Shown here: one piece after another, positions 1-64,000 of the stretch
How positions within the stretch are numbered: position 1 is the stretch's first letter
Layout of the letters: every line of letters begins with the position of its first letter
NCBI RefSeq assembly: GCF_055900595.2
Contig: NZ_CM148325.1
Strand: one strand, 5' to 3'
Length of the DNA: 64,000 nt
Position numbers and translations under genes: made by a program
Notes under the pieces: model-generated
Database searches by the model: none
Seen by the model: the letters and a program-made list of their open reading frames with translations, nothing else
What the model was told of the DNA's origin: nothing

Positions 1-29
1 GCGACTCACACTGCTTCTGGCAGCCTGGT

Positions 30-602
30 TTAGTCATTATGACTGGCATGGATTAACGTCAACCCCGGATGATGCCACAAACTGGCTGGCGTGACGGTTT
101 TACGCTCCCACGGAATAGAACCTAAGAACCAGAATTTCCAGAAAGTGAGTTTTGCATTTGGATTGCTGTTTAGCAGTTCTCCAAACGTCTCTATTTCACC
201 CACCGGAATACATAACGCCTCTTTATAAATATCAAAAACGAATTTTGAACAGAACTGGCGGGAAGATTCGTATTTAAAACCGGTGTGGTAGAACTTATGC
301 AACCGGGCAGGGACCTTTTCGACAAGAGCAAGTTTCTGCTCTGCGGTTAAACCTCCTGCCAGGCGGCGAACACCGTAGCGTTGCTCGGTCGACCGTTCAA
401 TAAATCGTGACAAAGTTGTGATTGTGGAGAGCGGAACTCGACTCTCCGCAACCAGGTAATCATCACCGTCATGTCCGATGATTATCCCCACATGGTTGCT
501 CCAGCATTTCGAGGCTGCAGAGATTTGCCCAAACAGGCGAGCACCGATGCAGGTAAAAACAATATCACCGGTTTCATATTTAGCTGGGTAATTTATTTTC
601 AC
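30..602 (-). CDS. yebB: YebB-like protein (conserved core gene divergent from ruvA); apparent GTG start at 600-602
   Basis: 190-aa ORF; position divergent from ruvA matches core synteny; protein recalled as YebB-like from memory, not verified. Confidence 0.65.
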
Positions 603-695
603 TATATCAATCCATTATTTATATATAAAACAGCATCTATCTTTCGTGATGGTAAAGCATTAGCATTGTATTGTAATAATGACAAGGAATGTTTT

Positions 696-1520
696 ATGCG
701 GTTATTTATTAATGTGATAATGATAGTTTCGATCAGTCAATGCGTGAATGTATTTGCTCAAGATAATGTCATTCGCTATCCCTGGCGATATGGACGTATT
801 TCTTTAAATGAGAATAATGAGTTTGTGCCTCAAATTATTCATATGCGTGATGATATCTACGGCGTGGGTGAAGTTGGTGCAAGCCTTAACGATGCGAGAA
901 TGGCGCAAAGTGGTGTCACCGTGAGGCTTAGCGTTATACAGCAGGGGCAGGTGGTGAATGCTTTACTGGATTTCTACAATAGCAATAATCAACCTGCTTA
1001 TATATTTGAAGGCGGTTTATTGTCCTGCAATAAAGCCTTTGACATCACAACAAACAACATTGTCCTTGATGGGATGTGTGGAATTTATGATGGGGTCGAT
1101 GGCTGGCAAGTTATTCCTGCGGGTGAGCATTATAAAGAATCGTTTTCACTCACTCAGGCTTTTGAATTCTTGCCGGGAAAACATCATTATAAAATTAATG
1201 CCGGAGGTTTTATCATCAGAGTCGGGGATGATATTTTTGCAAGAGAAGATGCCGAAAGCATTCTTTTTGATTTGATTAACTGGCGATATGGCTATGTGCT
1301 AAAAAGTTATGAAAGGGTGTCAAAGGGGGATTTGATGGCAGGATATTATGCTCTGTATGAATACTCAGGCGCTGACATAATTGATGAGTATGATATTTAC
1401 TCAAACCAGGTGTCGATTGATCTTAATGGTGACGAGTTAGCACATACGGAGTCCTATCAGTGGCGAATTGATAGCGGAATGATCCCGGAAAAATTCAGCG
1501 TTCAGGGACTCGCTGAATGA
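696..1520 (+). CDS. hypothetical secreted protein, 274 aa, with predicted Sec signal peptide (MRLFINVIMIVSISQCVNVFA / QDNV)
   Basis: ATG at 696 preceded by AAGGA (684-688); N-terminus has n/h/c signal-peptide architecture with V at -3 and A at -1; the track ORF 471-1520 is trimmed because 471-602 overlaps yebB. Confidence 0.55.
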   Translation: MRLFINVIMIVSISQCVNVFAQDNVIRYPWRYGRISLNENNEFVPQIIHMRDDIYGVGEVGASLNDARMAQSGVTVRLSVIQQGQVVNALLDFYNSNNQPAYIFEGGLLSCNKAFDITTNNIVLDGMCGIYDGVDGWQVIPAGEHYKESFSLTQAFEFLPGKHHYKINAGGFIIRVGDDIFAREDAESILFDLINWRYGYVLKSYERVSKGDLMAGYYALYEYSGADIIDEYDIYSNQVSIDLNGDELAHTESYQWRIDSGMIPEKFSVQGLAE

Positions 1521-1557
1521 ATCGTCCTCTACCTGCTTGCCAGATACAGAGGCGCGG

Positions 1558-2127
1558 ATGAATTTATCAAGCGTATTCAATCAGCTTTTAATCTCATTAG
1601 CTCTTGCCGGGACGTTGATATCAAGCAGCTATCTCATGGAAGCTCACTACCCGCGTTTCAGGAAGCCAATTGCGTTCTTTTACTTCTTCTTAGCAATTTA
1701 TACCAGTTATGCTGCCGTTCTGGAGTATGAGTACCACCGCACTAGCTTGACTACGCTCGCAAAAGTTTCTTCGGTTCGTTATACCAGTAATTTTGAGCGT
1801 AGCGCCTCGCACTCCTGCAATTTACTGCGGGGAGGAAGGATTGATTGCACGGGGCTGTATGCCTATGACCTGACCTGGCAGATTGACGGTAAGACCTGGA
1901 ATTTGCATGTTGAGGACAAGCGTATAAAACCAGGATTCACCATGTGCGTGAAGGTTGTAAAAGATCGCCCCGCCATCGGGAAATCCTGTGAAAACGCGTT
2001 TTTCAATGTCAGCCCTTTGCCGATTCTGATAGCTATATGGGCAATCAGCGCATTTATATTTGCGGTCTTACTCCTTCACAGACTAAAAAAATGCCGCAAA
2101 TGGAAGCACGCCAGCAAGGGGCGTTGA
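1558..2127 (+). CDS. hypothetical membrane protein, 189 aa, about three hydrophobic segments and a Cys-containing loop of about 90 aa
   Basis: ATG at 1558 with AGAGG 5 nt upstream (alternative TTG at 1537); hydrophobic stretches LLISLALAGTLISS, IAFFYFFLAIYTSYAAVL, LPILIAIWAISAFIFAVLLL; 37 nt downstream of ORF1, same strand. Confidence 0.5.
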   Translation: MNLSSVFNQLLISLALAGTLISSSYLMEAHYPRFRKPIAFFYFFLAIYTSYAAVLEYEYHRTSLTTLAKVSSVRYTSNFERSASHSCNLLRGGRIDCTGLYAYDLTWQIDGKTWNLHVEDKRIKPGFTMCVKVVKDRPAIGKSCENAFFNVSPLPILIAIWAISAFIFAVLLLHRLKKCRKWKHASKGR

Positions 2128-2229
2128 AAAATTGGGCATTAGAAGTGTGATGTAAGGGGGATTCATACAGAATTTCTGATGCTGTGAGCAAAAGGATTAT
2201 CATTTCTGAAATGATTTAATATCATCCCT

Positions 2230-2249
2230 CGCTGGATATCTATCCAGCA
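2230..2249. promoter_or_regulatory. LexA (SOS) box of the ruvAB promoter, CTGGATATCTATCCAG
   Basis: CTG-N10-CAG palindrome at 2232-2247, 50 nt upstream of ruvA start. Confidence 0.8.
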
Positions 2250-2298
2250 TTTTTTTATCATACAGCATTATCTTTGATTCATTACGCAGGAGCGTCAT

Positions 2299-2910
2299 GT
2301 GATAGGCAGACTCAGAGGCATCATCATTGAAAAACAACCCCCACTGGTATTAATTGAAGTGGGCGGCGTAGGCTATGAAGTGCATATGCCGATGACCTGT
2401 TTTTATGAACTCCCTGAAGCGGGTCAGGAAGCGATCGTTTTCACCCACTTTGTGGTGCGTGAAGACGCGCAACTGCTGTACGGTTTTAACAATAAACAAG
2501 AGCGCACGTTGTTCAAAGAGTTGATCAAAACCAACGGCGTTGGGCCTAAACTGGCATTGGCAATCCTCTCCGGAATGTCAGCGCAGCAGTTCGTTAATGC
2601 CGTTGAGCGTGAAGAAGTGGGGGCGCTGGTGAAACTGCCGGGTATTGGCAAAAAAACCGCCGAACGCTTGATTGTCGAAATGAAAGACCGATTTAAAGGT
2701 TTACATGGCGATCTCTTTACGCCAGCTGCCGACCTGGTACTCACGTCACCTGCCAGCCCGGCGACCGATGATGCCGAACAGGAAGCGGTTGCCGCGCTGG
2801 TGGCGCTGGGCTATAAACCACAAGAAGCAAGCCGCATGGTGAGCAAAATCGCTCGCCCTGACGCCAGCAGTGAAACATTAATTCGCGAAGCCCTGCGCGC
2901 CGCGTTATGA
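2299..2910 (+). CDS. ruvA: Holliday junction branch migration complex subunit RuvA (GTG start)
   Basis: 203-aa [31 protein letters not shown]... recognised as RuvA. Confidence 0.97.
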
Positions 2911-2915
2911 GGTAA

Positions 2916-3929
<1,014 letters not shown>

Positions 3930-3970
3930 GTTGAATAAGGTATTCAAGCCGCTTCCGACATTGGCGATAA

Positions 3971-4059
3971 GCCTGATGCGACGCTGTTCGCGTCTTATCA
4001 GGCCTACCAGAAGTAGCGAACCGTAGGTCGGATAAGGCGCTCGCGCCGCATCCGACAAA
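3971..4059. repeat. pair of REP (repetitive extragenic palindromic) elements
   Basis: GCCTGATGCGACGCTG...CTTATCAGGCCTAC and GTAGGTCGGATAAGGCGCTCGCGCCGCATCCGACAA palindromic units between convergent ruvB and znuB. Confidence 0.75.
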
Positions 4060-4075
4060 TGTGTTCAGCGACAGA

Positions 4076-4861
4076 TTAGCTGGCCTGCTTTTTCATCATA
4101 CTGATAATAAATAACAGTGCCGCACATAGCACTACCGACGGACCCGCCGGCGTATCGTAAAATGCGGAAAAGGTTAAACCGCCAGTTACTGCCACCATTC
4201 CCACCAAAACAGCGACACCGGCCATCTGTTCCGGCGTGCGGGCAAAGCGACGCGCTGTAGCTGCAGGAATAATCAGCAGCGAAGTAATAATCAACGCGCC
4301 GACAAATTTCATCGCTACACCAATCGTCAATGCTGTCACCAGCATCAACAACAATTTCACGCGCTGTAATTTCACACCATCAACAAACGCCAGATCCGGG
4401 CTAATCGTCATTGACAGCAAATTGCGCCATTGCCAGAACAGAATCGCCACCACGATGACCACGCCAATCGCAATAGAGATGAGATCTTCTGGCGTCACTG
4501 CCAGCAAATCACCGAACAGGTAAGCCATCAAATCAACACGAATGTTAGACATCAGACTAACGACCACCAGGCCCAGCGACAGGGCACTGTGCGCCATAAT
4601 CCCTAATAACGTGTCGATCGCCAGCTGTGGGCGCTTCTCCAGCCATACCAGACCGCCCGCCAGCAGCAGCGTAACCGCAATCACCGCATAGAATGGATTA
4701 ACGTCCAGCAACAAACCAAACGCGACGCCAAGTAACGAGGCATGAGCCAGTGTATCACCGAAATAAGACATACGACGCCAGACCACAAACGAACCCAGCG
4801 GACCCGCGGCACAGGCGAGCATGATCCCGGCTAACCAACCAGGAAATAATAATTCAATCAT
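4076..4861 (-). CDS. znuB: zinc ABC transporter permease ZnuB
   Basis: 261-aa polytopic membrane ORF; synteny with znuC and znuA. Confidence 0.95.
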
Positions 4862-5613
4862 GAGCGATCATTTCCCCGACGCAAAACAATTCGTCCCTGT
4901 AAATCGTGACGATGATTATGATGATGGCGATAGATACCCAGTTGTTCAGCACCACGAGGACCAAACATAGAAATAAACTCCGGATGCAGGGAAACAACTT
5001 CCGGTGTGCCGGAACAACAAATGTGGTGATTCAGGCAAAGCACTTCATCGGTTTTTGCCATTACCAGATGCAGATCGTGAGAGACCATTAAAACGCCACA
5101 ATCCAGTTCGCGACGCAACTGGTCAATAAGGTCATATAACGCCACCTGACCATTCACATCCACGCCCTGAGTGGGTTCATCCAGCACTAATAATTGCGGT
5201 CGATTTAACAATGCTCGCGCTAACAATACACGCTGTGTTTCGCCACCCGAGAGCTTTTGCATCGGTGCGTTAATCAGATGCCCGGCCTGGACACGTTTCA
5301 GTGCAGGCAAAATATCTTCTTTATGTGTGCCAGGGCGTAAGCGTAAAAATCGATTTACGGTCAGTGGCAATGTTGTGTCGAGATACAGCTTCTGCGGTAC
5401 GTAGCCGATGCGCAGTTTTCCGTTGCGCTTGATAACCCCTTCATCGGGTGTTACCAGTCCGAGCACTACCCGTACCAGTGTCGACTTACCTGCGCCATTT
5501 GGCCCAAGTAAAGTTAAAATTTTTCCAGGTTTAAGTTCCAGCGACACATCAGAGAGGACGCGGCGTTGGCCGAAAGAAACCGAGACATTTTCCAGGGAAA
5601 CCAGACTTGTCAT
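4858..5613 (-). CDS. znuC: zinc ABC transporter ATP-binding protein ZnuC
   Basis: 251-aa ORF with Walker [10 protein letters not shown] and ABC signature LSGGETQR; 4-nt overlap with znuB. Confidence 0.95.
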
Positions 5614-5637
5614 GTTAATTTTAGTCTTGCAGTAGTC

Positions 5638-5662
5638 ATGAAATGTTATAATATCACACTTC
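5638..5662. promoter_or_regulatory. Zur box in the divergent znuCB / znuA promoter region
   Basis: GAAATGTTATAATATCACA matches the Zur operator consensus GAAATGTTATANTATAACATTTC; sits between the divergent znuC and znuA starts. Confidence 0.7.
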
Positions 5663-5691
5663 TCATATTCATTACGATGATTGGTCGCATT

Positions 5692-6624
5692 ATGTTACAT
5701 AAAAAAACGCTTCTTTTCGCAGCATTATCCGCCGCTCTCTGGGGGGGTGCAACACAGGCCGCAGATGCTGCCGTTGTCGCTTCGCTTAAACCCGTTGGGT
5801 TCATCGCTTCTGCCATTGCTGATGGGGTAACAGAAACGGAGGTTTTACTACCTGACGGCGCTTCAGAACATGATTATTCACTGCGTCCATCAGATGTAAA
5901 ACGCTTACAGAACGCGGACTTAGTCGTTTGGGTTGGCCCGGAGATGGAAGCGTTCATGCAAAAACCGGTAAGTAAATTACCTGAAGCGAAACAGGTAACG
6001 ATTGCGCAGCTAGAGAATGTGAAACCGCTGCTGATGAAAAGTATTCACGGCGATGATGATGATCACGACCACGCGGAAAAAAGTGACGAAGATCACCATC
6101 ACGGCGATTTCAACATGCATCTTTGGCTTTCCCCAGAGATAGCGCGGGCTACAGCGGTTGCAATCCATGGAAAATTAGTGGAACTTATGCCGCAAAGTCG
6201 AGCCAAACTTGACGCCAACCTGAAGGATTTTGAGGCACAATTAGCCTCAACCGAAAAGCAGGTTGGTAACGAGCTCGCGCCGCTCAAGGGGAAAGGTTAT
6301 TTCGTTTTTCACGATGCTTACGGCTATTTCGAAAAACAGTTCGGACTGACACCGCTTGGTCATTTTACCGTTAACCCTGAGATTCAACCTGGCGCGCAGC
6401 GTTTACATGAAATAAGAACACAGTTGGTTGAGCAAAAAGCAACCTGCGTTTTTGCTGAGCCACAGTTCAGGCCAGCGGTCGTTGAGAGCGTCGCACGAGG
6501 GACATCCGTTCGTATGGGAACGTTGGATCCCCTGGGGACGAATATCAAACTGGGTAAAACAAGCTATTCAGAATTCCTGAATCAATTAGCCAACCAGTAT
6601 GCGAGCTGCCTGAAAGGAGATTAA
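5692..6624 (+). CDS. znuA: periplasmic zinc-binding protein ZnuA (start at MLHKKTLLF; track ORF 5566-6624 is an upstream extension)
   Basis: 310 aa with signal peptide and His/Asp-rich loop [21 protein letters not shown]. Confidence 0.93.
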
Positions 6625-6639
6625 TGAGGAAGTGATTAC

Positions 6640-7962
6640 GTGCAACAGATAGCCCGCTCTGTCGCCCTGGCGTTTAATAATTTACCGCGACCACACCGCG
6701 TTATGTTGGGGTCGCTCACCGTTCTTACTCTGGCCGTCGCTGTCTGGCGGCCCTATGTTTATCACCGCGATGCCACGCCAATTGTCAAAACCATTGAGCT
6801 GGAACAGAACGAAATTCGTTCGCTCTTACCTGAAGCCAGTGAGCCGATTGATCAAGCTGCACAAGAAGATGAAGCCATTCCCCAGGATGAACTGGATGAC
6901 AAAATCGCCGGTGAAGCGGGCGTGCATGAATATGTTGTTTCCACTGGCGATACGCTAAGCAGCATTCTCAATCAGTATGGTATTGATATGGGTGATATCA
7001 CCCAACTGGCTGCTGCTGACAAAGAATTGCGTAACCTGAAAATCGGTCAACAACTTTCCTGGACATTAACCGCGGACGGCGAATTGCAGCGCCTTACCTG
7101 GGAAGTATCTCGTCGGGAAACCCGAACCTATGACCGTACTGCCGCTAACGGTTTTAAAATGACCAGCGAAATGCAGCAAGGAGAGTGGGTCAACAATCTG
7201 CTGAAAGGTACCGTCGGGGGAAGCTTTGTTGCCAGCGCCAGAAACGCCGGTTTAACCAGCGCCGAAGTGAGCGCAGTGATTAAAGCCATGCAGTGGCAAA
7301 TGGATTTCCGCAAACTGAAAAAAGGCGATGAATTTGCGGTGTTAATGTCACGAGAAATGCTTGATGGCAAACGTGAGCAAAGCCAACTGCTGGGCGTACG
7401 TTTGCGTTCAGAAGGTAAAGATTATTACGCAATCCGCGCTGAAGATGGCAAATTCTACGATCGTAACGGTACTGGTCTGGCGAAAGGATTCTTGCGATTC
7501 CCGACGGCGAAACAGTTCCGTATCTCGTCTAACTTTAACCCGCGTCGTACTAATCCGGTGACTGGTCGTGTTGCGCCACACAGAGGTGTTGATTTCGCCA
7601 TGCCACAGGGTACGCCAGTGCTTTCAGTGGGTGACGGTGAAGTGGTGGTTGCCAAACGCAGTGGCGCAGCAGGTTATTATGTGGCTATTCGTCATGGTCG
7701 TAGCTACACCACGCGTTATATGCACTTGCGTAAGATTCTGGTGAAACCAGGACAGAAAGTGAAACGTGGCGACCGTATCGCGCTTTCCGGTAATACTGGG
7801 CGTTCAACCGGGCCGCATTTGCACTATGAAGTCTGGATCAACCAGCAGGCCGTAAACCCGTTGACGGCAAAATTGCCGCGTACCGAAGGGCTGACCGGCT
7901 CCGATCGTCGCGAATTCCTGGCGCAGGCCAAAGAGATTGTGCCGCAGCTACGGTTTGATTAA
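6640..7962 (+). CDS. mepM: murein DD-endopeptidase MepM (YebA), M23/LysM family, GTG start
   Basis: 440-aa ORF with M23 motifs HRGVDFA and GPHLHYEV. Confidence 0.93.
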
Positions 7963-7978
7963 TTAACATCCATTCGCA

Positions 7979-8009
7979 GCCGGTACGCAGTCAGTACCGG
8001 CTTTTTTTA
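7979..8009 (+). terminator. rho-independent terminator downstream of mepM
   Basis: GCCGGTACGCAGTCAGTACCGGC hairpin followed by TTTTTTT. Confidence 0.8.
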
Positions 8010-8081
8010 TTTGGTGCGGGGCAAGTTGCGCCGCTACACTATCACCAGATTGATTTTTGCCTTATCCGAAACTGGAAAAGC

Positions 8082-9053
8082 ATGGAAACGAAAAAAAATA
8101 ATAGCGAATACATTCCTGAGTTTGATAAATCCTTTCGCCATCCTCGCTACTGGGGAGCATGGCTGGGCGTAGCAGCGATGGCGGGTATCGCTTTAACACC
8201 GCCAAAGTTCCGCGATCCCATTCTGGCACGGCTGGGACGTTTTGCCGGACGACTGGGAAAAAGCTCACGCCGTCGTGCGTTAATCAATCTGTCGCTCTGC
8301 TTTCCAGAACGTAGTGAAGCCGAGCGCGAAGCGATTGTTGATGAGATGTTTGCCACCGCGCCGCAAGCGATGGCAATGATGGCTGAGTTGGCAATACGCG
8401 GGCCGGAGAAAATTCAGCCGCGTGTTGACTGGCAAGGACTGGAGATCATTGAAGAGATGCGGCGTAATAACGAGAAAGTGATCTTTCTGGTGCCGCACGG
8501 CTGGGCCGTCGATATCCCTGCCATGCTGATGGCCTCGCAAGGGCAGAAAATGGCAGCGATGTTCCATAATCAGGGTAACCCGGTTTTTGATTATGTCTGG
8601 AACACGGTGCGTCGTCGTTTTGGCGGTCGTCTGCATGCGAGAAATGATGGTATTAAGCCTTTCATCCAGTCGGTACGTCAGGGCTACTGGGGATATTATT
8701 TACCCGATCAGGATCATGGCCCCGAGCACAGTGAGTTTGTTGATTTCTTTGCCACCTATAAAGCGACGTTGCCCGCGATTGGTCGATTGATGAAAGTGTG
8801 CCGTGCGCGCGTTGTACCGCTGTTTCCAATTTATGATGGCAAAACGCATCGTTTGACGATTCAGGTGCGCCCACCGATGGATGATCTGTTAGAGGCGGAT
8901 GACCATACGATTGCGCGGCGGATGAATGAAGAAGTCGAGATTTTTGTTGGTCCGCGACCAGAACAATACACCTGGATATTAAAATTGCTGAAAACTCGCA
9001 AACCGGGCGAAATCCAACCGTATAAGCGCAAAGATCTTTATCCCATCAAATAA
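8082..9053 (+). CDS. lpxM: lipid A myristoyltransferase LpxM (MsbB)
   Basis: 323-aa [27 protein letters not shown]... recognised. Confidence 0.95.
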
Positions 9054-9054
9054 A

Positions 9055-9080
9055 AAAAGCCTCTCGCGAGGAGAGGCTTC
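9055..9080. terminator. hairpin between convergent lpxM and pykA (T-run on the minus strand)
   Basis: AAAAAGCCTCTCGCGAGGAGAGGCTT stem-loop flanked by an A-run. Confidence 0.5.
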
Positions 9081-9143
9081 CGCCGTGTGATAAGTTCAAG
9101 TTTGCTTCAGAAGATTCGAAATCTGTTGAACTATCATTGAACT

Positions 9144-9179
9144 GTAGGCCGGATGAGGCGTTTTCGCCGCATCCGGCAA
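9144..9179. repeat. REP element
   Basis: GTAGGCCGGATGAGGCGTTTTCGCCGCATCCGGCAA. Confidence 0.7.
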
Positions 9180-9184
9180 CGTAC

Positions 9185-10627
9185 TTACTCTACAGTTAAA
9201 ATACGCGTGGTATTAGTAGAACCCACGGTACTCATCACGTCGCCCTGGGTGACAATCACCAGGTCACCAGACATCAAGTAACCTTTATCGCGCAGCAGAT
9301 TAACCGCTTCGCTGGCAGCTGCTACGCCGTCATTAGCGCTATCAAAGTGCACCGGCGTAACGCCACGATAGAGAGCAGTCAGATTCAGCGTACGTTCATG
9401 GCGCGACATAGCGAAAATCGGCAGACCGGAGCTGATACGGGAGGTCATCAGAGCGGTACGACCCGATTCGGTCATAGTGATGATCGCCGTAACGCCTTTC
9501 AGGTGGTTAGCCGCGTACATCGCTGACATGGCGATAGCTTCTTCCACATTGTCGAACTGAACGTCCAGACGGTGTTTAGAAACGTTGATGCTCGGGATTT
9601 TTTCAGCACCCAGGCAAACACGCGCCATGGCTGCAACGGTTTCTGAAGGATACTGACCAGCAGCAGTTTCTGCAGACAGCATCACAGCGTCAGTACCATC
9701 CAGAACGGCGTTTGCTACGTCCATGACTTCCGCACGCGTCGGCATCGGGTTAGTAATCATTGACTCCATCATCTGGGTCGCAGTGATTACCGCGCGGTTT
9801 AGTTGACGTGCACGACGGATCAACGCTTTCTGAATGCCGACCAGTTCCGGGTCGCCAATTTCCACACCGAGGTCGCCGCGAGCAACCATTACCACGTCAG
9901 AGGCGAGGATGATGTCATCCATTGCATCCTGGCTGCAAACGGCTTCCGCACGTTCAACTTTGGCGACAATTTTTGCATCACAACCTGCGTCGCGAGCCAG
10001 GCGGCGTGCATAGTTCAGATCTTCGCCGCAGCGCGGGAAGGAAACAGCCAGGTAATCTACGCCAATCAACGCCGCAGTCTTAATGTCTGCTTTGTCTTTT
10101 TCGGTCAGCGCTTCAGCCGACAAACCACCGCCGAGTTTGTTGATACCTTTATTGTTGGAGAGCGGACCGCCGACGGTCACTTCGGTGAATACTTTCATGC
10201 CTTGAACTTCCAGTACTTTTAACTGGACGCGACCATCGTCCAACAGCAGGATGTCACCAGGCACGACGTCAGCAGGCAGGCCTTTGTAGTCGATACCGAC
10301 TTTTTCTTTGTCGCCTTCACCTTTACCCAGGTTGGCGTCGAGCAGGAATTTATCCCCAATATTGAGGAAAACTTTGCCTTCTTTAAAGGTGGATACACGA
10401 ATTTTGGGCCCCTGGAGGTCACCCAGAATAGCCACATGACGCCCCAGTTTTGCGGCAATTTCACGAACTTTATCCGCGCGCATTTTGTGATCTTCAGGAG
10501 AGCCGTGAGAAAAGTTCATACGTACAACGTTTGCACCCGCAGCGATAACTTTCTCAAGGTTATTATCGCGATCTGTTGCTGGGCCTAACGTGGTAACGAT
10601 TTTTGTTCTGCGAAGCCTTCTGGACAT
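9185..10627 (-). CDS. pykA: pyruvate kinase II PykA (start at [11 protein letters not shown]; track ORF has a 47-codon upstream extension)
   Basis: 480-aa pyruvate kinase sequence; GGAG-type RBS before the ATG at 10627. Confidence 0.95.
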
Positions 10628-10754
10628 GTAATACTCCGTTGACTGAAACAACCAGGTGTTGCTTGAACATGAAATCCGAATGAAATAACGCCGCGATGGC
10701 GATAAAGTAATCTCATTCGGATGTCGTATAAGATTAGAACAGTGACAGTCGTTT

Positions 10755-48246: not shown

Positions 48247-49845
48247 TTAACGTAACGGCATAACGGGCGTGATATGTCCATTATGCCGGGCGGGCGGCGG
48301 TTGGCTGCCCGCCAGCCATTTGGGAAAATCACGTAGCGGCATCGGCTGTGCGTACAAATACCCTTGCAAAATATGCACGCCATGACGGCGCAAATACTTC
48401 GCCTGTTCTTGTGTTTCCACACCCTCCGCCACCAGTTCAATATTCAGTCTTTGCCCCAGTGCGATGATGATATCGGTCACCGTCGAGTTAACCGCGTCAG
48501 AACCTATAGCTGCGGTAAATGACTTATCAATTTTCAGCACGTCAGGACGTAATGTTTCAAGCCAGGAAAATGAACTGTTGCCGGTGCCGAAGTCATCAAT
48601 CGCCAGTTTGACGTTTTTACGATGCAGCTCGCGGGCAATCCGATAATCAACATCCAGTAAGGCATCGCGTTCGGTGATTTCGAGGATCAGTTGCTGAATC
48701 GGGTGAGCGCTAAACCAGTACTGATTGAGATCTTTTATCAGCACACCACGGCGAAAATGGCTGGGTGCGACGTTAATGCCAACATGAAACTGACTACTCA
48801 TTGGGAAAACATGCCGCTGACGGATGGTTTCTGCCATCACATAGCGGGTCAGTGGCACAATTAAATGATGTTCTTCCGCGATAGGAATAAACACATCCGG
48901 TGAAATCCAGCCCTGACGTGGATTGTTCCAGCGCAGCAAAATCTCTACACCAATACATTGCTGGCTGCGCGCATTAAGCAAAGGCTGGCAGAACAATTCG
49001 AACTCATGTTGCGCCAGGCCCAGATTGATTTCACGGGAAAAACTCATCCGGTAAGCGGTCGCCAGCCAGGCGATATAGCCCACAAGTAAACTTAGCAGCA
49101 CCGCCAGCGGTAATTGTGTTGGAAGATAGTGCCATGCCAGCGCCGTAGCCCCCGGACCATTAACGTTAATGGTAAAAGGAAAGCGTTGCGAAGAAACATG
49201 ATAGTTTTCATTGTCTTCAGGTTGCGGAAGGGAATCTACCAGCCCATTACCATAGAGCAAATGCCGATCGTCCACCGTCAGGCTGGCGCTACTGATTTGC
49301 GGCAGTTGTGGCTCAAGCAGCATTGCCGCCAGTAAGTCGATGTTGATCATCTCCATGACCCCAGCATTGCTACTGCCCGCTGCAGGCGTCCATTGAATCA
49401 AAACCGGACTGCCTTTAATCAGGGCATGGTCGGTCGTCAGTCGTAAAAGTGGTTGCGGTGCAGGAAGTTCAGCCAGAATGTCCACGACGGGCACATTGCG
49501 ATAACCAAAAATGCTGGAGCAATAAAGTGTGCCGTCTTGCACCAGGCCAATGGATCGCACAGTTTGGAGTTTTGCCGCCTGTTTACGTAATGGCAAATGG
49601 GCGACAGAGCAGGGCAGACCAATTAGCGGAAGTAAGACTTCACTACCTGCCTGTAGGGGAAGCAGTACTTTATCTAATTCCTCTACAGCGTGATTGGCGA
49701 ATTGTACTACCCGTTGTTGATTTAAGTTACGCTGTGAAATAAATCGCACGCTCAGGGTCGAAGCGAGCGTAACGAGTGCGCAAATCGTACAAACAATCAT
49801 TCGATTACGGCGATAGGTTTTAATGATCCGTTGTGCTTTTTGCAT
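48247..49845 (-). CDS. pdeD: c-di-GMP phosphodiesterase PdeD (YoaD), CSS sensor plus EAL domain; start at MQKAQRIIKT
   Basis: 532 aa with EAL-domain motifs. Confidence 0.88.
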   Translation of the reverse strand: MQKAQRIIKTYRRNRMIVCTICALVTLASTLSVRFISQRNLNQQRVVQFANHAVEELDKVLLPLQAGSEVLLPLIGLPCSVAHLPLRKQAAKLQTVRSIGLVQDGTLYCSSIFGYRNVPVVDILAELPAPQPLLRLTTDHALIKGSPVLIQWTPAAGSSNAGVMEMINIDLLAAMLLEPQLPQISSASLTVDDRHLLYGNGLVDSLPQPEDNENYHVSSQRFPFTINVNGPGATALAWHYLPTQLPLAVLLSLLVGYIAWLATAYRMSFSREINLGLAQHEFELFCQPLLNARSQQCIGVEILLRWNNPRQGWISPDVFIPIAEEHHLIVPLTRYVMAETIRQRHVFPMSSQFHVGINVAPSHFRRGVLIKDLNQYWFSAHPIQQLILEITERDALLDVDYRIARELHRKNVKLAIDDFGTGNSSFSWLETLRPDVLKIDKSFTAAIGSDAVNSTVTDIIIALGQRLNIELVAEGVETQEQAKYLRRHGVHILQGYLYAQPMPLRDFPKWLAGSQPPPARHNGHITPVMPLR

Positions 49846-49975
49846 GCGGGCCACCCTGTAAGCGTATGGCGACAAACGCCTGACGCAACAGTGGAAGTGT
49901 AGTGGGGAAAATTACAGCAGACGAGAAAGCAGGGATAAATTCGCCCATCCGTTGCAGATGGGCGAGGATAAAGTA

Positions 49976-51340
49976 TTAGTCACACTGGACTTTAATTGCC
50001 AGACCACCACGAGACGTTTCGCGGTACTTGGCGTTCATGTCTTTACCGGTTTCGTACATCGTTTCGATGACTTTATCCAGCGAGACGCGCGGCGCACTGG
50101 TGCGACGCAGGGCCATCCGCGCGGCGTTAATCGCCTTGACTGACGCAATGGCGTTACGTTCAATGCACGGCACCTGAACTTGCCCTGCAACAGGGTCACA
50201 GGTCAGACCGAGGTTGTGCTCCATGCCAATTTCCGCTGCCACACAAACCTGTTCCGGGCTACCGCCCAACAGCTCGGCAAGGCCCGCAGCAGCCATTGAA
50301 CAGGCAACACCCACTTCGCCCTGGCAACCGACTTCCGCACCGGAAATAGAGGCGTTCATTTTATACAGTGCACCAATCGCGCCCGCAGCCATAAAGTAAC
50401 GGGTATAGATGTCCGGGCTAACCGATTCAATAAAGTGGTCATAATAAGCCAGCACTGCCGGAACAATGCCACAAGCACCGTTGGTTGGCGCTGTTACCAC
50501 ACGACCACCGGCGGCGTTTTCTTCGTTAACTGCCAGCGCAAACATGTTTACCCAGTCAATGACATTCATCGGATCGTTAGACAGTTTATCGCTGGAAACC
50601 AGCATCCGGCGCAGGGCCGACGCACGACGCGGCACGCGCAGCGGGCCTGGCAGTACGCCTTCGGTGTTCATCCCGCGATCGATACATGCCTGCATGGTTT
50701 GCCAGACATGCGCGAAATACTCGTCGATCTCTTTCTTGCTGTGCAGCGCCAGTTCGTTCTGCATAGCGAGACCAGACAGCGAATAGCCGGTTTCATTACA
50801 GTACGCGAGCAGTTCGGTGGCAGATTTGAACGGATACGGCACGCTCACTTCGTTGGCGGCATCCTGACCAAAGTGTTCTTCATCGACGATAAAACCGCCG
50901 CCGATGGAATAATAAGTTTTGCTGTAGACGACTTCATCGCCGTTATAGGCGTGGATTTGCATACCGTTTTCATGCAGCGGCAGGTTGCCGTTATGAAAAC
51001 GCATCCCGTTGTCGCGCGGGAAATCCACTTCATGCCGTCCCTGTGCCAGCAGCAGACGTTCGCGCTCTTCTACGTCGCGAATAAAACCGGGAATACTGTC
51101 GATATCCACGGTGGCAGGTTCGTTACCTGCAAGACCCATAATAATGGCGATATCGGTGTGGTGGCCTTTACCCGTCAGCGACAGTGAACCATAAACGTCC
51201 ACGGCAACGCGAGTAACGCTATCCAGTAAGCCTTTTTCGACCAGATCATCGACGAACTGTTTACCCGCCTTCATAGGCCCTACGGTATGGGAAGATGAGG
51301 GACCAATCCCCACCTTAAACATGTCGAATAGACTAATCAC
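49976..51340 (-). CDS. sdaA: L-serine dehydratase 1
   Basis: 454-aa ORF. Confidence 0.95.
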
Positions 51341-51523
51341 GATAATACTCCTGACAAGGTGACTGGACTTCCAGTAACGAACGAATAACAGCGCATAGTG
51401 TAAGAGGGAACGCGGCGACTGGCTTAACTATTCACATGAATTAAACTAATCAAAAACCGCGATTTAACTAATATTGCGATGATTGTCTCAAGTAGTGTTT
51501 TGTAGATGTAAAGATAAGTATAG

Positions 51524-52102
51524 TCAGGGTTTCACACCAATTTGCAGCGCCAGCTCACGAATTATGCCTGCGGTCATTCCCCATACAAAATACTGTTCAT
51601 ACCAGGACAGCCATACCCGATGAGAATCGCCACGGCGGTAGATATCTAAAGGGTGATAACGACCCAGATGTAATGCCTGGGCGAGCGGCATTTCAAACAC
51701 AGCGGAGACTTCATCTTCACTGGCGCGATACGGTAGATCGGGCGGGATAATGCCGACCACCGGGGTTACCTGGTAGCCAGTTACGCTATCGACGGGCGGC
51801 AGCACGCCGATAACTTCAACGGCGGAAGGCGGTATAGCGACCTCTTCTTCAGCTTCGCGCAGCGCGGCGGCGATAACGGATGTGTCCGTGTCATCGACTG
51901 CACCTCCAGGGAATGCCACTTGTCCGGCGTGTTTACGCAGATGAATCGAACGCTGAGTCAGCAACAACCCCGGTTGCGGTCGACGGACGATGGGGATTAA
52001 CACGGCAGCCTGACGATGATTTAGGGTTTCCCGGTTAATTTGCGGGCGCAAAAGTTGAAAACGCGATAAAAAATCATCAAGCGTCAGGCTACGGTATTCC
52101 AC
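51524..52102 (-). CDS. nudL: Nudix CoA pyrophosphohydrolase NudL
   Basis: 192-aa ORF with Nudix box. Confidence 0.9.
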
Positions 52103-52104
52103 GT

Positions 52105-53466
52105 TTATTTCTCCAGTTGCTTCAGGATACGATTAACTTTATCAAAAGTTTCCTGATATTCCGCTTCTTCCTGGCTATCAGCGACAATTCCACCGCCCGC
52201 AGAGCAGTATATTTGTCCGTTAATGGCAGTCAGCGTGCGGATAGTAATGCTGGTATCCATGTTGCCGCAAAAGCTCAAATAGCCAATGCTGCCGCACCAG
52301 GCATTGCGTCGCTGCGGTTCCAGTTCGTCGATAATTTCCATAGCCCGTACTTTCGGTGCTCCAGTTATTGAGCCACCAGGAAAAGCTGCGCGCAGCAGAT
52401 CGCTGGTGTGTAACTGTTCTGGTAGTTGCGCCGTTATGGTGCTGACCAGATGATGCACGGCAGGGAAGGGTTCCACCACGAACAGCTCTGGTACTTTTAC
52501 CGAACCTGCTACGGCAACACGACCGATATCATTACGCATTAAATCGACAATCATCAGATTTTCGGCACGATCTTTCGCTGAGTTCGCCAGTTTTTCTGCT
52601 TGTTTGCTATCTTCCTGAGGATCGGGTAGGCGTGGTAGCGTGCCTTTAATCGGGCGGGTCTGGATTTCACTATTATCACAAAGAATAAACCGCTCTGGCG
52701 AAAGGCTTAAAATCGCGCCCTGTTCAAGACGTAAAAAAGCGCTAAATGGCGCGCGGTTGGCCTGATTAAGCTGAAGGAATGCCTGCCATTCATCGCCAGA
52801 ATAGGTCGCATGGAAACGCTGGGCGAGATTCACCTGATAGCAATCACCGCTGTGCAGATATTCCTGTACCTGGCGAAATTTTTCGCCGTACAGCTCGCGG
52901 GTCATATTGGATTGCCAGTCGGAAGTGAGCGTGAAATCTTCCTGCGGCGAGAATTGCTGGCTTTCCAGCCAGGCCCGACGGGCATTGACATCATTATGAC
53001 TCAGCAAAGAAACTGTTTGACGCTGGTGGTCGACAATGAGCGCCCAGTCGTAGATACCCACAGCCATATCCGGCAGAACGATATCTTGCTGCGCAATTTC
53101 TGGCAGTGACTCAAAACGGCGGCCCAGATCGTAGCCAAACAACCCCATCGCGCCGCCCTGAAATGGCAAATCTTCGTTATGCGCTGGGCGAATGTCTGCG
53201 CGATCCAGCACCTGCTGGAGCACCTGTAGCGGGTCATCAGTGGTCGTTGTGCGTTTTTCGCTTTCACTAACAACGGTTTCTTTACCGAAAGTGGTTAAAG
53301 TGCAAATCGGCTCGGCGACCACAATATCAAAGCGGCTATATGGATGATCGGCATAGCCGGAGTGTAAAAGCATCGCCCACGGCAGGTGACTTAAGCGGGA
53401 GAAATAAAATTCAGCGGCGTCCTGACGCCAGGGTAAAGTAATCACAGCGGGAGATAACGTCTTCAT
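52105..53466 (-). CDS. pabB: aminodeoxychorismate synthase component I
   Basis: 453-aa ORF. Confidence 0.95.
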
Positions 53467-53539
53467 CAGTCCTGACTCTACTGGCTATGTGCCGGGTAGC
53501 ATGAAATAATTAGCGCCAACAATTTAGCAGGAGTTAACA

Positions 53540-53719
53540 ATGTTTGCAGGTTTACCTTCACTCACCCATGAACAGCAGCAAAAAGCCGTCGAGCGGATCC
53601 AGGAACTGATGGCACAAGGGATGAGCAGCGGCCAGGCAATCGCGTTGGTGGCAGAAGAGCTGCGTGCCAACCATTCCGGTGAGCGAATCGTGGCGCGTTT
53701 TGAGGATGAAGACGAGTAA
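53540..53719 (+). CDS. yoaH: small protein YoaH (UPF0181); under the ORF-track cutoff
   Basis: Hand translation [59 protein letters not shown], 59 aa, with GGAG RBS. Confidence 0.8.
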
Positions 53720-53838
53720 CACACTAATCCGTATCGCTTTCGTTATACAAGCCGATGGTTATTTGATTGTGAGAAAAAGGACGCTTTTCATATGTGATTA
53801 AAAGCGTCCTGACCCATTTATGCTGATGTAAATTTAAC

Positions 53839-54138
53839 TTAGACCAGTGCTTTTAGTTCTTCCTGCATATATGTTGAAAAGTATTCAGGATTTTTAATCA
53901 CAATGCGTTCACCAGACTCCATTTTTTTTGCCCATCCAACCATTTTTTCCGTGAACCCTGGGTTCCAGCCTTCCTGGTCAGCTCGCGCCGTAATATCAGC
54001 GGCACTCGCGGGTACTCCCAGTTCTTTCAAATATTTAAAGATTCCCTTCGCCGTGCTTTCATTCATCGAACTTGGTGTTGGCGCTGATACATCCATGGCA
54101 CCAATGAAATCCAGGGCTTTATCTATTACAGCAGGCAT
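53839..54138 (-). CDS. yoaC: DUF1889 protein YoaC (start at MPAVIDKALDF)
   Basis: 99 aa; the track ORF has a 20-codon extension. Confidence 0.8.
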   Translation of the reverse strand: MPAVIDKALDFIGAMDVSAPTPSSMNESTAKGIFKYLKELGVPASAADITARADQEGWNPGFTEKMVGWAKKMESGERIVIKNPEYFSTYMQEELKALV

Positions 54139-54559
54139 ATTCTTATCCTTAAAATTAACCATGTTATCGATAAGGCTATATATGACCTTAATTTGCATCT
54201 AATATCAAAGGGATTATAACGATATGGCACGAGTTAACCTGTTGACATTCAGGTGTTTTAAAGGTAGCAGCTCATGGTGTGTTATCCAGTAAGAGGGAGA
54301 AAATTAACGGTCAGTTCTCACGCTATAACCAGATTGTTCAGCTAAGAAAGAAAACAAGAGATGCTAATCGAAGGGCGAACACAACGGCATTGTTATGTTT
54401 ATTTATATAGTTAGTTTTATAGCTAAAATTGAAATTATAAAAATAAATAATGAATTAGCAGGAGCATCAACAGTAATATCTTAATCTCTGGTCGATTTAT
54501 GTAAAACCGACCAGTATTATCGATAAATTATCGTCTGACTTATTTTGCTTCGATAAAGC

Positions 54560-54904
54560 TTACACCGCAGCCACAATCTTAATTTCAACTTTATACTTCG
54601 GGTTCATCAAACCCGCTTGTACCGTGCAGCGCACCGGCGCATGACCCGCGACAACCCAGGCATCCCACGCTTTATTCATCGCCGCGAAGTCGTTTTTATC
54701 AGCCAGGAAAATGGTGGCATCCAGAATGCTCGATTTATTGCTGCCCTGTTTTTCCAGCACGGCGTCAATCTGCGCCAGCGTGTTGGCGGTTTGCTCAAAG
54801 GCATTGGCGTCGAGGTTTTCCGGTACACCAGTGTAGTAGAGCGTGTTGTTGTGGATTACTACATCAGACCAGCGGGCTTCAGCATCGATACGAACGATAG
54901 TCAT
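54560..54904 (-). CDS. yoaB: RidA/YjgF-family protein YoaB (start at MTIVRIDAEA)
   Basis: 114 aa. Confidence 0.88.
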   Translation of the reverse strand: MTIVRIDAEARWSDVVIHNNTLYYTGVPENLDANAFEQTANTLAQIDAVLEKQGSNKSSILDATIFLADKNDFAAMNKAWDAWVVAGHAPVRCTVQAGLMNPKYKVEIKIVAAV

Positions 54905-55035
54905 CATTTTGTCCTCATTATCCTTCCATTTTCGTGCTGCAAAGACTGCCACAATGTGAGGTCGCCGTCACCACTTCAACTGGCGAAAGCGCCCTCATCC
55001 TGACATAATCCCTGTTCAAATCAACAGGGGGTAGT

Positions 55036-56946
55036 GTGACGGACGATTTTGCACCAGACGGTCAGCTGGCGAAAGCGATACCAGGCTTTAAGCCGCGAGA
55101 ACCACAGCGACAGATGGCGGTAGCCGTCACCCAGGCGATAGAAAAAGGCCAGCCGCTGGTGGTGGAAGCAGGAACCGGTACGGGCAAAACCTACGCTTAC
55201 CTGGCTCCTGCGCTGCGGGCGAAAAAGAAAGTCATTATCTCGACCGGCTCAAAAGCGTTGCAGGATCAGCTCTACAGCCGCGATTTGCCAACAGTCTCAA
55301 AGGCATTGAAATATACGGGCAACGTGGCGCTGCTGAAAGGGCGCTCTAACTACCTCTGCCTCGAACGTCTCGAACAGCAGGCGCTGGCGGGTGGCGATCT
55401 ACCGGTACAAATTTTAAGCGATGTGATCCTGCTGCGCTCCTGGTCTAATCAAACAGTCGATGGTGATATCAGCACCTGCGTCAGCGTGGCGGAAGATTCA
55501 CAGGCGTGGCCGCTGGTCACCAGCACCAACGACAACTGCCTTGGCAGCGACTGCCCGATGTATAAAGATTGCTTTGTGGTCAAAGCACGCAAAAAAGCGA
55601 TGGACGCCGATGTGGTGGTGGTAAACCATCATCTCTTTCTGGCGGATATGGTGGTGAAAGAGAGTGGATTTGGCGAACTGATCCCGGAAGCGGACGTCAT
55701 GATCTTTGACGAAGCCCATCAGCTGCCCGACATTGCCAGCCAGTATTTTGGTCAGTCACTCTCCAGTCGACAACTGCTCGACCTGGCAAAAGACATCACC
55801 ATCGCCTACCGCACCGAATTAAAAGACACCCAGCAGTTACAAAAGTGCGCCGACCGCCTTGCCCAGAGCGCGCAGGATTTTCGCCTGCAATTAGGTGAGC
55901 CAGGTTATCGTGGTAACCTGCGCGAACTGTTAGCTAATCCGCAAATTCAGCGAGCATTTTTACTGCTCGATGACACCCTGGAACTTTGTTATGACGTGGC
56001 GAAACTGTCGCTGGGGCGTTCCGCCTTGCTGGATGCGGCATTTGAGCGCGCCACGTTGTATCGTACGCGGCTGAAACGGCTAAAAGAGATCAATCAGCCG
56101 GGCTACAGCTACTGGTACGAATGCACTTCGCGCCATTTTACTCTGGCACTCACGCCGCTCAGCGTGGCGGATAAATTCAAAGAGTTAATGGCGCAAAAAC
56201 CAGGTAGCTGGATCTTTACCTCAGCAACGCTGTCGGTGAATGACGATCTGCATCATTTTACCTCGCGGCTTGGCATTGAACAGGCAGAGTCGTTGCTGTT
56301 ACCCAGCCCGTTTGATTACAGCCGCCAGGCGTTACTCTGTGTGCCGCGCAACCTGCCGCAAACCAACCAGCCGGGCTCCGCACGGCAACTGGCGGCAATG
56401 CTGCGACCGATCATCGAAGCTAACAACGGTCGTTGTTTTATGCTTTGTACCTCGCACGCCATGATGCGCGATCTGGCTGAGCAGTTCCGCGCCACCATGA
56501 CGCTTCCCGTGTTGTTGCAGGGGGAAACCAGCAAAGGCCAACTGCTACAGCAGTTTGTCAGCGCCGGTAACGCGCTGCTTGTGGCGACCAGCAGTTTCTG
56601 GGAGGGGGTGGATGTGCGTGGCGATACATTGTCATTGGTGATTATCGACAAGTTGCCGTTTACCTCCCCAGATGACCCGTTGTTAAAAGCGCGCATGGAA
56701 GATTGCCGTTTGCGCGGTGGTGACCCGTTCGATGAAGTACAGCTGCCGGATGCGGTCATTACTCTCAAGCAGGGAGTAGGGCGACTGATTCGCGACGCCG
56801 ACGATCGAGGGGTTTTGGTGATTTGCGATAATCGGCTGGTGATGCGTCCTTACGGCGCGACCTTCCTCGCCAGTCTGCCGCCCGCGCCACGCACCCGTGA
56901 CATTGCCCGTGCGGTTCGTTTCCTTGCGATACCATCCTCCAGGTAA
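55036..56946 (+). CDS. yoaA: DinG-family ATP-dependent helicase YoaA (GTG start)
   Basis: 636-aa ORF with Walker A GTGTGKT and DEAH box. Confidence 0.93.
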   Translation: MTDDFAPDGQLAKAIPGFKPREPQRQMAVAVTQAIEKGQPLVVEAGTGTGKTYAYLAPALRAKKKVIISTGSKALQDQLYSRDLPTVSKALKYTGNVALLKGRSNYLCLERLEQQALAGGDLPVQILSDVILLRSWSNQTVDGDISTCVSVAEDSQAWPLVTSTNDNCLGSDCPMYKDCFVVKARKKAMDADVVVVNHHLFLADMVVKESGFGELIPEADVMIFDEAHQLPDIASQYFGQSLSSRQLLDLAKDITIAYRTELKDTQQLQKCADRLAQSAQDFRLQLGEPGYRGNLRELLANPQIQRAFLLLDDTLELCYDVAKLSLGRSALLDAAFERATLYRTRLKRLKEINQPGYSYWYECTSRHFTLALTPLSVADKFKELMAQKPGSWIFTSATLSVNDDLHHFTSRLGIEQAESLLLPSPFDYSRQALLCVPRNLPQTNQPGSARQLAAMLRPIIEANNGRCFMLCTSHAMMRDLAEQFRATMTLPVLLQGETSKGQLLQQFVSAGNALLVATSSFWEGVDVRGDTLSLVIIDKLPFTSPDDPLLKARMEDCRLRGGDPFDEVQLPDAVITLKQGVGRLIRDADDRGVLVICDNRLVMRPYGATFLASLPPAPRTRDIARAVRFLAIPSSR

Positions 56947-57003
56947 TTTGTGATGGAGTATGGTATGATGCGCGCCTTTTTATTGATCTAAGCACGAAGA
57001 CCC

Positions 57004-57699
57004 ATGCGAATTCTGGCTATCGATACCGCGACAGAGGCCTGCTCTGTCGCCCTGTGGAACGACGGTACTGTCAACGCTCATTTTGAGCTTTGCCCTCGTG
57101 AACATACTCAACGAATCTTACCGATGGTGCAGGATATCCTGACCACCAGCGGAACTTCCCTGACGGACATAAATGCTCTGGCTTACGGGCGCGGCCCCGG
57201 TAGCTTTACCGGCGTGCGCATTGGTATTGGCATTGCGCAAGGGCTGGCGCTTGGCGCGGAATTACCGATGATTGGCGTCTCCACGCTAATGACGATGGCG
57301 CAAGGGGCGTGGCGCAAAAACCGCGCAACCCGCGTGCTGGCAGCCATTGACGCGCGAATGGGCGAAGTTTACTGGGCCGAATATCAGCGTGATGAAAATG
57401 GTATCTGGCACGGTGAAGAAACCGAAGCCGTACTCAAACCTGAACTCGTTCATGAACGGATGCAACAGCTTTCCGGCGAATGGGTGACGGTAGGGACGGG
57501 CTGGCAAGCCTGGCCGGATCTCGGTAAAGAGAGCGGTTTGGCCCTGCGCGATGGCGAAGTGTTACTGCCCGCTGCAGAAGATATGCTGCCGATTGCTTGT
57601 CAGATGTTTGCCGAGGGTAAAACGGTGGCGGTGGAACATGCCGAACCGGTTTATTTACGTAACAACGTCGCATGGAAGAAACTTCCGGGCAAAGAATGA
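57004..57699 (+). CDS. tsaB: tRNA t6A37 biosynthesis protein TsaB (YeaZ)
   Basis: 231-aa ORF. Confidence 0.93.
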
Positions 57700-57738
57700 A
57701 TCTTAAGAGTATGCCCTGAGAAAAAAAGGAGTCGCATC

Positions 57739-58320
57739 ATGGCGGTTCAAAAGAATGTTATCAAAGGCATACTGGCAGGTACGTTTGCGCTAATGCTGAG
57801 CGGTTGTGTCACTGTGCCGGACGCCATTAAAGGCAACAGTCCCACGCCGCAACAAGATTTAGTTCGGGTAATGAGTGCGCCGCAGCTGTACGTTGGTCAG
57901 GAGGCACGCTTTGGCGGCAAAGTGGTTGCGGTACAAAACCAGCAAGGGAAAACCCGGCTGGAAATTGCCACCGTACCGCTGGACAGTGGAGCCAGACCGA
58001 CGCTGGGAGAACCTTCTCGCGGTCGTATTTATGCCGATGTGAACGGTTTTCTGGATCCGCTAGATTTTCGTGGACAATTGGTCACGGTAGTTGGACCAAT
58101 CACCGGTGCGGTTGACGGCAAAATCGGCAACACGCCCTATAAATTTATGGTGATGCAGGTAACGGGTTACAAACGTTGGCATTTAACCCAGCAGGTGATT
58201 ATGCCGCCTCAGCCGATTGATCCATGGTTTTATGGCGGTCGTGGCTGGCCCTATGGCTACGGTGGATGGGGCTGGTATAATCCCGGCCCCGCGAGAGTAC
58301 AAACTGTTGTAACTGAATAA
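57739..58320 (+). CDS. yeaY: Slp-family outer membrane lipoprotein YeaY
   Basis: 193-aa ORF with lipobox LSGC. Confidence 0.88.
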
Positions 58321-58524
58321 TTGCTTGTTTTTAAAGAAAAAGAAACAGCGGCTGGTCCGCTGTTTCTGCATTCTTACGGTAAAGATAAAAATAAATAGTG
58401 ACGCGCTTCGCAACCTTTTCGTTGGGTAATTATCAAGCTGGTATGATGAGTTAATATTATGTTAACAGCATGTATATCATTTGGGGTTGCGATGACGACG
58501 AACACGCATTTTAGAGGTGAAGAA

Positions 58525-60210
58525 TTGAAGAAGGTTTGGCTTAACCGTTATCCCGCGGACGTTCCGACGGAGATCAACCCTGACCGTTATCAATCTCTGG
58601 TAGATATGTTTGAGCAGTCGGTCGCGCGCTACGCCGATCAACCCGCGTTTGTGAATATGGGGGAGGTGATGACCTTCCGCAAACTGGAAGAACGCAGTCG
58701 CGCGTTTGCCGCTTATTTGCAACAAGGGTTGGGACTGAAGAAAGGCGATCGCGTTGCGTTGATGATGCCTAATTTATTGCAATATCCGGTGGCGCTGTTT
58801 GGCATTTTGCGTGCCGGGATGATCGTTGTAAACGTTAACCCGTTGTATACCCCGCGTGAGCTGGAGCATCAGCTTAACGATAGCGGCGCATCAGCGATTG
58901 TTATCGTGTCTAATTTTGCCCACACTCTGGAAAAAGTGGTTGATAAAACCGCCGTTCAGCACGTTATTCTGACCCGTATGGGCGATCAGCTATCCACGGC
59001 AAAAGGCACGGTAGTCAACTTCGTTGTTAAATACATCAAGCGTCTGGTGCCGAAATACCATCTTCCAGATGCCATCTCATTTCGCAGCGCACTGCATAAC
59101 GGCTACCGGATGCAGTACGTCAAACCCGAACTGGTGCCAGAAGATTTAGCTTTCCTGCAATATACCGGCGGTACCACTGGTGTGGCGAAGGGCGCGATGC
59201 TGACTCACCGCAATATGCTGGCGAATCTGGAACAAGTTAACGCGACTTATGGGCCGCTGTTGCATCCGGGCAAAGAGCTGGTGGTGACGGCACTGCCGCT
59301 GTATCACATTTTTGCTCTGACCATTAACTGCCTGCTGTTTATTGAACTGGGTGGGCAGAACCTGCTTATCACTAACCCGCGCGATATTCCGGGGTTGGTA
59401 AAAGAGTTAGCGAAATATCCGTTTACCGCGATAACCGGCGTTAACACCTTGTTCAATGCGTTGCTGAACAATAAAGAGTTCCAGCAGCTGGATTTCTCCA
59501 GTCTGCATCTTTCTGCAGGCGGTGGTATGCCTGTTCAACAAGTGGTGGCTGAACGTTGGGTGAAACTGACCGGACAGTATCTGCTGGAAGGTTATGGCCT
59601 GACCGAGTGTGCGCCGCTGGTCAGCGTTAACCCGTATGATATTGATTATCATAGTGGTAGCATCGGTTTGCCGGTGCCGTCGACGGAAGCCAAACTGGTG
59701 GATGATGATGATAATGAAGTACCACCGGGTCAACCGGGTGAGCTTTGTGTCAAAGGACCGCAGGTGATGCTGGGTTACTGGCAGCGTCCGGATGCTACCG
59801 ATGAAATCATCAAAAATGGCTGGTTACACACCGGCGATATCGCGGTGATGGATGAAGAAGGATTCCTGCGCATTGTCGATCGTAAAAAAGACATGATTCT
59901 GGTTTCCGGTTTTAATGTCTATCCCAACGAAATTGAAGATGTCGTCATGCAGCATCCTGGCGTACAGGAAGTCGCAGCTGTTGGCGTACCTTCCGGCTCC
60001 AGTGGTGAAGCGGTGAAAATCTTCGTAGTGAAAAAAGATCCATCGCTTACCGAAGAGTCACTGGTGACCTTTTGCCGCCGTCAGCTCACGGGCTACAAAG
60101 TACCGAAGCTGGTGGAGTTTCGTGATGAGTTACCGAAATCTAACGTCGGAAAAATTTTGCGACGAGAATTACGTGACGAAGCGCGCGGCAAAGTGGACAA
60201 TAAAGCCTGA
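58525..60210 (+). CDS. fadD: long-chain fatty acid-CoA ligase FadD (TTG start at [10 protein letters not shown]; the track ORF is extended upstream)
   Basis: 561 aa with AMP-binding motif [12 protein letters not shown]. Confidence 0.93.
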
Positions 60211-60228
60211 GCGTTAAGTCAGTCGTCA

Positions 60229-60256
60229 GACGCCGGTTAATCCGGCGTTTTTTTTG
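60229..60256 (+). terminator. rho-independent terminator downstream of fadD
   Basis: CGCCGGTTAATCCGGCG hairpin followed by TTTTTTTT. Confidence 0.8.
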
Positions 60257-60279
60257 ACGCCCACTAAAGAGAATACAAT

Positions 60280-61407
60280 TTGAATTACCAAATGATTACC
60301 ACGGACGATGCGCTGGCTTCTTTGTGTGAAGCCGTCCGTGCCTTTCCGGCGATAGCCCTGGATACTGAATTTGTTCGTACGCGCACCTATTACCCGCAGC
60401 TGGGTCTAATTCAACTTTTTGATGGTGAGCATCTGGCGCTAATTGATCCTCTCGGGATCTCCGACTGGTCACCGCTGAAAGCGATACTGCGCGATCAGTC
60501 CATCACAAAATTTCTCCATGCGGGCAGTGAAGATCTGGAAGTGTTCCTCAATGTCTTTGGCGAATTACCACAACCCTTGATTGACACGCAAATCCTTGCT
60601 GCCTTCTGCGGACGCCCGATGTCATGGGGTTTCGCTTCCATGGTGGAAGAGTATTCCGGCGTTACGCTGGACAAGAGTGAATCGCGCACCGACTGGCTGG
60701 CCAGACCGCTGACCGAACGTCAGTGTGAATACGCAGCGGCGGATGTCTGGTATCTGTTACCGATCACCGCAAAGCTTATGGTAGAAACGGAGGCCTCCGG
60801 CTGGCTACCTGCGGCGCTGGATGAATGCCGCCTGATGCAAATGCGTCGTCAGGAAGTCGTTGCACCGGAAGATGCCTGGCGTGATATCACCAATGCCTGG
60901 CAGTTACGCACACGCCAACTGGCCTGTCTGCAACTGTTAGCCGACTGGCGACTGCGCAAGGCGCGGGAGCGCGATCTGGCGGTGAACTTTGTCGTGCGTG
61001 AAGAGCATTTGTGGTCGGTAGCGCGTTATATGCCGGGAAGTTTAGGCGAACTGGACAGCCTGGGCTTATCCGGTAGCGAAATCCGCTTTCACGGTAAAAC
61101 GCTGCTGGCGCTGGTGGAAAAAGCGCAGACATTGCCGGAAGAGGCCTTACCGCAGCCGATGCTTAACCTGATGGACATGCCGGGTTATCGTAAAGCGTTT
61201 AAAGCGATTAAGTCGCTGATTACTGACGTGAGCGAAACACACAAGATCAGCGCCGAATTGCTGGCATCGCGTCGGCAAATCAACCAGCTGCTGAACTGGC
61301 ACTGGAAACTGAAACCGCAGAACAATTTGCCGGAGCTGATTTCCGGCTGGCGTGGTGAGCTGATGGCGGAAGCATTACACAATTTATTGCAGGAATATCC
61401 ACAGTAA
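60280..61407 (+). CDS. rnd: ribonuclease D (TTG start)
   Basis: 375-aa ORF MNYQMITTDDALASLCEAV... with DEDDy exonuclease and HRDC domains. Confidence 0.93.
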   Translation: MNYQMITTDDALASLCEAVRAFPAIALDTEFVRTRTYYPQLGLIQLFDGEHLALIDPLGISDWSPLKAILRDQSITKFLHAGSEDLEVFLNVFGELPQPLIDTQILAAFCGRPMSWGFASMVEEYSGVTLDKSESRTDWLARPLTERQCEYAAADVWYLLPITAKLMVETEASGWLPAALDECRLMQMRRQEVVAPEDAWRDITNAWQLRTRQLACLQLLADWRLRKARERDLAVNFVVREEHLWSVARYMPGSLGELDSLGLSGSEIRFHGKTLLALVEKAQTLPEEALPQPMLNLMDMPGYRKAFKAIKSLITDVSETHKISAELLASRRQINQLLNWHWKLKPQNNLPELISGWRGELMAEALHNLLQEYPQ

Positions 61408-61411
61408 AATC

Positions 61412-61458
61412 TTCCGAAGCCGGACTGGGCGCGCTCAGCGCCACATCCGGCTTCGGCA
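61412..61458. terminator. inverted repeat between convergent rnd and yeaX (putative bidirectional terminator)
   Basis: CCGAAGCCGGA...TCCGGCTTCGG with GC-rich palindromic interior; no strong T-run. Confidence 0.4.
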
Positions 61459-61460
61459 AA

Positions 61461-62426
61461 CTACAAATCCAACACCAGGCGTTTACCCTTCGCGCGTGAA
61501 CAACAGATCAACATACTTTGCTGGCTGGCACGCTCTTCATCGCTAAAATACTGATCCCGATGGTCAGCTTCACCTTCCAGTATTGCCGTTTCGCAGGTTC
61601 CGCATACCCCTTCACGACATAAACATTCCACTTTAGCTGCTTTACTATTTTCAATAACCTGCAAAATAGTCATCTCTTCCGGCACCACAAACTCTTTTCC
61701 GGAACGGGCAAGCACCAGCGTAAATGCATCGCCGGTTTTGTCTTCGATAGCAAATTGCTCAAAGTGCAGCGTATCGGTGGCGATGTCCAGACGCGCAGCT
61801 TCACTTCTTACCGCCTCATTTAGCGCCTCGGGGCCACAGGTATAAACATGTGTGCCAGGTTCGATATCCGCCAATAATCGCGCTAATTCCAGTCGTGTTC
61901 CGGTTGATGAATGATGCAAATGGACTTTCTCGGCCTGCGGATGCTGGACTAGCTCATCACGAAATGCGCAACTTTCTGGATTTCGCGAGCAGTAATGTAA
62001 CTGCCAGTCGACGTCGCTGTATTGCAACTCTGCCATGTGCGACAGGAAAGGGGTGATACCAATACCGCCCGCGATAAACAGATGCTTTCTGGCCGAGGGA
62101 ATTAGCGCAAACAGATTATTAGGCGTCGAAATGGTCAACCGATCGCCTGCTTTCACCTGCTGATGCAAAAAGCGCGAACCACCGCGCGAGTTTTCTTCCA
62201 GCCGAACGGCAATCTGATAACGAGACGTATCGAGTGGCGAACTCAGCAGTGAGTACGCATTGCTGTACTGGTTATCACCATCGCTCATCTGCACAATGAT
62301 GTGACTTCCTCCAGTAAACGCAGGTAATGGTTTGCCATCGGTTGCCACCAGCGTGAAGCGTTTCACCTGTTCGGTAAGGGGGTCAACCTGACTCACCTGT
62401 ACTTCAAACATTTGGTAGTTTGACAT
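61461..62426 (-). CDS. yeaX: carnitine monooxygenase reductase subunit YeaX (FNR-like plus 2Fe-2S ferredoxin)
   Basis: 321-aa ORF. Confidence 0.9.
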   Translation of the reverse strand: MSNYQMFEVQVSQVDPLTEQVKRFTLVATDGKPLPAFTGGSHIIVQMSDGDNQYSNAYSLLSSPLDTSRYQIAVRLEENSRGGSRFLHQQVKAGDRLTISTPNNLFALIPSARKHLFIAGGIGITPFLSHMAELQYSDVDWQLHYCSRNPESCAFRDELVQHPQAEKVHLHHSSTGTRLELARLLADIEPGTHVYTCGPEALNEAVRSEAARLDIATDTLHFEQFAIEDKTGDAFTLVLARSGKEFVVPEEMTILQVIENSKAAKVECLCREGVCGTCETAILEGEADHRDQYFSDEERASQQSMLICCSRAKGKRLVLDL

Positions 62427-62481
62427 TGCTGTACTCCATCAAAAATCAGCCCAGCGGCGGAAAATACCGCCGCCGATGTCA

Positions 62482-63606
62482 TTAGTCCTTAAACACCTGC
62501 GCCAGCAGATTATGGAAATGGGCGATACCATGTTCGGAAATTCCGCTACCGCTACTGTCGGCCATGATGCGCCCCTGACCACGATAGCCACGCGATTTCA
62601 GCCCTTTCTGTACGCTTTCAACCAGACGTAAATCTTCCGGACGGAACACGTCGCGATACCACTCAATCAGTGATTTTTGCTCGTCGGTTAACTCTTCATT
62701 GGTGAAGTAAATATCGTAGTTTTGCAGGGTAGTTTCAGAATCCACCGGGAATTCATAAATGACCGTCATCATGCCTTTGAGCGGGGTGACGTTCAGCATC
62801 GTGCACGGCCACAGCCAGAAACCATGGAATGCCGCATCCGTGCCCTCTTCGAATTTGAAAGACTGTTCGGACGGTTTGGCGAAACCGTACTGTAGCGTCC
62901 AGTTACCGTGCATGGTGTGCCAGTAACGATCAACCTGAACGGAGTCGGAGAAACCTGGATGCGCCGGACCACAGTGATAGCACTCGAGATAGTTATCGAC
63001 AATGTTCTTCCAGTTGGCAGGCGTGCGGGTGGTAAAGCGAGCCGCCAGTTTCAGGTTGTGGACTTCCGGGCAGGCTTCCAGCACTTTCGCCCCCAGACCG
63101 GGTAACTGATCTTCTACGCTGGTGGCGTTGGGGTCCATGTTGATGAAGACGAATCCGGCATATTCTTCCAGACGTACTGGAACCAGTTGCGCTTTGTCGC
63201 TATCGAAATTGGCGACGTTTTCGCAGTTACGCGCATGGGCCAGGTTGCCATCGAGTTTGAATGCCCAGGCGTGATACGGGCAGGTAATCACATTTTTCGC
63301 TTTCCCTTCGCCGCTCAATAACTGATGACCACGGTGCGGGCAAACGTTATAGAACGCGCGCAAAACCTTATCACGACCGCGTACCAGCACGATGCTTTCG
63401 CCAATGATCTCACGCGTCACATAATCATTGGCATTCGCCAGTTCGCTGCTGTGAGCGACGCAAATCCAGCTTTTGGCGAAGACGTTCTCTTTTTCGTGTT
63501 CAAACGCGTTCTGATCGGTATAAAAACGGGCAGGAATGGTCCACGCCTCTTGTGGGTTAGCGCAAAAATTTTCGGGTAGTACAAAGTCAGGGCTCAGATT
63601 GCTCAT
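62482..63606 (-). CDS. yeaW: carnitine monooxygenase oxygenase subunit YeaW (Rieske); start at MSNLSPDFVL
   Basis: 374 aa with Rieske motifs CPHRGH and CPYHAW; the track ORF has a 40-codon extension. Confidence 0.9.
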   Translation of the reverse strand: MSNLSPDFVLPENFCANPQEAWTIPARFYTDQNAFEHEKENVFAKSWICVAHSSELANANDYVTREIIGESIVLVRGRDKVLRAFYNVCPHRGHQLLSGEGKAKNVITCPYHAWAFKLDGNLAHARNCENVANFDSDKAQLVPVRLEEYAGFVFINMDPNATSVEDQLPGLGAKVLEACPEVHNLKLAARFTTRTPANWKNIVDNYLECYHCGPAHPGFSDSVQVDRYWHTMHGNWTLQYGFAKPSEQSFKFEEGTDAAFHGFWLWPCTMLNVTPLKGMMTVIYEFPVDSETTLQNYDIYFTNEELTDEQKSLIEWYRDVFRPEDLRLVESVQKGLKSRGYRGQGRIMADSSGSGISEHGIAHFHNLLAQVFKD

Positions 63607-63637
63607 AGGGATACCTTTATCGTTAGGATGATGGCGT

Positions 63638-64000
63638 TCAGTTGTCGCCTTTGAATACGGTTCCAGCAGGAAGCACTGGCGCTTTTCCCGGGGCTTCAAC
63701 CGGTGTCTGCGGGAGATAATGTTCAACTTGATGAGCTGGAATGTCGGCGTAATCCTGTTTCAGCCAGCGAATAAATCCGCCGACTTTCACCAGTAAAATG
63801 GCGAGGAAGGGAAGGGCAGTGAGGACGACGGTAGTTTTCATTGTTTCCAGCGAAGCACCGGTAAACAAGATGGAAAGCGGGATCAGAGTGATCACTACGC
63901 ACCAGAACAGACGCAGCCCACGGTCAGGATCGTCACCTTCCTGGAGATTACGCGTGCTGGTCGCCGCCATGGTGTAAGCCACCGCATCCATATGCGAGGC
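63638..64000 (-). CDS. yeaV: BCCT-family transporter YeaV, C-terminal part only; gene continues past the window end
   Basis: Track ORF 63638-63991 reads as a transporter C-terminus; synteny with yeaW and yeaX. Confidence 0.7.

Follow-up and report, generated by a model that had tools for sequence, protein, structure and literature searches.

Short AT-rich gaps between divergent genes are commonplace in Escherichia coli, and overlapping as well as face-to-face divergent promoters reportedly feature in the classification drawn up by Beck and Warren in 1988. The closest known system to the one considered here is the 70-nt spacer between yebB and yobI of E. coli K-12, which was identified by gSELEX as a binding site of the RpoD holoenzyme in vitro (Shimada et al. 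2014, PMC3946193). Predicted promoters in this spacer read CTGAAA-17-TATTAC for yebB and TTGTCA-15-TACAAA for yobI (PMC3946193). A second type of divergent arrangement is the symmetric bidirectional promoter, in which reciprocal -11A/-7T pairs form an A-N3-T core that serves both strands and gives rise to divergent transcription start sites (TSSs) 18 bp apart (PMC10268837).

Here we report on the region upstream of yebB in a 64-kb stretch of DNA (the window), the left end of which corresponds to the ruv/znu neighbourhood of E. coli in reversed orientation relative to K-12. In this sequence yebB faces away from an open reading frame, ORF1, that is missing from K-12-type genomes, and the two are separated by a spacer at positions 603–695. 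With a probability of roughly 0.6 we regard this spacer as a native and evolutionarily conserved two-way control region of the divergent yebB (minus strand)/ORF1 (plus strand) pair, lying within a rare allele that is exchanged by homologous recombination. The element itself is of an ordinary kind, probably a divergent promoter region that is compact and overlapping, although the allele that carries it was previously undescribed. Taken alone it is routine; the main value of the analysis lies in correcting an account of the locus as an insertion and the annotations that go with it.

Anatomy of the yebB–ORF1 interval

The gene order at the left end of the window is yebB (30–602, minus strand), two unnamed ORFs, ruvA (2299), ruvB, znuB, znuC and znuA. 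The yebB gene encodes a 190-aa permuted papain-like hydrolase of the YebB family; the protein matches the YebB equivalog model of NCBIfam (NF008547) over its full length with an E-value of 7e-111 and 368.7 bits against a cut-off of 227, which makes it a member of that family, and it matches the Peptidase_C92 family of Pfam (PF05708) with an E-value of 2e-46 and 158.4 bits against a cut-off of 27. The GTG start codon in the ORF list (600–602) is the same aligned codon as the RefSeq start of yebB in the K-12 strain J53, and the VKINYP sequence at the YebB N-terminus has been kept in all lineages examined. ORF1 (696–1520, plus strand) encodes 274 aa with an N-terminus that reads like a signal peptide; it belongs to an orphan family and its G+C content (40.8%) lies below the window average of 50.1%. 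Its ATG at 696 is preceded by the Shine–Dalgarno (SD) sequence AAGGA at 684–688, 7 nt 5' of the start, and is the annotated start in strain R32_14_1F, where the gap to yebB is likewise 93 nt. The second gene of the variable segment, ORF2 of type A (1558–2127, plus strand), encodes 189 aa, and its hydrophobic segments suggest a membrane protein.

The yebB and ORF1 genes lie on opposite strands and their start codons, both of which are supported comparatively, border a single short non-coding spacer. A preliminary description of this DNA had proposed a 93-nt AT-rich gap between the yebB GTG (600–602) and the ORF1 ATG (696), and the coordinates, the composition and the comparative starts all bear this out: the spacer has a G+C content of 25.8% compared to 50.1% for the whole window, and just 0.33% of the 93-nt windows in the 64 kb are as AT-rich.

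The products of the variable segment have offered few functional clues. Neither ORF1 nor ORF2 has a match in Pfam, NCBIfam, PADLOC or the sequences of the PDB. ORF1 has 41 distant representatives of similar length that are also without a Pfam family, and the genomic context of the best of these relatives was uninformative. An AlphaFold model of ORF1 built from 5 sequences was unusable (pLDDT 30); a model built from 33 sequences reached a pLDDT of 75 and is composed of beta-sandwich domains. Foldseek searches with the latter model returned generic beta-sandwich matches only, including the AsaP1 propeptide and the Bacillus subtilis protease inhibitor IPI with TM-scores of about 0.3, and such predicted likenesses are too weak to assign a function and should be taken as a lead only.

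Candidate promoters in the spacer

Over long distances the spacer is better conserved than the beginning of the gene next to it. In the most distant ORF1-bearing lineages it retains 66–73% identity, compared to 54–64% for the first 60 nt of ORF1. We defined invariant positions across 8 sequences that include the ORF1-less loci of Salmonella and Citrobacter amalonaticus and represent only about six independent lineages. The best candidate for a yebB promoter that emerges from this comparison is the -10 element TACAAT (670–665, minus strand), in which T670, A669 and T665 (positions -12, -11 and -7) are invariant in all 8 sequences. At this place C. amalonaticus has TATAAT and Salmonella has TGgTATAAT, and neither of them has ORF1; the distance of the element from the yebB start codon is 57–63 nt in all genomes. 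It is immediately followed by the conserved block GCTAAT (664–659, minus strand) in the discriminator and +1 region, of which the G and the TAA are invariant in the 8 sequences, and the composite motif TA[CT]A[AG]TG[CT]TAA occurs exclusively upstream of yebB in the loci searched for it and in the 64-kb window. The predicted TSS would lie near 658–661 and the leader would be about 55 nt long, with a probable SD region AATGGA (616–611, minus strand; 8–13 nt 5' of the GTG) that is also invariant in the 8 sequences. TACAAT has no recognisable -35 element at a distance of 16–18 nt and its scores against position weight matrices (PWMs) are modest.

A third conserved block, CTTGTCATT (686–678, minus strand), lies 9–17 nt 5' of the -10 element at -28 to -20 and not at -35 spacing. 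Its CTTG (686–683) and ATT (680–678) are invariant, the ORF1-less Salmonella and Citrobacter sequences included, and it overlaps the ORF1 SD sequence on the opposite strand (AAGGA, 684–688). It may act as an operator or as a second -35 element; the PWM alternative on the yebB strand at this block is TTGTCA-18-AATGCT. Part of the spacer conservation could reflect the ORF1 SD sequence or an operator rather than a promoter.

The plus strand is less clear-cut. In the Escherichia sequences the candidate -10 elements for ORF1 (TATATA, TATAAA and CATTGT) are weak or lack the T at -7; the PWM candidate is TTCACT-18-TATATA, and its Pseudocitrobacter equivalent is TTCACy-19-TATAAT. This candidate lies where part of the ruvA promoter region recurs as a direct but imperfect repeat. 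The right copy (2232–2275, plus strand) contains the ruvA SOS box CTGGATATCTATCCAG (2232–2247), the promoter TGGATA-17-TATCAT (2233–2261) and the start of the leader, and the same promoter hexamers have been given for ruvA of K-12 (PMC3946193). The left copy (604–644, plus strand) is related to the right half of the SOS box, the -10 element and the early leader (2236–2275). The repeat search aligned 604–636 with 2236–2268 (33 nt, 79% identity), and a gapped local alignment of the two copies scored 40 compared to 15.3 +/- 2.4 for shuffled sequences, a score that none of 1000 shuffles reached. The signal is weaker in Escherichia sp. E1V33 (3/1000) and in L009 (22/1000), an E. coli contig whose ORF1 allele differs from that of the window, and by the same shuffle test it is absent from Pseudocitrobacter, the metagenomic lineage L006, K-12, Salmonella, Citrobacter and Klebsiella.

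A LexA SOS box needs CTG-N10-CAG. Where ruvA has CTGGATATCTATCCAG the left copy reads CACTATATCAATCCAT, with both LexA triplets broken (CAC...CAT), and it does not qualify as a LexA-regulated SOS promoter. With both triplets broken, a -35 equivalent that runs over the yebB start codon and no T at -7 in the -10 equivalent, the left copy is unlikely to be under LexA control. The left copy is a candidate for the ORF1 promoter, with a TSS predicted near 635, although it could also be a product of lineage-specific gene conversion that has no function, or an old duplication whose copies gene conversion has kept alike.

Across positions 400–2400 there are 10 sigma-70-like consensus matches compared to 5.8 +/- 2.8 in shuffled sequences, which is not clearly above chance, and an Rfam scan of the same interval returned no match at E <= 1. 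Inspection of the spacer by eye revealed no sigma-54, sigma-32 or sigma-E motifs, and a sigma-28 reading of TAAAGCAT-N11-TGTAATAA was set aside, as it lacks the CGA core and would put the TSS within the SD sequence. Two further repeats were rejected as probable chance occurrences: an 8-nt inverted repeat (625–632/690–697) that is not conserved in E1V33, and a 20-nt repeat (657–676/2136–2155) that is not collinear with the main one.

The promoter and TSS positions and the regulatory coupling described in this section are predictions drawn from sequence; the published E. coli TSS data consulted yielded no TSS for yebB or yobI in either allele. Within 93 nt, two sigma-70 promoters, each with a leader bearing an SD sequence, cannot be accommodated without overlapping the leader, SD sequence or start codon of the partner gene. 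In our model yebB would be transcribed from a sigma-70 promoter with the -10 element TACAAT (670–665); transcription would begin near 658, and the leader, about 55 nt long, would carry AATGGA. A polymerase bound at this -10 element would cover positions from about 638 to 713, that is, the SD sequence, the ATG and the first codons of ORF1. For ORF1 there are two options. The first is the ruvA-like element by the yebB start, with a -10 element at 622–629 and a TSS near 635, which would place the two promoters face-to-face and give their transcripts about 20 nt of complementary 5' ends. The second is the top-strand face of a symmetric core (cATTGt, 664–669), with a TSS near 676, 18 bp from that of yebB. 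With either option the two genes would compete for or share the polymerase and any regulator bound to the spacer. The idea of the preliminary description that yebB and the neighbouring genes share promoter sequence is therefore very likely correct in a physical sense, since 93 nt forces overlap.

If the second option held alone, one symmetric bidirectional promoter like those reported by Warman et al. (2021) would drive both genes back-to-back; it would be centred on 664–670, with TSSs at about 676 for ORF1 (20-nt leader) and about 658 for yebB, 18 bp apart, and the ruvA-like repeat would be merely part of the yebB leader. The reciprocal -11A/-7T pair that this demands (A665 and T669) is invariant in all ORF1-bearing lineages, and the 20-nt ORF1 leader would still include the ORF1 SD sequence. 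However, the top-strand hexamer CATTGT matches TATAAT at just 3 of 6 positions, and the yebB-strand -10 element alone would account for the conserved A and T just as well; we consider a promoter of this kind unlikely, if conceivable, at this locus.

Distinctly less likely is the notion that yebB is mainly transcribed from a sigma-70-like site inside ORF1, TTCACG-17-TATCAT (748–720, minus strand; ORF1 codons 9–18), with a TSS near 713. The leader would then be about 110 nt long and run antisense to the start of ORF1, and the conserved blocks of the spacer would be operator or leader elements. Among the sites on the yebB strand this one fits the consensus best (9/12 in the scan), and its PWM score of 10.5 bits in the window rises to 11.4 bits in E1V33 and L009, where the -10 element reads TATAAT. 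On the other hand it is weak in Pseudocitrobacter (4.9 bits) and absent in L006, its conservation is partly forced by the signal-peptide codons of ORF1, and it is impossible in Salmonella and Citrobacter, which have no ORF1 and have nevertheless kept the TAyAAT block. The site may serve as an alternative or additional yebB promoter or as an antisense promoter.

Allele boundaries and distribution of the ORF1-bearing segment

In K-12-type genomes yebB is followed by the 70-nt spacer, the 21-codon gene yobI and ruvA, so that yobI takes the place of ORF1. The identity between the window and K-12 amounts to 95.2% at 61–290 and falls to 69.6% at 291–602. Sliding identity locates a mosaic breakpoint at 285–300, about codon 104 of yebB, with about 95% identity to its left and about 70% to its right, and a maximum chi-square analysis places it after position 290 (mismatches 11/230 versus 95/312; Fisher p 2.5e-15; 0/1000 permutations). 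At the protein level YebB is 77% identical to its K-12 counterpart over aa 2–100 and 98% over aa 101–180. Upstream of the GTG only about 10–35 nt can be aligned to K-12 (TCAaTCCATT), homology being lost past about 636, and a local alignment of the yebB-proximal 48 nt of the two allele types was not significant (323/1000 shuffles reached the score). The block TAyAAT-GCTAAT is not recognisable in K-12. The divergent tract ends at about 2221; from about 2222, a point 10 nt short of the ruvA SOS box, homology to K-12 is abruptly restored. The variable unit (about 291–2221) thus takes in the 5' half of yebB together with the spacer, ORF1 and ORF2, and it occupies the place of a different yebB 5' half and yobI. 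Allele boundaries that fall inside yebB and just 5' of the ruvA SOS box fit homologous recombination between old alleles and not the insertion of a mobile block.

Among complete E. coli genomes 5425 of 5426 match the region, and the ORF1-ORF2 allele is present in just 19 of the 5426 with an identity of 95.3–98.0%; in one carrier genome ORF1 is split by a frameshift. The ORF1 family is very small, with six clusters among 5.8 billion proteins, and in a set of 100,044 species representatives it was found in only 2, namely Escherichia sp. E1V33 and Pseudocitrobacter vendiensis. The ORF1-bearing loci that we compared comprise the metagenomic lineage (L006), three Pseudocitrobacter loci (L007, L008 and L011), the E. 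coli contig (L009) and E1V33 (L010). Amino acid identities of ORF1 to the window are 47% for L006, 71% for Pseudocitrobacter, 88% for L009 and 91% for E1V33, and every homologue with visible context resides in the ruvC–ruvA slot, points away from yebB and is separated from it by 85–93 nt. The yebB 5' half of the window type is 81–85% identical to that of Pseudocitrobacter, the same level as ruvA and ruvB (83–84%); the 5' half of K-12 yebB is only 69–73% identical to all other lineages compared. Escherichia marmotae carries a YebB of the K-12 type, and both allele classes are therefore old. Taking these comparisons together with the conserved -10 block, the window most likely keeps a widespread yebB promoter and K-12 represents the odd allele that is without it; the upstream block shared with Salmonella, Citrobacter and Pseudocitrobacter is carried by the rare allele rather than by the K-12 allele.

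The cargo of the slot varies. ORF1 is accompanied by ORF2 of type A in the window, the 19 E. coli genomes and L006, and by ORF2 of type B in E1V33 and L009; Pseudocitrobacter has ORF1 alone, Salmonella and C. amalonaticus have ORF2B without ORF1, Superficieibacter has ORF2A and a relic of ORF2B, and the slot is empty in a Klebsiella species and in Pseudescherichia vulneris. A search for ORF1 remnants in the ORF1-less loci of Salmonella, Citrobacter, Klebsiella and K-12 found none. An ancestral arrangement would imply many losses, and the rarity of ORF1 among species representatives speaks against it; the data fit repeated horizontal exchange via the conserved flanks just as well.

In a more specific reading, the rare allele would have kept an older architecture with ORF1 under the control of a decayed ruvA SOS promoter duplicate in the yebB leader, and K-12 would carry a later replacement in which yobI, with its 21 codons, arose at the position of the ORF1 start. 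There are weak hints in this direction: the distance between a shared ATGCTA motif and the SD sequence with its ATG is 27 nt in K-12 and 29 nt in the window, and the encoded proteins begin with MYIFIT and MRLFIN. The yobI region of K-12 has no significant similarity to positions 603–2221 of the window or to the equivalent regions of other lineages, and tblastn searches with YobI returned no match. We hold this scenario to be very doubtful; should it hold, the locus would offer a natural comparison, before and after, of how a small stress protein gene was born and a promoter recycled.

The preliminary description had considered the case of an insertion directly against the 5' end of yebB, with the native yebB promoter replaced or shared, and proposed a comparison with strains lacking it. 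The upstream region of K-12-type strains is indeed not identical to that of the window, and this comparison by itself left the idea standing. Taken to its conclusion, the idea is that ORF1 and ORF2 were recently acquired flush against the yebB start, the spacer being a chimeric junction at which the native promoter was destroyed and a foreign one put in its place. K-12-type strains do lack ORF1-ORF2 and are unrelated upstream of yebB past the first 10–35 nt, the G+C contents of ORF1 (40.8%) and the spacer (25.8%) are below the 50.1% of the window, and the allele is rare in E. coli. Nevertheless, the divergence from K-12 begins inside yebB and not at its start, the same arrangement and a conserved spacer recur in other genera, and the candidate yebB -10 block is common to Salmonella and C. 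amalonaticus, which have no ORF1. Searches of the allele for signs of a mobile element found no insertion sequence (IS), integrase, transposase or short target duplication, plasmid and phage searches with the segment were without a match, and no repeat flanks the cargo other than the imperfect 41-nt ruvA promoter copy. The conserved spacer, its invariant blocks and the breakpoint within yebB largely refute a recent flush insertion, which we judge highly improbable; of the original idea the sharing of promoter sequence very likely holds, the flush junction does not, and the native promoter appears to have been kept. The exchange of old alleles through conserved flanks explains the mosaic of the slot better: the supposed insertion is one of two old alleles of the yebB–ruvA interval, swapped via breakpoints in yebB and at the ruvA SOS box.

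That there is no intergenic region, the true ORF1 starting at ATG 471 (349 aa) and overlapping a shorter yebB, is exceedingly improbable: the longest open frame containing ORF1 has its first ATG at 471, the left limit of the interval in the preliminary description, the frame is open from there in Escherichia alleles and PGAP uses this model in Z0117EC0005, 2013C-4282 and MFDS1022581, but the extension is interrupted by stop codons in Pseudocitrobacter and the more distant L006 and is therefore not coding, the longest ORF1 frame of P. vendiensis begins at the conserved ATG, the SD and signal-peptide-like sequences are located at 696 and not at 471, the long model imposes an ATT start on yebB that deletes the conserved YebB N-terminus, and R32_14_1F is annotated with the short form. 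The comparative data argue for an ORF1 of 274 aa and for the GTG as the yebB start. PGAP annotates most carriers with the 349-aa ORF1 and a yebB trimmed to the ATT start, which means that most RefSeq annotations of this allele over-extend ORF1 and truncate yebB.

Comparison with described systems

The mosaic structure of the locus resembles segmental allelic replacement at conserved slots, in that different cargo occupies the ruvC-yebB-[cargo]-ruvA slot and the breakpoints lie in conserved flanks. In contrast to such systems the segment is very small (about 1.9 kb) and has no mobility genes, and one of its breakpoints falls within a coding gene and generates a mosaic YebB.

The left repeat copy is about 79–80% identical to the corresponding part of the ruvAB SOS promoter, with which it shares its orientation, and it precedes the real copy by 1632 nt. 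It differs from that promoter in having CAC and CAT instead of CTG and CAG, in the overlap of its -35 equivalent with the yebB start codon and in its -10 equivalent, where the ruvA hexamer TATCAT aligns with TATAAA (624–629), which is without the T at -7. The locus is suited to asking whether a copied SOS promoter that has no LexA box still fires.

With overlapping and symmetric divergent promoters the spacer has in common that the two genes are too close for two independent back-to-back promoters, and its conserved A-N3-T core (665–669) could serve both strands. Unlike in the described symmetric promoters the top-strand hexamer is weak and the TSSs are predicted only, and the second, ruvA-like candidate would turn the pair into a face-to-face arrangement.

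The K-12 yebB/yobI spacer is the nearest counterpart, as it occupies the same locus and is a very short AT-rich gap between yebB and a divergent gene. The predicted yobI -35 element of K-12 (TTGTCA) adjoins the yebB GTG and the predicted yebB -35 element (CTGAAA) overlaps the yobI SD sequence (CAGGAGG); with the -35 elements of divergent promoters placed against the start or SD sequence of the partner, compact overlap is therefore normal at this locus. The two spacers differ in that their sequences are unrelated past about 10–35 nt by the yebB start, and in that the partner gene encodes a small protein of 21 aa in K-12 and an ORF of 274 aa with a signal-peptide-like N-terminus in the window. 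The carrier strains provide natural material on how two overlapping promoters share 93 nt.

Cargo genes of the ruvC-yebB-ruvA slot

The second of the genes lying between yebB and ruvA belongs to one of two unrelated families, designated type A and type B. Type A is carried by the window (ORF2, 1558-2127), by the distant metagenomic lineage L006 and by Superficieibacter, whilst type B is found in Escherichia sp. E1V33 (L010, 4854-5540), the E. coli contig L009 with its different ORF1 allele, Salmonella and C. amalonaticus; in Superficieibacter type B persists as a relic only. The intervals concerned in the other comparison loci are L013 2600-3274, L012 2605-3300 and L017 1051-2144. The spread of two unrelated families over these genomes marks the ruvC-yebB-[cargo]-ruvA slot, on sequence comparison, as a mosaic hot spot across the Enterobacteriaceae.

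ORF1 and ORF2 are flanked by an imperfect direct repeat of ~41 nt (604-644 and 2236-2275). The right copy comprises the SOS box, promoter and leader of ruvA; the left copy resides within the yebB leader and its LexA half-sites are broken. Significant similarity between the two copies is confined to Escherichia alleles.

On the left flank, a PstS-family (PBP_like_2) gene is inserted between ruvC and yebB in strain Z0117EC0005 and in L006 (2753-4246); the corresponding interval in the comparison locus L001 spans 1444-2952. Window positions 1-45, which extend past the 3' end of the shorter 190-aa yebB, are identical to Z0117EC0005, and the source genome of the window probably also harbours the PstS-family gene immediately outside the left edge.

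Gene models and signals at the yebB-ORF1 boundary

In the RefSeq/PGAP models of most carriers ORF1 is a 349-aa protein starting at the ATG equivalent to window position 471, and yebB, read from a non-canonical start codon, is cut to 177-187 aa, resulting in an opposite-strand overlap of the two genes (window 471-695; L001 3030-4520; L004 2701-4221; L005). Strain R32_14_1F is the sole carrier annotated with a 200-aa yebB (GTG start) and a 274-aa ORF1. Judged from the aligned sequences, the long ORF1 model is over-extended, because stop codons interrupt the upstream extension in Pseudocitrobacter and L006.

The predicted yebB leader includes a five-codon mini-ORF on the minus strand (ATG CTG TTT TAT ATA TAA, 619-636), and in K-12 a 12-codon upstream ORF runs from the aligned ATGCT and stops 5 nt short of the GTG of yebB. 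The window mini-ORF probably arose by chance, since it is not kept in Pseudocitrobacter. A strong sigma-70-like site on the minus strand (TTCACG-17-TATCAT, 720-748) lies in the ORF1 signal-peptide codons, directed toward yebB, and its E1V33 and L009 counterparts have TATAAT in place of TATCAT; the site could serve either antisense transcription or, as a second promoter, yebB.

Possible gene decay at the locus

In strain MFDS1022581 (L005, 3172-4220) a frameshift has left ORF1 annotated as two CDS and an IS621 element directly follows ruvB; some strains may thus be losing ORF1 to decay. Directly downstream of its intact ORF1 homologue, L006 contains two short stretches (5833-5981) similar to the C-terminus of ORF1, apparently remnants of a partial duplication. 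In the K-12-type strain 2015C-4498 (L019, 1381-3303) an IS91-family element truncates yebB, and the annotation of ruvA carries a frameshift; yebB seems to be dispensable.

Relatives and predicted fold of ORF1

Profile searches recovered ~40 distant ORF1 relatives of 270-315 aa that fall outside any Pfam family, and an AlphaFold model built using them reached a pLDDT of 75. For this model Foldseek returned weak matches (TM ~0.3) to the AsaP1 propeptide and to the beta-sandwich of the B. subtilis intracellular protease inhibitor; a relationship of this kind would be intriguing given the adjoining papain-like hydrolase gene.

Follow-up and report, generated by a model that had tools for sequence, protein, structure and literature searches.

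An orphan homologue of M35-PAR-type T6SS immunity proteins in a rare accessory segment between yebB and ruvA

We place ORF1, the first of two accessory genes lying between yebB and ruvA, in the M35-PAR-type family of T6SS immunity proteins on the basis of profile and sequence comparisons. One member of this family has already been published; the assignment of ORF1 to it is new. On balance, we lean towards the view that ORF1 is an orphan, exported immunity protein against M35-like T6SS effectors, with a defensive role, and that the second gene, ORF2, is unrelated to it. Both genes are found in a 64-kb stretch of DNA, referred to here as the window, in which the features of the locus are arranged as follows.

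yebB, 30-602, minus strand: YebB-family permuted papain-like enzyme; divergent allele accompanying the accessory segment
AT-rich spacer, 603-695: between the divergent starts of yebB and ORF1 (from sequence and GC content, 25.8%)
Segment without a K-12 counterpart, 617-2221: bounds set by a blastn comparison with K-12
ORF1, 696-1520, plus strand: 274 aa; orphan homologue of an M35-like T6SS effector immunity protein
ORF2, 1558-2127, plus strand: 189 aa; predicted inner-membrane protein, C-terminally truncated member of its family
LexA (SOS) box of ruvA, CTGGATATCTATCCAG, 2232-2247, plus strand: CTG-N10-CAG match
ruvA, 2299-2910, plus strand: conserved right flank, from RefSeq annotation of homologous loci

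The coordinates of both open reading frames agree with those of the initial annotation. The two genes are co-directional, are separated by 37 nt and are each preceded by a Shine-Dalgarno sequence; an AAGGA ribosome-binding site lies in the spacer, 7 nt ahead of the ATG of ORF1. The spacer is conserved among insert-bearing E. coli and Escherichia sp. E1V33 and presumably contains the promoters of both yebB and ORF1. We detected a promoter-like site for yebB at 629-601, and none was identified for ORF1. The CTG-N10-CAG match at 2232-2247, which we take to be the SOS box of ruvA from established knowledge of the K-12 ruvAB promoter, falls just within the conserved sequence to the right and shows where the variable slot ends on that side. 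A second LexA box driving ORF1 or ORF2 was considered and rejected. The only other nearby CTG-N10-CAG (1353-1368) is inside ORF1, in a variable coding stretch of that gene, and is taken as a chance match.

In K-12 (DH1), yebB and ruvA are separated by 274 nt that contain the small gene yobI. Comparison of the window with this locus by blastn gave matches at 46-616 (80.0% identity) and 2222-4198 (95.0%) with none between, and the K-12 counterpart of 617-2221 is a stretch of 183 nt with yobI. Because K-12 has its own sequence here, the segment has replaced other DNA and is not simply inserted. The extra DNA that had been bounded at 603-2230 is thus present, but the part foreign to K-12 is exactly 617-2221. 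In a survey of 5,426 complete E. coli genomes, 19 carry the 1.5-kb core of the segment, in every case as a single chromosomal copy that is 95.8-97.6% identical; the remaining genomes match the window at 2222-2298 only. Homology with K-12, E1V33 and Pseudocitrobacter likewise restarts at 2222. The initial description of rare accessory DNA is borne out, as the segment is absent from K-12 and from 99.6% of complete E. coli genomes and its composition is atypical. The GC content is 25.8% in the spacer, 40.8% in ORF1, 46.3% in ORF2 and 42.0% over 603-2230, whereas the window as a whole has 50.1% and ruvAB about 53%. The low GC reported earlier is therefore real, but it is mainly confined to the intergenic spacer and ORF1.

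We found no repeats, direct or inverted, and no tRNA-type signatures on either side of the segment, no mobile-element signature (repeats, plasmid copies, Rfam) and no integrase or transposase ORFs in positions 1-4500 of the window. In a plasmid survey neither ORF was present on plasmids, save for one remote ORF1-family match on a 385-kb record. The core genes of the window are 96.3-96.7% identical to those of typical E. coli and 98.8% identical to those of strain RMDEC465; on these values E. fergusonii, a candidate source suggested by a protein name, was rejected.

The divergent block reaches past the start of yebB, and this core gene belongs to the divergent haplotype. Relative to its K-12 counterpart, yebB has 80% nucleotide and 86% amino acid identity with a dS of 1.23, against 100% amino acid identity and a dS of 0.16 for ruvA. 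The window and E1V33 share 93.7% nucleotide identity across yebB and ORF1 and 89.8% across ruvAB, and dS is 0.21 for yebB and 0.20 for ORF1, against 0.38. From these values, yebB and ORF1 appear to travel together. The lower synonymous divergence of the block than of its flanks between lineages suggests recent exchange rather than slow decay.

A profile search with ORF1 identified 41 distant relatives, the best remote match having an E value of 7.7e-17. Six of their gene contexts were examined, and in each one the gene lies immediately after that of an HExxH M35-like metallopeptidase in a vgrG/T6SS island. The motif of these effectors (HExxH...GTxD) is of the aspzincin type; we also considered whether they are akin to the YebB papain-like enzyme, which, as HExxH metallopeptidases, they are not. 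The relative in E. coli PAR (L015:6338-7264, WP_001556809.1) most probably corresponds to AKO63_2956, the mapping being by gene order and not from an accession in the paper. Experiments in that strain support AKO63_2956 as the protein conferring immunity to its T6SS effector M35-PAR (PMC10673891). Alignment of the ORF1 family to the PAR immunity protein by hhalign gave a probability of 100% and an E value of 2e-57, and BLASTP with ORF1 itself gave 25% identity over 248 aa (E 6e-15).

Neither the 64-kb window nor any of the yebB-ruvA loci examined contains an M35 effector or vgrG homologue, so ORF1 is an orphan immunity homologue rather than half of an effector-immunity pair. Several observations count against a defensive reading. 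ORF1 is only 20-28% identical to effector-linked members, and its clade forms a separate long branch in a neighbour-joining tree, on which the midpoint root falls. Immunity proteins are usually specific, and the profile search that gave the 41 relatives revealed no effector whose cognate immunity protein closely resembles ORF1. Every close relative of ORF1 (at least 47% identity) adjoins yebB, in four gene arrangements and at least three genera, a pattern that is no less compatible with a gene tied to this locus, and possibly re-purposed, than with a mobile defence gene.

ORF1 is predicted to be a periplasmic protein. Residues 1-21 (nt 696-758) resemble a Sec-type signal peptide in which hydropathy places a hydrophobic segment at residues 3-21, with an SPase-I-type cleavage site between VFA and QD at its end. 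Twelve remote relatives have comparable N-termini, and the start at 696 is backed by orthologues in three other lineages. These sequence features agree with the earlier view of ORF1 as a secreted-type protein. Two cysteines, C111 and C128, are invariant within the ORF1 clade and correspond to the first of two conserved pairs in the wider family (four conserved Cys); the second pair is missing from the clade, which also counts against a defensive role. The dN/dS of ORF1 is 0.14-0.30, from Escherichia up to a 47%-identical orthologue, showing purifying selection. A further observation against defence is that at least one of the 19 E. coli carriers, L022, has a frameshift in the gene; the locus in another carrier, H74, is likewise annotated with three genes. 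Neither ORF1 nor ORF2 matched a family in Pfam, NCBIfam, PADLOC or PHROGs. The insertion had been put forward as a candidate undescribed module, which is true in part: no database names the family of ORF1, yet one member has been published as a T6SS immunity protein (PMC10673891).

The AF2 model of ORF1 is of medium confidence (pLDDT 75.8). Two structure search methods gave as top matches AsaP1 (PDB 2x3a/b/c) and the B. subtilis intracellular proteinase inhibitor (3isy), at sequence identities of 10-13%. The ORF1 family profile found only a chance-level match among PDB sequences, with no sequence-level match to AsaP1 or 3isy. Residues 23-176 are nearly all beta in the model, and the fold is the common Ig-like beta-sandwich; its commonness and the medium confidence of the model also tell against the defensive reading. 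The AsaP1 structure is that of an M35 aspzincin together with its inhibitory propeptide, a protease of the same type as the effectors of the ORF1 relatives. The structure searches returned the AsaP1 chain rather than residues, but we infer that the match falls on the propeptide, since the M35 catalytic domain is mainly helical and the modelled region of ORF1 is not.

The slot from yebB to the SOS box of ruvA varies among Enterobacteriaceae and holds here two unrelated accessory genes. We suggest that ORF1 would be exported to the periplasm through its Sec signal peptide, and would there bind and block an M35-like effector injected by a competing enterobacterium, so that a cell that itself makes no such toxin would be protected. 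The likeness of the predicted beta-sandwich to AsaP1 and the proteinase inhibitor suggests that inhibition may occur by occlusion of the active-site cleft.

Orphan T6SS immunity genes constitute acquired interbacterial defence. ORF1 resembles them in being an immunity-type gene without an effector that only a minority of strains carry, at a variable site of the chromosome. Described arrays of orphan immunity genes usually lie beside T6SS/vgrG loci or on mobile elements, whereas ORF1 is single and fixed between two core genes, without integrase or repeats. With AKO63_2956, a member of the same sequence family, ORF1 shares a similar length, an N-terminal signal-type segment, the first Cys pair and the motifs LPG.H.Y.I and NQV.I..(D/N)G. 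The PAR gene, however, directly follows its effector and vgrG in a T6SS cluster, and ORF1 has neither nearby; ORF1 is also shorter by about 30 aa, has no second Cys pair and stands on a separate branch. The logic of this immunity family is also that of the Tpe/Tpi pairs, such as the C-terminus of P. aeruginosa VgrG2b with PA0261 and A. baylyi Tpe1-Tpi1, in which a VgrG-delivered, periplasm-acting zinc metallopeptidase is neutralised by binding of an envelope-exposed, disulfide-dependent immunity protein (PMC6899460). Immunity genes of the PA0261 type are small ORFs and encode lipoproteins in Enterobacteriaceae (PMC6899460), and M35-PAR has been equated with the VgrG2b toxin domain (PMC10673891). 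A profile of the M35-like effectors beside the ORF1 relatives matched no VgrG2b chain in the PDB at E<=1. Compared by description only, ORF1 differs from PA0261 and Tpi1 in its 274-aa length and SPase-I-type site.

Alternatively, and we regard this as possible if unlikely, the ORF1 clade may have arisen from T6SS immunity proteins and now serve another role at this locus. A re-purposed ORF1 might be an inhibitor of a periplasmic metalloprotease, either endogenous or from the host, or a partner of the divergently transcribed YebB papain-like enzyme. The constant adjacency of close relatives to yebB, the apparent joint movement of the two genes, the long branch with its lost Cys pair and the failure to find a near-cognate effector are all consistent with such a change of role. 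However, YebB lacks a hydrophobic N-terminus and so presumably stays in the cytoplasm, whereas ORF1 appears to be exported. In addition, more than 99% of E. coli have yebB but no ORF1, and the adjacency could merely reflect the position of the variable slot.

ORF2 was previously described as a membrane-type protein, and hydropathy supports this, with three hydrophobic helices predicted as two N-terminal and one C-terminal transmembrane (TM) segments. Between the TM segments is a beta domain of about 90 aa with four invariant Cys that is probably periplasmic. Neither sequence searches (Pfam, NCBIfam, PADLOC, PHROGs) nor a structure search with the AF2 model (pLDDT 79.5) matched ORF2 to a family or fold. 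Its homologues belong to several genera of Enterobacteriaceae and are found only upstream of ruvA. The family layout is TM, 4-Cys beta domain, TM and, at the C-terminus, about 60 aa that form a cytoplasmic domain (LYRIYN...VRSRKGRRK). This last domain is absent from ORF2 of the window and from other short forms (189-194 aa), and the C-terminus varies by strain (181, 189 or 194 aa). Escherichia ORF2, having lost the cytoplasmic domain, may be decaying; its dN/dS is 0.54 against another E. coli copy, which stops earlier.

It seems improbable to us that the whole segment is left over from an earlier gene order of enterobacteria, lost by most Escherichia, and that neither gene is functional now. 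The state of ORF2, the ORF1 frameshift in L022 and the rarity of the segment are as expected of such a remnant, as is the occurrence of yebB as a pseudogene or fragment at some Superficieibacter loci. Against it, ORF1 is intact and under constraint out to its 47%-identical orthologue, and the reduced synonymous divergence of the block speaks for recent exchange.

ORF1 and ORF2 are distributed independently across genomes. ORF1 occurs without any second gene in Pseudocitrobacter (L006, L025), without ORF2 also at L026, and with an unrelated gene for a 228-aa membrane protein in E1V33 (L005, L024); this last gene matches neither Pfam nor NCBIfam, and complete E. coli genomes contain no counterpart of it. 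In Superficieibacter and on other contigs (L016-L021), homologues of ORF2 immediately precede ruvA and ORF1 is absent. The two genes are found together in Escherichia and in a single distant MAG (L003). A broader proposal, which we consider doubtful, is that the slot is a cross-genus site of interbacterial defence, in which exchangeable orphan-immunity cassettes against envelope-targeting T6SS effectors would spread by recombination in the flanking core genes and ORF1 would act in trans as a mimic of the inhibitory propeptide of the M35 protease. The cassettes meant are ORF1, ORF2 and the 228-aa membrane protein of E1V33.

The same distribution largely refutes the module proposed in the initial annotation, a secreted ORF1 with a membrane-bound ORF2 acting as a toxin/immunity pair or as an envelope-acting phage-defence system, which is now very improbable despite the close co-directional arrangement of the genes, their joint occurrence in Escherichia and L003 and the Cys-containing, putatively extracytoplasmic domains of both products. 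The relatives of ORF1 are immunity partners and not toxins, no toxin domain was found in the 64-kb window, and neither ORF has a toxin match in Pfam, NCBIfam or the PDB. Toxin/immunity biology was nevertheless correctly anticipated in the broad sense, as those relatives are T6SS immunity proteins. For phage defence, PADLOC gave no match to either ORF at E<=1, and PHROGs gave none. The truncation and variable C-terminus of ORF2 also argue against a module.

The apparent two-gene island thus consists of two cassettes that occupy a variable slot independently of each other. With 41 relatives and no Pfam or NCBIfam model, an immunity protein that had been known from one experiment gains the status of a sequence family. 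The predicted fold, resembling a protease propeptide or inhibitor, points to an inhibitory mechanism that can be tested. If ORF1 protects against M35-type T6SS toxins, a few E. coli and their relatives would resist a weapon that they do not encode, and this resistance would sway which cells win contact-dependent competition in the gut.

The segment between yebB and ruvA (window 617-2221) encodes two genes, ORF1 and ORF2, arranged as follows.

30-602, minus strand: yebB (NCBIfam NF008547, E 7e-111), whose 3' end opens the window
603-695: spacer between yebB and ORF1, 93 nt, 25.8% GC
696-1520, plus strand: ORF1, 274 aa
1558-2127, plus strand: ORF2, 189 aa
2232-2247: SOS box of ruvA, CTGGATATCTATCCAG, inside the 171-nt spacer after ORF2
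Downstream of the 171-nt spacer: ruvA, then ruvB

A Shine-Dalgarno sequence lies 6-7 nt ahead of each ATG (AAGGA for ORF1, GAGG for ORF2). RefSeq annotates ORF1 of related E. coli (L001 3471-4520; L023 2322-3371) as a 349-aa protein starting at an upstream ATG that overlaps the opposite-strand yebB. We prefer the start at 696 because orthologues from three other lineages begin at the signal-peptide Met; the 349-aa start is probably wrong. Read on the plus strand, the SOS-box palindrome with the seven T that follow it (2231-2258) also scores as a hairpin resembling an intrinsic terminator, and it could end ORF2 transcripts. A CTG-N10-CAG motif, CTGTATGAATACTCAG, occurs within ORF1 (1353-1368), with the ORF2 start 190 nt farther on; although similar to a LexA box, it lies in a variable coding stretch. 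Rfam naRNA4, a family of REP-type repeats, gave two matches directly downstream of ruvB (3929-4085), both below threshold.

In K-12 (DH1), 274 nt separate the starts of yebB and ruvA, and the only gene between them is the 21-codon yobI. Direct comparison gave 80.0% nucleotide identity to K-12 yebB across 46-616 and 95.0% from 2222 onward, whereas nothing in K-12 corresponds to 617-2221, and that strain instead carries 183 nt of its own at that place. The insertion described in the initial annotation, with accurate coordinates, is real, but should be called a replacement and not a pure insertion. It is also rare, as the 1.5-kb core was found in 19 of 5,426 complete E. coli genomes (95.8-97.6% identity), always as one chromosomal copy at the yebB-ruvA locus. 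A second correction is that the divergent block reaches into yebB, which shares 86% amino acid identity with K-12 (dS 1.23), compared with 100% for ruvA (dS 0.16). The window yebB is 99.5% identical to that of insert-bearing E. coli. GC content is 40.8% in ORF1 and 46.3% in ORF2, against 50.1% for the entire window. We found no repeats, integrase or tRNA flanking the segment, and no Rfam family matched it. Core genes of the window share 96.3-96.7% identity with typical E. coli and 98.8% with strain RMDEC465, itself one of the 19 carriers, so the window comes from an Escherichia lineage that is somewhat divergent. In E. coli MFDS1022581 (L022 2322-3370) ORF1 is split by a frameshift, and an IS621 copy follows ruvB; MFDS1019527 has the same three-gene annotation and probably the same kind of split.

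We distinguished at least five states of the slot that separates yebB from the SOS box: (1) yobI, (2) ORF1 with a short ORF2, (3) ORF1 with a long ORF2, (4) ORF1 with a 228-aa gene, and (5) ORF1 alone. The last occurs in Pseudocitrobacter, where nothing follows ORF1. In E1V33-type genomes (L005 6854-7540; L024 5854-6540) the gene after ORF1 is unrelated to ORF2 and encodes a 228-aa multi-TM protein whose C-terminal part is Cys-rich; for this protein we found no Pfam or NCBIfam family and no counterpart among complete E. coli genomes. The exact junctions are the ORF1 stop (1521) and position 2222. Some insert-bearing genomes also have a PstS-family (PBP_like_2) gene of ~500 aa between ruvC and yebB (L001 1444-2952; L003 5753-7246), an interval outside the window; this gene is absent from K-12, E1V33 and two further E. 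coli (L022 and L023). Compared with E1V33, the window is 93.7% identical over yebB plus ORF1 and 89.8% identical over ruvAB. The corresponding dS values, crude Nei-Gojobori estimates on AT-rich genes, are 0.21 and 0.20 against 0.38; relative to Pseudocitrobacter, dS is 0.60 for ORF1 and about 1.3-1.4 for yebB and ruvA. This pattern suggests that cassettes are exchanged between lineages via recombination in flanking genes, and not carried by a mobile element.

ORF1 had not been assigned to any family, and curated family libraries indeed gave no match. Its close relatives form six 90%-identity clusters among 5.8 billion, and only two of 100,044 species representatives encode it, Escherichia sp. 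E1V33 (91%) and Pseudocitrobacter vendiensis (71%). All close relatives examined, down to a 47%-identical MAG orthologue, are placed between yebB and ruvA. A profile of the ORF1 clade retrieved 41 further relatives from 1.84 billion representative proteins (E 7.7e-17 to 4e-4), mostly of 270-315 aa and with a hydrophobic N-terminus in all 12 that were read. We inspected six contexts of these remote relatives (E. coli, Buttiauxella, Citrobacter farmeri, two further contigs and E. coli PAR). In every one, the relative directly follows a 238-287-aa gene that overlaps the end of vgrG, or of VgrG C-terminal fragments. PAAR, TssA, TssF-like (read from the N-terminus) or ImcF-related genes are nearby, and some loci have tandem pairs. 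The preceding gene encodes HELSH followed by GTxD, and its profile matches the M35 aspzincins peptidyl-Lys metalloendopeptidase (1g12, E 5.5e-4) and AsaP1. Several vgrG islands contain a second M35-effector/immunity copy (L015 1108-2471; L007 5289-6925; L012 10447-11478). Several of these copies are truncated or match only in part, as would be expected if effector-immunity modules displaced one another in succession. The sole match to ORF1 in the plasmid collection was a remote (28%) family member (H142, NZ_CP141085.1 287383-287943) on a 385-kb, non-mobilisable E. coli replicon.

One of these contexts has been studied experimentally. The E. coli PAR locus comprises VgrG (AKO63_2953), DUF2345 (2954), M35-PAR (2955) and an immunity gene (2956); in that study E. 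coli was killed by M35-PAR, co-expression of 2956 relieved killing, and the toxin was treated as equivalent to the P. aeruginosa VgrG2b M35 domain (PMC10673891). By gene order and RefSeq locus-tag spacing, we mapped M35-PAR to 5465-6253 and the immunity gene to 6338-7264 of the PAR contig (L015). The effectors adjoining ORF1 relatives match M35-PAR (hhalign E 6e-52), and the PAR immunity protein is matched both by the alignment of the ORF1 family (hhalign probability 100%, E 2e-57, 286 columns) and, in BLASTP, by ORF1 alone (E 6e-15, 25% identity over 248 residues). Given these three comparisons, ORF1 is a homologue of an experimentally supported immunity protein, a homology we consider secure. 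Neither the 64-kb window nor any of the yebB-ruvA loci has an M35 or vgrG homologue, and ORF1 is thus an orphan.

In two related pairs, VgrG2b/PA0261 and Tpe1/Tpi1, the toxin is active in the periplasm, and the immunity protein has to be exported, is DsbA-dependent and binds the metallopeptidase domain of the toxin (PMC6899460). The N-terminus of ORF1 is of Sec type, ending VFA|QD, and the protein has two invariant cysteines. The best structural match of its modelled beta domain was AsaP1, an M35 protease; the match presumably falls on the AsaP1 propeptide, and the sandwich fold is a common one. We infer that ORF1-type proteins might cover the active-site cleft of the M35 effector in the manner of a propeptide, which would block the effector. 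A protective function is plausible and, on balance, slightly favoured. The main alternatives are that the fold was re-purposed at the yebB-ruvA locus, or that the gene is decaying; dN/dS of 0.14-0.30 indicates purifying selection on ORF1.

ORF2 encodes three hydrophobic helices, with a beta domain of ~90 residues and four invariant cysteines between the second and third. The positively charged flanking loop and tail suggest that this domain faces the periplasm. Family and fold searches gave no match. The ORF2 family comprises 17 clusters, all from Enterobacteriaceae (Escherichia, Superficieibacter and other contigs), and its usual form of 220-256 aa ends in a conserved, presumably cytoplasmic domain of ~60 aa, which is missing from the window ORF2 and other short forms (189-194 aa). 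The C-terminus varies among strains (181, 189 and 194 aa), dN/dS relative to another E. coli copy is 0.54 from few substitutions, and the window copy may be degenerating. In every context examined the next gene after the homologue, in the same orientation, is ruvA. Superficieibacter and other contigs have the homologue without ORF1, and there yebB is absent, fragmentary or stop-bearing. An intact ORF2 homologue adjoins a yebB with an internal stop in Superficieibacter sp. HKU1 (L021 4031-4591) and a yebB fragment in another Superficieibacter genome (L016 4758-4976).

As ORF1 occurs without ORF2 and ORF2 without ORF1, the proposal of a two-gene toxin/immunity or phage-defence module is unsupported. 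The best-supported account is an orphan homologue of a T6SS M35-effector immunity protein beside an independent, truncated membrane protein. The analysis also defines the family of an immunity protein that has hardly been characterised and gives, from modelling, a structural hint as to how an M35-PAR-type immunity protein may inhibit its protease.

Follow-up and report, generated by a model that had tools for sequence, protein, structure and literature searches.

A stand-alone, DUF3592-like accessory membrane protein in the yebB-ruvA gap of Escherichia and its probable relic allele

Pore-forming colicin immunity proteins and phage superinfection-exclusion proteins are small accessory proteins of the inner membrane with a patchy distribution. 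Proteins of another class, DUF3592 (Pfam PF12158), are built from an N-terminal transmembrane (TM) helix, a small β-barrel of ~100 residues, and one or more C-terminal TM helices. In Streptococcus suis, one DUF3592 gene belongs to a toxin cluster of the LXG/T7SS type, in a paper that gives no function for it (PMC12482557), and ML2271, a mycobacterial DUF3592 protein, has been placed in a complex with the mannosyltransferase MptB, by prediction only (bioRxiv 10.64898/2026.07.15.738315). In Escherichia coli K-12, the gap between yebB and ruvA holds yobI, a gene for a hydrophobic protein of just 21 aa (MYIFITHFFTEYVILKYLLPI).

The gene considered here, ORF2, lies in a 64,000-nucleotide stretch of DNA (the window). 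It occupies exactly the position of yobI, 5′ of the ruvA palindrome, and like yobI it encodes a small hydrophobic protein, but the two are unrelated, and yobI and the islet formed by ORF2 and its upstream neighbor ORF1 are mutually exclusive. With membrane immunity and exclusion proteins, ORF2 appears to share small size, accessory status, an inner-membrane location, and a patchy distribution, a likeness that we take as a lead only; it differs from them in giving no sequence or profile match to any such family in Pfam, NCBIfam, PADLOC, or PHROGs and in having no cognate toxin or phage context, and a periplasmic barrel of 97 residues with disulfide bonds, as predicted for ORF2, is not known to us from those proteins. 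On balance, we favor an explanation in which ORF2, a member of a small Enterobacteriaceae family, is an accessory inner-membrane protein that stands alone and the allele in the window is a probable relic. Most of the uncertainty in this package lies in function and in the question of relic versus active protein, while the reality of the gene, its architecture and fold class, its independence from ORF1, the deletion described below, and the dN/dS contrast are directly supported. The gap and its borders contain the following features.

30..602, minus strand: yebB, encoding a permuted papain-like enzyme; left border of the variable gap.
696..1520, plus strand: ORF1, a 274-aa secreted protein with the signal peptide MRLFINVIMIVSISQCVNVFA; syntenic with ORF2 here, not obligately linked to it.
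1548..1552, plus strand: Shine-Dalgarno-like AGAGG, 5 nt 5′ of the ORF2 ATG, read from the sequence.
1558..2127, plus strand: ORF2 coding sequence, 189 aa plus stop, a short allele of a DUF3592-like membrane family (open reading frame list and PGAP).
2232..2247, plus strand: CTGGATATCTATCCAG, a CTG-N10-CAG palindrome 5′ of ruvA (2299-2910) that marks the right border (sequence and terminator-like scan).

The local order is yebB, ORF1, ORF2, the ruvA palindrome, ruvA, ruvB, znuB, znuC, znuA, and mepM. The window is a segment of an E. coli chromosome; its flanking core genes are 98 to 99% identical to those of complete E. coli genomes. The yebB allele beside the islet is divergent (86% amino acid identity to that of K-12), while RuvA is 100% identical. 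As judged from megablast coverage of 5425 genomes, the sequence is again similar to all E. coli from ~2222 onward, and the palindrome, which we take to be a LexA/SOS box, is conserved in L002, L003, L005, and L010. The ORF1-ORF2 islet was present in 19 of 5426 complete E. coli genomes (0.35%), always between yebB and ruvA; 5402 of the 5426 (99.6%) have yobI in the gap instead. E. fergusonii carries the islet as well, as do further Escherichia isolates, E. coli M863 among them. The idea that yobI is a remnant of the ORF1 signal peptide or of ORF2 was ruled out, the sequences being unrelated. No direct or inverted repeats flank the islet, no copies of ORF2 were found in 50,697 phage records (tblastn), in plasmids, or in IMG/VR viral contigs, and Rfam gave no match in positions 1 to 3000 of the window. 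Given the lack of flanking repeats and of phage, plasmid, or viral copies, we rejected a mobile-element origin for the islet; taken with the Rfam result, this lack indicates that the behavior of the region is that of an alternative allele swapped through homologous recombination. Literature searches on yobI, yebB, and ruvA returned promoter-catalogue papers only.

The initial annotation, made from the sequence alone, had ORF2 begin 37 nt past ORF1 behind a ribosome binding site of the form AGAGG N5 ATG, and both statements hold: the ORF1 stop codon is at 1518-1520, the ORF2 ATG is at 1558, and the AGAGG lies where it was said to lie. PGAP chose the identical start (coding sequence in L001, E. 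coli R32_14_1F), and a TTG at 1537, 5′ of the ATG, is an unlikely alternative. An AGAGGG motif is also found 5′ of the ATG of the ORF2 homolog in L006. Public contigs that encode the exact ORF2 protein (P0030) number 119; they bear the label E. coli or Escherichia, and the protein is always named "hypothetical protein."

The same annotation made ORF2 a likely partner of ORF1, with an architecture suited to an immunity or receptor-like protein of the inner membrane. On this model, ORF2 would be the immunity, receptor, or anchor partner of the secreted ORF1. Such a two-gene module would fit the arrangement in the window and in E. coli loci, in which the genes share a strand and are separated by only 37 nt with a ribosome binding site in between, so that they are probably cotranscribed here. 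It would also fit the restriction of both genes, each a sequence orphan, to the same few genera. The distribution of the two genes across loci is as follows.

Window and 12 E. coli loci: ORF1 present (frameshifted in L011 and L018); ORF2 present and open.
L002: ORF1 present (47% identity); ORF2 present (45% identity).
L003 and L004: ORF1 intact (71% identity); ORF2 absent, with just 133 bp to ruvA.
L007: ORF1 present (88% identity); ORF2 replaced by an unrelated 228-aa membrane protein.
L005 and L006: ORF1 decayed to remnants; ORF2 intact.
L014, L015, and L016: ORF1 absent; ORF2 present.

The partnership does not survive this comparison, since each gene is intact without the other in several lineages and ORF1 is conserved without ORF2 in L003, L004, and L007. 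Many E. coli keep ORF2 and yet carry a frameshifted or truncated ORF1; a truncated 212-aa ORF1 allele was found on 79 contigs. In L007, ORF1 is paired with the unrelated membrane protein, which itself gave nothing significant in Pfam, NCBIfam, PADLOC, or PHROGs, and Superficieibacter and Pseudocitrobacter have distant ORF2 paralogs by themselves at a different site, the interval from upp to purM (L008 and L009). Nor does ORF1 have a recognizable toxin or enzyme domain: it has no Pfam, NCBIfam, or PADLOC match, its sole PHROG match is at E = 0.15, and the best matches of the ORF1 family to PDB profiles have E values of 0.71 and above. What the two-gene reading retains is the gene order, which is kept within Escherichia and in the distant L002 scaffold, where the intergenic gap is 290 nt; because the order persists there at 47% and 45% identity, an older, looser functional link may have existed. 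As an account of present-day ORF2, a two-gene module is distinctly unlikely. ORF1 and ORF2 are coresident in the yebB-ruvA gap and not codependent; they merely share this gap, and ORF2 is neither a partner dedicated to ORF1 nor its immunity protein.

Within ORF2, the following segments were delimited.

1582..1635, plus strand: hydrophobic segment 1 (approximately residues 9 to 26), an extra N-terminal TM segment (hydropathy and charge counts).
1669..1722, plus strand: hydrophobic segment 2 (approximately residues 38 to 55), the family-wide TM helix leading into the β domain, preceded by the RFRK loop, predicted cytoplasmic.
1723..2013, plus strand: β-rich domain, residues 56 to 152, predicted periplasmic, a DUF3592-like small barrel (invariant Cys, homolog model, and Foldseek).
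1816-1818, 1846-1848, 1945-1947, and 1987-1989, plus strand: four conserved Cys codons (Cys87, Cys97, Cys130, and Cys144).
2014..2076, plus strand: C-terminal TM helix, residues 153 to 173, the segment of highest hydrophobicity and conservation (LPILIAIWAIS...).
2077..2127, plus strand: basic tail HRLKKCRKWKHASKGR and stop codon, predicted cytoplasmic; a deletion junction lies between 2106 and 2107.

The layout proposed at the outset, with two N-terminal hydrophobic segments and one C-terminal segment, was borne out by hydropathy (Kyte-Doolittle 19-residue peaks at residues 3 to 21, 37 to 55, and 154 to 173, with values of 1.68, 1.69, and 2.7), and all three segments are helical in AlphaFold models. 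Segment 1 is limited to the clade of Escherichia, L005, L006, and L014; the one-TM forms L002, L015, L016, and P0011-14 do without it, and it is modeled at lower confidence (pLDDT of 63 to 76 in the AlphaFold model of the homolog P0003). The loop between segment 2 and the C-terminal helix had been put at about 90 aa with four Cys; at 97 aa it is slightly longer, and throughout the family its Cys residues show little or no variation. The tail holds a fifth Cys, Cys179, which lacks such conservation. The tail is basic, as first described, with 8 K/R and zero acidic residues. Positive charge is found in the RFRK sequence between segments 1 and 2 and in the +8 tail, with none at the N terminus. 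By the positive-inside rule, this distribution would place the Cys loop, and with it the barrel, on the periplasmic side of the membrane; the N terminus, which is free of K/R, would be periplasmic as well. The earlier picture, in which the protein sits in the inner membrane and its Cys-containing domain lies outside the cytoplasm, is therefore supported by the charge distribution, by the invariant Cys, and by the pLDDT of 90 to 97 over the loop. Most likely, two disulfides lock the barrel, and the conserved spacing suggests the pairs C87-C97 and C130-C144.

An exhaustive profile search for the ORF2 family among 1.84 billion representatives (E ≤ 1e-3) returned 17 matches, of which 14 are true and 3 spurious. 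The latter (P0020, P0024, and P0026) are actinobacterial RCC1-repeat proteins in which a CALLxGGxvDCWG-like stretch matches SCNLLRGGRIDCTG by chance as a local motif. All named members are from Enterobacteriaceae: Escherichia, Superficieibacter, Pseudocitrobacter, Salmonella Namur, Klebsiella huaxiensis, and Kluyvera. True members have a TM helix, a four-Cys domain of ~100 residues, a second TM helix, and usually a C-terminal domain of ~65 residues with a basic tail. The long forms are P0003/L006, L014, L002, L015, L016, and P0011-P0014, together with the more distant upp-purM paralogs P0021, P0025, and P0027; the genome scan for relatives used patterns from alignment A2 and may miss distant members. 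The TM-barrel-TM core of the long forms is homologous to that of ORF2, at 71% to ~20% identity and with the same four Cys, and most of them lie, as ORF2 does, in the yebB-ruvA gap. They differ from the ORF2 of the window in keeping the ~65-residue cytoplasmic domain and in their dN/dS of 0.09 to 0.17, indicative of purifying selection, versus ~1.0 for the short Escherichia alleles.

Searches of Pfam, NCBIfam, PADLOC, and PHROGs yielded no significant match to ORF2 or to the long forms: PADLOC had 0 matches to either, PHROGs matched them only at E ≥ 0.05, and hmmscan of the window protein reported no family even at E ≤ 10. Literature searches with the protein accessions of the ORF2 family and with PF12158 found no papers. 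We regard the ORF2 family as a newly recognized, previously unannotated sequence family with a DUF3592 architecture.

Since divergent homologs (down to 20 to 45% identity) keep this architecture and the full-length forms are under purifying selection, the comparison argues that ORF2 is a real protein-coding gene in a tiny, Enterobacteriaceae-only family. The notion of a chance open reading frame or annotation artifact could draw on the "hypothetical protein" label that ORF2 bears in every source and on its dN/dS of ~1 within Escherichia. It is hardly credible, and the conservation data effectively refute it: the architecture and four invariant Cys are retained in homologs at 20 to 70% identity, the ribosome binding site is conserved, the long forms have the low dN/dS given above, and the family fold is predicted with confidence.

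AlphaFold modeling of the window protein with 6 sequences gave a pLDDT of only 61.8, and this model was not used for fold searches. P0003, a full-length relative with 71% identity, was modeled from an 18-sequence alignment with a mean pLDDT of 86.6, rising to 90 to 97 in the loop domain. The P0003 model has a long N-terminal helix, six or seven strands, a TM helix at residues 154 to 185, and a cytoplasmic β-β-α-β-β domain; strands of the β domain span residues 63-76, 100-109, 112-121, 128-134, and 137-143. With this model, rather than the window protein itself, as the query, Foldseek found 114 matches in AFDB50 at E ≤ 1e-3, own relatives first. Among the best 50 of the 114, nearly all non-self matches are named "DUF3592 domain-containing protein," with E values of 1e-5 to 3e-4 and a probability of 1.00; the TM-scores to the DUF3592 models are low (0.25 to 0.5) and in part helix driven. 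No solved structure gave a useful match, and a PDB sequence profile search with the ORF2 family came back empty.

The DUF3592 order of a TM helix, a β-rich domain of ~100 residues, and a further TM helix is present in ORF2 by hydropathy, by AlphaFold secondary structure, and in the family alignment. However, the Pfam DUF3592 HMM matched 0 of 18 ORF2-family members at E ≤ 0.1 when they were scanned singly, and the family is set apart by the four invariant Cys in its barrel. The full-length forms further differ from DUF3592 in the family-specific cytoplasmic β-β-α-β-β domain with its basic tail, and the Escherichia clade differs in the extra N-terminal TM segment. Going by the models, ORF2 is best described as a predicted structural relative of DUF3592 that escapes the Pfam HMM, and we do not count it among the DUF3592 members.

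The fold class that ORF2 appears to share with ML2271 suggests, by analogy, that ORF2 might assist an enzyme of envelope biosynthesis, either as an accessory subunit or as a scaffold, the role proposed for the mycobacterial protein in its predicted complex with MptB (bioRxiv 10.64898/2026.07.15.738315). Such a role is most unlikely. The precedent is itself just a prediction, in an unrelated envelope, a core-pathway role is impossible for a protein lacking from >99% of E. coli, and no envelope enzyme gene is linked to ORF2 at any locus examined.

The length of the window allele is explained by one event. Alignment of the DNA of the window with L006 and L012 revealed a single clean 186-bp in-frame deletion, with its junction between 2106 and 2107, that removed the ~62-codon (~65-residue) cytoplasmic α/β domain of the long forms; the original stop region and the sequence downstream still align with L006 past the deletion. 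Tail ends vary among the 13 Escherichia loci, with 189 aa in 2, 194 aa in 7, and 181 aa in 4 (W182 stop), and the TM-barrel-TM core is open in 13 of 13. The open core, together with the presence of the common full-length alleles on hundreds of public contigs, counts against the explanation favored here.

Selection was compared across the same 13 loci. The ORF2 core has 20 nonsynonymous and 6 synonymous changes, for a pairwise dN/dS of 1.00 that rests on just these 26 changes. ORF1 has 22 and 21 (dN/dS 0.24, purifying selection within Escherichia), and ruvA has 2 and 13 (dN/dS 0.04). By Fisher tests, ORF2 differs from ORF1 at P = 0.043 and from ruvA at P = 0.0002. The variable sites of ORF2 are spread over the helices and barrel, with the family-conserved E80 and V134 among them, and they show no significant bias to weakly conserved columns (0.44 vs 0.51, P = 0.14). 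Both the dN/dS pattern and this spread fit relaxed constraint following loss of the cytoplasmic module, and the ORF2 of the window is probably evolving under such constraint. Because it has lost that module and changes its amino acids at a neutral rate within Escherichia, it is most probably a relic; the most that it would do is bind or block something from the periplasmic side.

The C-terminal domain has been lost independently in L005/P0004, P0022, and P0023, with the core retained, so the core may be functional by itself. Its persistence after these losses is the reason that diversifying selection on a functional core, which could also give a dN/dS of ~1, stays the main rival to decay. In its specific form, this rival would make the short ORF2 a protective factor that still works on its own by means of its periplasmic barrel, either an orphan immunity protein or a phage-exclusion protein; the toxin would act in the periplasm or at the membrane, and the dN/dS of ~1 would record an arms race. 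The rare, patchy occurrence of ORF2 as a single-gene islet in gaps between core genes (yebB-ruvA and upp-purM), a core that stays open in all alleles, and the high nonsynonymous rate are consistent with this idea, as is the S. suis LXG/T7SS toxin cluster, in which the role of the DUF3592 gene is unclear (PMC12482557). Against it, neither the short nor the long forms match PADLOC, PHROG, Pfam, or NCBIfam entries, and no immunity, defense, or toxin family matches ORF1 or ORF2. Phages, plasmids, and viral contigs carry no copies, and no toxin gene lies near ORF2. The nonsynonymous changes are distributed evenly over the helices and barrel and fall at family-conserved residues, a pattern that resembles relaxation and not focused selection. 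We consider a protective role for the short form unlikely.

The explanation that we favor, a stand-alone accessory membrane protein whose window allele is a probable relic, can be put in structural terms. The ~97-residue loop of ORF2 would fold into a small β-barrel that is flanked by two membrane helices and exposed to the periplasm. In the full-length relatives, the last helix would join this barrel to the ~65-residue cytoplasmic β-β-α-β-β domain with its basic tail, a layout that, as we infer it, is that of a one-protein transmembrane binder or transducer in which a binding module in the periplasm is linked to a second module in the cytoplasm. With its extra N-terminal helix, the window allele has lost the cytoplasmic module to the 186-bp in-frame deletion and would keep only the periplasmic half.

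A bolder extension, which we think rather improbable, would make the full-length family a one-gene transmembrane module for defense, immunity, or stress, in which the barrel captures a ligand and the last helix signals to the basic cytoplasmic domain. The incoming ligand might be a toxin, a protein of a phage, or a fragment of the envelope, and the module would sit in recombination hot spots such as the gap 5′ of the SOS-regulated ruvAB. If this were true, it would give a first mechanistic handle on the large DUF3592 fold class, and the window would carry a naturally occurring deletion mutant of the "sensor-only" kind.

For the genome from which the window comes, the favored explanation implies limited consequence: ORF2 is probably a decaying accessory gene. 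For Escherichia, the yebB-ruvA gap is documented here as a site of allelic replacement. For the family, the label of immunity partner gives way to a testable description, that of a sequence-orphan, predicted disulfide-bonded relative of the widespread DUF3592 fold, and the natural long and short forms, available in a genetically tractable host, could help to assign a function to that fold.

The islet of ORF1, which encodes a secreted protein, and ORF2, which encodes a DUF3592-like membrane protein, adjoins an unusual form of yebB in the window:

30-602, minus strand, yebB, divergent allele adjoining the islet

The YebB protein beside the islet is only 86% identical in amino acid sequence to K-12-type YebB, an unusual degree of divergence, and RuvA is 100% identical. 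Among islet-bearing Escherichia loci, yebB is 97 to 99% identical. The islet and yebB seem to be transferred as a single recombination block. On the other side of yebB, some lineages, among them some of the E. coli islet carriers, have a gene for a PstS-family substrate-binding protein of ~500 amino acids inserted in the ruvC-yebB interval:

L002 (locus with distant ORF1 and ORF2 homologs), 3753-5246, PstS-family gene (~500 aa)
L013 and L024 (E. coli islet carriers), upstream of yebB, PstS-family gene

The ruvC-yebB interval is a second variable spot adjoining the yebB-ruvA gap.

In many E. coli genomes, PGAP annotates ORF1 as a protein of 349 amino acids starting at ATG 471 (window 471-1520), a start that overlaps the opposite-strand yebB at its 5' end. 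This call is probably an over-extension, since the conserved form has 274 amino acids, begins at ATG 696, and opens with a signal peptide. At L002, the interval from ORF1 to the ORF2 homolog contains a partial, degenerate copy of the ORF1 3' end (6861-6990).

The gap also accepts other genes. In an Escherichia-like contig (L007), an 88%-identical ORF1 is followed at 6499-7185, in place of ORF2, by an unrelated 228-amino-acid multi-TM protein that is Cys-rich in its C-terminal part; in Superficieibacter electus, yebB and the ORF2 homolog flank a 31%-identical fragment (L016, 4546-4797). The L007-type protein adds a third alternative to the cargo of the yebB-ruvA gap. In Enterobacteriaceae bacterium UBA5654, yebB is cut down to a 101-amino-acid 3' fragment (L014, 4599-4904), which adjoins an ORF2 homolog of full length that has both the cytoplasmic domain and two TM helices at its N-terminus.

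In S. electus and Pseudocitrobacter cyperus, distant ORF2 paralogs with about 20 to 25% identity and the same four Cys residues each occupy the upp-purM interval as a lone gene:

L008, 6001-6774, distant ORF2 paralog between upp and purM
L009, 6001-6564, distant ORF2 paralog between upp and purM

S. electus therefore has two members of the ORF2 family at two different hot spots. The ORF2 profile search also drew in actinobacterial RCC1-repeat proteins, with 6 to 7 repeats matched per protein, through the loop at residues 84-100 (window 1807-1857), SHSCNLLRGGRIDCTG, which closely resembles the RCC1-repeat consensus HTCALLxGGxvDCWG. We judged this likeness to be a coincidence of a Cys-flanked hairpin and rejected kinship with RCC1 repeats.

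Upstream of ruvA, a CTG-N10-CAG palindrome followed by a T-run (window 2231-2258) is a LexA-box-like site and scores as an intrinsic-terminator-like hairpin as well. It stands immediately 3' of the cargo gene, ORF2 in the window and yobI in K-12. Because it directly follows whichever cargo gene fills the gap, the palindrome might play a dual role, terminating upstream transcription and regulating ruvAB.

Follow-up and report, generated by a model that had tools for sequence, protein, structure and literature searches.

A rare allele upstream of ruvAB in Escherichia coli and the LexA operator hairpin that may stop its transcripts

We analysed a 64,000-nt stretch of DNA (hereafter the window). 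Positions 2128-2298, between an uncharacterised two-gene cassette and ruvA, probably form the junction of a rare, old and non-mobile allele with an untouched ruvAB control region. In this junction the LexA operator itself, as a weakened hairpin, would be the sole stop for transcription coming from the cassette, and read-through into ruvAB would be partial. We give this reading a probability of about 0.55. The operator hairpin, followed by seven U, is the only terminator-like element between the second cassette gene and ruvA.

Organization of the left end of the window

At its left end, the window corresponds to the ruvC / yebB / ruvAB / znuCB-znuA region of E. coli and comprises the following features.

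30-602, minus strand: yebB, encoding a YebB family permuted papain-like enzyme (NCBIfam NF008547, E 6.7e-111), divergent from the cassette.
About 292-2221: segment unlike the common K-12/yobI allele, with the 5' half of yebB, ORF1, ORF2 and the spacer.
696-1520, plus strand: ORF1 (274 aa), which has a signal peptide at its N-terminus, belongs to an uncharacterised family and is predicted to be mostly beta.
1558-2127, plus strand: ORF2, 189 aa, stop codon TGA at 2125-2127.
2128-2221, plus strand: untranslated cassette tail without terminator-like structure, G-rich and C-poor.
2197-2225, plus strand: promoter-like match TTATCA-17-TATCAT (9/12) inside the cassette tail.
2199-2215, plus strand: AT-rich inverted repeat ATCATTTC-T-GAAATGAT, with a fold indistinguishable from chance.
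2231-2248, plus strand: LexA operator palindrome hairpin, 7 bp, loop AUCU.
2232-2247, plus strand: ruvAB LexA box CTGGATATCTATCCAG, of the CTG-N10-CAG type, identical to K-12.
2233-2261, plus strand: ruvAB sigma-70 promoter TGGATA-17-TATCAT.
About 2249-2257, plus strand: A+T7 run, at once U-tract of the terminator-like element, ruvA promoter spacer and start of the -10.
2299-2910, plus strand: ruvA, GTG start, SD sequence AGGAG at 2288-2292.
2919-3929, plus strand: ruvB.

ORF2 and ruvA are thus separated by 171 untranslated nucleotides. RuvA is 100% and RuvB 99.7% identical to the K-12 proteins. The positions given in the initial annotation for the ORF2 stop (2127), the LexA box (2232-2247) and the inverted repeat (2199-2215) were all borne out. 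Its placing of the end of the inserted DNA about 100 nt before the LexA box has to be revised. DNA divergent from K-12 reaches 2221, 10 nt from the box, and homology to 5,425 of 5,426 complete E. coli genomes resumes at 2222.

The ruvC and yebB genes of K-12 converge, a single base separating their stop codons; yebB of the window ends at position 30. This Escherichia arrangement leaves no room for a separate ruvC terminator.

No tRNA gene is present in the 64,000-nt window. Rfam matches at 25028-25172, 40662-41121 and 60169-60254 correspond to SraC/RyeA and SdsR/RyeB (on opposite strands), to a 5' UTR of the cspA-thermoregulator type and to sroD. Another box of the LexA type, CTGTATAAAATCACAG, lies at 17494-17509, 20 nt upstream of a 96-aa ORF (17529-17819), which we take to be YebG, an SOS gene. 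This ORF is divergent from a purT-like ORF (16217-17395).

Distribution and boundaries of the cassette

In K-12 and in 5,402 of the 5,426 E. coli genomes, the interval between yebB and ruvA is occupied by the yobI allele. The cassette allele (ORF1-ORF2) was found in 19 of these 5,426 genomes, always chromosomal and in single copy, and in 2 of 100,044 species representatives. Strains R32_14_1F (NZ_CP074749) and 2013C-4282 (NZ_CP027579) are among its carriers. This leaves about 5 complete genomes of the 5,426 in which the locus corresponds to neither allele. The E. coli copies of the cassette are 94.7-97.6% identical to that of the window (2.4-5.3% difference). The same strains are 98.5-98.9% identical to the window over 25 kb on the right-hand side of the junction, so that the window can be placed in E. 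coli of this minor lineage. The GC content of the cassette is 0.31-0.45.

The divergent segment takes in part of yebB, which is a mosaic. At the DNA level, region 92-291 is about 95% identical to K-12 and region 292-602, the 5' half of the gene, 55-80%. Correspondingly, the N-terminal half of the YebB protein is 77% and the C-terminal half 92% identical to K-12 YebB. The diverged 5' half of yebB travels with the cassette, with 95-99% protein identity to cassette-bearing loci of other lineages.

Relatives of ORF1 were found at the following loci.

Escherichia sp. E1V33 (L007) and a similar contig (L006): ORF1 91% and 88% identical; ORF2 replaced by an unrelated 228-aa ORF.
Pseudocitrobacter vendiensis (L008) and a contig with a near-identical ORF1 (L003): ORF1 71% identical; ORF2 absent.
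A metagenome lineage (L005): ORF1 47% identical; ORF2 present, 46% identical.

Every relative of ORF1 that could be placed, down to 47% protein identity, occupies the yebB-ruvA interval, with unchanged orientation. The 228-aa ORF (4854-5540 in L006, 4354-5040 in L007) fills the slot after ORF1 and is unrelated to ORF2 of the window (BLASTP E 0.035). Thus, the slot beside the ruvA operator seems to turn over independently of ORF1. In other Enterobacteriaceae contigs, ORF2-like genes of 220-251 aa, or remnants of them, adjoin ruvA.

Three metagenome contigs (L049, L055 and L067) display other states of the island between ruvC and ruvA. One has a 220-aa ORF2-like gene and no yebB. Another has yebB and a truncated ORF2-like ORF. 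The third has yebB, a 327-aa ORF on the minus strand and what is left of the C-terminal extension of ORF2. In each of these contigs, the sequence TTTTTCAT lies immediately against the LexA box.

The initial annotation had treated the cassette as an insertion. A search for signs of mobility gave negative results. ORF1 and ORF2 are the only genes between yebB and ruvA, with no integrase, transposase or recombinase gene. No direct or inverted repeats pair the boundaries (about 292 or 603, and 2221), no target-site duplication is seen there, and no copy of the cassette was found on plasmids or phages. Together with the constant yebB-ruvA site, these results indicate that the ORF1-ORF2 segment is a rare allele of an old variable island and no recent mobile insertion. 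Exchange of the island probably occurs by homologous recombination through the conserved flanks.

A recently acquired mobile element that targets the SOS-regulated ruvAB promoter would fit the atypical composition of the cassette and its very patchy spread. We consider this origin very improbable. Besides the absence of mobility genes, terminal repeats, target duplication and extrachromosomal copies, such an element would not be expected at the same locus and in the same orientation in all relatives. The 2.4-5.3% difference between the E. coli alleles and the window argues against recent spread, and inclusion of the 5' half of yebB in the divergent segment is expected for allelic exchange.

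ORF1 and ORF2

Neither ORF1 nor ORF2 gave a significant match in Pfam, NCBIfam, PADLOC, PHROG or PDB sequences. ORF1 forms six 90% clusters. Its family, with 41 representatives at E <= 1e-3, consists of uncharacterised proteins of 260-320 aa scattered through Enterobacteriaceae. Distant relatives of ORF1 are found on short contigs of unknown genes. The AlphaFold2 model of ORF1 has a pLDDT of 75, and its matches in AFDB50 are uncharacterised Enterobacteriaceae proteins. One E. coli AFDB match is annotated as a zinc metallopeptidase. The model shows a weak beta-sandwich likeness to the structure of AsaP1, an M35 peptidase, and to the BsuPI inhibitor, with a TM-score of only about 0.3.

ORF2 is predicted to have hydrophobic helices at its N-terminus, then a domain containing four invariant cysteines and, towards the C-terminus, a further hydrophobic helix and a basic tail. 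A C-terminal extension of about 60 aa, found in longer homologues, is missing. The model of ORF2 is poor (pLDDT 62, pTM 0.35).

In the window, ORF1 and ORF2 are each intact, with a plausible SD sequence ahead. In E. coli MFDS1022581, ORF1 is split into two annotated ORFs (L012, 1032-2080). The length of ORF2 is 181, 189 or 194 aa depending on the strain, with changes near the 3' end (L013, 2116-2661; L011, 2119-2703). The cassette thus appears to be decaying in some E. coli strains.

These signs of decay, with the loss of the C-terminal extension, bear on whether the cassette is expressed. It could be essentially silent, because of a weak or absent promoter, of repression by H-NS or of decay, and the missing terminator would then be without consequence. 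A promoter scan of region 603-695, upstream of ORF1, found no sigma-70-like match. AT-rich DNA in E. coli is often silenced by H-NS, and from its low GC content the cassette may be as well. Nevertheless, we view a silent cassette as rather unlikely. The two ORFs of the window are intact, with plausible SD sequences, and a distant lineage has retained ORF1 and ORF2 side by side, about 47% identical. This joint retention argues for selection, hence for expression.

The ruvAB promoter and operator

Region 2222-2298, which carries the -35, the LexA box, the -10 and the SD sequence of ruvAB, is that of K-12 except for one base, located outside the box. The -35 hexamer TGGATA lies inside the LexA box, and the T-run doubles as promoter spacer and as the start of the -10. 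The hexamers TGGATA and TATCAT have been given for ruvAB (PMC3946193). Therefore, the cassette appears, from this comparison, to leave the promoter and the operator of ruvAB undisturbed. In K-12, ruvA and ruvB are regulated by LexA and weakly induced, about 2-3-fold (PMC11228462). From the sequence identity with K-12, we infer that LexA binds to the box of the window and that ruvAB responds to damage in the same way.

The initial annotation had suggested either that transcription from the cassette bypasses SOS control of ruvAB, or that the cassette exploits an SOS-responsive neighbourhood. The former does not follow. The ruvAB promoter and operator are intact, and the LexA-box hairpin with its U7 tract stands in the path of incoming transcripts. 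The latter finds no counterpart in the DNA, since no LexA box is located ahead of ORF1. The only other CTG-N10-CAG nearby, CTGTATGAATACTCAG at 1353-1368, is inside ORF1, where it encodes residues L-Y-E-Y-S. It was considered as a second LexA box controlling the cassette and rejected as a probable chance occurrence; homologues of ORF1 do not conserve these residues.

The spacer between ORF2 and the LexA box

Terminator prediction, which the initial annotation had proposed, was carried out as two scans, a consensus scan and our own scan for hairpins followed by a T-run. No terminator-like site was detected in 2128-2230. The claim that this spacer lacks a GC-rich hairpin with a T-run therefore stands.

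The AT-rich repeat at 2199-2215 is as weak as first described. Its folding energy is -2.6 kcal/mol (z -0.46), a value matched by 65 of 200 shuffles. Of the four other E. coli cassette alleles aligned, three have G for T in one arm of the repeat. A role of this repeat as terminator or regulatory hairpin was rejected, as it folds no better than shuffled sequences. The spacer as a whole is no more structured than shuffles either (z -0.67).

Rho-dependent termination would call for C-rich, G-poor, rut-like RNA past the stop codon. Region 2128-2230 does not have this composition. It contains 12.6% C and 22.3% G, with a C/G ratio of 0.35-0.46 in 78-nt windows. Being G-rich and C-poor, it would be a poor loading site for Rho. 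The cassette tail 2128-2221 is about 88% identical among the E. coli cassette alleles, with region 2191-2221 nearly invariant.

A terminator-like hairpin in the LexA box

The RNA copy of the operator palindrome, GCUGGAU-AUCU-AUCCAGC (2231-2248), forms a hairpin of 7 bp, with four GC pairs and a 4-nt loop. Its folding energy is -10.6 kcal/mol (-9.1 without dangling ends; z -5.1), none of 200 shuffles is as stable, and the hairpin is retained in every longer fold. A+U7 directly follows on the 3' side, so that a one-base spacer (A) precedes the U-run. The element is located 103 nt past the stop of the co-oriented ORF2, and its T-run ends at the ruvA -10. Region 2231-2257 thus has the form of an intrinsic terminator, with a G+C stem-loop, a 3' U-tract and a position behind a co-oriented gene. 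The consensus scan labels it terminator-like.

Strength is another matter. Sites were ranked with the d-score, using a formula that is reportedly that of d'Aubenton Carafa et al. 1990, and for ranking only. In our scan, the LexA-box hairpin comes 22nd of 254 hairpin and T-run sites of the window, with d -13. This places it in a grey zone that it shares with many sites that are surely no terminators. Twelve clear terminators of the window score +15 or higher (for example 43509-43492, 7979-8001 and 13517-13542), and the LexA-box element does not reach their strength (d -13 versus at least +15). The initial statement that no strong terminator precedes ruvA was therefore fair.

We found no mapped 3' end and no transcription-unit entry for yobI/ruvA in the supplements of three Term-seq / SMRT-Cappable-seq studies (PMC7815308, PMC12207403, PMC6131387). 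A literature search of incomplete coverage found no published ruvC terminator overlapping the ruvA SOS box, although one may have been reported.

An 11-nt perfect complementarity links UAAAAAAAUGC, at the end of ORF2 (2084-2094), to GCAUUUUUUUA in the U-tract (2247-2257). It is probably due to chance. An anti-terminator function of this pairing was rejected. Its 5' arm belongs to translated RNA, and its 3' arm has not yet emerged from the polymerase at the moment of the decision to terminate.

Upstream elements of ruvA across Enterobacterales

No yebB is present, and ruvC directly precedes ruvA, in Serratia, Cronobacter, Pectobacterium and record AP025685, which bears the label Salmonella. To compare the ruvA upstream elements, metagenome contigs were scanned with the fixed pattern CTGGAT-N4-ATCCAG associated with a ruvA start, leaving the flanks and the T-run free. 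Together with the loci fetched earlier, and after verification of the RuvA N-terminus, 45 distinct elements were aligned.

In 33 of the 45 elements, complementary flanks (AGG/CCT, AAG/CTT or GGG/CCC) extend the palindrome to 8-9 bp, and T5-T7 follows. With the scoring applied to the window, these 33 elements have d values of +24 to +41, in the class of the 12 clear terminators of the window. The ruvC stop is 7-47 nt upstream in almost all of them. In the island-bearing lineages (E. coli with yobI, E. coli with the cassette, L003 and L049/L055/L067), the 5' flank is lost and d falls to between -13 and -50. The metagenome lineage L005 is an exception. It keeps the strong version of the hairpin, about 50 nt past the stop of a full-length ORF2. 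Cronobacter and Pectobacterium have a weak LexA-box hairpin, 76-145 nt from ruvC, with other GC-rich inverted repeats in between (identified by eye and unscored). The element of the window thus looks like a degraded copy of a form that, across Enterobacterales, resembles a strong ruvC terminator.

The flanks were examined for covariation, bearing in mind that the six core pairs are fixed by the search pattern and that the lineages are few and of unknown relatedness. Pair 11-30 is GC in 30 elements, AU in 6 and GU in 1; pair 10-31 is AU in 28, GU in 2 and GC in 1. Compensatory changes, six from GC to AU and one from AU to GC, are seen in these two pairs. Flank cells changed on both sides number 7, as compared with 2.1 in shuffles, a value reached by none of 500 shuffles. 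Two other measures, pairs changed on both sides and further pair types, are not above shuffles. The covariation of the flank base pairs suggested by the alignment is therefore modest.

These observations have to be weighed against a simpler explanation, in which the palindrome and the T-run are DNA signals only (operator, -35, spacer and -10), with no terminator activity and no function at the RNA level. The palindrome is needed for LexA binding and the T-run belongs to the promoter spacer and the -10, so that their conservation can be explained without a role in termination. Indeed, every conserved base overlaps a known ruvAB promoter signal, LexA boxes are palindromic by nature, and two of the covariation measures do not exceed shuffles. 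Still, some features fit this explanation poorly. The flanks that extend the stem are outside CTG-N10-CAG and differ from the TA/TA flanks of the LexA consensus, yet they are complementary. Moreover, the extended form is found almost exclusively right behind the ruvC stop, the place at which one expects a terminator, and it disappears when other DNA lies upstream. In Cronobacter and Pectobacterium, where the box is far from ruvC and other GC-rich repeats intervene, its hairpin is weak. On balance, we regard a purely DNA-level function as somewhat unlikely.

A broader proposal, which is tentative and which we rate as improbable, is that the ruvAB LexA operator works in two layers coupled through LexA. 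It would be operator and -35 as DNA and, as RNA, the stem of the terminator of the upstream gene, ruvC in most genera; a single 30-bp site would then couple LexA occupancy with transcription from upstream. The base of the hairpin would be a recurrent insertion point, through which the yebB/yobI/ORF1/ORF2 islands would have come in and degraded the terminator in Escherichia. LexA acting as a roadblock would then reinforce termination, and SOS induction would at once fire the ruvAB promoter and relax the insulation from ruvC. More generally, if the hairpin terminates transcription, a single palindrome would be read twice, as DNA by the repressor and as RNA by RNA polymerase. An SOS promoter would thereby be insulated from the constitutive gene upstream, and the abutting of the right-hand edge of every island on the operator would be explained. 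More leakage from upstream into ruvAB would be predicted in Escherichia than in genomes of the Salmonella or Serratia type.

Possible transcription from the cassette towards ruvAB

According to the reading that we favour, the cassette tail (2128-2221) brings no terminator of its own, and only the LexA operator could stop incoming transcription, as a 7-bp RNA hairpin with A+U7 on its 3' side (2231-2257). In most Enterobacterales, the extended palindrome (8-9 bp, T5-T7) would have the form and the position of a strong intrinsic terminator of ruvC while also being the ruvAB operator and -35. Where DNA was inserted between ruvC and ruvA, as with yebB-yobI in K-12, the segment of the window and other islands, the 5' flank of the hairpin would have been lost and the element degraded. 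Transcripts of ORF1-ORF2 would then be partly stopped at about 2250-2258. In uninduced cells, bound LexA may help as a roadblock. Some read-through into ruvAB would be possible, its size depending on the cassette promoter, and the ruvAB promoter itself would remain under LexA control, as in K-12.

Alternatively, transcription of ORF1-ORF2 could continue largely unimpeded into ruvAB and bring about substantial expression independent of LexA. The lack of a terminator in 2128-2230 and a C-poor, G-rich spacer that makes Rho loading unlikely would allow this, as would a LexA-box hairpin of 7 bp only, with an A before the U-tract and a score far below those of the clear terminators of the window. 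However, the hairpin and U7 are present and stable in all folds, LexA bound at 2232-2247 would be in the path of the polymerase, and no promoter-like site is seen ahead of ORF1. The AT-rich cassette further suggests silencing by H-NS, which has been flagged in the ruvA-yobI spacer of K-12 (PMC3946193). Finally, yobI of K-12 is followed by the same weakened element, and LexA regulation of ruvAB is nonetheless reported there (PMC11228462). Overall, unimpeded read-through seems distinctly unlikely.

The idea of read-through put forward in the initial annotation is thus upheld in part. Some read-through remains plausible, as no strong terminator stands before ruvA. It would be no different in kind from what yobI may cause in K-12. 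There, yobI is co-oriented with ruvAB and lies upstream of the same weakened hairpin, so that the situation is not peculiar to the cassette. On this comparison of sequences, the relation of the cassette to ruvAB appears to be of the same kind as that of yobI to ruvAB.

Comparison with known systems

As read from its bases, the junction superimposes a LexA operator, a sigma-70 promoter and a hairpin resembling an intrinsic terminator. One of the closest known cases is the yobI-ruvA junction of K-12. In both, the gene upstream is co-oriented, a separate terminator is lacking, and the 7-bp hairpin is weakened in the same way. From 2222 onwards, they share TCATCC(C/T)TCG-LexA box-AT7-TATCAT, with one base different. 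The cargo differs, as K-12 has a 21-codon gene for a small stress protein where the window has genes of 274 and 189 codons. In addition, the 5' half of yebB in the window is a deeply diverged allele.

The ruvC-ruvA junctions of Serratia (L016), of AP025685 (L014) and of many metagenome loci have the same LexA core CTGGAT-N4-ATCCAG and a T-run, with a -10 of the TATGAT, TGTTAT or similar type. In contrast to the window, the end of ruvC is 7-47 nt upstream and neither yebB nor an island is present. The palindrome is of 8-9 bp (-13.6 to -14.6 kcal/mol in context), the T-run follows directly, and the score is that of a strong terminator.

With canonical intrinsic terminators, represented by the 12 of the window, the element shares a stem-loop followed by a U-run behind a co-oriented gene. 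Its stem is shorter and weaker, an A precedes the U-tract and its score is in the grey zone. Unlike in these terminators, the stem is also a repressor site and the U-tract also a promoter spacer.

The yebG SOS box (17494-17509) resembles the ruvA box in having CTG-N10-CAG overlapping or adjoining a promoter. It has neither the stem-extending G/C pairs nor the T7 run, whereas the ruvA box is framed by non-consensus flanks of the GC type.

Follow-up and report, generated by a model that had tools for sequence, protein, structure and literature searches.

REP/BIME elements have been described since 1984 and amount to about 600-700 units per E. coli genome; under the names REP or palindromic unit they are reportedly associated with Stern (1984) and with Gilson and Bachellier. 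The E. coli units include a y class of 35 nt and a z2 class of 37 nt, in which GTAG is followed by an imperfect palindrome with a conserved AA-GC mismatch (PMC8266576). As to placement, about 60% of E. coli REPs lie between convergent and about 40% between tandem genes (bioRxiv 10.64898/2026.03.23.713779). A z2 and a y unit joined by a short linker, with a tandem number that varies between strains, make up BIME-2 (PMC3333891), which is a target of DNA gyrase binding and cleavage according to Espeli & Boccard 1997 as quoted in PMC3333891. The REPs that flank rayT (the ‘REPtron’) are experimentally studied substrates of RayT (PMC3333891), an enzyme that needs the AA/GC bulge (PMC8266576), and the insertion sequence IS1397 inserts specifically into the palindromic units of BIMEs (Clément 1999, as quoted in PMC3333891).

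The DNA analysed here, referred to as the window, is a stretch of 64,000 nt of an E. coli chromosome that is 97.2% identical to K-12 MG1655 over 21 kb (2.8% diverged) and runs in inverse orientation relative to MG1655 coordinates 1.925-1.950 Mb. The surroundings of its REPs are 100% identical to E. coli strain 2017-02-2CC. Along the plus strand (genes on the minus strand are marked), the order of genes and REP units is ruvC, yebB (minus), two hypothetical genes, ruvA, ruvB, units u1 and u2, znuB (minus), znuC (minus), znuA, mepM, lpxM, unit u3, pykA (minus), yebK (minus), zwf, edd, eda, purT (minus), yebG, yebF, units u4 and u5, yebE and ptrB. All five units are thus extragenic, in the gaps ruvB/znuB, lpxM/pykA and yebF/yebE. 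An earlier reading of the sequence alone (hereafter the sequence-only reading) had placed them at convergent gene ends; this holds for ruvB/znuB and lpxM/pykA and fails for yebF/yebE, a tandem pair with both genes on the plus strand. Both placements are typical, given the published split of about 60% to 40%.

Each unit was scored with a covariance model that was built from the five window units themselves, so that these match it by construction; the scan was filter-free. Unit u1 (3970-4007, minus strand; GTAGGCCTGATAAGACGCGAACAGCGTCGCATCAGGC) belongs to the z2 class, with 37 nt plus 1, and appears as an iREP when read on the plus strand. Its stem lies 41 nt after the ruvB stop codon (TAA, 3927-3929); it scores 49.4 bits and forms a DNA hairpin of -12.8 kcal/mol (z -5.4). 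A linker of 15 nt, read from the sequence (4008-4022), separates its CTAC from the GTAG of u2 (4023-4057, plus strand; GTAGGTCGGATAAGGCGCTCGCGCCGCATCCGACA), a y unit of 35 nt whose stem lies 19 nt after the znuB stop codon (4076-4078). This unit scores 56.1 bits, folds with -10.9 kcal/mol and is identical in K-12.

The solitary y unit u3 (9144-9178, plus strand, 35 nt; GTAGGCCGGATGAGGCGTTTTCGCCGCATCCGGCA) is located in the pykA 3' UTR. It scores 53.5 bits, forms the most stable of the DNA hairpins (-16.4 kcal/mol, z -7.1) and has a single mismatch relative to K-12. Its stem lies 7 nt past the pykA stop codon (9185-9187, minus strand); the sequence-only reading, which had set a unit at 9144-9179 before pykA, was mistaken on this point, as the gene is on the minus strand and the unit is 3' of it. 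The last pair begins 27 nt after the yebF stop codon (18240-18242) with the stem of u4 (18269-18303, minus strand; GTAGGGCGGATCAGGCACTCGCGCCGCATCCGCC), a y unit of 35 nt that scores 50.2 bits and has a compensated G-C swap in its outer stem; its K-12 orthologue has lost the GTAG and scores 34.5 bits. From the CTAC of u4, a 14-nt linker, again read from the sequence (18304-18317), leads to the GTAG of u5 (18318-18354, plus strand; GTAGGCCTGGGAAGACGCAACAGCGTCGCATCGGGCA). This z2 unit of 37 nt has a worn outer stem, scores 46.8 bits, folds with -8.0 kcal/mol and ends 214 nt before the yebE start codon (18569).

When aligned on the GTAG-bearing strand, all five units have an invariant GTAG at their 5' end. 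Next comes an outer stem of 7 bp; an internal 2x2 mismatch separates it from an inner stem of 4-5 bp, which closes a loop of 4-5 nt. The outer stem is of the GCCGGAT type in the 35-nt units u2, u3 and u4 and of the GCCTGAT type in the 37-nt units u1 and u5, and the bulge is AA/GC in u1, u2 and u5, GA/GC in u3 and CA/GC in u4. As single-stranded DNA the units fold with -8.0 to -16.4 kcal/mol (z -1.9 to -7.1). Standard pairs occupy 95% of the pair cells, against 25-40% when the partners are slid, a comparison that is illustrative only with five sequences. Compensated stem changes are present in u2 and u4, and within the same five sequences compensatory changes occur at three pairs, one of which appears as C-G, U-A and G-C.

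Membership in the REP family was examined with a consensus pattern that allowed a few mismatches. It matched the window exactly five times (3971-4007, 4023-4056, 9144-9177, 18270-18303 and 18318-18353), while none of 100 dinucleotide-preserving shuffles of the window gave a match. Because the design of this pattern had been partly informed by the window sequence, independent checks were added: the K-12 orthologues, the REPs flanking rayT, the Rfam naRNA4 family and the copy number across genomes. The K-12 record has no annotated REP repeat features; with the window-derived model, orthologous units were found in all three gaps at 34-56 bits. The same model gave 41.7-49.1 bits for six non-orthologous REPs of alternating orientation that flank rayT in K-12, and the window units score as well as these. 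Elsewhere in the 64 kb, apart from the opposite strands of the five units, nothing exceeded 21 bits. The 91-nt u1-u2 pair has matches in 5,425 of 5,426 complete E. coli genomes, with a median of at least 40 places per genome (5,292 records reach at least 40) and a sum of at least 216,100 chromosomal places and at least 327 on plasmids; the six matches listed have no annotated feature beneath them. At gathering thresholds, Rfam returned no REP match anywhere in the window; below them, the naRNA4 model, built from a different REP element (REP325), matched the ruvB/znuB element at E=2.4e-8, which supports the family assignment.

At the level of sequence, these units show all the features that define the E. 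coli y and z2 classes. In GTAG, bulged stem, unit length, extragenic 3' placement and copy number they are the same as the classes described by Ton-Hoang 2012 (PMC3333891) and Corneloup 2021 (PMC8266576), and they show no difference of substance from them; what sets them apart is limited to the variant bulges of u3 and u4, the compensated stem changes of u2 and u4, the worn stem of u5 and a decayed sixth unit discussed below. We are therefore highly confident that the window palindromes belong to the E. coli family of REP repeats (palindromic units), of which they are ordinary copies. They are an already known kind of element with its expected behaviour. In this respect the sequence-only reading stands: the GC-rich palindromic REP units that it had recognised at three sites are there, with coordinates that agree to within 1-3 nt, and its description of them as typical of an E. 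coli-type chromosome is confirmed by the y and z2 features and by the identity of the window as E. coli. The REP consensus search that it had proposed, with a lack of matches to REP families named as the outcome that would speak against it, found matches to the family. The REPs thus confirm that the window is ordinary E. coli backbone.

All REP units lie within the first 18.4 kb of the window, and in the remaining ~45 kb (18400-64000) nothing scores above 21 bits. The genome-wide average is about one REP element per 13 kb; this scarcity is marginal and may be due to chance.

Both pairs combine a y and a z2 unit in inverse orientation, u1 (z2, minus) with u2 (y, plus) and u4 (y, minus) with u5 (z2, plus), and their GTAG/CTAC ends face each other across the short linkers of 15 and 14 nt. 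On sequence grounds, and with linkers judged by length alone, the ruvB/znuB and yebF/yebE pairs are assigned to the BIME-2 type. They resemble it in the inverse arrangement of y and z2, with ends facing across 14-15 nt, and in a unit number that varies among strains at ruvB/znuB, and differ from its long tandem arrays in being single pairs plus one remnant. A search for z1 units across the window found none, hence no BIME-1 (y plus a 29-nt z1, with a long L linker carrying an IHF site).

At ruvB/znuB, the window has two units and one remnant, K-12, ATCC 25922, TUM20902 and GF43 have three units each, and ESDR8 has five in the order y-z2-y-z2-y with a period of ~97-99 nt, in which the 15-nt linker class alternates with a 10-nt linker. 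In Ecol_244 (NZ_CP019020.1), IS1397 (80-1512 of the extracted locus) interrupts the loop of the z2 orthologue of u1 and is flanked by a TGT target duplication. The gap thus offers a small worked example of REP dynamics, comprising decay, amplification from three to five units and capture by IS1397. Separately, UTI89 (354-423 of the extracted locus) and Ecol_244 carry an extra segment of ~70 bp inside the znuB-proximal y unit; this segment has an inverted repeat of its own (GCAGAGAAAA…TTTTCTCTGC), is flanked by a duplicated GGTCGGATAAGGC and may be a small MITE-like insert.

With regard to function, every step proposed for these particular units is drawn by analogy from other REPs. REPs have been assigned a dual role as terminators and stabilisers with context-dependent effects, and a longer mRNA half-life is not a general effect of terminal REPs (bioRxiv 10.64898/2026.03.23.713779). 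Stabiliser and terminator work by Newbury 1987 and others is quoted in PMC12306157, as is the report of Liang 2015 that REPs no more than 15 nt from a stop codon cause ribosome stalling and lower translation. The most likely role of the window units would accordingly be modelled on these: 3'-UTR hairpins that lend stability to mRNA and bring about partial termination, besides being potential substrates of RayT and IS1397. The REPs would be transcribed within the 3' UTRs of ruvB, znuB, pykA and yebF, and their hairpins are indeed present in the minimum-energy RNA folds of every flanking 3' UTR (z -2.2 to -5.5). As stem-loops they would block 3'-to-5' exonucleases and so stabilise the upstream mRNA. 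A second role would be that of incomplete, in part Rho-dependent terminators, which would reduce transcription running on into the facing or downstream gene; this fits the outcome of a consensus scan for terminators made of a hairpin and a T-tract, which found none in the ruvB/znuB gap (3930-4075) or the yebF/yebE gap (18243-18568). The pykA transcript has its own intrinsic-terminator-like hairpin and U-tract downstream of u3 (9055-9081, minus strand; an 11-bp stem, then TTTTTTTATTT), the one convincing terminator site near the REPs. The folded RNA of the pykA 3' UTR contains this hairpin, so u3 would not be needed for termination there. Among the five units, u3 is the only one within 15 nt of a stop codon, that of pykA, and at 7 nt it could be expected to cause ribosome stalling and to lower translation.

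At the DNA level, the GTAG-bearing strand would be the kind of single-stranded substrate that the tyrosine transposase RayT (TnpA_REP) binds and cuts. The GTAG needed by RayT is kept in the window units; judging by the bulge of u3 (GA/GC) and u4 (CA/GC) and by the worn stem of u5, some of the units may be poor RayT substrates. Among 5,426 E. coli genomes, 3,574 carry the gene rayT and about a third lack it. Unlike the REPtron, the window has no rayT gene, and its elements are conserved in position with K-12, which gives no sign of recent mobility. The y+z2 pairs might in addition act as gyrase sites, and the REP loops as IS1397 targets, for which the insertion at ruvB/znuB in Ecol_244 is an actual instance.

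The strongest competitor of the 3'-UTR role sees in the units nothing but selfish mobile DNA without autonomy, doublets of the REPIN kind that RayT has spread. They would have no host function at these loci and would simply persist in 3' intergenic space that is not essential. The window pairs, with their units inverted across a short spacer, match the anatomy of REPINs and BIMEs (PMC3337134), and the variation in unit number between strains points the same way. So does lineage-specific decay, which has affected the ruvB-proximal unit in the window and the GTAG of u4 in K-12. The divergence of the REP-bearing bins is a further point: among the 250-nt bins of the aligned 21 kb, the one with the REP patch at ruvB differs most from K-12 (28 mismatches), the bin with the yebF/yebE REPs has 15, and most others have single figures. 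Nevertheless, the same three gaps are occupied in lineages that are 2.8% diverged, so the units are old residents and not recent arrivals, and published experiments show host-level effects for other REPs. We consider a purely selfish nature possible, with the balance tilted clearly against it, bearing in mind that the selfish and the host-function views are not mutually exclusive.

Returning to the units as 3'-UTR hairpins, the one feature of mild interest is found immediately upstream of u1. The sequence-only reading had given the ruvB/znuB element as 3971-4059, which covers the u1/u2 pair correctly and omits a decayed y-type unit that extends the element leftward to 3926. This sixth unit (3926-3960, plus strand) overlaps ruvB at its stop codon only. 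In K-12 the positions that align with it one to one form an intact unit of 33.9 bits; the window copy scores 7.6 bits, begins with TTAA instead of GTAG and folds as DNA without the REP stem. In the alignment to the Rfam naRNA4 family it falls on the y hairpin with six pairs broken. Relative to other E. coli it carries ~15 substitutions, mostly G-to-A and C-to-T, and window-like alleles (at least 95% identity) are found in 44 of 5,425 genomes. In K-12 and every other sampled strain a y-type unit starts at the ruvB stop codon (CCG TAA GTCGGAT…), with GTAA in place of GTAG. The canonical ATAAGG, lost from the K-12 allele, persists in the window allele, and from their sequences the two therefore look like independent decays of one ancestral unit.

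This region lies near a second lineage-specific feature, a segment of ~1.6 kb (roughly 617-2221) between yebB and ruvA that is absent from K-12. Of 5,426 complete E. coli genomes, only 19 have the insertion; in the eight matches listed its identity is 94.8-97.6%. Its GC content is lower, at 34-48% in 300-nt windows. Searches of Pfam, PADLOC, NCBIfam and PHROGs with its two plus-strand ORFs (471-1520 and 1537-2127; 349 and 196 aa) were without a match. The filter-free covariance-model scan found no REP-like match with E ≤ 10 in 1-3700, which bears out the earlier statement that no REP flanks the insertion and rules out REP-associated mobility as its source. As a separate observation, the yebB beside the insertion is only 81% identical to K-12 yebB. 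At least six genomes with the insertion are also among the closest matches of the REP region; the decayed REP and the insertion thus share one rare haplotype.

This linkage raises the question of a functional connection. The premise is that more than 99% of complete E. coli genomes have a y-type hairpin right after the ruvB stop codon, a position reported for ribosome stalling; the 15-nt rule would likewise apply to the ruvB-proximal unit of most E. coli, which is destroyed in this lineage. Destruction of a hairpin at such a position on a rare haplotype might therefore raise RuvB output. That the loss is indeed a regulatory change of this kind, linked to the inserted genes functionally as well as physically, is in our estimation improbable. 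The lineage-specific loss of the REP abutting ruvB is the sole mildly interesting point of the REP analysis, and the linkage is worth noting when the insertion is evaluated.

A different reading of the ruvB/znuB element would have it encode a naRNA4-like nucleoid-associated small RNA that condenses the chromosome with HU. The covariance model of naRNA4 (RF02564, derived from REP325) does align over its full length to 3929-4004, with 49.9 bits and E=2.4e-8, the two share a two-hairpin layout of y, linker and z2, and about 80% of REPs are reported to be transcribed (PMC4550694). The score is nevertheless below the Rfam gathering score of 59.5, the locus is different from REP325, and the decayed unit with its broken pairs takes the place of the first hairpin. 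The match reflects the y+z2 REP sequence that both have in common and not a distinct gene; moreover, REP325/naRNA4 has been found to have no measurable effect on nucleoid compaction (bioRxiv 10.64898/2026.03.23.713779). We thus regard a dedicated small RNA at this locus as very unlikely.

The remaining idea, that the units only look like REPs and are in fact Rho-independent terminators or GC-rich hairpins that arose by chance, has in its favour that they are GC-rich stem-loops just past stop codons and is refuted by the sequence-family evidence to the point of being negligible, as no T-tract follows any unit, the terminator scan reports none of them, their primary sequence is common to all including GTAG and bulge, and there are at least 40 occurrences per genome with no match in 100 shuffles.

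Several other structured sites were recorded in the window alongside the REPs. Between u3 and the pykA terminator lies an imperfect palindrome (9093-9143) with 24-nt arms that are 71% complementary; it is AT-rich, unlike REP, and nearly identical in K-12. A nearly perfect GC-rich hairpin (61416-61452), which lies in the 53 bp that separate the convergent ORFs 60280-61407 (plus strand) and 61461-62426 (minus strand), has a y-like sequence (GCCGGA…GGCGC…GCGCC…TCCGGC) with neither GTAG nor the AA/GC bulge. The REP model gives it 18.8 bits and its RNA fold reaches -34 to -37 kcal/mol (z -6.5 to -7.7); it probably represents a terminator that works in both directions or the remains of a very old REP. 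Finally, Rfam matches at gathering level were obtained at 25028-25172, 40662-41121 and 60169-60254, corresponding to the overlapping antisense pair SraC/RyeA (minus strand) and SdsR/RyeB (plus strand), a cspA-type 5'-UTR thermoregulator and sroD; all three sites are expected in this part of the chromosome.

What the first reader, a model, noticed from the sequence alone, without database searches (positions are those of the whole stretch)
6052..6120. His/Asp/Glu-rich loop in ZnuA
The stretch [25 protein letters not shown] is a compositionally extreme, low-complexity coding region. It is the flexible metal-binding loop typical of ZnuA and is noted so it is not mistaken for a repeat or assembly artefact.
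Basis: established knowledge. Interest (0 to 1): 0.15.

Follow-up and report, generated by a model that had tools for sequence, protein, structure and literature searches.

The report
Zinc-grabbing flexible loop of ZnuA
This is the well-known histidine- and acid-rich flexible loop of the E. coli zinc-capture protein ZnuA; it is real and ordinary, and the only new detail is that rare natural strains have cleanly lost it more than once.

Summary
[25 protein letters not shown] is residues 119-143 of a 310-aa ORF (5692-6624, +). It lies at nt 6046-6120, so the stated start of 6052 is two codons late. Composition is extreme: 17 of 25 residues are His/Asp/Glu, and none of 20,000 shuffles reached that.

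The ORF is E. coli ZnuA. It scores 525.6 bits against the NCBIfam equivalog (cut-off 268) and is 306/310 identical to crystallised ZnuA, with an identical loop. It lies divergent to znuCB, with a Zur box between them. All 5,425 complete E. coli genomes that match carry the loop, and there is no tandem array, so it is not an artefact.

In 146 diverse homologues an insert of 11-83 aa always sits at this position. 132 of them have at least 3 His; the named His-free cases are insect endosymbionts. AlphaFold2 is confident everywhere except residues ~119-140.

One refinement: the last His (H143) is a primary zinc ligand, not loop.

The loop most likely acts as a low-affinity zinc antenna that hands metal to the primary site. 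This role is still debated in the literature.

Side finding: two perfect 10-nt direct repeats flank the loop, and a precise 54-nt deletion between them occurs in draft E. coli assemblies on several allelic backgrounds.

Already known; low interest.

The parts
5692..6624 (+). znuA coding sequence (310 aa plus stop): periplasmic zinc-binding protein of the ZnuABC importer
   Evidence: ORF. NCBIfam NF007091 525.6 bits against cut-off 268. Pfam PF01297 1.8e-65. 306/310 identical to PDB 2ogw/2osv. Annotated znuA in 5,425 complete genomes.
5692..5769 (+). Signal peptide (residues 1-26, [26 protein letters not shown])
   Evidence: The mature crystallised chain 2osv_A starts at query residue 27. The N-terminus is a hydrophobic helix with lower pLDDT in the AF2 model. 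No dedicated signal-peptide predictor was available.
6040..6111 (+). His/Asp/Glu-rich flexible loop proper (residues 117-140, [24 protein letters not shown]): the insert between the conserved ...PLLMK strand and the NMHLW ligand motif
   Evidence: Insert boundaries come from the alignment of 146 homologues. AF2 pLDDT block means are 55 (121-130) and 61 (131-140), against 97-98 on either side, with no secondary structure at 121-139.
6046..6120 (+).
   Evidence: The finding's start of 6052 is two codons late.
6118..6120 (+). Codon of His143, a primary-site zinc ligand (not loop)
   Evidence: Invariant in 86 of 86 aligned homologues and part of the HHH ligand set kept in 143 of 146. Ligand set Glu59/His60/His143/His207 from PMC8900738.
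5866..5871 (+). Codons of Glu59 and His60, primary-site zinc ligands
   Evidence: Sequence. H60 is invariant. Position 59 is Glu in only 9 of 146 homologues and Pro in 128. Ligand assignment from the literature.
6310..6312 (+). Codon of His207, primary-site zinc ligand
   Evidence: Sequence. Invariant. Ligand assignment from the literature.
6045..6054 (+). Left copy of the perfect 10-nt direct repeat TCACGGCGAT (encodes ..H-G-D)
   Evidence: the repeat finder family D3. It is the boundary of the natural 54-nt deletion.
6099..6108 (+). Right copy of the perfect 10-nt direct repeat TCACGGCGAT
   Evidence: Deletion alleles keep exactly one copy.
6052..6063 (+). (GAT)4 run encoding DDDD; site of a one-codon contraction in one complete genome
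   Evidence: Codon list. NZ_CP115984.1 lacks one GAT. The poly-Asp run length varies among Citrobacter-named and other close relatives.
5640..5662 (+). Zur-box-like palindrome GAAATGTTATAATATCACACTTC in the 78-nt znuC-znuA divergent intergenic region
   Evidence: It is the only match in the 64 kb to GAAATGTTATANTATAACATTTC (2 mismatches), with 0 matches in 100 shuffles. The consensus was recalled from my own knowledge. Zur control of znuACB is stated in PMC12236471.
4858..5613 (-). znuC, ATPase subunit, divergently transcribed from znuA
   Evidence: NCBIfam NF007090 535.6 bits against cut-off 306.
4076..4861 (-). znuB, permease subunit
   Evidence: NCBIfam NF007089 534.3 bits against cut-off 284.

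Best explanation
The stretch encodes the disordered, solvent-exposed His/Asp/Glu-rich loop of E. coli ZnuA. ZnuA is the periplasmic zinc-binding protein that feeds the Zur-repressed ZnuBC ABC importer.

Shown here:
- The protein is ZnuA.
- The loop is an insert of about 24 residues, located just upstream of the second of three invariant zinc-ligand histidines.
- It is predicted with low confidence on an otherwise confident fold.
- An insert at this exact position is universal in the family, usually rich in His and acidic residues, but very variable in length and sequence.
- Its last quoted histidine (H143) belongs to the buried high-affinity site, not to the loop.

Inferred from published work on E. 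coli, Salmonella, Citrobacter, Synechocystis and pneumococcal homologues:
- The loop's imidazoles and carboxylates form one or more extra, weaker zinc sites next to the mouth of the primary site.
- The mobile loop acts as an antenna. It captures scarce Zn2+, or takes it from the accessory protein ZinT, and passes it to the Glu59/His60/His143/His207 site. ZnuA then closes and docks on ZnuB.
- The loop helps only under severe zinc limitation and is dispensable for folding and for high-affinity binding.

Confidence that this is the ZnuA loop is about 0.99. Confidence in the capture-and-hand-off role specifically is about 0.55-0.6.
For: Identity:
- NCBIfam ZnuA equivalog 525.6 bits against cut-off 268, with ZnuC and ZnuB equivalogs next door.
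- Pfam PF01297.
- 306/310 identity to PDB 2ogw/2osv, with an identical loop.
- A single Zur-box match in the divergent promoter region.
- Annotated znuA in 5,425 complete genomes.

Anatomy:
- 17 of 25 residues are His/Asp/Glu, with 0 of 20,000 shuffles reaching that.
- An insert is present in 146 of 146 diverse homologues: length 11-83 aa, median 32, median 8 His, 132 with at least 3 His. The HHH ligands are kept in 143 of 146.
- AF2 mean pLDDT is 91.9, but 55-61 over residues 121-140, with no secondary structure there.

Function (literature):
- Ligands are Glu59/His60/His143/His207.
- The loop is disordered in crystal structures.
- Citrobacter koseri ZnuA with the loop deleted (dLoop) binds one Zn, against at least three for wild type.
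- In Salmonella ZnuA a loop His (His140) replaces His60 at the zinc, which suggested a loop-first binding pathway (PMC8900738).
- Loop sites have micromolar affinity, 3-4 orders of magnitude weaker than the primary site, and E. coli ZnuA binds about 1.85 Zn per protein (PMC4542158).
- The loop enters ZinT in the Salmonella ZnuA-ZinT complex (PMC9175090).
- In pneumococcal AdcA, deleting the loop alone has no effect, but deleting the loop plus the ZinT-like domain impairs growth and zinc accumulation only under zinc restriction (PMC7858048).
Against: The loop is dispensable:
- Engineered dLoop proteins fold and bind zinc.
- Natural E. coli isolates with a precise 18-aa loop deletion exist.
- Endosymbiont orthologues have lost the histidines.

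The two primary papers on E. coli ZnuA metal binding (Yatsunyk 2008) and on Salmonella loop-deleted ZnuA and ZinT (Petrarca 2010) are not in the held library. Their content is cited only second-hand.
Confidence: 0.8

Rival explanations
1. The loop's main job is protein-protein recognition. It docks into the accessory periplasmic zinc protein ZinT (YodA) and serves as the conduit for ZinT-to-ZnuA zinc transfer, rather than capturing free zinc itself.
For: The review PMC9175090 reports that in the Salmonella ZnuA-ZinT complex the His-rich loop enters the space between the two ZinT domains and 'governs this interaction'. In AdcA the loop lies at the interface with the fused ZinT-like domain.
Against: This overlaps with the best explanation and is not exclusive of it. 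His-rich loops occur at this position in 132 of 146 diverse homologues, and many organisms with an ABC zinc importer lack the accessory chaperone. [quoted passage not shown]
Confidence: 0.2
2. The loop is a regulatory sensor. At high periplasmic zinc it binds metal and blocks the primary site or the docking of ZnuA on ZnuB, throttling uptake.
For: Proposed for Synechocystis ZnuA (Wei et al. 2007, as cited). The low micromolar affinity of the loop sites would fit a sensor of excess zinc.
Against: The authors of PMC8900738 state that little conclusive evidence exists. E. coli already has two other brakes: Zur repression and the cytoplasmic zinc-sensing domain of ZnuC (the motif is present in this window). 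In AdcA, removing the loop and the ZinT-like domain reduces uptake under zinc restriction rather than increasing it.
Confidence: 0.12
3. The loop is a tolerated low-complexity spacer with no selected function in E. coli. Any flexible linker would do, and the His/Asp/Glu bias is a historical leftover.
For: Length and sequence are very variable (11-83 aa). The loop-less allele arises naturally. Endosymbiont orthologues replaced the loop with Asn/Lys/Ile-rich sequence while keeping the ligands. dLoop mutants of homologues lack a phenotype on their own.
Against: His enrichment is about tenfold over the rest of the protein, and it is maintained across 132 of 146 very divergent lineages despite free sequence drift. 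That indicates selection on composition. All 5,425 matching complete E. coli genomes keep the loop, with at most a one-codon change, despite a built-in deletion-prone repeat. The His-poor cases that could be named are confined to reduced-genome endosymbionts.
Confidence: 0.07
4. The stretch is a DNA-level repeat, an assembly or sequencing artefact, or serves the antisense ORF at 6010-6168 (52 aa).
For: There is a (GAT)4 run, a 10-nt direct repeat and a weak 20-nt echo at 30-nt spacing. A minus-strand ORF overlaps the loop.
Against: TRF finds no array. The same sequence is present, full length, in 5,425 independently assembled complete genomes and in crystallised protein. Indels among relatives all preserve the + frame. 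The antisense ORF's Val/Ile run is just the complement of the GAT/GAC codons, and nothing else supports it.
Confidence: 0.01

Closest known systems
E. coli K-12 ZnuA (PDB 2OSV, 2OGW, 2PRS, 2PS0, 2PS3, 2PS9)
   Same: Same gene, with 306/310 identical residues. The loop sequence is identical, the ligands are the same (Glu59/His60/His143/His207), and the operon context and Zur box are the same.
   Different: Four substitutions outside the loop: G98E, D109N, T189K and S297N relative to the crystallised K-12 sequence. The window's allele is the one found in strains such as N3 and 042.
Salmonella enterica ZnuA (PDB 2XQV, 2XY4, 4BBP; 2XH8 matches in two stretches) and Citrobacter koseri ZnuA (PDB 7RCJ)
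   Same: Orthologues of about 87-90% identity, with the loop at the same position and near-invariant flanks. An engineered dLoop C. koseri protein binds one zinc instead of at least three.
   Different: Among Citrobacter-named and other close relatives the loops range from as long as this one to 11 residues longer and differ in sequence (for example GADDDDDDHDHDHEHGEKGDAHHHHGDY). They lack the N-terminal His-Gly-Asp, so they do not have the E. coli 10-nt flanking direct repeat. In Salmonella a loop His (His140) was seen coordinating the primary zinc.
Synechocystis 6803 ZnuA (PDB 1PQ4; loop-deleted 2OV1/2OV3)
   Same: Same fold, with a His-rich loop at the same position. The loop-deleted protein is folded.
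   Different: A distant homologue (E 5e-26). The fourth ligand is water instead of Glu. Position 59 is Pro in 128 of 146 homologues and Glu in only 9. This is the source of the regulatory-sensor hypothesis.
Streptococcus pneumoniae AdcA N-terminal domain His-rich loop (PDB 7JJ8/7JJ9)
   Same: A cluster A-I zinc-binding protein with a disordered His/Glu-rich loop (residues 120-136) at the equivalent place. Best in vivo evidence that the loop is an accessory that aids zinc recruitment.
   Different: A lipoprotein from a Gram-positive organism with a fused ZinT-like domain. The loop is shorter.
Cytosolic His-rich loops of ZnT/CDF and ZIP zinc transporters
   Same: They work alike: disordered His-rich segments of variable length next to a transport site, proposed to recruit or sense Zn2+.
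   Different: Unrelated membrane proteins with cytosolic loops. This is an analogy only, with no homology.

Membership tests
ZnuA (zinc-specific cluster A-I, group II substrate-binding protein; NCBIfam NF007091 / Pfam PF01297) | Whole-protein score above the curated equivalog and gathering cut-offs | tested here: met
   NF007091 scores 525.6 bits against 268, covering residues 2-308. PF01297 scores 221.5 bits against 29. The next best model (AztC, 143 bits) is far below its own cut-off of 350.
ZnuA (zinc-specific cluster A-I, group II substrate-binding protein; NCBIfam NF007091 / Pfam PF01297) | Two-lobed alpha/beta fold joined by a long rigid helix | tested here: met
   99% identical to the solved structures 2ogw/2osv. 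The AF2 model has mean pLDDT 91.9 and pTM 0.89, with long helices at 148-165 and 167-198 between the two beta/alpha lobes.
ZnuA (zinc-specific cluster A-I, group II substrate-binding protein; NCBIfam NF007091 / Pfam PF01297) | Three conserved His ligands, plus Glu or water as the fourth | tested here: met
   H60, H143 and H207 are present and invariant in the 86-sequence alignment, and kept in 143 of 146 homologues. Glu59 is present. Ligand roles come from the literature.
ZnuA (zinc-specific cluster A-I, group II substrate-binding protein; NCBIfam NF007091 / Pfam PF01297) | [quoted passage not shown] | tested here: met
   Residues 117-140 hold 6 His and 10 Asp/Glu out of 24. An insert is present at the same position in 146 of 146 homologues. 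There is a low-pLDDT hole.
ZnuA (zinc-specific cluster A-I, group II substrate-binding protein; NCBIfam NF007091 / Pfam PF01297) | Periplasmic export signal | tested here: met
   The crystallised mature chain 2osv starts at residue 27, after ...TQAADA. The N-terminal 26 residues are basic and then hydrophobic. No dedicated predictor was run.
ZnuA (zinc-specific cluster A-I, group II substrate-binding protein; NCBIfam NF007091 / Pfam PF01297) | Genetic linkage to znuC/znuB and a Zur operator | tested here: met
   ZnuC and ZnuB equivalogs are divergently adjacent. There is a unique Zur-box-like site at 5640-5662 in the 78-nt intergenic region.
ZnuA (zinc-specific cluster A-I, group II substrate-binding protein; NCBIfam NF007091 / Pfam PF01297) | The loop itself binds Zn2+ (extra, weaker sites) and is disordered in crystals | not testable with these tools
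   Literature only. E. coli ZnuA binds about 1.85 Zn per protein, the loop has micromolar affinity, and the loop is disordered in crystal structures. The AF2 confidence dip is consistent but is not a measurement.
DNA tandem repeat / assembly artefact | Head-to-tail periodic DNA units; presence or length unstable between independent assemblies | tested here: not met
   TRF gives 0 rows at minimum score 30. The 161-nt probe is covered at 80% or more in 5,425 of 5,425 matching complete genomes. The weakest hit differs by one GAT codon.

The most novel reading that the evidence does not exclude
The perfect 10-nt direct repeats (TCACGGCGAT) that bracket the E. coli loop make it a recurrent, precise 54-nt deletion hotspot.

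Loop-less ZnuA (292 aa) has arisen independently on several E. coli backgrounds. The most novel reading is that these alleles are not just transient slippage products. They would be favoured in particular niches, for example zinc-replete habitats, or settings where the exposed charged loop is a liability.

That would give a set of natural knock-outs with which the long-debated function of the loop could be tested.
Probability: 0.1. Interest if true: 0.4.

Novelty: already known. Interest (0 to 1): 0.12.

Why it matters
It matters little as a discovery. The ZnuA His-rich loop has been described structurally and biochemically since about 2003-2008 and is a defining feature of zinc-specific cluster A-I binding proteins. 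Flagging it is still useful housekeeping: it is a genuine coding low-complexity region that should not be masked, trimmed or mistaken for a repeat or artefact.

The modestly useful by-product is the recurrent natural deletion. Rare E. coli isolates carry an exact, repeat-mediated excision of the loop on different genetic backgrounds, yet none of 5,425 complete genomes does. That combination points to a mutation-prone site kept intact by selection. It argues that the loop is beneficial but not essential. It also offers ready-made natural alleles for testing whether the loop acts as a zinc antenna, a ZinT docking element or a sensor. ZnuABC is a virulence determinant and a proposed drug target in enterobacteria.

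Tried and rejected
- my first translation coordinates were one base out of frame (5693). I corrected them to 5692.
- the word-indexed protein search returned only close enterobacterial relatives (87% identity or more) in its 120 listed rows. That was useless for a broad orthologue test, so I replaced it with the 50%-clustered representative search. It did surface the deletion allele P0102.
- a 400-nt synthetic deletion-junction query could not discriminate, because wild-type genomes align as two pieces 54 nt apart with 100% coverage.
- I replaced that query with a 44-nt junction probe (no match) and a 161-nt loop-centred probe (all 5,425 at 80% coverage or more). Together these show that no complete genome carries the deletion.
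- a tandem-repeat explanation was rejected, since TRF found none.
- the minus-strand terminator-like hairpin at 6102-6083 and the promoter-like site at 5900-5873 lie inside the coding sequence and are at chance frequency, so I ignored them.
- the second His-rich six-frame fragment (44555-44629 +) is an antisense frame of a real gene, so it was rejected.
- Yatsunyk et al. 2008 (PMC2630496) and Petrarca et al. 2010 (PMC2832539) are not held. Their results are used only as reported by held papers.
- the review PMC10932157 deals with ZnT/ZIP His-loops, not ZnuA. It is used only for the analogy.
- a literature search for a natural in-frame znuA loop deletion found nothing relevant.
- P0100 (287 aa) looked like a loop deletion by length, but it lacks residues 84-106 instead.

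Full report
**What is at the coordinates**

The + strand between 5692 (ATG) and 6624 (stop) is a 310-codon ORF. The stated end is exact. The stated start of 6052 is two codons late, since 6052-6120 translates as DDDDHDH...NMH.

**Is the composition more than chance?**

The 25 residues hold 7 His, 8 Asp and 2 Glu, so 68% His/Asp/Glu against 12.6% in the rest of the protein. In 20,000 shuffles of the protein, the richest 25-residue window averaged 8.7 such residues and never exceeded 14; the observed value is 17. This is also the lowest-entropy window of the protein, and the most His/Asp/Glu-rich window among all long six-frame ORF fragments of the 64-kb window. The only other His-rich fragment (44555-44629 +) is the antisense reading of a real membrane-protein gene on the minus strand, so it is not a second case.

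At the DNA level there is no tandem array and GC content is unremarkable. The only repeats are a (GAT)4 run, a weak 20-nt echo at 30-nt spacing, and a perfect 10-nt direct repeat TCACGGCGAT at 6045-6054 and 6099-6108.

**What the gene is**

- The ORF scores 525.6 bits against NCBIfam's ZnuA equivalog (cut-off 268).
- The two minus-strand ORFs immediately upstream are ZnuC (535.6 against 306) and ZnuB (534.3 against 284).
- The ORF 15 nt downstream is the murein endopeptidase MepM.
- Pfam gives PF01297 only.
- The protein is 306/310 identical to crystallised E. coli ZnuA (2ogw, 2osv and four more entries), with an identical loop. The mature crystallised chain starts at residue 27, which defines a 26-residue signal peptide.
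- The 78-nt divergent intergenic region holds the only match in the whole window to the Zur-box palindrome (5640-5662, 2 mismatches, none in 100 shuffles).
- The stretch is found in 5,425 of 5,426 complete E. coli genomes and is annotated znuA. The window's allele (E98, N109, K189, N297) matches strains such as N3 and 042 rather than K-12.

**Not an artefact**

A 161-nt probe centred on the loop is covered at 80% or more in every one of the 5,425 matching complete genomes, at 95.7-100% identity. The single length variant seen (NZ_CP115984.1) has one GAT fewer, giving DDD instead of DDDD.

The close-relative list already shows near-invariant flanks around a loop that changes in length and sequence among the closest relatives, those named being Citrobacter.

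For real breadth I used the library clustered at 50% identity and aligned the 150 best representatives; 146 were usable.

- All 146 have an insert between the ...PLLMK strand and the NMHLW motif.
- Insert length is 11-83 residues, median 32. The E. coli loop, at 24 residues, sits at about the 27th percentile.
- Median His count is 8.
- His makes up 26% of the insert against 2.4% elsewhere. Asp+Glu make up 31% against 10.6%.
- 132 of 146 have at least 3 His.
- The three ligand histidines are kept in 143 of 146 and are invariant in an 86-sequence alignment.
- Position 59 is Glu in only 9 and Pro in 128, matching the published 'Glu or water' fourth ligand.
- Several very long loops are internally periodic (7-, 8-, 11- and 13-residue units), so they grew by local duplication.

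The exceptions are 3 loops without His and 14 with 2 or fewer. Of the His-free and His-poor ones I looked up, those that carry a name are ZnuA of reduced-genome insect endosymbionts: Candidatus Pantoea edessiphila, Wigglesworthia, Arsenophonus, Buchnera and Candidatus Schneideria. There the insert persists but has become Asn/Lys/Ile-rich, while the ligands remain.

**Flexibility**

AlphaFold2, run with the 86-sequence alignment, gives a very confident model (mean pLDDT 91.9, pTM 0.89). It has a sharp hole: block means of 55 (121-130) and 61 (131-140), against 97-98 on either side, with no secondary structure at 121-139. Held papers state that the loop is disordered in cluster A-I crystal structures.

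**Refinement of the interpretation**

The quoted peptide runs past the loop. His143, its last residue, is one of the four primary-site ligands of E. coli ZnuA: Glu59, His60, His143 and His207 (PMC8900738). The loop proper is about residues 117-140, nt 6040-6111.

**How it most likely works**

Shown here:
- the identity of the protein;
- the position of the loop next to a ligand histidine;
- its predicted disorder;
- family-wide conservation of composition but not of sequence.

From the literature:
- The loop supplies extra zinc sites that are 3-4 orders of magnitude weaker than the nanomolar primary site, and E. coli ZnuA binds about 1.85 Zn per protein.
- Loop-deleted C. koseri ZnuA binds one zinc instead of at least three.
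- In Salmonella ZnuA a loop histidine (His140) replaces His60 on the bound zinc, which suggested a loop-first binding pathway.
- The loop inserts into ZinT in the Salmonella ZnuA-ZinT complex.
- In pneumococcal AdcA, loss of the loop alone is silent. Loss of the loop together with the ZinT-like domain impairs growth and zinc accumulation only under zinc restriction.

I therefore favour a mobile low-affinity antenna that captures Zn2+, free or from ZinT, and hands it to the buried site (about 0.55-0.6). The rivals are a ZinT-docking role as the main function (0.2, not exclusive), a high-zinc sensor or brake (0.12), and a functionless spacer (0.07). The authors of the held papers themselves call the function enigmatic.

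**Side finding: a recurrent natural loop deletion**

P0102 is an E. coli-type ZnuA reading ...KSI|HGDFNMH..., so it is missing 18 residues. Its 90% cluster has 7 member sequences. These include 292-aa proteins with GenBank and RefSeq-style accessions (for example EGE0656300.1 and HAG6001173.1), seen on at least 74 contigs of up to 2.4 Mb.

DNA from three carriers (L001, L002, L004) shows exactly 54 nt missing between the two TCACGGCGAT copies, with one copy retained. The ruvA-ruvB-znuB-znuC-znuA-mepM-lpxM-pyk context is intact. L001 is 100% identical to several wild-type complete genomes except for those 54 nt.

The deletion occurs on at least four protein backgrounds. It also occurs on three DNA backgrounds that differ by 48-156 substitutions over 6.9 kb, including four differences within 30 nt of the junction. 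It appears in assemblies from different pipelines: NCBI submitter and third-party assemblies, ENA and Logan. Independent repeat-mediated slippage events are the parsimonious reading. Recombinational spread is not formally excluded, and I could not inspect reads.

No complete genome carries the deletion. No held paper reports it. A deletion-prone site that is nevertheless intact in 5,425 of 5,425 complete genomes suggests purifying selection. The existence of viable carriers confirms that the loop is dispensable. The close relatives aligned lack the N-terminal His-Gly-Asp, so this particular hotspot is specific to E. coli-type znuA.

**Verdict**

The feature is already known, so interest is low. 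The recurrent natural deletion is a small but usable extra.

Noticed in passing
window 6045-6108 (deletion of 54 nt between the direct repeats at 6045-6054 and 6099-6108); loci L001, L002, L004: Rare draft E. coli assemblies encode a 292-aa ZnuA that lacks 18 loop residues. It is the product of a precise excision between two perfect 10-nt direct repeats. It is seen on at least 4 protein and 3 DNA backgrounds, and in none of 5,425 complete genomes.
   Followed up: yes
window 6052-6063; locus L003 (NZ_CP115984.1): One complete genome has (GAT)3 instead of (GAT)4, giving DDD instead of DDDD. The poly-Asp run length also varies among the close relatives aligned, which fits triplet slippage.
   Followed up: yes
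window 5640-5662: A Zur-box-like palindrome (GAAATGTTATAATATCACACTTC) lies in the 78-nt znuC/znuA divergent intergenic region. It is the only such site in the 64 kb. The simple sigma-70 scan found no consensus promoter in that region.
   Followed up: partly
window 5014-5037 and 4906-4926 (minus strand, znuC residues 193-200 and 230-236): ZnuC carries CLNHHICC (the CxxxHxCC motif) and a second His-rich run, HHHNHRH, near its C-terminus. This matches the cytoplasmic zinc-sensing domain described in a 2025 cryo-EM preprint (PMC12236471).
   Followed up: partly
window 6624-6640: Only 15 nt separate the znuA stop from the start of mepM (an M23-family murein endopeptidase). No terminator-like site lies between them, so mepM may be co-transcribed with Zur-regulated znuA.
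   Followed up: no
window 6010-6168 (minus strand): A 52-aa antisense ORF overlaps the loop. Its Val/Ile run (VVVIIIIAV) is simply the complement of the GAT/GAC codons, so it is probably spurious.
   Followed up: no
proteins P0132, P0173, P0138, P0148, P0134: ZnuA orthologues of reduced-genome insect endosymbionts (Candidatus Pantoea edessiphila, Wigglesworthia, Arsenophonus, Buchnera, Candidatus Schneideria) keep the insert and the three His ligands. Their loops have nearly or entirely lost the histidines and become Asn/Lys/Ile-rich.
   Followed up: partly
proteins P0133 cluster, P0193, P0158, P0172, P0269: Some ZnuA loops are long internal tandem repeats, for example a 7-aa period over 83 residues. 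Pasteurella multocida ZnuA varies from 324 to 342 aa within one 90% cluster. So loop length polymorphism by repeat expansion and contraction also occurs in other species.
   Followed up: partly
protein P0100: Another E. coli ZnuA variant (287 aa) lacks residues 84-106 ([23 protein letters not shown]) outside the loop. That would remove structured elements, so it is probably a defective allele.
   Followed up: no
window 5692-6624: The window's ZnuA differs from the K-12 crystallised protein at four positions outside the loop (G98E, D109N, T189K, S297N). The best DNA matches are strains such as N3 and 042, not K-12 (about 98.3% over 1.15 kb).
   Followed up: partly
window 25028-25172, 40662-41121, 60169-60254: Rfam gathering-level hits: the overlapping antisense sRNA pair RyeA/SraC (minus) and SdsR/RyeB (plus), a cspA-type thermoregulator leader, and sroD.
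   Followed up: no
window 44555-44629 (plus strand): The second most His-rich six-frame fragment of the window lies in a 253-aa ORF that is entirely antisense to two real membrane-protein ORFs (43526-44386 and 44390-45190, minus strand). It is not a gene.
   Followed up: yes

Follow-up and report, generated by a model that had tools for sequence, protein, structure and literature searches.

An AT-rich interval between yoaB and yoaC of Escherichia coli is probably a composite of the yoaB 3' untranslated region, a drifting spacer and the yoaC promoter and leader

Position, composition and annotation of the yoaB-yoaC gap

The window analysed is a stretch of 64,000 nucleotides (64 kb) of the E. 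coli chromosome, and its genes were named from the open reading frames (ORFs) and from the RefSeq annotation of identical DNA. As shown in Table 1, pabB, yoaC and yoaB lie on one strand and yoaH and yoaA on the other, and yoaB is separated from yoaC by an intergenic region of 421 nt, hereafter the gap. The first-pass annotation of this DNA, made from the sequence alone, had described an AT-rich region with no assigned feature. The exact coordinates, the GC content of 32.8% and the RefSeq annotation of MG1655, in which the homologous interval 1893712-1894132 holds no feature, all bear this description out. For comparison, the whole window has 50.1% GC, yoaC 44.7% and yoaB 51.6%, and the local GC content is lowest, 28-30% in 200-nt windows, at 54300-54599. 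The AT-rich run and the short hairpin that had been pointed out are both present, the run at about 54393-54452 and the hairpin at 54490-54512, where the full inverted repeat spans 54488-54498 and 54504-54514. The gap sequence is single-copy, and it was found in 5424 of 5426 complete E. coli genomes, mostly at 95-99% identity.

Table 1. Genes, mapped transcript ends and predicted elements at the yoaB-yoaC locus (positions in the window)
Feature	Position	Strand	Basis
pabB	52105-53466	minus	
yoaH	53540-53719	plus	
yoaC islet, 840-nt insert between the convergent yoaH and yoaB stops	53720-54559		empty site in sister genera
yoaC	53839-54138	minus	
Site of MG1655 1894397(-)	within 53839-54138	plus	Adams 2021
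AT-rich intergenic region (gap), 421 nt, yoaB/yoaC	54139-54559		ORF coordinates, GC content
yoaC leader, Shine-Dalgarno AAGGA at 54146-54150	54139-54212	minus	conserved with yoaC across genera
Consensus -10 TATAAT of the predicted proximal yoaC promoter	54218-54213	minus	sequence reading
22-codon ORF, judged non-coding	54224-54292	plus	not conserved
LysR-type box TCA-N7-TAA, centre about -49 from the predicted TSS	54249-54261	plus	one mismatch to the YhaJ box
yoaC TSS 54254 with weak -10 TACCTT at 54261-54266	54254-54266	minus	Kim 2012
LysR-type box TCA-N7-TTA, centre about -72 from the predicted TSS	54272-54284	plus	one mismatch to the YhaJ box
AT-rich spacer, near-neutral rate	about 54290-54483		identity compared with 4-fold sites
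YhaJ ChIP-seq motif, TTATAGATAAAATTGA in K-12 and UPEC, TTATAGCTAAAATTGA in the window	54417-54432	plus	Connolly 2019 SI
yoaB 3' UTR, 76 nt, to the mapped RNA 3' end	54559-54484	minus	Adams 2021 Term-seq
Stem-loop CUGGUCG(GUUU)-UACAU-(AAAU)CGACCAG closing the yoaB transcript	54488-54514	minus	fold and compensatory changes
Weak promoter with -10 TATTAT at 54515-54520 and TSS 54527	54515-54527	plus	Kim 2012
Perfect H-NS high-affinity motif tCGATAAATT	54520-54529	plus	motif match
yoaB	54560-54904	minus	
yoaA	55036-56946	plus	

The gap belongs to an insert found in Escherichia

The corresponding loci of sister genera were fetched via YoaH homologues. There, yoaH and yoaB converge with only 0-7 nt between their stops in Salmonella, Citrobacter, Klebsiella and Enterobacter; therefore, Escherichia carries an 840-nt insert exactly between abutting stops. 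In this insert, which we call the yoaC islet, yoaC stands between a spacer of 119 nt, which has a bidirectional terminator, and the 421-nt gap. A scan for YoaC with one genome per species gave 19 loci, among which yoaC was placed between yoaB and yoaH in the Escherichia loci only. The Buttiauxella yoaC adjoins fis and dusB, and the yoaC genes of Citrobacter, Lelliottia and Klebsiella are found in other, unrelated contexts.

Two marks of a genomic islet, presence in a single lineage and an empty site in the sister lineages, were thus observed, and the mobility signatures of such islets were not. yoaC is the sole gene of the insert, mobility genes are absent, and neither terminal direct or inverted repeats nor a target duplication was seen at 53720/54559. 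A plasmid search for a donor of the islet returned only mislabelled chromosomes and chromosomal DUF1889 loci. Judged from the comparison of loci, the islet, and with it the gap, was inserted in Escherichia. The first-pass annotation, which overlooked this membership of the gap, had proposed reference annotation and conservation across the Enterobacteriaceae as checks; the former holds nothing for MG1655, and as to the latter, the gap insert proved to be confined to Escherichia.

The yoaH end of the islet varies greatly in length within Escherichia: between yoaC and yoaH, E. coli has 119 nt and E. albertii has 124 nt, two lineages have about 310 nt, and another two have 554 nt. In the E. coli spacer (53720-53838), the bidirectional terminator hairpin is located at 53778-53810, and published Term-seq 3' ends fall within the spacer on both strands (MG1655 1894457- and 1894498+). 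Adams 2021 (PMC7815308) also lists a Rho-dependent region antisense to yoaC (MG1655 1894397(-), score 3.16, p = 1.1e-5), which indicates that read-through from yoaH, running antisense across yoaC, is stopped by Rho. A further variant of the locus was met in E. coli XJ5.2 (NZ_CP074354.1), in which IS1 destroyed yoaC and left its last 25 codons or so. About 590 nt of unrelated sequence lie between this IS1 and the yoaB hairpin, and the hairpin region of XJ5.2 is closer to the variant of Escherichia sp. MOD1 than to typical E. coli.

Constraint is concentrated beside yoaC

The pattern of conservation was taken from an alignment of seven Escherichia sequences. About 140-150 nt beside yoaC were well conserved in this alignment, and the remainder aligned poorly, with large indels. 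Compared with the other Escherichia species, the 151 nt nearest yoaC had an identity of 0.85-0.88, the middle spacer one of 0.69-0.74, and the 76 nt that follow yoaB one of 0.71-0.79. As the neutral reference, 4-fold-degenerate sites in yoaA, yoaB and pabB gave 0.65-0.75. Since the identity of the spacer is about that of the 4-fold sites, the middle of the gap drifts near the neutral rate, and purifying selection acts on the proximal part. Variation within the species was distributed in the same manner, 27 variable sites among eight E. coli genomes lying distal to 54290 (most of them in the spacer, 54290-54483) and 4 lying proximal to it. In Escherichia sp. MOD1, the spacer is largely deleted and yoaC is intact.

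Repeats beyond chance expectation were not found in the gap. The repeat TTATCGATAA, with copies at 54164 and 54517, was considered as an element; in AT-rich DNA as long as the gap, chance alone should give roughly 0.25-0.5 repeats of 10 nt, and the copy nearest yoaC is without conservation in other Escherichia, so this repeat was set aside.

The yoaB 3' untranslated region and its stem-loop

A Term-seq 3' end at MG1655 1893787(+) was recorded in all three growth conditions by Adams 2021 (PMC7815308, Supplementary file 1), where it was classed as 'orphan', lying >50 nt from a stop codon. This end corresponds to position 54484 of the window, 76 nt past the yoaB stop codon and 4 nt past a stem. 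The hairpin has a core stem of 7 bp, which extends to 11 bp, and a loop of 5 nt. The minus-strand RNA of 54562-54470 folds with -22.5 kcal/mol (z = -3.8), a value reached by none of 200 shuffles, and the plus strand of the hairpin region folds worse (-16.8 kcal/mol, z = -1.8).

Among eight Escherichia sequences, the stem was paired in 93% of cells, compared with 16-48% in shifted register. Compensatory double changes were found at two pairs, the stem reading CUGGUCG/CGACCAG, CUGGCCG/CGGCCAG or CUGACCG/CGGUCAG, and the single-step intermediates are G-U pairs, which are valid on the minus strand only. In the covariation control on the eight sequences, 79 and 94 of 500 shuffles equalled the real alignment on the two measures that count pairs, and the hairpin covariation, seen in this small sample, is supportive rather than conclusive. 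The table of Kim 2012 holds no minus-strand transcription start site (TSS) between the yoaB stop and the hairpin, and it places a yoaB TSS with 448 reads upstream; therefore, the 3' end is explained by the yoaB mRNA.

The hairpin shares with a canonical Rho-independent terminator a G+C-containing stem of 7-11 bp past the stop codon and a 3' end close by. It differs in what comes after the stem, which is AGAGAUUAAG, with no U-tract; moreover, a terminator scan of 53700-55050 returned 0 terminator-like sites. Therefore, the yoaB hairpin is not a canonical intrinsic terminator. Farther on, a Rho-dependent region with its peak at 1894019(+) was reported by Adams 2021 (PMC7815308, Supplementary file 2), with a Rho score of 3.15 and p = 2.4e-6 on low read counts (92/41 untreated and 67/94 with bicyclomycin). 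The peak maps to about 54252, only 2 nt from the yoaC TSS of Kim 2012, and the score could come from a derepressed yoaC promoter instead of read-through. The simplest reading of these data is that yoaB transcripts end at the hairpin, or get trimmed to it, and that Rho limits transcription into the yoaC region.

The yoaC promoter region and its regulators

That the gap may hold the yoaC promoter had been suggested in the first-pass annotation, and this suggestion is supported by the constraint on the proximal 150 nt, from the promoter elements described below and from published starts and ChIP of YeiE, RNA polymerase and YhaJ. A yoaC TSS was mapped by Kim 2012 at 1892041(+) in NC_000913.2 with 21 reads; it falls at 54254, behind a weak -10. 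The block CTGCTACCTTTAAAA around this start is invariant in six of the seven Escherichia sequences.

Closer to yoaC, a second promoter is predicted from a consensus -10 hexamer, which would place the TSS at about 54205/54206. The hexamer at its -35 position, CAGGTT, is a poor match. The TATAAT is likewise invariant in six of the seven sequences, and a -10-like element together with the following CTTTGAT is kept beside yoaC in other genera. A consensus promoter scan gave 2 promoter-like sites, against 2.9 expected from shuffled controls, and the published TSS data consulted for comparison contain no start at 54205/54206. The proximal promoter is a prediction, and it may be used in the manner proposed below.

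Two LysR-type boxes are found upstream of the predicted start, each with one mismatch to the YhaJ box. The half-sites of the box at 54249-54261 are invariant in six of the seven Escherichia sequences; those of the box at 54272-54284 are kept, and its N7 spacer varies in five of the seven. Sites near -49 and -72 form the classical activation and recognition arrangement of promoters controlled by LysR-type transcriptional regulators (LTTRs). The box at 54249-54261 overlaps the mapped TSS at 54254; therefore, repression would fit that start, not activation.

The consensus of YhaJ is TCA-N7-TGA (Palevsky 2016). An exact box of this kind, a dyad of the T-N11-A type, was not found in the gap. YhaJ itself has been located at yoaC: the SI table of Connolly 2019 gives a yoaC intergenic peak of 7.2-fold (p = 2.5e-13) with the motif TTATAGATAAAATTGA in UPEC, and yoaC is among the five known YhaJ-regulated targets that were bound in both EHEC and UPEC. 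The motif lies inside the AT-rich run mentioned above and is an imperfect T-N11-A box, TAG-N7-TGA against TCA-N7-TGA; the YhaJ ChIP peaks are about 430 bp wide, and the published assignment of motifs is imperfect. According to Gao 2018, YeiE binds upstream of the RNA polymerase site at yoaC and activates yoaC. The published data agree that the yoaC-proximal part of the gap is a bound, active promoter region, in which either LTTR may recognize either box.

The yoaC leader and start codon

About 75 nt upstream of the yoaC ATG can be aligned in Klebsiella, Citrobacter, Lelliottia and Buttiauxella. The last 26 nt before the ATG (54139-54164), GGTTAATTTTAAGGATAAGAAT, are about 96% identical in Escherichia, Buttiauxella, Citrobacter, Lelliottia and Klebsiella, compared with about 68-76% identity for the YoaC proteins of those genera. 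GGTTAATTTTAAGGATAAGAAT is not coding, as its frame is disrupted by indels of 1 nt. A conserved RNA structure in the leader was considered and rejected, with z = 0.08 and an alifold energy of -0.6 kcal/mol without covariation.

The yoaC frame is open upstream of the annotated start as a 119-codon ORF (53839-54198, minus), and the older MG1655 annotation in Kim 2012 set the yoaC start at an upstream ATG (1892097 in NC_000913.2). An N-terminal extension of YoaC (MVNFKDKN-M, or the 119-aa ORF) was rejected, since the ATGs upstream lack conservation and the frame is disrupted by indels of 1 nt in both E. albertii and Klebsiella. Positions 1-96 of 96 of the Pfam DUF1889 model align to the 99-aa YoaC, which supports the current start.

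An H-NS motif and an antisense start near the end of yoaB

The motif tCGATAAATT (Lang 2007) occurs in the gap as its only perfect copy in the 64-kb window. It lies just upstream of the spacer, inside the yoaB 3' UTR, where the local GC content is 28-30%, and it is largely retained across Escherichia. A match of this kind within AT-rich DNA is what would be expected of an H-NS nucleation site, and H-NS may bind here. A plus-strand TSS was mapped at the same place, at 54527, antisense to the 3' end of yoaB. In Kim 2012 it is given as 1891768(-) in NC_000913.2, with 12 reads, and is assigned to yoaA with a 509-nt leader; Adams 2021 (PMC7815308) has no discrete 3' end that matches this antisense start. 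The most economical reading is that the start at 54527 is spurious initiation in AT-rich DNA.

Alternative explanations

The first-pass annotation had allowed for a small protein or an unannotated small RNA in the gap, and neither is supported by the present data. The ORF of 22 codons that it pointed out does exist, as do other short ORFs, such as one of 43 codons with a GTG start (54279-54410). The 22-codon ORF is intact in seven of the eight E. coli sampled, AAGG stands about 11 nt upstream of its start, and one number is missing from the series of RefSeq locus tags between yoaC and yoaB in E2348/69 (RS10330/RS10320) and in ATCC 25922 (RS15790/RS15800), which suggests that a gene call was once made in the gap and later withdrawn; in other genomes the tags of the two genes are consecutive. 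Against coding, start, frame and stop of this ORF are not conserved among relatives: a TGG-to-TAG change makes a premature stop in E2348/69, and four further lineages of Escherichia (E1V33, SCPM, E. whittamii and E. albertii) have lost the start codon. The ORF shares sequence with the promoter block that is conserved best, and it is because this block is constrained that the ORF remains intact in E. coli. Moreover, Kim 2012 gives no known plus-strand TSS upstream of it, Pfam has no match for it or for the other short ORFs of the gap, and the Stringer 2021 supplement has no sORF entry at the gap coordinates. The remaining short ORFs are no better conserved, and that of 43 codons lies in neutrally evolving sequence and is broken in two of the eight E. 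coli. A mini-ORF of five codons, ATG-nnn-TGC-TAC-CTT-TAA, was also considered; its seeming conservation is better explained by an LTTR half-site and the -10 of the mapped TSS. A small protein encoded in the gap is therefore highly improbable. An independent regulatory RNA, either a fragment of the yoaB 3' UTR or the antisense RNA that starts at 54527 and runs into yoaB, would have in its favour the reproducibility of the 'orphan' 3' end in three conditions, the stable and covarying hairpin, and the plus-strand start itself with its 12 reads and TATTAT -10. However, the yoaB mRNA accounts for the one discrete RNA 3' end of the gap, as no minus-strand start lies between the yoaB stop and the hairpin; the antisense start has no discrete 3' end; and neither Adams 2021 nor Kim 2012 documents a separate transcript that both begins and ends within the gap. 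The hairpin region does not fit an Hfq-type sRNA, for which a promoter or processing site, a terminator hairpin with a U-tail and a conserved seed would be expected: the hairpin has no U-tail. The sequence outside the stem, including the middle of the gap, drifts at a near-neutral rate, and an Rfam scan at permissive thresholds gave chance-level matches only, the best in the gap being a nematode snoRNA at E = 2.2. We regard such an RNA as very unlikely, and as marginally less probable still a hidden post-transcriptional layer, in which the fragment with the yoaB hairpin or the antisense RNA from 54527 is functional or GGTTAATTTTAAGGATAAGAAT is the operator of an sRNA or a protein.

The distal two-thirds of the gap might also be the remnant of a decayed gene or mobile element that came with yoaC and is now without function. 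This explanation overlaps with the composite regulatory region that we prefer on the origin of the spacer, and it differs only by denying the gap a present role. The neutral rate, the large indels between Escherichia lineages, the deletion of nearly all of the distal part in one of them with yoaC intact, and the insertion of IS1 at the locus in one E. coli strain would all agree with decay. However, tblastx against the genes that neighbour yoaC in other genera gave no match to the gap with E under 0.29 and hence no similarity at the protein level, there are no terminal repeats and no internal ones beyond chance, and the plasmid matches are only chromosomal copies of the locus. Within the distal part lies the motif published from YhaJ ChIP-seq, and the H-NS motif and the hairpin have been retained. 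A remnant with no present role is thus unlikely.

Interpretation and significance

We conclude that the gap is, with a probability of about 0.78, an ordinary composite non-coding regulatory region, made up of the yoaB 3' UTR, a spacer, and the yoaC promoter and leader. This conclusion is built on the insertion, the pattern of constraint and the covariation of the hairpin, together with the effect of Rho and the 3' end, TSSs and ChIP peaks that have been published; from these we infer binding of H-NS, use of the proximal promoter, the pairing of LTTRs with boxes and the way in which the 3' end is formed. The gap would have arrived with yoaC in the Escherichia ancestor as one AT-rich insert of 840 nt. 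At its yoaB end, the yoaB mRNA would end 4 nt past a stem-loop that lacks a U-tract and whose most likely role is to block 3' exonucleases or to serve as a non-canonical terminator, and Rho would halt read-through transcription farther downstream of the hairpin. The following 190 nt or so of drifting AT-rich DNA are likely a platform for the binding of nucleoid proteins and LysR-type regulators. The last 150 nt or so would be the control region of yoaC, with a weak upstream promoter (TSS 54254) and a stronger-looking proximal one that has TATAAT, no -35 and LysR-type boxes at about -49 and -72, a layout that is typical where a promoter depends on activation by an LTTR such as YeiE or YhaJ. A leader of about 67 nt with a good Shine-Dalgarno sequence would come after the proximal promoter.

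Each part has known counterparts. With its stable and covarying stem and a 3' end 4 nt beyond it, the yoaB end resembles other mRNA 3' ends that are defined by a stem-loop without a U-tract, and, in having no U-run at the hairpin and a Rho-dependent region downstream, it resembles transcripts that are terminated by Rho and then trimmed. The hairpin is single-copy and is not a REP element, and trimming would be one choice and direct termination the other. The yoaC promoter can be compared with the LTTR promoters of the YhaJ regulon (yqjF, ybiJ, yhaK and yhhW), as yoaC is a known YhaJ target in EHEC and UPEC, and with activator-dependent LTTR promoters in general, as it has a good -10, no -35 and T-N11-A boxes at typical positions. 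It differs from the YhaJ regulon in that the gap has no exact TCA-N7-TGA, a second LTTR, YeiE, has been reported, and the published motif is about 280 bp upstream of the start codon, away from the promoter.

Xenogeneic silencing by H-NS and Rho would fit the low GC content, the foreign origin, the H-NS motif, the weak promoters on the two strands and the Rho effect. The yoaC islet is lineage-specific and AT-rich and carries a perfect H-NS motif, and its gap has weak promoters on both strands and a Rho-dependent effect, as in such silenced DNA. Unlike typical silenced islands, it holds one gene in 840 nt and has neither mobility genes nor repeats, and H-NS may occupy it.

Every functional piece of the gap is of a well-known kind, and most of them are already present in published genome-scale tables. 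Two points are modestly new, namely that the yoaC islet was inserted exactly between two convergent genes that abut, and that the 'orphan' 3' end is assigned to yoaB. In place of 'no feature', the region can carry the labels yoaB 3' UTR, spacer, and yoaC promoter and leader, which has little importance beyond annotation. For yoaB, the insertion gave the gene a new 3' end built from foreign DNA. For yoaC, a gene of unknown function whose knockout is sensitive to boric acid and which is a target of YhaJ and YeiE, the map of the promoter helps its study or its use as a reporter.

Follow-up and report, generated by a model that had tools for sequence, protein, structure and literature searches.

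Near-cognate start codons of conserved genes between yebB and yeaW on an Escherichia coli chromosome

The DNA analysed here, referred to as the window, is the whole stretch of 64,000 nucleotides taken from contig NZ_CM148325.1 (RefSeq assembly GCF_055900595.2). It is a piece of the E. coli chromosome running from yebB to yeaW and corresponds to about 1.885-1.947 Mb of K-12 MG1655 in reverse orientation, with the gene order yebB, ruvAB, znuACB and mepM, followed further along by mgrB and then by yoaA, tsaB, yeaY, fadD, rnd, yeaX and yeaW. Among 5,426 complete genomes of the species, 5,425 contain the 4-kb stretch around the start of rnd, which matches E. coli chromosomes at 100% identity. As the window is identical to its best-matching genome, NZ_CP098223, only around 58-62 kb, coordinates were set by direct sequence matching instead of a simple offset from that genome, which is 1-2 nt off. 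Every gene start of K-12 MG1655 in the region was placed on the window by 60-nt matches. A Pfam search with the two open reading frames (ORFs) between yebB and ruvA gave no match.

Several genes in the window begin with GTG or TTG. An earlier note on this DNA had proposed TTG starts for rnd and fadD and GTG starts for ruvA, mepM, yoaA, rsmF, mgrB and, as probable, yebB. With both strands read, all eight codons are found where they had been placed, in frame with the expected proteins. Alignment with curated reference proteins, one of the checks proposed at the time, bears out every one of the eight, the K-12 MG1655 RefSeq starts being the same codons. Seven of the eight match the K-12 start directly (0-1 mismatches in the 60-nt matches), while yebB is too divergent for such a match. 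The list itself was incomplete, as manX, sdaA and nudL also begin with GTG; the K-12 MG1655 starts are the same for all 11 non-ATG genes of the window, which are given below.

600..602, minus strand: GTG start of yebB (190-aa ORF, 30..602), with no other canonical start from the stop 5 codons upstream as far as codon +37
2299..2301, plus strand: GTG start of ruvA (203 aa), the K-12 start; no earlier start is possible, the upstream stop lying 8 codons away
6640..6642, plus strand: GTG start of mepM (yebA; 440 aa), the K-12 start; no earlier start is possible, the upstream stop lying 5 codons away
28047..28049, minus strand: GTG start of rsmF (yebU; first base 28049; 479 aa), the K-12 and PGAP start
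39506..39508, plus strand: GTG start of mgrB (47 aa, VKKFRWVV), the K-12 start; no earlier start is possible, the upstream stop lying 10 codons away
46222..46224, minus strand: GTG start of manX, the K-12 start, with Shine-Dalgarno (SD) sequence AAGGAGGT (duplex -13.0 kcal/mol); profile NF011670 aligns from 1/323
51338..51340, minus strand: GTG start of sdaA, the K-12 start; NF011598 aligns 1-454/454
52100..52102, minus strand: GTG start of nudL; K-12 nudL also has GTG and 192 aa; NF007980 aligns 1-191/192
55036..55038, plus strand: GTG start of yoaA (636 aa, VTDDFAPDGQ), the K-12 and PGAP start
58525..58527, plus strand: TTG start of fadD (561-aa product), the K-12 and PGAP start; NF006523 aligns 1-560/561
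60280..60282, plus strand: TTG start of rnd (375-aa product, first residues LNYQMITTDD); the upstream in-frame stop is 5 codons away, and no other start codon lies in between

These 9 GTG and 2 TTG starts fall among 63 genes, all K-12 genes mapped being counted, which amounts to 11/63 or 17%. Genome-wide, 14% of E. coli starts are GTG and 3% are TTG (bioRxiv 10.1101/063800). An enrichment or clustering of non-ATG starts in the window was considered and dropped, the binomial probability being 0.51 for at least 11 such starts overall and 0.57 for at least 2 TTG. The presence of several non-ATG starts is the genome-wide norm and no special feature of this region.

When the proteins are read from these codons, positions 1-2 of full-length NCBIfam equivalog profiles align to residues 1-3, with yebB entering its profile at position 6. 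In ruvA, mepM, mgrB, yoaA, yebB, rnd, manX and sdaA, the stretch from the upstream in-frame stop to the proposed start contains no ATG, GTG or TTG, and the next in-frame start lies, in most of these genes, 11-37 codons inside profile-covered sequence (4 codons downstream in rnd and 6 in sdaA). Of 10 genes tested, 9 have a duplex energy with the anti-SD sequence that favours the proposed start over the closest alternatives; yebB is the exception, and the margin is slight in rsmF. The duplexes are strong in fadD, mepM, yoaA and manX (-10.0 to -13.0 kcal/mol), moderate in ruvA, mgrB and sdaA, and weak in rnd, rsmF and yebB (about -3 kcal/mol). From the local sequence alone, the alternatives remaining are an ATG 4 codons downstream in rnd, ATGs 11 and 22 codons upstream in fadD, and an ATG 2 codons upstream in rsmF. 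The supplement of a tetracycline ribosome profiling (TetRP) study contains no start in conflict with these genes save an alternative N-terminus of fadD (PMC4909307).

For the genes other than rnd, fadD and rsmF, the individual features are readily summarised. The ruvA start is preceded by the SD sequence GGAG (duplex -7.7 kcal/mol), and TIGR00084 aligns from 1/202. In mepM, the SD sequence is GAGGAAGTGA (duplex -10.0 kcal/mol), and positions 1-439/439 of NF008652 align to residues 1-440, while mgrB has GGAG (duplex -6.7 kcal/mol) and aligns with NF007635 over 1-47/47. The yoaA start follows GGGGG (duplex -10.8 kcal/mol), and positions 2-629 of 630 of its profile are aligned. The nudL ORF (51524..52102) encodes 192 aa, and its GTG lies 2 nt after the stop of pabB, whose ORF ends at 52105. 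Position 6/205 of NF008547 aligns to residue 1 of yebB, and the yebB start is homologous to the K-12 GTG, with GTG AAT ATT AAT TAC CCT in K-12 corresponding to GTG AAA ATA AAT TAC CCA in the window. In the closest genome, PGAP begins yebB at an ATT 13 codons inside the ORF, which is implausible.

The starts of rnd, fadD and yoaA were also compared across species. Species-representative genomes were scanned for RNase D with 6-kb flanks, which gave 80 Enterobacteriaceae loci also carrying fadD and yoaA. The species counted were 79 for rnd, 75 for fadD and 70 for yoaA; the peptide MNYQMITT was one of six patterns used in the scan and could favour loci retaining the rnd N-terminus, the five other patterns being used alongside it. 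As a control, all internal TTG and GTG codons aligned in at least 60 species were inspected in these three E. coli genes, and none of these 83 codons is restricted to ATG, GTG or TTG, with a median of five distinct codons per column. A first codon so restricted can thus be taken as a genuine start-codon signature. The yoaA start is GTG in 69 of the 70 projected species, and the remaining case is an indel projection artefact in which the GTG is present. At the level of sequence, the cross-species data, including those on rsmF given below, provide independent support for the starts of rnd, fadD, yoaA and rsmF.

In rnd, the start codon lies close to a downstream ATG and is preceded by a structured leader, with the following components.

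60228..60255, plus strand: GC-rich hairpin followed by T8, resembling an intrinsic terminator, between the fadD stop (60208-60210) and rnd
60267..60272, plus strand: AAGAGA, a weak, purine-rich SD-like sequence 7 nt upstream of the rnd TTG (anti-SD duplex -2.9 kcal/mol)
60292..60294, plus strand: ATG at rnd codon 5, the PGAP start (371 aa), judged internal (anti-SD duplex +0.4 kcal/mol, no SD within range)

According to a terminator scan, the stem of the hairpin spans 60228-60250 with 9 pairs and the T8 occupies 60248-60255, the whole beginning 18 nt after the fadD stop; its fold has an energy of -22.7 kcal/mol (z = -3.4). A hairpin with a U-run is found upstream of rnd in all 79 species, the stem sequences differing in Kluyvera, and (A/G)AGAGA stands at the same position in nearly all of them (L061 has a divergent spacer), with a variable spacer downstream. 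The order of hairpin, T8, AAGAGA and TTG is kept across the 79 species. Codon 1 of rnd is TTG in 75 species and GTG in 4, and the differences in codons 2-4 are nearly all synonymous third-position changes (AAT/AAC, TAC/TAT, CAA/CAG). K-12 rnd (b1804) has 1128 nt and begins at the same TTG as the window, and NF008089 aligns 1-375/375 to RNase D read from this codon. The TTG start would give the N-terminal peptide MNYQMITTDDALASLCEAVR.

Nominally, one set of reference proteins disagrees with the earlier note, which had held that proteins starting at an ATG would speak against the claimed starts. In 6/6 sampled E. coli genomes, namely the closest one and five others spread over the identity range (an MG1655 derivative included), PGAP calls an rnd of 1116 nt from ATG 60292. 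If this call were right, RNase D would have 371 aa and the TTG four codons upstream would belong to an untranslated leader; an ATG is by nature a stronger start than a TTG, and TIGR01388, an older model, likewise starts at residue 5. Against this, no codon but TTG or GTG occurs at position 1 in the 79 species, a restriction shared by none of the 83 control codons, and the Asn-Tyr-Gln codons in between vary almost only synonymously. Moreover, codon 5 is ATT and not ATG in one of the 79 species (L051), and the conserved AAGAGA is 19 nt away from the ATG compared with 7 nt from the TTG, with an unfavourable duplex at the ATG. The curated K-12 record, NF008089 and the crystal structure entry PDB 1yt3 (RNase D, MNYQMITT..., N-terminus as from the TTG) all have 375 aa. 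A start at ATG 60292 is hence regarded as extremely improbable, and the comparative evidence shows the call to be a pipeline error, leaving the TTG at 60280 as the start of rnd. On this comparison, the PGAP call is judged to be four codons short. The truncation of RNase D by four residues appears to be systematic in E. coli genomes, given the 6/6 sampled, and probably arises because the first position of TIGR01388 corresponds to residue 5.

A similar question concerns rsmF, where an in-frame ATG lies two codons upstream of the GTG (28053-28055; first base 28055, minus strand) and would give a protein of 481 aa beginning MLVAQH.... ATG is again the stronger start codon, a good SD sequence is found at neither candidate (-2.4 versus -2.9 kcal/mol), and many automated E. 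coli predictions begin with MLVAQH. The protein search used to follow this start outside E. coli was made with a 150-aa fragment as query and returned mostly truncated or frameshifted predictions, which were used for their N-termini and for the DNA of four loci. In the DNA of these four non-E. coli relatives, the GTG is kept in 4/4, while the upstream ATG is absent from 4/4, the codons at its position being CTC, GTG, CTC and TCG. The GTG is therefore considered the conserved start. In other genera, the predicted proteins either begin MAQ... or VAQ... at the GTG position, or read through it with Val there and no Met at position -2. In addition, the K-12 record (revised entry NP_416349.2), PGAP, NF008898 (positions 2-478 of 480 aligned to the protein read from the GTG) and PDB 2frx (YebU/RsmF, MAQHTV..., N-terminus as from the GTG) all have 479 aa. 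It is thus very unlikely that rsmF starts at the upstream ATG, and the GTG at 28049 is preferred. The N-termini of PDB 1yt3 and 2frx count only as weak support for the rnd and rsmF starts, since such constructs follow the annotation.

The fadD start is of a different kind, as the TTG is well supported and the question is whether a second start precedes it. The AGAGGT SD sequence of the TTG (duplex -10.1 kcal/mol) is invariant in the 75 species, of which 57 have TTG and 18 have GTG as the start codon. This start-codon constraint, together with the invariant strong SD sequence, makes the TTG/GTG certainly a start. K-12 fadD (b1805) likewise has TTG, 561 aa and the same SD sequence, and its start region is identical to that of the window (0 mismatches in 60 nt). 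The 60-nt leader geometry known for the K-12 gene is also that of the window (PMC3460868). While K-12 thus shows no difference at the annotated start, it also contains, unannotated, the conserved ATG described here.

58492..58494, plus strand: in-frame ATG upstream of fadD, a candidate second start 11 codons upstream of the TTG (572 aa)

It could be speculated that fadD is translated, additionally or even mainly, from this ATG, giving a 572-aa FadD. The ATG is invariant in 75/75 species and has an almost invariant GGGG 9-12 nt upstream (GGTG in L061), and no species has a stop or an indel between the ATG and the TTG. Variation within this block is biased towards third codon positions, with a mean entropy of 0.25/0.31/0.60 at codon positions 1/2/3 and changes such as ACG/ACA/ACC, AAC/AAT, ACG/ACT and TTT/TTC, and no such periodicity is seen farther upstream. 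A conserved RNA structure behind the block was ruled out (consensus fold -0.74 kcal/mol, a double change in only 1 pair), so the conservation is not explained by RNA folding. Transcription of fadD starts 60 nt upstream of the TTG, which places the ATG on the mRNA, within the transcribed leader (PMC3460868). Finally, the ATG is among the new alternative N-termini of the TetRP study, listed as "alt-N'(new) fadD -33" (PMC4909307 supplement).

Several observations weigh against a start at this ATG. The TetRP signal is near the threshold (4.04), and the 33 nt of the block offer little statistical power, with species that are phylogenetically related. The downstream TTG/GTG is itself under start-codon constraint with its invariant strong SD sequence, and it is where the K-12 record, PGAP and NF006523 place the N-terminus. 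The N-terminus of the purified enzyme has reportedly been sequenced and is counted against initiation upstream. The block could instead be a binding site for a protein or an sRNA. Translation from ATG 58492 into a 572-aa protein is accordingly judged unlikely, and a functional start of any kind at this codon is viewed as doubtful. The TTG remains the bona fide start of fadD, and ATG 58492 may be a second start, or the conserved block may be a binding site. Only tentatively, Enterobacteriaceae may make FadD in two forms, one of 561 aa and one longer by 11 residues from AUG 58492 with its own G-rich ribosome-binding element, or loading of ribosomes at this AUG may modulate the weak TTG. This conserved leader ATG is a modest lead that can be put to the test.

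As regards mechanism, initiator fMet-tRNA pairs with GUG and UUG in the 30S P site despite the mismatch at the first position, and the protein still begins with Met. Initiation at near-cognate codons is usually weaker than at AUG, most so at UUG. In reporter measurements, GUG was close to AUG, and UUG was six- to eight-fold lower (PMC3592434). The literature found on the UUG of rnd (RNase D) and the TTG of fadD contained no text stating these start codons. Both cases are said to have been characterised experimentally decades ago. Zhang and Deutscher (J Biol Chem 1989, cited in PMC3592434; PNAS 1992, cited in PMC3575828) reportedly identified the UUG as the start of K-12 rnd, found that it helps to keep RNase D expression low, and described the leader arrangement of hairpin and U8. 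K-12 rnd shares with the window the TTG, the MNYQMITT codons, AAGAGA, the hairpin and the run of eight T, with 1 mismatch in 60 nt around the start. There is no difference of substance between the two genes, which are alleles of one locus. A stretch of eight U immediately preceding a ribosome-binding site is reported to enhance translation, and the U-run of rnd is described as needed for its translation (PMC3575828).

While the position, frame and conservation of the starts and their agreement with curated references are observed here, we infer any effect on the level of expression. For rnd, the UUG and the weak AAGAGA SD sequence most likely keep RNase D synthesis low, and the U-run, probably via ribosomal protein S1, would make initiation possible at all. 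The same hairpin-U8 element may also be the terminator of fadD. In fadD, initiation takes place at a TTG that follows a strong, invariant AGAGGUG SD sequence. In the GTG genes, the codon is the earliest possible start of the ORF or, in rsmF, the only one kept across genera. A plausible likeness for rnd is the AUU of infC, a weak start codon on a gene whose product is kept at a controlled level. In infC, autoregulation arises as IF3 discriminates against its own AUU codon; we know of no feedback of this type for any gene discussed here.

Very probably, the eight starts and the three additional ones are nothing unusual: near-cognate initiation codons, annotated before, of housekeeping genes conserved in E. 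coli. They are known already, being the same as in the curated K-12 reference annotation, and since they stand in that reference they carry little biological weight; their practical value lies in annotation. Automated callers often make RsmF two residues too long by beginning it MLVAQH... at the upstream ATG. An ATG-only rule would misplace N-termini by 4 (rnd) to 29 codons (ruvA), and there is no ATG in the first 80 codons of yebB. In tracks of ORFs that admit only ATG or take the first ATG, proteins are cut or lengthened by 2 to 29 codons, which in the 47-aa MgrB is more than half of the protein.

Automated annotation (RefSeq/PGAP) starts rnd at an internal ATG (60292), giving a product of 371 amino acids, in 6/6 E. 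coli genomes sampled (loci L001 and L085-L089), one of which derives from MG1655. Comparative evidence and the curated entry for K-12 both give the TTG start and 375 amino acids. For rsmF, many automated predictions use an MLVAQH... N-terminus, one cluster of which holds 1,102 member sequences, beginning at an in-frame ATG two codons 5' of the GTG (28053-28055, minus strand), and this ATG was missing in all four of the other lineages checked. The PGAP entry for yebB in the nearest genome (locus L002) has an ATT start codon and 177 amino acids, and the ATT start looks like an artefact.

Upstream of the fadD and yoaA starts lie two further elements:

58482-58524, plus strand: conserved fadD 5' leader block, which takes in a GGGG (58483-58486) and an in-frame ATG (58492-58494)
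55012-55031: LexA-box-like CTGT-N8-ACAG palindrome, immediately 5' of the yoaA GTG

The ATG in the fadD leader, 11 codons before the TTG, is identical in 75/75 Enterobacteriaceae species, while the GGGG is kept in 74 of the 75. The frame between ATG and TTG is open, with changes concentrated at third codon positions, and a search for conserved RNA structure in the leader block found none. An entry in the supplement of a 2016 ribosome-profiling study gives the upstream ATG as an alternative N-terminus of fadD (PMC4909307).

The palindrome before yoaA overlaps the GGGGG Shine-Dalgarno of the gene and is kept in most of the 70 species aligned. Its LexA-like form is consistent with membership of yoaA in the SOS regulon.

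The region between yebB and ruvA is organised as follows:

603-2298: yebB-ruvA spacer, 1,696 bp, 41.7% GC against 50.1% for the whole window
471-1520: spacer ORF, 349 amino acids, hypothetical in the nearest genome's annotation
1537-2127: spacer ORF, 196 amino acids, likewise hypothetical there

The K-12 spacer, in contrast, is only 274 bp and carries the tiny gene yobI, and the extra DNA looks like an insertion. A Pfam search of the two spacer ORFs gave no match. Within 1-602 of the window, yebB (ORF 30-602, minus strand) encodes 190 amino acids, with a C-terminal end unlike that of K-12 yebB (200 amino acids). In the nearest genome (L002, 39523-41001) the gene next to yebB encodes a PstS-family protein in place of ruvC, a gene order suggestive of an island or rearrangement at the 3' end of yebB.

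Elsewhere, the nudL GTG start follows the pabB stop codon after only 2 nt (52100-52107, minus strand), a spacing which suggests that the two genes may be translationally coupled.
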